Shown: piece after piece, positions 1 to 38,043 of the stretch
Position numbering within the stretch: the stretch's first letter is position 1
Layout: each line of letters begins with the position of its first letter
NCBI GenBank assembly: GCA_943704425.1
Contig: CALSCP010001441.1
Span: 60,204 to 98,246 of the forward strand
From: Ministeria vibrans ATCC 50519
Taxonomy: Eukaryota; Protista; Filasterea
Direction: 5' to 3'
DNA: 38,043 bases
Made by a program: the position numbers and the translations under genes
The notes under the pieces: model-generated
What the model was told of the DNA's origin: nothing
The model's database searches: none
Seen by the model: only the letters and a program-made list of their open reading frames with translations

Positions 1-92
1 GAACTTACTCTTTTTTTTTTTTTTTTTTTCTTTCTTTCTTCTTTCTCTCTTTGTGTGTGTATGTGTGTGTGTGTTTCTCTTACCGCATCTAG

Positions 93-162
93 TTGTGTCG
101 CTTCGGTCACAAGCGCAATGGCTTTGTTGAGGAAGTTGCCGTCCATCGTGAAGAAAGAATGA
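93..162 (+). CDS. Possible last exon of an upstream gene (product unknown)
   Basis: Pyrimidine tract and catctAG acceptor at 91-92, then a short open frame (CVASVTSAMALLRKLPSIVKKE*). Frame and identity uncertain. Confidence 0.3.
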
Positions 163-199
163 TCAAAATATTTTAGAAAATTATTCACTTTTTATTCAC

Positions 200-3100
200 A
201 TGCTGATCCTTTTCGTGTCGCTGTGCTTGTTGCTAGAGCCAACAGAGTCAGCTCCAACCCGAGCCGCGCGACAAACTCGGGAAAGCCTTGATTTTGTGGA
301 TTCTCTTTTTAGTATGAAAAATCGTTTTTTTTTCTCATTTGTGGTATTTTCTGAGTGCTCATCAATGTCGCTGTAGAACGGCCGCTGTCGCACGACATAG
401 CACACTACGAGCCGCTTCACATCCATTTGGGACCGCTCTACGACCAGCACAATCGCGTTCGGAGATCTGAGCCCACAGACGAAATCCACGTCAAATTCCG
501 CGCTTTTGAAACGTACGCCTCCCACACCCTCAAGCGCACGCCATGCTTGATGTTATGCACAGTACTCTTGTTGAAGCACCCTTTCTCATATATATATATA
601 TGTGTGTGTGTTTTTTTTGTTTGGTGTGCTACGCAGTTCGTTTCATTTGCGACTTAGACGTCACACCGAATTGTTTTTGCCGACTGCCACCTTCACCCTC
701 GACCATGCCCCGTCCATGTTTGACTCATCCCTTGTGTACCGAGGTTATCTTCAAGGTAAGAGTCGCAAAACGCATCCCGTGTGCGCGCGCATATCGACAC
801 CAGCCCCTCAGCTTGTTGCATATGCACATCATCCCCATGGCAACCACAGCAAAATAACCCCAAGTCGTCTCCTTTTGTAGGCTCGCCCGACTCCGTTGCC
901 TACGTGTCACTGAACAATGGCGAGCTTCACGGAGGCATTCACCAGCGTGACGGCGAAGTGTATGTCATTGCAGCATCACGACACTACTTTGGACACGGAA
1001 CCACCTTCAACTCCGTCATATATCGTGCGAGCGATGTCAAGTTAAACTCCTCCGATGCCTGGTGTGGTCTCACAGCGCCCGACACGCGTCGCGCTGAGAG
1101 CTTCAACGACGACGACGTTGTTGGACATGAAGAACAGCGCCTCCGGCGGAGTGCCAACGTAAACGTAAAATCCAGAACAGGTCAGACGTACGCGCAGAGC
1201 ATGCAAGAGCTGGTGAAGCAAGCGCACGACGCAGCGCGCAACGCAGCGCACTCCAAGGCTAAGACGTTATCAGATCACGAGGAAGTGCCGCTCAAGCGAC
1301 AGCGCCGTGCCCTCTACCCCACAGACAAGGTGTGCACGCTGGCATTGGTTGCAGACCACACCTTCTACGACCATTACCGCACAGGTACACCGAACGGCGA
1401 CTGCGAAGTGTGCGCCTTCAACGAGATGGTCATTCTCATCAACGCAGTCAATGCCATCTATGAAGTTACCGACTTCAACGGGGTGACGGACCACCGCTTC
1501 AGCATTGCCTCGGCACTCACACTCACCAATGCCAGCGACCCAAACTACCCCTTTGCGAGCGAGGGTGTCCCGGGTGACGTCCTTGCCATTCTTCAGCAGT
1601 ATGCCGTGTACGGTGCTCAAAACGACTACAACAATGTGTGTTTGGGCCACCTGTTCACCCGTCGTGACTTTGCCAATGGCGTGCTGGGCCTTGCCTTCCT
1701 CGCTGACTCGGTCAATGCCGGTGGTATCTGCCAAAACGCCCTCAGTTTTAGCCCATGGGCCACTCAGGGCGCAAACACAAATGTCGGGCTTACCAGGTAC
1801 GAGATGAAAATAATTATATAAATAGTTATAATAATTTATATTATTATTATTTTTAAAAAAGAGAGCAAGTCAATCAGTATCACAAATTAATTTTGATATA
1901 ATGTAGTGTGGTAAACTATGGCCAACAAGTGTCATCTGTCGTGTCGTCTCTCACAGTCGCACACGAACTGGGCCACAATCACGGGTCACAAGTAAAACAC
2001 ACACTGCACGCGACAAATTATAAGCACACTCATGAATACTTACGTTCACTAGCACGATCCCGCCGAGTGCCAGCCGTCCAACGCCGCTGGGGGCAGCTTC
2101 ATCATGTATGCGTTTGCAACGTCGGGCAACCGTCCCAACAACGACGACTTTTCGACGTGCAGTCGCGACACCATGTCGTTTATCATGGAGCGCAAGGCGG
2201 GTGCAGGGGCCGCCGACCCGTGTTTCATTGCACAGCCGGCCAACACATGTGGGAATCGCGTGGTAGAGGGCAGTGAGCAGTGCGACTGTGGGAGCACCAG
2301 TGCGAGTGCGTGTACGCTTGTTGACGCGTGTTGTGCGCCTGGCTGTGCTCTCGCTGCATCCGCCGTTTGCAGTCCCTTTGCGAGTGTGTGCTGCAATACA
2401 TCATGTCAAATCACCAGTGGTGTGGAGTGCTCACCCGCCGACGAGTGCGCTCAGGCAAGCTTTTGCGATGCCTCACAGGGCTACGAGTGTCCCACGCCCG
2501 TGGCCAATCCCGACGGGACTCCCTGTGAGTGTGATGGTTCAAACTGCCCCAAAGTGTGTCAGTCGGGCGCGTGTACCGAGTCTGTGTGTTCTCTTTATGG
2601 TTGGGACGAATGTGAATGTCCAACGGTAAGATGAAACAAACTAATAGCGTCGACATCGACGTCGGGTACTTGGAGTTGATTCAATAAAACTTATTTTGTT
2701 GTGCAGGAGCCCATCTGTGACGTGTGCTGTCTGGTAAACGGCACAACGTGTCTGCACACGGGAAACTTTGCGGGCTCCACCACGACCATCCGACGGAGCA
2801 CGGGTTCTGTGTGCTCGGCCAACGGACAGGCAGCGTCGGGCTACTGCGACGCAGGCTCAGTGTGTGTGCCGGTCGACAACGACTCCCTGCTGAACAATCT
2901 GAACGGGCTGTTTCCAGAAAGTGTTCAGCAGGTGATCAACTGGATCAAAGACAACTGGTACTGGGTGTTGACGGGCGTGCTGGTGCTCATCGTGCTCGTC
3001 GTGGCCCTGCGCTACTGGTACCGCCGCATGTCGCCCAACGAGAAGGAGCACGAGCTCAAGAAGCGCCGCGCACGCGAACTTGCGCGACGGAACAAGGTTG

Positions 3101-3953
3101 CGCCGTCGGAGTCGCACGATGACCAGACCAAAGTCATGACGAAGGAACAAGGTACCTAGTGGAAAATTAATAGTAATTATTATTATGGTTATAAGGATTA
3201 GGCATTGATTGATCGTAATTTTTTTATTGTTAGCATTTATTGCGCTCAAGAGAGGATTTCCTCACGTGCACAATCAAGTCATTACGGACACACTGCACCA
3301 GACCAACTACGACGCCCGCGCAGCTATCAAGCGCCTCATGAAGAACGGCTACCAGCCAGTGAAGCTGTCGACACTCGCAAGCGCCAAAGATCAATCGATG
3401 GGTACGCCGCGTTCGTCGCACGCCAGCAATGCCATGCAGGGCAAGGCAAGTCCTGCGGGTCGCTCGCGTCACTCCGACTCGGCACCTAGTCATGCGGGGT
3501 CGCCAGCTGCAGCAGGACGCCGCTCCAATGCGCAGGGAGCCGCCGGTATGTCTCCTGCGCGGCCTCACAAGGAGCGCCGCACTGCTTCATCGACTGTTCA
3601 TGAGCCTGCTGCTCAACAACAACGGCAGCAACAGAGACAGTCCTCGCACACTTCCGCATTGCATGCTCTGAGTACATATCCTCCTTCCCCTAACAAATCA
3701 TCTGTATAATTTAATAATATAAATTAATAATAATAATAACGTCTTCATTATGATTATTTACTTTGAAGGTGTACTGTTCAACTACTTGTACAACAACTAC
3801 GATGCTCTCAAGCAGCAATCGGAGACAATATATCACTGCTTTGTCTCAGGCGTTGGGTTCGTCCGGTGCGGCAGCGAACGTTTGAGTCGACGTCGTACGG
3901 TGCCGCAGAATATATTCGGGCGGCGGAATCCAATTATCCAAAAGACGTCATGA
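200..3953 (+). CDS. ADAM10/ADAM17-like membrane metalloprotease-disintegrin with extended cytoplasmic tail (CUE-like domain)
   Basis: Hand-spliced exons 200-311, 377-512, 637-755, 881-1796, 1907-1991, 2053-2625, 2707-3151, 3234-3671, 3769-3953. Signal peptide MLILFVSLCLLL; prodomain FHLRLRRHTELF; Cys-switch WCG; furin sites RVRR/RLRR/RQRR; GVLGLAF; zinc motif HELGHNHGSQ|HD across an intron; Met-turn IMYAFA; disintegrin CGNRVVEGSEQCDCG; TM WYWVLTGVLVLIVLVVAL. The last two exons are less certain (alternative stops at 3159 or 3709). Confidence 0.9.
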
Positions 3954-3971
3954 GTCATGACTCATGACTCA
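3947..3971. promoter_or_regulatory. 22-bp perfect palindrome carrying three tandem TGA(G/C)TCA (AP-1/GCN4-type bZIP) sites
   Basis: gtcatgagtcatgactcatgac at 3947-3968; sites at 3951, 3958 and 3965, just upstream of the TMEM17 ATG. Function is inferred only. Confidence 0.4.
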
Positions 3972-3987
3972 TATTATAAATATTTTA

Positions 3988-4623
3988 ATGTCGCGTCGCT
4001 CAAATAGACTAATAGAAGACGACCCGCCACCACGAGAAACCTACAAACACCTTGCGAGTGAGTCATGACTCTGGAAACTACCCGTTGTCAACGTTTTTTT
4101 TTCAGACACCGAACGGCTCTCGTCTGTCTCCCTTCAGGTAGTTCTCTACTACAACGTACTCTATGCCCTCCCGTGGGTGCTTGGTTCATGTGTTAGTCTC
4201 GCCTCAAAGGTAGGTTGTTTGGTTTAGCCAGGGGTTTTGCATTGTTGACACTGATTGACATTAACGCAGTGGGACACCGGTCTCAACGACACCCTTGCGC
4301 GTGCGCTTGCGTTGGCCTTTACAGCTCTCTCGTGTACAGTCGAACCCATACGACTGTACCTTGGCTACGACGGCAATTTACGAGAGAAAGTGCCGACGTT
4401 GATTGGCTTTTTTCTGTTGACGGGCTTCTTTCAGCTCCCGCTCGCTCTCTTTCTCGTTCTCACACAACAGTACACAGTCCTTCCACTCGACCGGGCCATA
4501 CACATCCCGCTGCTTCTTTTCCTTGTTGCTCAGCTCATCACTGCCTACCGCGCGCTCAACCGACTTGTCACCGCACAGACATCCAGCATATACCTAGCCA
4601 AAGACCAACGGAGACAGCTCTAG
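3988..4623 (+). CDS. TMEM17: TMEM17-like ciliary transition-zone membrane protein
   Basis: Exons 3988-4057, 4106-4209, 4270-4623. LSSVSLQVVLYYN and EPIRLYLGYDGNLREKVPTLIGFFLLT match the TMEM17/216/80 family signature as I recall it. Confidence 0.85.
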
Positions 4624-4659
4624 ATGTACTACACACTAAGCAATTCTCTCTCACTTGCT

Positions 4660-5019
<360 letters not shown>

Positions 5020-5131
5020 CTCCCTCCGTCGTTAAAACGATATGTCTACCTCAGTAAAAGAAACACTCAAATAAGTTGTATGTATAATAATATGTACAAT
5101 TAATAATAATAATTATTATTATAAAGCAGAA

Positions 5132-6626
5132 TCAGTGCAGCATTGTCATTGACGCGGCTGGGTCGTCATGCGCAGCAGTGGCTTCCACAGCAAAGCGTTT
5201 CCCGCCGCCGCCCCAGGCGTACGCCTCCTGTTCTACCCCTATTGATGCGTCCCCACCTCCCCCTCCTCCCCCTTCGTTGCCATGGCCGTTGCTGTCCTCG
5301 TTATTGTCGTTATCGTCGTTATCTTGGTCCATGTCGTCGCTACGTCGTTTGGGCCGTGTCGCACCATGACCACGGTCGATGTTACTGCTGAGCAGCCGTG
5401 CTGCGTAAATGCTCTCAAACTCGCGCAGCTGCGACAGGAACCCTTCGTTGGGGCTGATACAGAATCTCGCGCGAGTCGCCATATACATTGCCTCCTTGAA
5501 CGGAATGCTGCACAAGGTATGCGTCGGTTGAGCACGCAGAGACAAAGAAGGGACAAAAAAGGGAGAAAGAAAACAACAACAGAGAGGACAGGAGAAAGAA
5601 CCAAAGTGAACTCGAGGAAAAGAAAACAAAATAGAATCAAAGTGAAATAGAGAAAAAGAAAACAAAATAGAATCAAAGTGATACAGAGAACGAACAAATA
5701 AAATCAAAATTAATAATAATAATTATTATATTATTTTATAATAATCAAAAATATGAGAAAGAAACAAAACATGAAGCAAAATAGAAGCAATAATTAATAG
5801 AAGAAGAGAAAACAAGTGATAGACTGATAGTGAGAGTGTGTGAACCTTAAGAGGGCCATGGTGCAGGCAATCGCCACTGTGGGTCCGCGAGAAATGCCCG
5901 TTAGGTCATGTACATAGCACACTCCATTGCACTGCAAATTTGGGGGGAGGAAGGTTTAACAAGGTCCTCGGTGTGCCGTTGTAGCGCTGCGTTGTGGTAG
6001 CGTACCTGCTCGACGGCGTGGCGTGCAAAGTCGGCTGCTTGGATGAGTAGCTGGATGATGTTTTCGGTTGTGCGGTCCTCCATGGTCAGCACCAGATACT
6101 CAAAGACGCCTTCGTGGTTCACGCGCACCCACGGGGATTCGTCGTGCGACCGAACGCAGATCACGTGCGTGACTCCGCGCTGTTGCATTGCCTGGCGTTC
6201 AGGAGAGAGAGAGGCGAAAGCGGTTCAAAGGTGAGTCGCAATACGTCAAAAGCCGAATGAGACGGCTGTACACCGCGAAAATGGGGCAGGGCGCTGTATC
6301 AGTTTGCGGAAGGGGTACTCACAATGGGTGTGGGTATGAGGGTGGGAGGGGAGGAGCAAGCAAGTCGTGCAGAGTGCGCTTTGGTGTGATTTTGTCAACA
6401 CAACTTATCTCACCTCAAGATTTTTTTTTCGAGCAAACTCATAAGGTCCCACTATTAACCCAGGTGTGATGGTCTGGCAGTTGCGTCTACAGAGAGAGAG
6501 AGGACGACAAGAAGCGTAAACAAACAAAGTTTGTCGCAAGTAATTATTTTACTTTTGTTCGTAAAGCCAGTCGCCGATGGAGACTGTACTCAACGTGTGC
6601 ATGATACTCTCCGAGTATGCATCCAT
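5132..6626 (-). CDS. STYX: STYX-like dual-specificity pseudophosphatase
   Basis: Exons 6626-6553, 6486-~6414, 6191-6006, 5931-5846, 5507-5132. DWLYEQKRNCQTITPGLIVGPY, GVTHVICVR, YLVLTMED..ENII, P-loop VHDLTGISRG and RFCISPNEGFLSQLREFESIY are collinear with STYX. Confidence 0.85.
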
Positions 6627-6712
6627 CCCAGTAGCAACGTGTTCAGAAAATATTTGTAAATTCTTTTGGGTTTTAGTTTTTTTTTTTTCCACCATTTTTC
6701 ATACTTCCTGGA

Positions 6713-7649
6713 ATGGAGTGGCTCACGTTGAATGTGGGCGGCCGTGTGTTCTCGACGACACGATCGACGTTGATTGCGTAGGCGCTTGCCTGTCTATTTG
6801 TTTATTTGTTTTTGACCTCTCTCTTGTGTATAATTAGACGTGAGCCAGAAGGGTTTTTAGCAAAACTGTGTCTTAACGACGAGTCATGTGACATGCCATC
6901 TACAAAGGCATGCCAGATCCGCAAGATGAGACGTAGACATAACGCGCATTCTTTGTTTAGGATGCGAATGGAGCGATTCTCATTGATCGCGACGGTGACT
7001 ACTTTGCCGCCGTACTCAACTACTTGAGGTAGGTCTGGCGAGGCGAGAGAGATAGAGAGGGAGTCGTTGTTGCTGATAACGCGGGTGGAGCAGACACGGG
7101 AAGGTGATAGTCGACCGGGGGCTGAGTGCAGCGGGACTGCTCGAAGAGGCCGAGTTTTACAACTTGCCCGAGATGATTGCAGTGTTACAGGTGAGCGCAA
7201 TTCAAACAGTAAACCTGTGCGTAGTATGCGTTTGTGTTGGCTAATGTGGGGGGGGGGGGGGGGTTCTTGTGCCCTAGGGAATGGTCAAGGCGGAGGCACA
7301 GGCGGCGGAGACGGCCAATGCGACGAGAGGCAAAGTACGAAAGCAAGTTCATCAGCGCACACTCACTCCCATCATCAAAATCAATACTAATTTGTGTCGT
7401 AGTTTAAGGAAATCTATCGACTGTTTGAGTCGGACGAAGAAGAGCTGGCACAAATGCTGAGTAATCTGAGCGACGGATGGCGGTTTGAAACACTCACTTA
7501 CATCAGCTCGCCATACGACTACGGACAGAGTAAGAAGCACAAACACATCACTATCACCAACTCACACTGGATGTTGTTGGTGCGCAGAGGATGGTGATAA
7601 GAACGAATTCGTGGTGGTTTTGTCTAAGAGAGTGCCTGACACGGAGTGA
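6713..7649 (+). CDS. KCTD5/KCTD2/KCTD17-like BTB (T1) protein
   Basis: Spliced [20 protein letters not shown]...[21 protein letters not shown]...[11 protein letters not shown], then KCTD5-type C-terminus [26 protein letters not shown]...NEFVVVLSK. Stop TGA at 7647-7649. Not in the ORF track as a unit. Confidence 0.88.
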
Positions 7650-7797
7650 ACCAACAAGGAAAAAAATATAAATGAATACTCCTCATAATGTAAAACACCA
7701 ATAATAAACACCCTTGGCGAGTCAAACGATGTAGGTACAAAGAAAGCAGACTTTTCAATTTGTGTGAGTGGTGTAGAGGAAGAGAGAAGTGGACGGT

Positions 7798-8240
7798 TTA
7801 GAAGATGCCAAGCTTGCTGGCGGTGTCGAGGGCGTCCTCGTTGTGGGCCAGGCGCACGAAAGCCTTCTTGGAGCCATCGGGGCGGATGAGCGTGTTGACG
7901 TTGTCAACCTTGACATCGTACAGCTGCTCGACTGCAAGCTTGATCTGGCGCTTGTTGGCGCGCACGTCAGCCGCGAACACAATGGTGTTGTGGTGCTCAA
8001 TCTTCTTCATGGCCGAGTCGGTCGAGAGGGGGAAGCGGATGACGGCGTACTTGTCAAGACGGGGCTGCAGACGCTCCTTGGTTGCCAGACGGCGGGCCTT
8101 GGGGTTTCGCGCCTTGGTCTGCGTCTTGGGCAGGTGGAAGTGCACGCTGTGGCGCACCTTCATCGACTTGCTGGCCTTGCTGCCCTTCACGAGCGCCTTC
8201 TTGGCTCCCTTGGCCTTTGCAATTGCTTTCGTCTCGGCAG
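7798..8240 (-). CDS. RPL23A: 60S ribosomal protein L23a (uL23), main exon; start exon unresolved (N-gap at 8337-8346)
   Basis: RLDKYAVIRFPLSTDSAMKKIEHHNTIVF...VNTLIRPDGSKKAFVRLA...ASKLGIF; AG acceptor immediately before 8240. Confidence 0.95.
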
Positions 8241-8830
8241 CTACGCAGACATCACACACAAACACACAGCATGGTCAGGACAAGTGGCCACAGCACACGC
8301 AGTGTGTGCAGGTACAGAGGAACGAAGTAAAAAAAANNNNNNNNNNCAAAAAAAAAAAAAAAACGAGCCAGTAAGGATACAGACAATGAGGGTGGATGAG
8401 TGAGGGTGGAGCAAGCAAGGTCCATCGTGTGTGAGAGGCAGAAAGGCGCAGGTTGGTTGAGAAGAAAGCAATCGTAAAAAAAAAAAAAAAAAAAAAAAAA
8501 TGCACGCCACGAGAACAAGCAGGAAGGAGAGGACAGACGGGGCCGAGGTGGGCACAGGGCCGAGGACACCGGGTACAGGAAGGGGTGCGCCTGACAGTAC
8601 GCCTTCGACAGTCTTACCGTAAGTTGGGAGAAAAAAAAAGGTCAGAAATCAAAAGTCAAAAGTCAAAATGATTATTTTTTTTGGCTTTTGGTTTTGAGCA
8701 AAGAATGACCTTGGGTCGGTACAGCATGGGTATGGTACGTTGCGTTTTGGCAAAATGGGTGGGATGGGTCTTTATTTTTCTTCTTTTTTTTCCTTTTTTT
8801 TGTGAAACAAAACGAAAAACACACACAAAA

Positions 8831-10229
8831 TCAAGCAAATCTGTCGAGACGGACCTCAATGACACGACCATCAAAGTCAGTGCCATTGAACTCGCTGATG
8901 GCATTGGCAGCACCCTCGGGGGAGTCAAAGAGGATGGTTGCGGCGCCACGGGGACGGCCGCCCGCCGTCTGGAGCACATCGGCACGCACAATGTTGCCGG
9001 CGCTGCGGAACGTGTCCTTGAGCGCCTGCCATGTCACGGAGAACGGCAACTGCATTGTAAGGTGAAGAAAGAAGAGTTGGGGAGTTAGTATAATCCTATT
9101 TTGTGGCCAATTGCGGCGTATACGTTTCCAATGTAGACTTGACGTCCGCTCGACTGGGAGGCGGCGGCGGGTGCAGCAGCCGCAAACGACTGTTGCTGGC
9201 TGCCGCCACCCGACTGCTTCATGCGGTCCAGGTGCACGTCCATGTCGCGACCCTTGAGGTTCACGTTGTGGAACATAGCAATGGCGGTCTGCGCCTCCTG
9301 CGCCGTCTCAAACTGGATGGTGCCCTGGCCGCGCGGCTGTCCGTCACGCCCCATGATGATGTCCGCACGCACCACGTTGCCCGCCTCGCGGAACTTGTCC
9401 TTGAGCTCCTGCCACGTCACAGAGTACTCCAGGTTGCCCACAAACACTTGCGTGCCGTCCTGGCTGGCCTCTCCACCGCGGAAATCGTCTCTTCGCGCAC
9501 TATACGCACATGAAAATAGTAATGGTAAACACACACACACACACACACACACACAAAGACTTTCTGTACTACTTACCGAGGTGCGGGACGACTGTAGCTG
9601 GCGGACGCGCCACCAGCAGCAGCACCACCCGAGGTGCCCTTGAAGGACTCCGTCTCGCGATCCTCACGCAGGAAAATGGCGCGGTTGTGCAGCTCTGTGT
9701 CCTGCAGCGTCTGAACCGCATGCTGTGCCTGCTCGTACGTGGCAAACTCGGCAATGCCGCAGCCCTTGGAGCGACCGTTGCCCGACTCAAACACATCCAC
9801 AAACACCACCTCGCCGGCTGTCTTGAGATGGTCCTACAACAAGACAAAAAAGAAGAAGAATCTCAGGAATTATCAATTCGTTTTTTTTTTCTCTGTTGGC
9901 TCTTGTTGACGGGAAAGGACACAAAAAGACACGATAGAGCACCCTCGTTGAGCATTTGACCAACACCCACGAGGGGCGCAGTCGGCCCAACGAGCGTGTG
10001 CGTCGAAATACGCAATAAAATGACAAAAGAGAAATAAAAAAAACGTGCAACGACAAGGAAGTCGAGGAGGAGAGCCTCTTGCACGGGGAGGGGGTACCTT
10101 GAGGTCCTGCCAGCGAACACTGTACGCGAGGTTGCCAATGAAGACGCGGTTCTCCTTCACGGACGACGCAGGCGGTCGGGCCCCTCCAGCCCGCGCAGCG
10201 CCGCCTCCGTACTGTCGTCCAGCGTCCAT
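8831..10229 (-). CDS. Three-RRM RNA-binding protein, Gbp2/Hrb1/hnRNP-M-like
   Basis: Three RRMs, each with V(F/Y)(I/V)GNL..SV.WQ.LKD and RSKGCG/QPRGQG/RPRGAA motifs; ends EVRLDRFA. Multi-exon. Confidence 0.88.
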
Positions 10230-10758
10230 CGTTGATTCTCTCCTACGGTCAGAAACATGAGCGACGCGCGAGGAGGGCGGCTCAGTGGGTAAGGGAGGGT
10301 GGGCATAAGGAAAGGAAAAGTCGGACAAAACCCAAACGCGCGTTGCGTTTACACGTTCGTTTGCGACTTGTCCGCTCAATAGGATACGGTCCTTTTTTCC
10401 TAAGTTACCTTGTGTAGTTAAAGAAAAAAAAGAGGAGGATTCAGGATTCTAAATTTTGCGATCAACGGATAAAGCGACAAGAGTCCAAGAGTGTCTGCCG
10501 ACAGTCGTAGTCACCACTCACCAGCCGGCCAGACACCGCTTACACACTCATTGATGATACCCACACCATGCGGCGCTCATAGCAGGTGTAAGAATGATGA
10601 GGTATCCAATCGACTAAAAGGAAAAGAACGCGATGAAAATCAACTCTCGGCACTCAATATAATAGACATTAGACAATAAAATTTCAATATTCTCAGCTGA
10701 CACCTGTCACTGACCTGTGAACTGTGAAGTGTGAACTCACTGAACTGCCTTAAGCATA

Positions 10759-11667
<909 letters not shown>

Positions 11668-11844
11668 TAAGTATAGTGCAATATTAATTAACCTCTCACT
11701 CTCAATCAAACTCTGCATCACACGCCACACAGTACAGCTTTGAGTCACGCGTGCGAATGTTCTCATCGTCCTCAAACGGCGCTTCGCACAGCGCACACCT
11801 ATAAGAGAAAGTGCGGGTTTGAGCGGAATGGAAATGTAGGCCTG

Positions 11845-13629
11845 TCAAAGTACGTACTTGAGACAACTGACGTGATGCGCGACGTCATTGATGACAGTAA
11901 GCTCCTCAAGGTACTCTGCGCCGCTGCCGCAGATCTTGCAGGCGACGCAGGCCGGGTGGATGCGGTCGTCGGCAACCTGCAGGAAGGGCCCGTCGAGCGG
12001 GAGCGCACACTTGGCGCACTTTTTGCCGTACTTGGCGAGATAGTCTGGTTTGCAGTAGAGACCACCGTCCATGTTGTAAAAGACGGTCGTGAGGCGCGTC
12101 TTGCATTGACAGCAGATGAAGCACTGCGGGTGGAACATCTTCCCGTCTGCCTCCACTGCATCCCCTTTGACCAACTGCCGACATCGCCCGCACTTCTCAT
12201 TGTGCTTCCCTTTGCTCGGCTCGCAGTGCTCGCAGAACAGTCGCTCCCCCACCAGAAACACCTGCACTCCCGACTGCAGAGGTACGCTGCAGTCGCTGCA
12301 CCGCAGACACTGCATGTGGTACGGTGAGTCCATGCAACTCACCCCCTTTCGCTCAATGTGCTTGTTGCACGCCTAAACATTGCCAAAGTATGTGCGTGTG
12401 TGTGTGAGTGAGAGTGAGTCTCGCTTGGGTAGGAGTGTGATACTTTGCAGATTTCACAGAAAAGCTCAAGCCAGTCGGTGCGACAGTAGAAGTAACCCGC
12501 TCGTTCGTACAGTCCGTCGTTGGAAAATAGTGCCTTACACTCTACCACAGAATATTTTTAACATTGCTATCATCATCATCATCATCATCTCTCTATCATT
12601 TTGGCGCTTTCTCTCTCTCTCTCTCTTCTTTCTCTCTTCTTTCTCCATCACTTTTAAGTGTTTCTTTCTCCCTCCTCTCGCCATCACTGTTTCTTTCTCC
12701 CTCCTTTTAATCACGCACAATTTCGTACTTTGACAGGGTGCCTTGTCGGCGAGACTAATGTCTTTCAGAGTGGCCGAGAAGACCGGCGGCAACTCAGGCG
12801 CCCTCTCGAGACCCAGATCCTCTGCGTAGACACTCGCCTCGTCTTTGACTGTCGTAAATTTGCTCTCAGACTCGCCGCCGCGTTTCTTGCGCTCCGTCTG
12901 AATCTGCTCCAGTGTGACGTAGGCAGGCTCTTCCGCCTCATACGTGCTCACAAAGGCCACACTGCTGTACACCACAGAGGACTTGCCGGCAGTCGACACC
13001 TGCGAGAAACTGCTCCGCTGCGACGCCGCTGCTGCCGCGTCGCCTTCCCACTCCCTTATCTGGCTCGTCTCTCGACTCACCGACGCAGAGGACGTGTGCA
13101 GCGCCTGCGAGATCAGCGTCATCGACGGTTTCTTCACTGCCAATGGAGACAACACCGTGCCCTATTGTGTGCAAGAGGATGAGACGACAACACAGAGTGC
13201 GGCACACACCGCAAAGAAGCACACCGCACGCCGCCATTCCTTGCCCACGCGTAGTGCAGTCTATGTTATGCGGAAAGACGCCTCGAATCGTGGCAGTAGA
13301 GTCGAGATATAACGAGAAAAAAAAAGGGCATCTCCAAATTTGGGCAGAAAACGTTCAACATCTGAGTTCAAAACCCCCACTGGACCGCTTGAGTTGCGCG
13401 TCGTCTGCGTTGGAATGGATACAAGTCTGTTGCAGGGCTCCAGTCATACCTTTTTGTGGCCCTGTAGCGATGAATTGGTTTGGACAACGGGTCTTTTCGT
13501 CGCAACGTCAACGCTCGCCGTTGCGTCCGTGTCCACTTCGCCGTCGTCGCCTCCGAGACCCACAGTCGGGTCATAGACGACCGGCGCCGGCTTCTTCTTT
13601 CTCTTGAACAGGGGGCTCAAGAAGGGCAT
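11845..13629 (-). CDS. LIM-domain protein (low-complexity N-terminus, a half LIM plus three LIM domains)
   Basis: C-terminal exons: CQKC...YCRTD; CKACNK...YHMQCLRCSDC...FCEHC; CGRC...FHPQCFICCQC...YCKPD; CAKC...IHPACVACKIC...HHVSC. N-terminal exon boundaries between 13160 and 13450 are uncertain. Confidence 0.8.
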
Positions 13630-14178
13630 GACACGAACAAAAACTGTGTGAAACTGTGTGTTTAGGAAACTCTGAAGAGAGTGAATGAATAATCTTCAAA
13701 ATCCCCCTTTCTTTCACTTTTTGTACCTCGCCGCTGTTCTCACTCCTCACGTCCTCACCTTAAAAAAAAGTCGTATTGGCGATTGTTGCTCCGTACTCAC
13801 TTGTCCATCGACCCATTCGTCTGTCGGTGTGCGGAGTTGTAAAACCAAGAGCAGTTTCACAGTTTAGCCCCACGGCCGGGAAACCACTCGAGCTCCTGAA
13901 TTACACCCGTAGTTACTCGTCCAATCTGTCCCCGTTGGCGAGAGAGACAGTGCCACCGCCAAACCAGTACGAATTTGGGGAAAATCGGCTGATAAGAATG
14001 CGTTGTCCCGTCCGCCGCTCCACACCCCTCTCTCACTCATTGTCGGCCGCGTATCCCGTTGGCACGTCCTTTTTTGTGCTTGTGGCAGCCTCGCGGGCGC
14101 CTTTCCGTCACTTTGAGCGCATTTGCAAATGATTTCATTCTTTCTCTTGTAGGAAAAAAAAAAAAAAAACAACAGAAA

Positions 14179-17100
14179 ATGACTTCTGTGCGAATTTCAG
14201 AGTCATGCATCGCATACAGCAACCGAGAAACGCATAGTATAGAGGTGTTTGAGGAGTGCAGGGATGGCGCAGAGCAGATTGACTGCGCCGTTGCGTCGTG
14301 GAGCGGACAACTGTTTGGCGTCCAATGCATTGCGCTGAGTCCCACTGCGCAGTATCTTGTCAGCTGCGGGTTGAGCGACATCATTACCGTATGGAATGCC
14401 CGTGATGACACTGTTGCTCTCGAGCTTGTTGGACACGACAGGTGAGAATTGCAGCTCAGTTTATTATGTTATTGTGTGTTACACTGTTGTAAGTATATTA
14501 TAATAATAATAATTATAATATTATTTGAAGTATTGCGCTGCTCTTTGTTTTGCATATTGTCTTGTTTTGACATTGAGTACAGCTCTTGATTCTCTATTTA
14601 TTTTACTATTATTTTTGTCTTCTTCTTCTTCGTTTTATTTTTATGTCTTTGCGTGGTGACTATACCATTAATAAATGGGTTGTATTCTTCTTCTTCTTCT
14701 TATTGTTATTAATTTTTTGTGTTGATTTATCTCATTTTTAGCTCTGTTCAAACCATCCACGTCTCTGCGGACGAAAAGCTTCTTCTGAGTGCTTCCACTG
14801 ACATGACACTCAAATTATGGAGCTTGCCCAGCGGAGTGTGCCAAAAGACGCTCAAACATTCAGAGTAACGTCACTTGAGAAGGGAATCTGAATTAATCAT
14901 TATTGCTATCACTGCATTGTTGTGTTGTACAGTCTTCTTTTCTGCGGTATCCTCTCTCGTGACTGCAAAAAGGTCCTATGTGGCTCTCGTGACTGCTTGA
15001 TGATCCTTTGGGATGTTGAGAGCGAAGAATCGGTGGTCTTTCAGGGTCATTCGAGGTAAAATGGACACAACACACACTCACCCGTGTATCTTCATCCGCT
15101 CGTTTATATTAACATTTCATTGTTTTGTCATTAATATTGTGACTCTTTTTTTTTCTTTTTGTTCAGTTGGGTGTGGGATGTACAATTCTCACACAATGAA
15201 AAGCGAGCGCTGAGTGGCTCGTTTGACAACACAGTGAAGATGTGGGATATTCAGAAGAAAGAGTGTCTAATGACTTTTGTGGGACACGAAGGGTACACGT
15301 AATTTCGTGAGAGCCTCGACTCAATTAACGTCACTTGCTCTTTAGTCCCGTCAAGTCAGTGCGGTTCTCTCTCGATGGAAAGACCATTCTCAGTGCTTCT
15401 CACGACCATACCATCAAAATATGGTCAACTGTGAGCAGTGACTGCACAAAAACACTCAAGGGCCATGCACAGTACGAGCGAAGCAAATCAAACGCAATCT
15501 TCATTTGCCCAAAATCACTCGTTTATTTTTCGTTAATTTTTCGTTTATTTTTCCTTTGACTTCTTAGCCACGTTCACTCGGCAATTTTCTCGTGCGATGA
15601 GACGCACGTGATTAGTGGATCGGCAGACAAGACAGTGAAAGTGTGGGATATGCAGACAGAGGAGTGTGTGCGCACTCTCACGGCACACACAGAGTATATC
15701 AGAAATCAATTTGTCTGAAAGATTTAATAATTTTTGTTCTCTTTTGTTTTCGTTTTTGGTTTTATGCAGAGTTGTTCGTCAAGTGCGCATTGCGCTCGAC
15801 AACAAGACCATTTTCAGTTGTTCTGACGATGGCACGACGAAAAAGTGGACCATTGCCAAAGGAACTCGTGTGAAGACACTCAACGTTTCACAAAGGTCCG
15901 AATACTATTCTCTTGTTATTGTGTTATGTGCCCGTCTTCTTATCAATATAAATACTGAATTGTTCATGACGTGTAGTTTTCTCACGAAGATTGCACTCTC
16001 ATCCGACAACAAGTTTCTGATTGCTCAATTCGACAATGGTTCACAACAGCAGTGGCCTCTTTCCGATCTGTTGCCGTAAGGAAGATATATATAAAAAATA
16101 GTATGACTCTGTCTTATCATGAAATTTAATCAGGTCGCTCGCGTATGACGTTGCATTCTCCGCTGCAATGGCACGCGGATCCGTGGTCAGTCGGTCGATC
16201 AAAGTGCTCGTTTTAGGTGCGACTGAGGCGGGCAAGACCTCGCTGCTGGCTGCTCTGAAGGGCGACGAATTGCCGGGCGAAGAGGATCGCTCAGTGGCGA
16301 CTCGCATGCACAAAATGCGAATGGTGCTGAATAAGGGAACGGGGGTGTTTGAAGCAGTGCCACTTGATGAGTTGCGTCTGGCGAGTCTCCTTGCGAGCAA
16401 TGACGAAGAGATGGAGATGGAAGACGCTGCGACGACGTTGGAGGATCGAGAGGGGGAGGAGAAGACACCAGATGAGGAGGAAGAGGAGGACGAAGAAGAA
16501 GATGAAGAGGAGGGGGAAGAGAAGGACGAATCATCACCTGATCATGTCCACGAGGAAGAGGAGGAAGAGAAGGACGAATCATCACCTGATCATGTCCACG
16601 AGGAAGAGGAGGAAGAGAAGGACGAATCATCACCTGATCATGTCCACGAGGAAGAGGAGGAAGAGAAGGACGAATTATCACCTGATCATGTCCACGAGGA
16701 AGAGGAGGAAGAGAAGGACGAATCATCACCTGATCATGTCCACGAGGAAGAGGAGGAAGAGAAGGACGAATCATCACCTGATCATGTCCACGAGGAAGAG
16801 GAGGAAGAGGAAGAGGAATCACCTGACGTTCTTGAGGAACAAGAGGGGACGAAGGAAGCAAACGAGGAGAAAGAGGAGGACCAGGTGAAGACGATGCCCA
16901 CAGAGGCCGACAAGAGCGAGAAGAAGGAACCAGACAGCTGCATGCATAGCACTGGGGCTCACACTCAGCTCAAGGTGCACCACCCCATCCTCGCGACGCT
17001 CCCTCCTCGTCCCCCTATGCCAAATAACCCATCCTTCTCGCTTCCTCGCACACCCCCTACCCCAATGTCCCCTTCCATGGCGCTCGTCCGAGGACTACTT

Positions 17101-19024
17101 GGAAATGCGATGCACAAGGAACATGTCGACTTGGAGATGTTTGACTTTGCCGGTAAGAATTCTTTAGATTCGTCACTCTTCTTACTCGTTTGCTCTCTCC
17201 ATCCTTTTTTTCCCCGCTTCTTAGGCGAGTCGATGTACGACTCTCTTCCTGCTCTCTTCATGGGAGCCGAGTCTGTCTACGTCCTCGTCTTCGACTTGTC
17301 CGTCATGAACAACAGAATTTGCGCTAATCGACAGTATGACCATCTGATCAAGTGGGCCAACATCATTGCCCATCAAGTGCCTCTCACAGACGAGTCTTAC
17401 TTCCGTGTGATCGTTGTGGGCACTCATCTCGACACGTTTCCCAACAACACTATGGGAACGGACCTCCTTGAGATTGTCTCTCACGACATTCTTCAAAAGG
17501 TCGGTTCTGTGCTCGGCAGTCACCTCACAATGCCACGCGACACTCCCGGCGTGCCCTTCTTCCAGGTGGGCAGCAAGAAGCACATTGGACTAGAGGGTGT
17601 GAGCGCCGCTCTTCACCAGGCGGTGCGCAATCGCACTCTCCCCCTGGAATGGGTCGCTGCTCAAGATCTGATGGGGCGATGGGCGCGTCTGGGTCACGTG
17701 ATGCTCATGTCCAGTGTCGGCGATTTGGGCGCCCTTGAGCTCAACGATAAGCCTCTGGTGACGTTGGGAGATATGATGTCGGATATGAACGACATCCGAA
17801 AGGGATTGGTGCCCTATCTGGAGAGCGCCGCGGACATTCTGGTGTGTCGTGCGGATGCCGCGAGTCAATGCGTGAGCGAGTCGGACACGATTGTGTTTGA
17901 TGTGCCGCGGCTGATTGGAGCACTAGAGCTGCTGTGCTCGGTGGTGATGGCGCAGTGGGGACGCGCGAAGAGCAAACGGGCCGTGGCTATGCTGCGAGAG
18001 GTTGTGAAAGCGGGTCAGATGCACCCGGACGACGGAGCGAGGCGCACAGCGCGTCTTCTTGGCGAACTGGACAAGTTCAAAGACGCGTCTGAGTGTGGGT
18101 TCCCCGCCGAGGCCGCCGAATGGCTTGTGTGGACTGCGGCGGCTCCACATGCCACTAATCTGCTGACCGTTCCGAGTGAGCCCGCTCAGAAGCCAGCGAC
18201 TTGGGGCCAGTATTTCTCCGGCTTCCTTCCAGGCGCCTCCAAGTCAAGTCCTCGTCAACCTCATCTTATTCCCCTTCTTGCTGGCGCCGATGTGTCCGAC
18301 GTCGACGTTTTTATGGTCTGCCTTGAACGGCTTTGCCTCATCTTTCGCCGTGACGCACAACTCTTTGTTCCGATGCTCCTGCCCGAACGTGCCGCCTTCC
18401 TTGACGCACCCATCCACTTCCCCGCCCAGCTTTTCCTCTACCAGTTTGCCTGCAATGCAGAGACTCTTCCGGTCTCTCTGGCGACCTTCCAAATGCTCAT
18501 GGTGGCCCTGTGGCGCGAATCGTTACCGGATAGTCCTATCCGTGCAACGCAGTGGTGCACCAATGTCATGATGATAGACGCGTGCGTCCCGGTGCGTCTG
18601 CGACTCGAACCAACTGAGCCGTTTGTGCGCGTTGAGCTGACGGATGACAGTGACCCTGTGCGAGTACAGCGCACTATGGATCGCATCTGTGGAGCGGTGT
18701 GCGACGGGACCCGTTCGCTGCGGTGGGGCTGGCGCGGCGCACCCGTCCTTGTGCCCGCCCACCCCTTCAAGAGCAACGCACCCCTGTTCGCAGCAGAAAA
18801 AGTGGCCAAAGCAAGCGCATTTTACCGTCGAGCAGACACTGTGTGGGGTGAAGTGGCGGCACACGGGGGCTTTGAACGGACGTGCAACGTGACTCTGGAG
18901 AAGTGGTGGGTGGCCACGCAGCGGAATGGTAAGAAACTCAATAAAATTCAGAAAAATAAATAATAATTGAACATTAGAGAGCTGTACTCATAATAATAAT
19001 AATATTAATAATAATAATAATAAA

Positions 19025-19059
<35 letters not shown>

Positions 19060-20102
19060 GTTATTATTGTTATTATTATTATTATTATTGTCGCTTTTCC
19101 TTTCGTGTGATGGATAATTATTATGTTATTATTGGAAGTGTCTACCTAGTTAATATTATTATTATTATAGAATAATTGTTATTGTTAACTGAAACGTTCG
19201 ACTCTTTAATAGACATGTCCGTTGCTCCTCGATACACATACGCGGGTGCGCTAGTGGTGGGTGTGAGCAAGTACAAAAGCATAAACCCGGCTCTGCAACA
19301 GTATCCGGATCTCACTGGCGTGACACACAGTGTCAAGCTCATGGCTGACATGTGGAGCAAGCGCTACTTTGATGTGTGCGCCGTGTCGGATGTGGACCCA
19401 ACGACTGGCCAGTGGGTGGCAGCAGTGACCGAGAAGCGAATTAAGGAAGCGGCACTGTATCTTGCTTGCAAGGCAAGCTTGCCGGCAGGCAGAGCGTCTC
19501 TGCTGGTTGTGCATCTGATTGGACACGGAGTGAGCGACGCCCGAGGTGGACTGGTTCTCAGCGACGCCATTACGACACCCAACGATAAGGAGTCGTGCTT
19601 TAATTTGGATGCGCTGCGTGGGATTCTGAGTGCACATGTAGCATGGACTGGGTGCAATATCCTGGTTATCTGCGACTTTTGCAATTCGGGTGCTCTTGTC
19701 AAGGACGACATTGGGCCTTTGGTTGGTCCACCTCTTTCAGGCTATGCGCGTCAGGTCCTCACGAGTTCACTTCCCTATGCTAATGGTTACATGACTATCG
19801 ACGAAACTCAGTCACAACTCACGGCTCTCCTGATGTGCGCACTGGGTCCGAATTCAGAAGCGTTTGAGCCTGGCGAGACGGGCATCTCAGTGCGTGACCT
19901 ACGTGGTCGCCTGCAGGCACTGGGCTCCACCTCTATGTTTCAGGCGTTGCTACTCGGTCGCATTTGGTCCGACTGGCACAGCACGCCCAACGATGGCGAC
20001 ATTATACTGTACCGCCATGGCAATGGAATGATCTCTGCTCCCACTCCTGCCCCCGCTCGCACTTCTGCTCCCGCTCCCATTCCTGCCCCCGTGTGGTTAT
20101 AA
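14179..20102 (+). CDS. WD40-repeat / Roc GTPase / COR-like / caspase-like (peptidase C14) multidomain protein
   Basis: Exons 14179-14441, 14742-14864, 14933-15055, 15167-15292, 15346-15471, 15568-15693, 15770-15895, 15977-16075, 16134-17152, 17225-18928, 19213-20102, all GT-AG and phase-compatible. WD40 motifs (SGSFDNTVKMWD, GH); Roc G1 VLVLGATEAGKTSL, G3 DFAG|E..Y, VYVLVFDLS, G4 VIVVGTHLD; C14 motifs ALVVGVSKY, HLIGHG, ICDFCNSG. Confidence 0.75.
16516..16825 (+). repeat. Coding tandem repeat, 48-bp unit x ~6 (EEEEEEKDESSPDHVH)
   Basis: Near-identical copies of gaggaagaggaggaagagaaggacgaatcatcacctgatcatgtccac; one copy has tca>tta (S>L). Confidence 0.95.
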
Positions 20103-20318
20103 TTATGTTTAGTATAATACATATTCCTTAAAATATTTCCTTTAACAGTTTTGTGCCTTTTGATCAGAAACTGACGAGAGACTTTGCGCAAAGCAAAAAA
20201 GAAACAACTCAGTTTCTTCGGTTACAATGCTGTATGATTAAAACTAATTTGTCCTTTAACCTTAAAAGTTAAAATCATTATTCATATTATTTTACCAGAC
20301 ATACGCTAACAATTACCA

Positions 20319-20886
20319 ATGCTCCAAGGCGCCCCTTGGAGACGATCAGCCGCCACAGCAGCAGCAGCAGCAGCAGCAGCAGCGGCGGCGGCGGCACCAA
20401 TGTTGATCAGTCGCCAGTTTTGGTGGCGATCGTCGCCCACGCCAATCAGCAAGGAATCCGTGCTGCCATCGGCGCCTGTTGCGCTCGCGAAGGATTTCCA
20501 GCCCCTCGAGAACTATGCGCGCGGAAGCTTGCCGGATATTTCGGCGCGACGTGAGTCACTCGCAGTGCGCAAGACACTCGCTGAGAATGTCTTGCGGATG
20601 CGCGATCTGCACGAGCGCGTTGAGCGCCTGCCCGTCGCCGACATGAGCACCGACAAGTGGCTGTTCTCCAGGGAGGACAAGCGGGTGCGTGCCGTGGCGA
20701 GCAAGCAGCAGCAGACTCGAAAATCTCACTTCCTCTCTGTCTTTGTCTTTCTCAGGTTGTCTCCTCTGCCAAATATCATAGAGTATTCCAGGATGTCACT
20801 GGGCCCTTTACGCCGTCCATCAACCTGCGTGTCCACTACGACGACGCGCCCGTCGTCTGTGGCTCTCTTCTCTATCCCAGACAAGT

Positions 20887-20923
<37 letters not shown>

Positions 20924-21668
20924 GCGATCACTCTGATCATATCATTTGCGATACCAAATAGGCTCTGAAAGCGCCCAAGGTTGAATTTGACCAGAGCGTA
21001 GAAGCACCACACCGCCGGTGGACGCTGGCAATGCTCACGCCTGACCTTGTCCCGCACAGTCCGGTACAGGAGGTCGATCAGAGCACAGCGCATCTGTTCC
21101 ACTGGGTCGTGTAAGCTAGCGCACAGGAAAATCATTGGATTCTGGTTGAAACGTACATATGTATGTGTGTGTGTATAGGAGCAACATTAAAGAAGGATCC
21201 GTCGAGAGCGGCGACACGCTAGTGCCTTACCTGCCACCACTGCCTTTGCACGGCCTTGGCTACCAGCGCTACTGCTTTGTTCTGTGCCTGCAATTGCGCT
21301 CCGAACCCATTGCAAGCGTAGAACAGCTTACCCTCACCAACGAACGATGGGGCAATCTTCTCACGCTCCTCCCACCATCTGACACAGACGCAAACACAAT
21401 CGAGTCAATGGAGTCCGCAAACACGAACACGAACACACACACAGTCACAGACGGTCCCTCCTCGGACACTTCTAACCCTCTACACTGGTCCTCCGATGCT
21501 CTCGTGACCCCCTCCACCCCTGGCCGTCTTCTTCCCGTCGCCCTCTCCTTCTTCCAGTCCCAATGGGACTCCTCCGTCGACGACTCCATGCGCTCTCTCG
21601 ATCTCTCCCCAATCAGACTCGACTCACCTTTCCCCGCCCCTGTCGGTCCTGCCCAAACCAAAGCGTAA
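20319..21668 (+). CDS. MRPL38: PEBP-family protein, probable mitochondrial ribosomal protein mL38
   Basis: Arg/Ala-rich presequence-like N-terminus; spliced RVFQDVTGPFTPSINLRVHY..., WTLAMLTPD, LFHWVV|SNI, YLPPLPLHGLGYQRYCFVL, LSFFQSQWDSSV. Confidence 0.75.
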
Positions 21669-22230
21669 AAAAAACCATAATAATAATAATATAATAACGC
21701 ACACACACACAAAAGCAACAACCCCATTTCTCACTCTCACTCTCTCACTCTCTCTCTCTTTTCTTCCAGTGCTGCCTTTCGAATTCGCTCAAAGGAATCT
21801 CACAAGAGAAAATACGATCTGTTTTAAATTGTGTTTCCCTTCTGTTTGTTTCTCCGTCACCAATAGTAAACATAACATTTTTAAATCAACACACCGCCGC
21901 ACAAACGACCCGATTTAGTTTCCAACGACTCAATGCGCGCGCGCTCTCTTTCTCTTCTTCATCAAGACGTCTTTTAATTTTTTCGTTCTCTAGTCGGATC
22001 TTGCGCGCACCAAAAAAAAAGTTGAATTATGTTTAACAGTGTTTCAAATACAATAAATAAGATCCATGAGAAAAACATCTCGTACATCGAGAGAGAGAAA
22101 GATGGTTAACGACAGACAAGTGAGTGAATGAGAGAGTGTGAGAGTGTGAGTGAATGAGAGAGTGTGAGAGTGAGAGTGAGAGAGTCAGAGTCAGTGAGGA
22201 GGACACAGAATGTACATACACACACACACA

Positions 22231-24429
22231 CTAAAAGAGCTGCAACATAAGTGAGGTAGCGCCATCACGCCAGAGGGAGAGAGACGGAGGGAGGAGACGG
22301 ACGGGAGCACGGCAGAGAGGACAAGAGCGGTTGCGACTGAGCCACTGGTGAATACAATGCTCACAGAAGGTATGTGAACAGTTTGGCAGGGTTAGGGGGA
22401 CACTGAGAGGGTCCTGACAAATTGCACAAGGCTCTTCATCACCAATGGTGTTGTTGTCATGGTGACCATTGCGACCGTGATTGCGCTGTTGCTGTGTGAG
22501 CATTGTCTGTGCGAACTGAACCACTTTGTGTGCCCGCTCAATCACAAGACTAAACTTGAATACAAGATAGATTCCTATGCATAACCAACATAAGCACAAA
22601 GTAGACACACATACAGCACACTCAGCGATCACTCTCAAGCAATAAACAAAGAGAGAGCAACAGAGAGGCAGAGAGATATAAACGCAAAGAACAATGATGA
22701 TTATGTGGAACTAACCTGCAATGAGGGACATGAAGATCTTTCCGCTTCCGGCGTGAAGAAAGAACTCATACCAGACGGGAATAGGCAGCATAAGCCGGTA
22801 GAGCTGAGACAGTTCTTCTGCGAGACTGTAATACTTGCTCTGTGACAAACAAGACGGAAAGTGTATACGTGAGATGTGGTCAAATCAGAATAAATGTGAG
22901 TCAAATCAGAATGAATCAGAACGAATGTGAATCATTCAGAATGAATGCGTGTTGAGTGTGGCGCTTACTCTGTTGTGATACGACCAAAAACTCGGTGCGA
23001 GAGTCATTAGAGTTTTTGCGAATATGGTAACGTAACGAGCAGCAATATCAGTCACAACGACAATGAAAATGGTATCAAAAAACTCGACGTGGGTAGAAGG
23101 AGGGAAGAGAGCCAGACTAAAAGGTAAAGTGGAGTTAGGGTTAGGATGACACTGGCCATGACACTATTTTAGTTATTTGAGTTTGAACTACGCTTCTGTT
23201 GCATGTGCAATGTACCTTTTGTAAATGGGAAAGATGTAGTAGACAGAGGCAAGCTGACAGGCGAGGAGGGCCATGACAAAGATGAGGACGCGCTTGCGAC
23301 GGTGTTCGCGAGCGGCCACTTGACTGGTGAGAAGGGAGTTTGCATTGAGGAGAACTATCCACATGACAAGAGTAAGAGCAATGCCCTCCTTGTGACGGTA
23401 GGTGAAGACGGTGAGAAGCATGACAAGGAACGGGAAGGAGCGTTCGAGCCAGCGGAGGAATGCCTGGAATTCAACGCGAGTGGAAGGGCCATCGTCGACA
23501 GTGAAAAGCTCGTCGGGAGGCGCACTGTCCACTGCCGTACCATTGGTGGTGGTGGTGGTAGTGGCGGTGGTCATCGTCGTCGCCGCCGCCGCCGCCGTTG
23601 AGGTTGGGGTGTCGGTGGTGGGCATGTCCAGGGTAAAGTCAGTGGAGTTGGTGTTGACTGCGGCGGCAATGCGGTGGCTGTACGGGTCGAGAGGTGGTGG
23701 AACAGCATTCGTGGTGGCCGTCATGCTGGTGGTGGCGGGAGTCGCCGAGAAGGATCGTCTGGGGGCGAGACCATTGGTGCTGTTGTTGGGGTCTGAGTGG
23801 GATTCGGCTGGGGTTGGAGTAGGAGGGAGTGAGCTGAGCGAGTGTGGTGACTCGCTTGCCGCTGCTCCCGTCAGTGCAGCAGCTGATGCTGTTGGTATTG
23901 GCGCCACGGCAATCCAGGGGGGGGCGCCACCATGATGGTGCATCGGCTCGGGCGAGGCCAGTTCGGAGAGTTCGCTGCCGAGTTGTGGCGAGAGAAAGGC
24001 AATGGAGGCGCTCGCAGAGCGATTGTGAGTTCGACGAATGCGAGACGCAACAGTGCCAATGTCGATGGGCGCCAAGGGACGTCCTTCCAGGTCGGCGCTG
24101 CCACTGCGCTCGCGGCTCAGTGCCTGCAGCCGGGCACGCGCAGAGGCAGCAGGCGCGTCAAGCGGGCGCTCGTTTGCGGACGATCGAGGATTAAACGGAT
24201 TGAAAATCTCCTGTAGCGTGTTCATGGCGCCCACCAGTCCCGGTAGAGTGCCACCAAGTCCGCCCGAGTGTGCCGGGGTGTCGAGAGCAACGTCAGATGA
24301 CAATTGGCGAACGAGTCGGCCGGAAGACGGCACACCCGAAATGCCGGGTCTTCCGGGGCCCGTCCCGCTTGCATTCCCAGTCGAGCTCGACGTGCTCTCC
24401 GCAAAGCCTACCGAGCGAGAAGAAGACAT
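22231..24429 (-). CDS. RING finger and transmembrane domain protein (RNFT1/RNFT2-like E3 ligase)
   Basis: Disordered N-terminus, WLERSFPFLVMLL...H.EGI multi-TM region, C-terminal RING CAICQD...CSHTFCEHCIHQWL..SCPLCRA and WRDGATSLMLQLF end. Confidence 0.85.
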
Positions 24430-24798
24430 GGGGAAAGCAAAAAAAGACTCAAACTGTGAAGTGTGAAAAAAAGTTACGTAATTCCTATATTTTATCAAAT
24501 GTAATATATCGCATCGGTGCTTGCTCAGATGACCTCTAATTACTCACTAGTCACTACTAGATATACATGTTCTAACGTGTCATACGCGTGTAATGACAAA
24601 GTTGATTCGCGAGTGGTACGTGACGAACAATAAACAACAAACTTTGTCGATCAACTAAATTCCACTAAATTCCTTCCCATGGCTTAGTGACCCGCTTGTT
24701 CTCCTCTCTTCCACATACAGTCGTGGACACGCAGGCAGCCTCATCCACACATATTCAGTCATTATAATATTTTTAAGGCACAAGTGAATGTTTAGAGT

Positions 24799-24915
24799 TT
24801 ACTTCTTAGACGAAGTAGCCTGTCCCTCCTGGAAACCGTTCTTGAAGCGTCGGAAGACCTAGACGCAACAACGTGTGAGACGCGCCAAAGCATTGATAAG
24901 CAAAGAAGGTAGAAT

Positions 24916-24959
<44 letters not shown>

Positions 24960-25350
24960 TCTCTCACTCTCACTCTCACTCTCTCAATATAAATAAATCA
25001 TACCTCCTTGATGTGACGCATGCGGCCGGTACCGGTAGTCTTGCGGCGCTTAGCCTTGACGCTCCAGTTGTCTACACTCACACAAAAAAAAGAAAAAAAA
25101 AGAGAGAGAGGAGAGAGAGAGAAAAACAAAGAATGAGAAAGAAAAAAAAATTATAATAATAAAAAAAAAAAAAAAAAAAAGTACATGAACGCATCTTGGC
25201 AGCAGGGAAGGCACACGACGCACAGGTGTGCTTCTGGATGTGGAACGAGCTCTTGCCGCATCGCACGCAGAGCGTGTGCGACTTGGTGTGGCGCTTTCCG
25301 AAGGCCTGCGTTCCTTTCGTCTGTGGCGCAAGAGAGCGGGAGAGAGAGCG

Positions 25351-25383
<33 letters not shown>

Positions 25384-25456
25384 CAAAAAGTTTAGGCACA
25401 TGCGACCGAAAGAGCCACGCCCCGAACGGCGTTCTTTTTCAGACCCCTCTTACCAT
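24799..25456 (-). CDS. RPL37: 60S ribosomal protein L37 (eL37)
   Basis: ATG|gtaag micro-exon at 25456-25454, then [22 protein letters not shown]...[20 protein letters not shown]...[12 protein letters not shown]. Confidence 0.97.
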
Positions 25457-25520
25457 GACTGTCTGTTGCTTTCAGGTAGGGGCAAGAGTTCCACTACAAA
25501 CAACGACCGAAAACGCGTTC

Positions 25521-25556
<36 letters not shown>

Positions 25557-26108
25557 CAATTCTCTTTGACACGACAGCGAGAACTTCAATGGGGATTCTT
25601 CGCGCTCGCGGTCGTCTGTATAGCACCACTGGTCGTCGTCGTCGGACGAGGACCGGCACAGACAGTGGCCAGGAAGAACGATGTTCAATATTGAACAAAC
25701 GAGAGATTTTTGGGGTGGATGGAGGGCTGTAGAGCAGCCAACAGAGGGGAGGCGGGTGCACAATGGTGCTGGAGCAAAACGTACCACGAAGAGAGGAAAG
25801 AAAAAGGTCGATTAACGATTTTCCAAAATCATTTTTGAGATCGCTTTCAATTTTCAATATAGAAATGAACCTAGAAAACGAAATAAGTGCTCTTCTCCAA
25901 CCAAATTGTCTTCCAGTTCATCCTTGAGTTGATAAATGAGTTCCTTCTTACTCTTCAGCCTATTAGTCGCCTCAGAGCCTTCAGAATACTAATAATCATT
26001 TTGCTACTTATTCCAAGATGAGTCGACTACTTCCGAATAACTATAAAAAATAGAAAATTAGAAATATACAATAATAATTATACAATATACATTAATCGTG
26101 TTTGTTTG

Positions 26109-29100
26109 ATGGAGCTCAACCGAGTGCCGAGCTACGGCAGCGTGCGATCGGTGACGAGCTCCGTCAGCTTTGGCGGTCTGGCAACGGCGGCTCTCATGCC
26201 TCGCCGCGGCCCCCGCTCCCTCTTACCGACCCCGGCCGGCACCGCCGCGCCGTCTGTGTACAGTCGCTCGTCACCCTCGATGATCGCGCCGCACGGAAGA
26301 ACCACGATCCCTCGCAACTGGAAGGGCCATGTCGTTTTCATCGACGGCGACAAAGACCGCTCGGCCGTCGAACGCGAGCTCAAACACCTCGAAGCGGTAC
26401 ACCTCGCGCTCCCTACCACCATCGACTGCACCCTTCCACTTCCATCTGCGAGCCTCCCTCTCCCGCCTCAGTCCCGCCTGAAGCCCATTCCGCCAAAACT
26501 GCTCTTTTCCGTTTCATCGTTTTTTTTTTTAAACTTTGGCGCGCTCTTCAACCGTTGTCCGTTTCGCGCTTTTTTCCTGTGCCCCTCCCCTCCCGCGCTC
26601 TTATGTCGAAAGCGTGGTTCCGCTCTACCTTGCTGTCCTGGGGCCTGCGCGACCCTTTCAAGTCTAATGGAACTGTGGTGATTTTACTTTTTCTTTTTTT
26701 TCTGTAGACCATCTCAAACTTCTTTGACACTCACAAAGTGTCGATTGTGATCAGTAACCAGCCGGCGGCGTCGATCACCGAAGATACGCTGGCTGCGTCT
26801 GTGGGTGCGTCGATGAGCCCCGACGTGAGCAGATCGCCCAAGGACGACTCATCAGTCGTGACACGACACCAGCACAGTAGCTCGACAGTTGCGTCTGCGA
26901 CTGCCCGTCAAGTCATGGCCGTCTCCAAGTATGTGCCCGCCTCCAAGAGTGCGCGCCAACTCACCGCTTCTGCTGGCACTTCCCGCAATGTCGTCGACAT
27001 TGCCAGGCGCAATGACATTGCCGTCATTTCCCTCGAGGGTACGCACTAAAATATAATAATAACTATTATACCGCTCATTTTTTGTTTGCTTGTTTTTGTT
27101 TTTGTTTTTGTTTTTGTTTTTTTAGCGTTCCAACAAGCTTACCCACGTGCCTTGGGGCGTCAGCATCATCAACAACAGCATCACCATCACTTGCACAACA
27201 CCACTGGGGCTCCATCACAACCCGTCTCGCAACACACTGCGCGTGTGTCACTCAACATCTTTGCTCGCTCCCGCGCACACCATGTCGCCGCTCCACTGCC
27301 CGCCCTGCAACGCGCCTCTCTCTCGGACACCAGTCGCGTGCGTTCCTTTCGACAGCGCGCCTATGTCAAGCTCGAGGACACATCGGGTCGTGTGCGCGCC
27401 ACCTACAAGATCTTTGAGGAAGGAGAAGTGCCTCAGCTGTACTGGCACGTCAACACCAATGAATGTCCTTTCCTCCCGCCCAACAGCACCAGTGCCGACG
27501 ACGGCGAGGGGGACATCAACAACAACAGCGGCGACGACGACAACGATCACCCCAGCAGCGAACACCAGAAGGAGGAGGAGGTGAAGGAGCCGACGAATCG
27601 ACGCGCGTCCAAGCGAGCACGCGTTGTGCAGGATGAGAAGGAGAAGAAGAAGGAGAATCTGCTGCGAGAGCAAGAGCGACGTCAAAAGGAAGAGGACATG
27701 GCAGAAGAGGAGCGACTGCGACGCGAACGACGACGCACCCGACGCAAGATCAACACCAAAAGTGGCTATTGCGAGTGCTGTGGAAAGTCATACGACAACT
27801 TCTCAAAGCATCGCGTCACACCCGAGCACCGTATGTTTGGTCGTACCGCAGCAAACTATGTTGCCGTTGACAATGTGTGTGCGCTCTTTGATCTGGATCA
27901 TGAGCTGGCCAGTCTGATAGAGCGCGCAGGTGTCAAGAGTGATAATGATGTAGGAGGTGGAGACGATGATGATATGGGAATGGAGTGGACGTGTGAACAT
28001 GAGGAGGAGGATAAGGAGAAAGTGGTCGAGATGGAGGATGTGAAGGAGAATGAGGAGGAAGAGGAGGAGGAGGAGGAGGAGGAGGGAGGTGCAGTGGGAA
28101 TGGAGGTGGACGAAGGGGAAGACGATGAAAAGGTCAAGGAGGAGGAGACACGAAAGAAGAGGGAGGAGGAGGAGAGGGTAGAGGCTGAGCGATTGAGACG
28201 TGAGACAGAAGCAAGAAAAGTTGAGGCGGAGCGTCAACGCGTGCGTCCTGTCAAGCACCGCTACCGACACAAAGCGACAGTCACAGTGCTACCACAAGCA
28301 CAAGCACAAGGACGAAGCGACGATGACGATGAAGTCGAAGACGAAGAAGAAGTGGCAGCGTCTGTACCACCCAGACACACTGTCGTTTCCCTTGACGAGT
28401 GTGAGGAGGTTGCAGTGGAGCAGTCGCCGCGCGTGCAAGTCCCCATCACTCCTGCAACCCCCTTTGACTTTGACGACCTCGATGACTTTGAGACACCCTT
28501 TTCGGGCCGGCTCGGTCGTCGTGTTGCTGCGTCTAGTCCTACAGTGCATGTGGCTGTGCCGCCTAAGAAACCCGCCGCCACCGCGACTGCTGCTGCTTCT
28601 GCAAAGAAGAAGATGAAGAAGACGAAGGTGGTGGTGGAGGCTGCCGCGACAGAGACAGCAAAGACGGTTTCCTCCCAAAGTAGTACATCTACTAGTCGTG
28701 CAAGGAAGACCAAGCGAGCCGAGCAGATTGCCGCGAGGGTGCGTGAGCGACGTGCGGGCCATTCGTCGTCCGACCTTGGCGCGTGTCGACTGTCCCCCGG
28801 CCGCTCACACATGCACAAGACCCCCTCCAGTGCACGTTTGCTCTCCTCCACCACAGGAGTGATCGTGGCAAGCCCCGCCACGGTAAAGACCACGCGCGCG
28901 CTTCGGACCGCCGCCAGTGTGCGCCACAACAAGAACAGCAGTAGCAGTGGGTGTGGGCGTCGTGTTCGAGTAGGTCCTTTGTCATTGTCGTCGTCCACGA
29001 GTCCCTGTGACGGTGCCTTTGCATTTGATGAAGACGACGACGTCCCTGCTGTCACCAAGCAAGCGGCTGTCACCAAGCAAGCGGCTGTCACCAAGCAAGC

Positions 29101-29392
29101 GGCTGTCACCACAGCCAAGCAGAAGGCAGTTGATGAGTTTGATTTCGATGAGCCAGACGATGTGGAGAAGAAAGTGCTGGAGCGACTGGCTCCGCTTGCC
29201 TACGACGATGACGATGATGATGCACTGTTGCTGTTGGGCGGTGCAACCGTGAACAAGAAGAAGCAGTCGCAGCAGGACCAGAGCAAAAGAACGACGACGA
29301 CAAAGAAGAAGAAGAAGAGCGAGACAGTTGCTGCCAAAGTGTTGGCCACAAGTAGCGAAGGCGATTGGGATGTGGCTGCACTGGCATTGTAA
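26109..29392 (+). CDS. DBF4: DBF4/ASK (Cdc7 kinase activator) homolog
   Basis: Motif N (WKGHVVFID...LEA|TISNFFDTHKVSIVISN), motif M (YVKLEDTSGRVRATY...PQLY...CPF), motif C zinc finger (KSGYCECC...H...EH); long acidic and low-complexity tail. Confidence 0.85.
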
Positions 29393-29658
29393 TAAGATGT
29401 AATAATAATAATAATGTTGTAGCATGAGCAAAGAGGTCCGTCTCAAGTATGAATTTATTGATCGCGCGCATACAAATCAATCACCCCTTTTGAAAAGTTC
29501 TTTTCCGCCAAGGTGAGTGGCGCAAAATGTCAGCGTTCCATCCATCCGGCACACCAAAATTACATTATTATCTCCCTTGAAACTTTTTATTTTCTTTTCT
29601 TCACAAATTTGAGTAATTTGAAATTTCATTCATTTTTCGTTCTATTGACTCAAGATAA

Positions 29659-29892
29659 ATGGACTTTGCAAGGCGACAGTTGGAAAAGTTTGGCTGGACA
29701 AGGTAGAGGGACAGGCGAGTCATTGATCAATTTTTCACCCCTCTCCTCTTCTTCCAGCGGCGATGGCCTTGGCAAAGAACGCCATGGTATGAGCGAAGCC
29801 ATCAAACCAAAGCTCAAAATGGACGCCAATGGGGTAAGCAAGGACGAGATGTCGACAAGCGTGGGTCTCGCGTGCCTTTGCCTTTTGACACG

Positions 29893-29945
<53 letters not shown>

Positions 29946-30741
29946 TAGCTTGGTCACGTTGACAACGACTTCCCTTGGTGGGACCATGTGTTCAACAAGG
30001 CAGCCAAGAACATGTCCATTGAAGTGAAGGAGGGCGAGGAGGTAAAAAGCTGATATGAATTTATGGAGTCACAGACACTGTGTGTTTCGTTCAAAGGTTG
30101 TTGTGAAGCGCAAGAGTGAGGCTCCCACTGAAGTGCGCACACGACCACCGGTGAAGATATCCAAGCGACTTTTCTACAACGGGTTTGTGGCTTCTACGAC
30201 GCTCGAAGGCACAGGCGAGACGGACGAATTTGCGAGCGACGACGAGACGAAAGTGTTTGCAAAGAAAATCAGTGATGAGGAGCTTCTGGCACGATGTGGC
30301 GGGCGCACGGGGCATCGAGCAGCACGTCATGGGCATCGGATGACGGCGAAACTGGAGCGGGTGGCGCAGCAGGAAGGGAATACGCCGGCACAGAGTGACA
30401 CGGAAGAAAAGGAAGAGGAAGGAGAGGAGGAGAAGCGGAAACGGCTCAAGAAGGAACGGAAGGAGGAACGGAGGCGGTTGAGAAGGGAAGCAGAGGAGAC
30501 AGAAGAGAAGAGTGACACGGAAGAGAAGGAAGAGGAAGGAGAGGAGGAGAAGCGGAAACGGCTCAAGAAGGAACGGAAGGAGGAACGGAGACGGTTGAGA
30601 GAAGCCGAGGAAACAGAAGAGAAGAGTGAGAAGCGGAAGAGGAGTGAGGAGGATGAGGAAGAAGAGAGAAGAGCGGCAAAGCGAGCGCGAAAGGAAGAGA
30701 GAAGAAGAAAGCGAGAAGAGAAGAAGAAGAAGACAGCTTAA
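29659..30741 (+). CDS. GPATCH4: G-patch domain protein 4-like
   Basis: MDFARRQLEKFGWT|SGDGLGKERHGM...WWDHVFNKAA...LLARCGGRTGHRAARHG..MTAKLERVAQQE; K/E/R-rich tail with a ~117-bp direct duplication (~30393-30625). Confidence 0.85.
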
Positions 30742-30772
30742 ATAAAGAAGAAGACAGATTAAATATGAAGCT

Positions 30773-32704
<1,932 letters not shown>

Positions 32705-32873
32705 TTGGTGGGATAAAAGGAGGTAAGGGAGAAGGGGCTAAGCAAAAATAATTGATTTTTTTGAAGAACGAAAAAAACGGATCGATTCGGTCATATTGGT
32801 TTTTGAATGAAGAAATATTTTTCAGGATTTTTTATAATAGTATTGTGACAAACAGTTGTGAGGCGGCGCATGA

Positions 32874-34671
32874 TCAGTACGAAGTAGCCATGCTCTGAAG
32901 AGGGCCCAACTCAAGGTCATTTCCGCCGACACGACGGTAACGGTACTCGGAGTGGCGACGACGACGGTACTGCTTGAGGGCAAAGTAGCCGGCGATGGAC
33001 AGACACACAAGCATGACCAGACCAATAGCAGTGCTGCGGGCAGTGGAGACTGTGAAAATAGAGATAAGGTATATAAATATTAAGAGATAATTATTCTATT
33101 ACATAATTATGTAGTGTGGGTGAGCGACTTACCGCCACCAGTGAGAATATCTTCGACGTCATCGTCGACTGGGATGTTGGTTTTCGTGCCACTATCAGAT
33201 TTGCTCTCTGTGTCGGTGCCGCTTGGTGCCTGCCACCCTTCTCCCTCAGACTCAGTCTCTGCTTCGGTTTCAGTCTCAGTTTCAGTCTCAGCTTCAGTCT
33301 CTGCTTCGGTCTCAGTCTCAGCTTCGGTCTCCGCCTCAGCTTCAGTCTCTGCTTCGGTTTCAGTCTCAGCTTCGGTCTCAGTCTCAGCTTCAGTCTCAGT
33401 CTCCGCTTCGGTCTCAGTCTCCGCTTCGGTCTCAGTCTCAGCTTCGGTCTCAGTCTCCGCTTCAGTCTCAGTCTCCGCTTCGGTCTCAGTCTCAGCTTCG
33501 GTCTCAGTCTCAGCTTCGGTCTCAGTCTCCGCTTCGGTCTCAGTCTCCGCTTCGGTCTCAGTCTCAGCTTCGGTCTCAGTCTCAGCTTCGGTCTCAGTCT
33601 CCGCTTCGGTCTCAGTCTCAGCTTCGGTCTCAGTCTCAGCTTCGGTCTCAGTCTCAGCTTCGGTTTCCGTCTCAGCTTCGGTCTCAGTCTCCGTCTCCGC
33701 TTCGGTCTCAGTCTCGGCTTCAGTCTCAGTCTCAGCTTCAGTCTCAGTCTCCGCTTCAGTCTCAGTCTCTGCTTCGGTCTCAGTCTCCGTTTCGGTTTCC
33801 GTCTCAGCTTCGGTCTCAGCTTCGGTCTCAGCTTCGGTCTCAGCTTCAGTCTCCGTCTCAGTCTCCGTCTCAGTCTCCGTCTCAGTCTCAGTCTCCGTCC
33901 CGGCTTCGGTCTCAGTCTCCGCCTCGGTTTCAGCTTCCGTCTCCGTCTCCGTCCCTTCTTCAGTCTCAGTCTCAGTCTCAGTCTCGGTCTCAGTCTCAGT
34001 CTCAGTCTCAGTCTCAGTCTCGGTCTCAGTCTCAGTCTCGGTCTCAGTCCCAGTCTCGGTCTCCGTCTCCGTCCCTGCTTCAGTCTCAGTCTCAGTCTCA
34101 GTCTCAGTCTCAGTCTCAGTCTCAGTCTCGCTCTCGAGTGGCTTCTTCGTAGCAGCTCCCGTCTTCTTAGGAGTCGTATTCGCAGTAGTCGTCTTCTTGG
34201 GAGTCGTCTTCGCAGCAGTCGTCGTCTTCGCCGCGGTCGTCGTCTTCTTCGCAGCAGCAGTCGTCGTCTTCTTGGGGGTCGTCGTCTTCGCAGCAGTCGT
34301 CTTCGCAGCAGCCGTCTTCGCCGACGTCGTCGTCTTCGCAGCAGCCGTCTTCGCCGACGTCGTCGTCTTGGCAGGCGCCGTCGTCGATGTCGTCGTGCCA
34401 GACACTGTCTTCTTGGGTGACACCGTCTTCTTGGGTGTCACCGTCTTCTTCGCGGCGACAGTCCCAGACGTCTTGGTCGTCGCAGCCTTTGCCGTCCCCT
34501 TGGCCGTGGCTGCGCCCGTTCCTGTGGCTGTTTTCGCGTTCGTTCCTTTTGCCAAAACTCGCGCAAATCGTTCCTCCTCTGTTTCCTCAAGCCCGTCTCC
34601 CTTCCGCATCTCTACCGTCACTTCAGAAATCGTGTCATCGTTGGTGCGAGCCTCTGCCGAAACGAGCAGCT
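32874..34671 (-). CDS. Type I membrane protein with K/T/A-rich and (AETETE)n acidic mucin-like ectodomain; 5' end probably in or near the gap
   Basis: Exon 34671-33133 (donor G|gtaagt) splices in phase 1 to 33049-32874: [43 protein letters not shown]...SMATSY*. TM segment followed by a basic stop-transfer. Confidence 0.75.
33250..34130 (-). repeat. Coding tandem array of 6-bp (ET) and 18-bp (AETETE) units
   Basis: tcagtc / gcttcggtctcagtctca units over ~880 bp. Confidence 0.95.
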
Positions 34672-34834
34672 CTGTAGTGCGATAAGAAGAAAGAGAGAAA
34701 AAGAAAAAAAAGAAAAAAAGAAGAAAAAAAACGAACAAGCTGGGTTGAGAAAAAAACGAAATCGTCCCAAAAAATCAAAAGGATGAGATAACAGAAAAAG
34801 AAGGAGAGAAAGGGGATGGGGAGAATGAGGAGGG

Positions 34835-35449
34835 NNNNNNNNNNNNNNNNNNNNNNNNNNNNNNNNNNNNNNNNNNNNNNNNNNNNNNNNNNNNNNNNNN
34901 NNNNNNNNNNNNNNNNNNNNNNNNNNNNNNNNNNNNNNNNNNNNNNNNNNNNNNNNNNNNNNNNNNNNNNNNNNNNNNNNNNNNNNNNNNNNNNNNNNNN
35001 NNNNNNNNNNNNNNNNNNNNNNNNNNNNNNNNNNNNNNNNNNNNNNNNNNNNNNNNNNNNNNNNNNNNNNNNNNNNNNNNNNNNNNNNNNNNNNNNNNNN
35101 NNNNNNNNNNNNNNNNNNNNNNNNNNNNNNNNNNNNNNNNNNNNNNNNNNNNNNNNNNNNNNNNNNNNNNNNNNNNNNNNNNNNNNNNNNNNNNNNNNNN
35201 NNNNNNNNNNNNNNNNNNNNNNNNNNNNNNNNNNNNNNNNNNNNNNNNNNNNNNNNNNNNNNNNNNNNNNNNNNNNNNNNNNNNNNNNNNNNNNNNNNNN
35301 NNNNNNNNNNNNNNNNNNNNNNNNNNNNNNNNNNNNNNNNNNNNNNNNNNNNNNNNNNNNNNNNNNNNNNNNNNNNNNNNNNNNNNNNNNNNNNNNNNNN
35401 NNNNNNNNNNNNNNNNNNNNNNNNNNNNNNNNNNNNNNNNNNNNNNNNN
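34835..35449. other. Assembly gap (N run)
   Basis: Ns in the sequence; likely hides the 5' ends of two divergent genes. Confidence 1.
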
Positions 35450-35511
35450 TTTTTGTTTTTTTTTTTTTTTTTGTTTTAAACTCTTTCGTTTTCTCTCTCT
35501 CTCTCTTTCAG

Positions 35512-37438
35512 TACCATCAATCGGTGATTGACAACACACGTGAATCTTGCCGCAAGCACCCCCTTCCGTCGCCCACCGCCATTGCTCTTGACACCAAAGG
35601 TAAGCAAAAGAAAAAAGAAGAAGAAAAAAAAACAAAAACATAATCCTTTGCTCGTTTTGTGATTGATAGGACCTGAGATTCGCACTGGACTGATTGAAGG
35701 TGGTGGCGAGGTGACTCTGGAGGAGGGACAAGACATCACGATCACCACAGACATTGCGATGCGCGAAAAGTGCGGAAAGAGCCTGATCTACGTTGACTAT
35801 GAGAACATTGTCAAGGTGATCAAGCCGGGCAAGCTGATCTACATCGACGACGGCCTCCTCAGCATTGAGGTCGTCGAGATCAATGGCAAGGAGATCAAGG
35901 GCAAGGTCATCAACCGAGGCATTCTGTCCAGTCAAAAGGGCGTCAATCTGCCTCTGGTGCCGGTCGATCTGCCGGCGCTCTCGGAGAAGGACAAGAAGGA
36001 CCTGCAATTCGGCGTGGAGAACGGCGTCGACATGGTCTTTGCCTCATTCATTCGCCACAGCGACGACATCAAGGAGATCCGCAAGGTGCTCGGCGAGAAA
36101 GGTCGCAACATCAAGATCATTGCCAAGGTGGAGAACCACCAAGGCGTCGAGAACTTCCTTGACATCCTCAAAGTAATCAAAAAAGAGTGAGAGAGAGACT
36201 GTGTATCTGCATGTGTGTGATAAGTGTAGGAGACTGAAGTCATGAGATACAGTGTGTATGTGTGTGGAGTTGAAACTCACAGCTCGTCTTTGTTGCTTAG
36301 GAAACTGATGGTGTCATGGTTGCTCGTGGTGACCTGGGCATTGAGATTCCCCCTGAGAAAGTGTTCCTCGCGCAAAAGTTTATGATTGCAAACTGTAACC
36401 GAGTTGGAAAGCCCGTAAGAATATACGAAAGTTGTCTCATTGTCGGTCTCATTTTGTATTGATGTGTGTTAGGTCATCTGTGCGACTCAAATGCTCGAAT
36501 CAATGACACTCAACCCGAGACCCACACGAGCGGAAGTCAGTGACGGTAAAATAGAACAACAATTTTCTGTCGTATCCAACACTGCTACGCATTTATACAC
36601 ACAGACACTCTCACACGCTCTAACTCTCAAACTTTCTTTTTTCTCTCTCTCCCTCTTGTTGCTTACTTTTGCACACACAGTGGCCAATGCAGTGATGGAT
36701 GGCGCAGACTGTGTGATGCTCAGTGGCGAAACCGCCAAGGGAAAGTACCCTATTGAAGCAGTCCAAATGATGGCAAAGATCTGCTGCGAAGCCGTAACGT
36801 CACTTTGTGCTCTCTGCTATTGTGTGACTCATTTTTATTTTATTTTTTGCGTTGTAGGAGAGTGCCATCAACTACGCATCACAGTTCAACCAAATCAGTC
36901 TGCTGACGCCCAAGCCCATGGACACAGTGGAGACCATTGCGGCGTCAACGGCACGTGCTGCCTTTGAGCTGGGTGCTGCAGCCATCATTGTGCTCAGCAC
37001 GACCGGAACCACCGCCAGACTCATTGCCAAGTACAAGGTATGTACTCTCATGAATACGTCTTGGTGTATATTGTGCCACTTACTCGCTGCCTATGTTAGC
37101 CTCCTGTGCCCATTCTCATGATCACTCGTCGCGCCGAGACGTCCCGTCTGGCGCACTTGTACCGTGCCGTGCTCCCTCTGCACTATGCCTCGCCGCGTGG
37201 CTCCACAGACCAATGGCAGAAGGACGTCGACGCAAGAATCGAGGTATTTATATACACACGCACAAAAATTTTCTTTTTCTTTTTCTCAATTCTCTCTCGT
37301 CTTTGGGTGTGTTTCTAGTGGGGAATTTCCAAGGCCAAGGAGATGGACATGCTCTCGTCCGGTGGCGTCATCATTGCTGTCACTGGCTGGTCTAACGGCC
37401 CCCAGCACACAAACACAATGCGTGTTCTCACTGTCTAA
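35512..37438 (+). CDS. PK: Pyruvate kinase (5' part in gap)
   Basis: AIALDTK|[96 protein letters not shown]. Confidence 0.98.
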
Positions 37439-37937
37439 AACAACACACCCTCACCCACACCCCCCAAAAAAAACAAAAAAAAGAGTGCAAACAAAAAATG
37501 AAGAGTTTACTTAAAAGGTTACAAACGGACTTGGTATCAATCATATCAACGCAATCTGTAAGCGCCATATCGACTCAGTTTTCACAGTTTATTTTCTCGT
37601 TTCCTTTGGAGCACAGCGAACAGCCCGTGTGCGTGTGCACTGTCGTCCAAGGCCATACACCTGTGATCCCCGTACGCTCCCATCGCTTTAAACTTCGTTT
37701 GTGTCTGAATTCGACTCAAAACATATTTTGATGATTTTGGGACGAAGAAAAAAAAATATGTTTTGTTGTCAAACGCAAAAATGACTCAGTCAATTGCGGC
37801 TGTTGTGTGCGAGACGGAGGCGTGTGACGCTCATCGTTGCGGTGCGTGGTGTGCTTTGCCGTTTTATATGGAAATATTCCGACATTCAAAATTTTGAGGT
37901 TTGACTGTCAAACAATTAATTGGTTTGATTTTGCAGA

Positions 37938-38043
37938 ATGAGATCTGTGAAGATCAACGAGTCGCTATGGGCGTACGCGGAGGCGGGAACAAGTGGGGTT
38001 GGCCTGTTTGACTGCAGCAGCAGTGGGTCAGACTCGCTTGATT
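37938..38043 (+). CDS. 5' end of a probable paralog of the WD40-Roc-caspase gene (runs off the window)
   Basis: MRSVKINESLWAYAEAGTSGVGLFDCSSSGSDSLD aligns without gaps to MTSVRISESCIAYSNRETHSIEVFEECRDGAEQID (14179): 12/35 identities, and both ATGs follow a CAG-A(n) context. Confidence 0.6.
   Translation, partial: MRSVKINESLWAYAEAGTSGVGLFDCSSSGSDSLD

Follow-up and report, generated by a model that had tools for sequence, protein, structure and literature searches.

Gene structure and transcription

At positions 14179-20102 of the window (the whole 38,043-nt stretch of Ministeria vibrans DNA that was analysed) lies a single spliced, transcribed nuclear gene encoding WD40 repeats, an LRRK2-type Roc-COR module and an intact caspase-fold protease. 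Its features are as follows:

14179-20102, forward strand: full coding region; 11 exons, 10 introns, 4725-nt CDS, 1574 aa
14179-16075, forward strand: exons 1-8, WD40 beta-propeller, with Pfam WD40 or beta-propeller matches on each exon
14179-14441, 14742-14864, 14933-15055 and 15167-15292, forward strand: exons 1, 2, 3 and 4
15346-15471, 15568-15693, 15770-15895 and 15977-16075, forward strand: exons 5, 6, 7 and 8
16076-16133, forward strand: WD40-to-Roc intron, 58 nt, GTAAGG...AATCAG
16134-17152, forward strand: exon 9; linker, N-terminal half of Roc and acidic insertion
16510-16821, forward strand: 48-nt tandem repeat, 6.5 copies, 97% matches (Tandem Repeats Finder)
17153-17224, forward strand: intron inside G3, 72 nt, in frame and stop-free, GTAAGA...TCTTAG
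17225-17631, forward strand: C-terminal half of Roc, with switch II, G4 and a G5-like GSK
17632-18921, forward strand: COR-A and COR-B (model residues 136-565), from predicted structure and fold match
18929-19212, forward strand: COR-B-to-protease intron, 284 nt, AT-rich (18% GC), GTAAGA...TAATAG
19213-20102, forward strand: exon 11; caspase-fold (Peptidase C14) domain and Pro/Ala-rich tail

All ten introns, seven of which fall within the WD40 part, have GT-AG borders, and an exon-by-exon check of phase and stops found every exon open in the phase inherited from the preceding one, with the sole stop of the model at 20100-20102. The sequence-only reading had proposed that the separate open reading frames of this region splice in frame into one gene; the intron and junction positions that it gave all hold in a check of donors and acceptors, and the fusion is borne out by the open 11-exon model and by junction-bearing contigs from three sequencing runs. 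A possible alternative 5' acceptor lies at 14151-14152, one transcript contig reaches 228 nt beyond 14183, and the 5' end of the model at 14179 is provisional.

The three runs in question (X1, X2 and X5) carry only the label 'RNA?' and were taken as transcript assemblies because introns are missing from their contigs, whereas X8 is a DNA run. The joint created by removal of the 284-nt intron (18927/18928 to 19212/19213) is present in contigs of X1, X2 and X5, which represent two studies. The shorter arm of these alignments measures 115-255 nt, and X8 lacks the joint. For the WD40-to-Roc junction, a 1549-nt contig agrees exactly with the spliced length, and X1 and X2 contigs restart exactly at 16134 after the 58-nt intron. 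Positions 1-1519 of X1 record 1 align from 14183 to 16544, which is the exact sum of the modelled exon pieces (259 + 123 + 123 + 126 + 126 + 126 + 126 + 99 + 411). At the 72-nt intron, transcript pieces stop at 17153 and resume at 17224, whereas the DNA contig is unbroken there. Transcript contigs are interrupted at the acidic repeat (16544 and 16824) and at 17962/17963. The gene is transcribed in ordinary cultures, as sampled in the two studies.

The WD40 propeller

Pfam WD40 matches in the exons reach 36.6 bits (cut-off 27). From exon 2 onward, each exon corresponds to one WD40 repeat, is 99-126 nt long, a multiple of three, and starts in phase 2. The N-terminal region forms an eight-repeat WD40 propeller.

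The Roc-COR module

The P-loop (G1), GATEAGKT, is encoded at 16216-16239, and its GxxxxGK[ST] pattern is intact in all 33 loci examined. Exon 9 holds the DFA codons of G3 (17143-17151) and, as its last base, the first of the Gly codon (17152), so that G3 (DFAG-E) is completed once the intron at 17153-17224 has been removed, as the sequence-only reading had noted. G4, THLD, lies at 17422-17433, where the profile pairs VGTHLD with the VGTHLD of LRRK2. G1, G3 and G4 are intact in this copy and invariant or nearly so among the aligned paralogs.

Profile support for this part of the protein is uneven. Whereas WD40 and Peptidase_C14 exceed their Pfam cut-offs, Roc (PF08477) scores 26.4 bits, just below its cut-off of 27, and the match covers only the N-terminal half (residues 12-52). 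Only the N-terminal 41 positions of the profile are aligned, since an insertion divides the domain: about 260 residues interrupt Roc after the P-loop/switch I part and before G3, and among them is a young 48-nt tandem repeat that encodes a 16-aa acidic unit. The C-terminal half of Roc has no Pfam match in this copy, while paralogs reach 16-19 bits. The COR-A and COR-B profiles of Pfam gave no match, and PADLOC returned nothing relevant, its sole match being a weak mad8 (E 0.0036) on the N-terminal half of Roc.

An AF2 model of the Roc-COR region (pLDDT 83) gives clear fold matches. Its Roc domain matches that of LRRK2 (2zej) with Z 9.8 and rmsd 2.7; model residues 136-565 match COR residues 626-940 of C. 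tepidum Roco (3dpu_B) with Z 14.5 over 280 residues, and model residues 1-567 match LRRK2 1398-1868 with Z 12.0. In a Foldseek search with this model, Roco proteins made up all of the top 34 matches. The predicted structure thus makes the Roc-COR identity clear, although Roc is sub-threshold and COR silent in Pfam, and it is by structure only that COR is predicted to follow Roc directly in the same chain. The domain order WD40, Roc, COR and C14, another element of the sequence-only reading, agrees with the transcript contigs, with the profile and fold searches and with single-ORF paralogs.

The protease domain

Directly after COR-B, the chain continues into a domain that belongs to peptidase family C14 (clan CD) by profile, fold and dyad. 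Pfam Peptidase_C14 (PF00656) scores 26.2 bits, above its cut-off of 21.4, and the fold matches fall within Z 17-19 (MALT1, Z 19.1; AtMC4, Z 18.2; caspase-4 and caspase-9, Z about 18). The predicted catalytic residues are His104 (HLIGHG; codon 19524-19526) and Cys156 (DFCNSG; codon 19680-19682), the same two codons that had been singled out from the DNA; they line up with the His and Cys of AtMC4 and are invariant in 15 of the 15 aligned copies.

Asp154 lies two residues N-terminal of Cys156 (DFC), as in metacaspases and paracaspases, and hints at a preference for basic P1 residues. Where metacaspases have their second acidic S1 residue, an Asp, the aligned copies have an invariant Ser, and substrate specificity is therefore uncertain. 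The domain resembles metacaspases and the paracaspase (AtMC4, Yca1, MALT1) in fold and in the HxxGHG and DxCxSG types of motif, but lacks their prodomain, type II linker, Ig or death domains and shares at most 20% identity with them.

A paralog family in Ministeria vibrans

The 29.7-Mb genome holds at least 32 collinear paralogs. Roc-COR lies directly upstream of the protease, on the same strand, in 32 of the 39 near-full C14 loci, 27 of these 32 also having the P-loop exon, and at least 16 paralog loci have WD40 exons upstream. In two paralogs, L031 (1044 aa) and L032 (896 aa), Roc-COR and C14 share one uninterrupted ORF, which supports the fusion independently of splicing. Identity within the family ranges from 53 to 95%, with recent duplicates at 87-95% and old ones at 53-60%. 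Between paralogs, the WD40 part shows no visible excess of divergence over Roc-COR or C14; in comparison with the paralog on contig C1443, for example, identity is 56-75% for the WD40 exons, 69% for Roc-COR and 63% for C14. Nothing here therefore points to a rapidly evolving sensor.

Possible function and alternative explanations

We infer, by analogy, that the protein may be an immune or cell-death receptor. At a probability of about one half, we favour a self-contained sensor, switch and effector in a single WD40-Roc-COR-caspase chain, most likely for defence, cell death or self/non-self recognition. The WD40 propeller would bind a ligand or keep the protein autoinhibited; Roc-COR would turn its nucleotide state into an oligomeric or conformational change, as in C. 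tepidum Roco and LRRK2; this change would bring together or free the C-terminal protease domains, which would then cleave themselves or a substrate. C. tepidum Roco is reported to be dimeric with GDP and monomeric with GTP, and the direction of such a switch is therefore not obvious. The number of paralogs, their divergence (53-95% identity) and the bacterial conflict systems discussed below all point to defence, cell death or self/non-self recognition as the likeliest use. A more far-reaching version is put forward tentatively: the genome would encode a repertoire of cytosolic receptors for death or immunity, at least 32 in number, that use Roc-COR in place of STAND and each have a caspase-fold executioner fused in cis. 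If true, a close unicellular relative of animals would have solved the apoptosome/inflammasome problem in a way not described for eukaryotes, possibly for defence or to tell self from non-self when cells aggregate.

An unlikely but serious alternative is a housekeeping signalling Roco that, in the manner of LRRK2 or the Roco kinases of Dictyostelium, would regulate cytoskeleton, trafficking or development; its output would be limited proteolysis in place of phosphorylation, and it would have no part in defence or death. Known functions of eukaryotic Roco proteins are mostly of these kinds (PMC6337361, PMC4104024), and both the lack of excess WD40 divergence and transcription in ordinary cultures in two studies fit such a role. 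Yet at least 32 paralogs, including recent and old duplicates, would be unusual for regulators of this sort and are typical of receptor repertoires, and the Roc-COR-caspase-like proteins described so far are conflict systems (PMC8195603; 10.1101/2021.06.07.447441).

It is also conceivable, but improbable, that the gene is expressed in an enzymatically decayed state, as a pseudo-GTPase and/or pseudo-protease scaffold or as a pseudogenising member of the family. The break-up of Roc by the repeat-bearing insertion and the weak or silent Pfam profiles would be in keeping with decay, and several paralog protease matches hold one stop. In this copy, however, every exon is open, the GTPase motifs and the His/Cys dyad are intact and (nearly) invariant across aligned paralogs, and the insertion is placed between secondary-structure elements, at a site where all paralogs have a shorter one. 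Finally, two or three separate genes for WD40, Roc-COR and a metacaspase-like protease, with the fusion a read-through or assembly artefact, would account for the fragmented ORF map and for the ATG that the protease exon holds two bases past its acceptor, and contigs, none of which covers the whole CDS in one transcript record, cannot prove a single molecule; but this explanation is hardly credible and largely refuted already, given that both junctions have GT-AG borders, preserve the frame and leave no internal stop, that the 284-nt joint recurs across runs and studies and is missing from DNA, and that L031, L032 and the 32 collinear loci hold the same domains together.

Comparison with known systems

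The earlier interpretation as a whole is partly supported: the structural side of the sequence-only reading is borne out, the proposed receptor role is an analogy, and the remark that the architecture had not been described is too strong. Bacterial proteins of the type LRR-AP-GTPase(Roc)-COR, whose C-terminal effectors include caspase, TIR and trypsin domains, were described among AP-GTPase conflict systems (Kaur, Iyer, Burroughs and Aravind 2021; PMC8195603), and a gasdermin-activating protease of Runella zeae, labelled Roc-COR-CHAT, has been tested, its His and Cys being required for gasdermin activation (Johnson et al., bioRxiv 10.1101/2021.06.07.447441). The Ministeria protein shares with these the succession of Roc, COR and C-terminal caspase-fold protease in one chain, an N-terminal repeat domain and, as in some bacterial genomes, multiple paralogs. 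It differs in having WD40 and a Pfam C14 domain where the bacterial proteins have LRR and often CHAT, and in being encoded by a eukaryotic gene with ten spliceosomal introns. The Runella protease gene adjoins that of its gasdermin substrate; gasdermin (PF04598) has 0 matches in the Ministeria genome, in an uninformative search in which control genomes were equally silent. The searched literature describes the Roc-COR-caspase architecture from bacteria only and yielded no eukaryotic report; the features that appear to be new here are the occurrence in a eukaryote, the N-terminal WD40 domain and the size of the family.

Searches of protein libraries (1.84 billion representatives, 5.8 billion clusters) brought up Ministeria-type ORFs and, beyond these, only three weak Roc proteins without assigned taxon; among the 1.84 billion representatives, the matches outside the family are all Pfam Roc proteins. 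No relative outside Ministeria and no bacterial protein matching the Roc-COR or C14 of this family came to light in these libraries. Bacteria contributed a single match: a tblastn search with the C14 profile across 185,579 species genomes aligned 71 residues weakly in a Streptomyces genome. Sequence kinship to the bacterial Roc-COR-caspase/CHAT proteins was thus not detectable. Of the named clusters in the ESM Atlas, a cyanobacterial COR-A/COR-B/CHAT one comes closest (score 0.84) and serves as a lead only.

Among eukaryotic and other Roco proteins, LRRK2, LRRK1 and C. tepidum Roco have the same Roc-COR-A-COR-B fold (Z 12-14.5), and LRRK2 also has the G4 THLD, the switch II DFAG.E and WD40 in the same protein, although its WD40 is C-terminal rather than N-terminal. 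The output of the Ministeria protein is a protease instead of a kinase, its Roc carries the long acidic insertion, and similarity is too low for the Pfam COR profiles. Expanded Roco families linked to cell-death or immune modules are likewise known from Trichoplax adhaerens, with CARD, death and TIR domains (Civiero et al. 2014, PMC4104024), and from brown algae, whose LRR-ROCO candidate immune receptors have one repeat per exon (PMC11378527), each repeat being a phase-symmetric exon as in our WD40 part. In those families there are adaptor domains expected to recruit a caspase, or no effector, whereas in Ministeria the protease itself is fused.

Apaf-1/NLR proteins and bacterial caspase-STAND-WD40 proteins, exemplified by a Streptomyces ORF in locus L066, likewise combine a repeat sensor, an NTP switch and a caspase-family effector, and Apaf-1 has WD40 in the sensor position. 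The switch in Ministeria is a Ras-like Roc GTPase with COR where those proteins have a STAND AAA+ ATPase; a ring-forming module is not evident, and the protease is in cis and C-terminal. The protein may work like STAND/NLR-apoptosome receptors, yet it is not one of them: Pfam finds no STAND NTPase (NB-ARC or NACHT) in any exon of this gene. Elsewhere in the family, paralog L031 may have NB-ARC in addition, and a member on contig C2822 may combine NB-ARC, Roc-COR and protease in one chain.

Gene structure and transcripts

The + strand ORF map displays a row of ~41-aa open pieces, next a 931-aa ORF (16168-18963) and then a 308-aa ORF (19176-20102). The sequence-only reading had assembled these pieces into one gene encoding WD40 repeats, Roc, COR and a protease, and exon phases, transcript joints, predicted folds and uninterrupted paralog ORFs all indicate that this feature is real. 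The gene (14179-20102, + strand) consists of 11 exons totalling 4725 nt and encodes 1574 aa; all exons are open in the phase received from the preceding one, and the sole stop codon is at 20100-20102. Reading frames were verified per exon, and searches were run exon by exon or with paralogs whose ORF is unbroken at the DNA level. The GC content of the introns listed below is 18-43% versus 45-59% for the exons.

Introns of the WD40-Roc-COR-C14 gene (window coordinates)
14442-14741, + strand, intron 1, GT-AG
14865-14932, + strand, intron 2, GT-AG
15056-15166, + strand, intron 3, GT-AG
15293-15345, + strand, intron 4, GT-AG
15472-15567, + strand, intron 5, GT-AG
15694-15769, + strand, intron 6, GT-AG
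15896-15976, + strand, intron 7, GT-AG
16076-16133, + strand, intron 8, GT-AG
17153-17224, + strand, intron 9, GT-AG
18929-19212, + strand, intron 10, GT-AG

Four sequencing runs were compared over window positions 14140-20139: X1 and X2 from one study and X5 from another, which are labelled 'RNA?' only and yield contigs without introns, and the DNA run X8, the contigs of which are continuous through the introns. Positions 1-1519 of X1 record 1 align to window 14183-16544, and the modelled exon pieces of this interval add up to the same length (259+123+123+126+126+126+126+99+411 = 1519), so that the eight introns in the WD40 portion were all removed as modelled, among them the 58-nt intron 16076-16133 proposed earlier at the WD40-Roc junction. 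The other major junction of that reading, between COR and protease at 18928/19213, appears as a joint from 18927/8 to 19212/3 (284 nt skipped, GT..AG) in X1, X2 and X5 and is missing from X8; a 1894-nt contig spans from 17963 through this junction to past 20139. Transcript pieces terminate at 17153 and resume at 17224, consistent with removal of the in-frame 72-nt intron that had been predicted to complete the G3 motif. The transcript contigs are interrupted at 16544/16824 and 17962/3, such that none spans the whole CDS, and contigs of this kind cannot show transcript ends.

From the second onward, the WD40 repeats (window 14742-16075) occupy one exon each; the lengths of these exons (99-126 nt) are all divisible by three, and each exon has a phase-2 start. 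Hence, skipping or duplicating any cassette would preserve the frame; no exon-skipped WD40 contig was found among the joints listed. The 72-nt intron (17153-17224), located inside G3/switch II, is itself in frame and without a stop, so its retention would add 24 residues to the GTPase switch with no truncation, providing a possible on/off isoform; the contigs suggest the spliced form only. At the 5' end, one of the transcript contigs ends 30 nt before 14183 and a second one continues for 228 nt, and an upstream UTR or coding exon may be located 5' of the ATG. The stretch 14120-14183 contains a pyrimidine tract followed by TAG/G (14151-14152), which resembles a 3' splice site just before the ATG.

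WD40 and Roc-COR domains

Each of exons 1-8 matches a WD40/beta-propeller profile, two of them above the Pfam cut-off. Pfam detects Roc in the N-terminal half around the P-loop only, at 26.4 bits (cut-off 27), and exon 10 matched neither a Pfam family nor, using phmmer, any PDB sequence. A paralog profile searched against the PDB sequences yielded 8 matches, of which 7 are LRRK2 Roc chains, with E values of 0.13-0.9, below significance; in the alignment, the VGTHLD motif of the family falls on VGTHLD of LRRK2. By contrast with the silence of Pfam, the predicted structure of exon 10, modelled with AlphaFold from an alignment with 20 paralog copies (mean pLDDT 83, pTM 0.80), retrieved Roco proteins as all of its best 34 Foldseek matches in the PDB, with C. 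tepidum Roco first (E 1.5e-7), followed by LRRK1 and LRRK2. In structural alignments, model residues 136-565 matched C. tepidum Roco COR 626-940 (Z 14.5, 280 residues), residues 1-567 matched LRRK2 1398-1868 (Z 12.0) and residues 16-135 matched the isolated LRRK2 Roc (Z 9.8, rmsd 2.7 Å). The earlier term 'COR-like' is thus borne out by the predicted structure, and the module is a true, very divergent Roc-COR.

The G1 motif, GATEAGKT, is intact in 33 of the 33 loci examined; G3 (DFAG) is made whole by splicing, and G4 is THLD. A homodimer prediction for COR-B (two copies of exon 10 residues 345-567, without an alignment) scored 0.00, with the fold of the segment itself uncertain, and so speaks neither for nor against a dimer. 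Inside the Roc domain lie 6.5 copies of a 48-nt unit, 97% identical to one another (window 16510-16821), which encode an acidic 16-aa repeat; this region interrupts every transcript assembly. The distance from the P-loop piece to G3 is 823 nt here versus ~350-420 nt in the paralogs, which carry a shorter insertion in the same place.

Protease domain

Exon 11 exceeds the Pfam cut-off for Peptidase_C14 (26.2 bits versus 21.4). The C14 dyad reported from the sequence is retained: His104 (HLIGHG) and Cys156 (DFCNSG) are invariant in an alignment of 15 copies, and in the family profile both align with the dyad of Arabidopsis metacaspase 4 (AtMC4; E 0.012). The exon 11 model (pLDDT 81.7) matches MALT1 with Z 19.1, AtMC4 with Z 18.2 (20% identity) and caspases-4/-9/-11 with Z ~17.5-18, values that are effectively tied. 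The DxC arrangement is as in meta- and paracaspases. A basic P1 preference is only weakly suggested, because an invariant Ser occupies the position corresponding to the second acidic S1 residue of metacaspases.

A paralogous family in Ministeria

In the M. vibrans genome (29,722,531 bases, 2860 contigs), the protease exon has 64 matches, exon 10 has 78 and the P-loop piece has 48. Roc-COR is encoded directly upstream, on the same strand, in 32 of the 39 near-full protease loci, 27 of which also contain the P-loop exon, and at least 16 paralog loci have WD40 exons of the one-repeat-per-exon kind upstream. In two paralog stretches, Roc-COR and C14 share one uninterrupted ORF (L031:6542-9673, 1044 aa; L032:565-3252, 896 aa), which makes the fusion independent of splicing. 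Pairwise Roc-COR identity ranges from 53 to 95%; the copy under study is distinct, its closest paralog being 72% identical. Two further Roc-COR-C14 paralogs reside on the same contig, ~19 kb before (C1441:52409-55606, - strand) and ~19 kb after (C1441:99673-102920, + strand), so that the members on this contig are loosely clustered.

Relatives and related systems

When 1.84 billion representative proteins were searched with a profile, only the family itself and three weak matches, which are Pfam Roc proteins, were recovered. A word-indexed search of 5.8 billion clusters yielded metagenome ORFs, 7 for Roc-COR and 13 for C14, one of the latter being 99% identical to the copy under study; long proteins with the Ministeria C14 type were also sought, and none was found. 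One metagenome contig (L065; ENA ERZ23497376, scaffold_1299) carries WD40 exons, Roc-COR and C14. Its DNA is 98.2% identical to the paralog on contig C1344, which places this species or a closely related strain in the sample, and 97.0% identical to that on C916, the two paralogs being very similar copies of each other. Based on this one comparable contig and the 99% identical C14 ORF, we take the metagenome matches to represent the same species or strain rather than independent occurrences. The sole match among 185,579 bacterial and archaeal genomes was a weak one, to a Streptomyces caspase-STAND-WD40 protein. This match lies in L066, a Streptomyces cellostaticus sequence (NZ_JALLIN010000006.1, 5746-10206); the 1486-aa protein has a caspase-like segment at its N terminus along with AAA_16 and WD40 repeats, a layout that is classic for bacterial caspase-STAND-WD40 proteins. 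A DNA search of a phage collection found no match, and PADLOC reported nothing relevant. As far as these searches reach, the Roc-COR-C14 family appears confined to Ministeria.

The architecture had been thought undescribed, which holds for eukaryotes in the literature searched but not for the architecture itself: bacterial repeat/AP-GTPase/COR/caspase proteins were published by Kaur et al., with up to 11 paralogs in one bacterium (PMC8195603). A Runella protease labelled Roc-COR-CHAT cleaves and activates a bacterial gasdermin and requires H796 and C804 (10.1101/2021.06.07.447441). In the ESM Atlas, the L031 ORF has cyanobacterial COR-A/COR-B/CHAT as its closest named cluster (score 0.84), which we treat as a lead only. 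The Ministeria family is a eukaryotic counterpart, with introns and another sensor, of this architecture, which had until now been predicted or tested in prokaryotes only. We regard the Ministeria gene as a eukaryotic form, new as far as searched, of an arrangement that bacteria are known to have. Among eukaryotes, CARD, death or TIR domains accompany ROCO in at least 17 Trichoplax genes (PMC4104024), and brown-algal LRR-ROCO genes, proposed immune receptors, share with the Ministeria WD40 exons the frame-neutral layout of one repeat per exon (PMC11378527). The literature search found no paper pairing Filasterea with metacaspase or Roco with Peptidase_C14, and the Ministeria genome paper (PMC9492541) does not mention caspases, GTPases or the Roc-COR-C14 family.

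Possible mode of action

What the data show is the domain order, that the catalytic and nucleotide-binding motifs are intact, that the gene is transcribed and how large the family is; by analogy, the reading as an immune or death receptor is plausible. Caspase-family proteases are normally coupled to sensors via STAND ATPases and death-fold adaptors. Interest in Roco GTPases has come mostly from LRRK2, and Roc-COR control of the output domain is debated; in C. tepidum Roco, COR-B forms the dimer interface. In the Ministeria protein, the WD40 propeller would sense a ligand or autoinhibit, and Roc-COR would turn the nucleotide state into an altered oligomeric state. The protease is located only a few residues past COR-B, which suggests that it could be switched on by induced proximity or release. 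The family size points to a role in defence, death or recognition in this free-living filasterean. Against over-reading function, however, the WD40 repeats are no more divergent between paralogs than the core, and a search of the M. vibrans genome for a substrate gene (gasdermin, PF04598) yielded none, although this is uninformative, the control being equally silent. In a eukaryotic Roc-COR with a protease output, peptide cleavage would be an easily read reporter of the switch, and the family offers a data point on the assembly of cell-death and immune machinery near the root of animals.

Variant loci

Stretch L033 (G000:C2643:46000-54000) encodes a divergent protease copy (6133-8001, + strand; 30% identity) in a frame that stays open for at least 623 codons, matches no Pfam family and has no Roc-COR upstream; this protease may have a different fusion partner. 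In L031 (G000:C2822:43000-52999; 3582-9676, + strand), one ORF carries NB-ARC (34.5 bits), DUF7779 and a weak Roc match, and it is closely followed by a 62-nt candidate intron (GT..AG, 6407-6468). An LRR ORF is located farther upstream, where WD40 exons were looked for and not found. Phase arithmetic across the candidate intron joins the NB-ARC ORF in frame to the P-loop/Roc-COR/C14 frame and, if the intron is spliced, a single chain would combine a STAND ATPase and a Roc GTPase with a caspase-fold protease.
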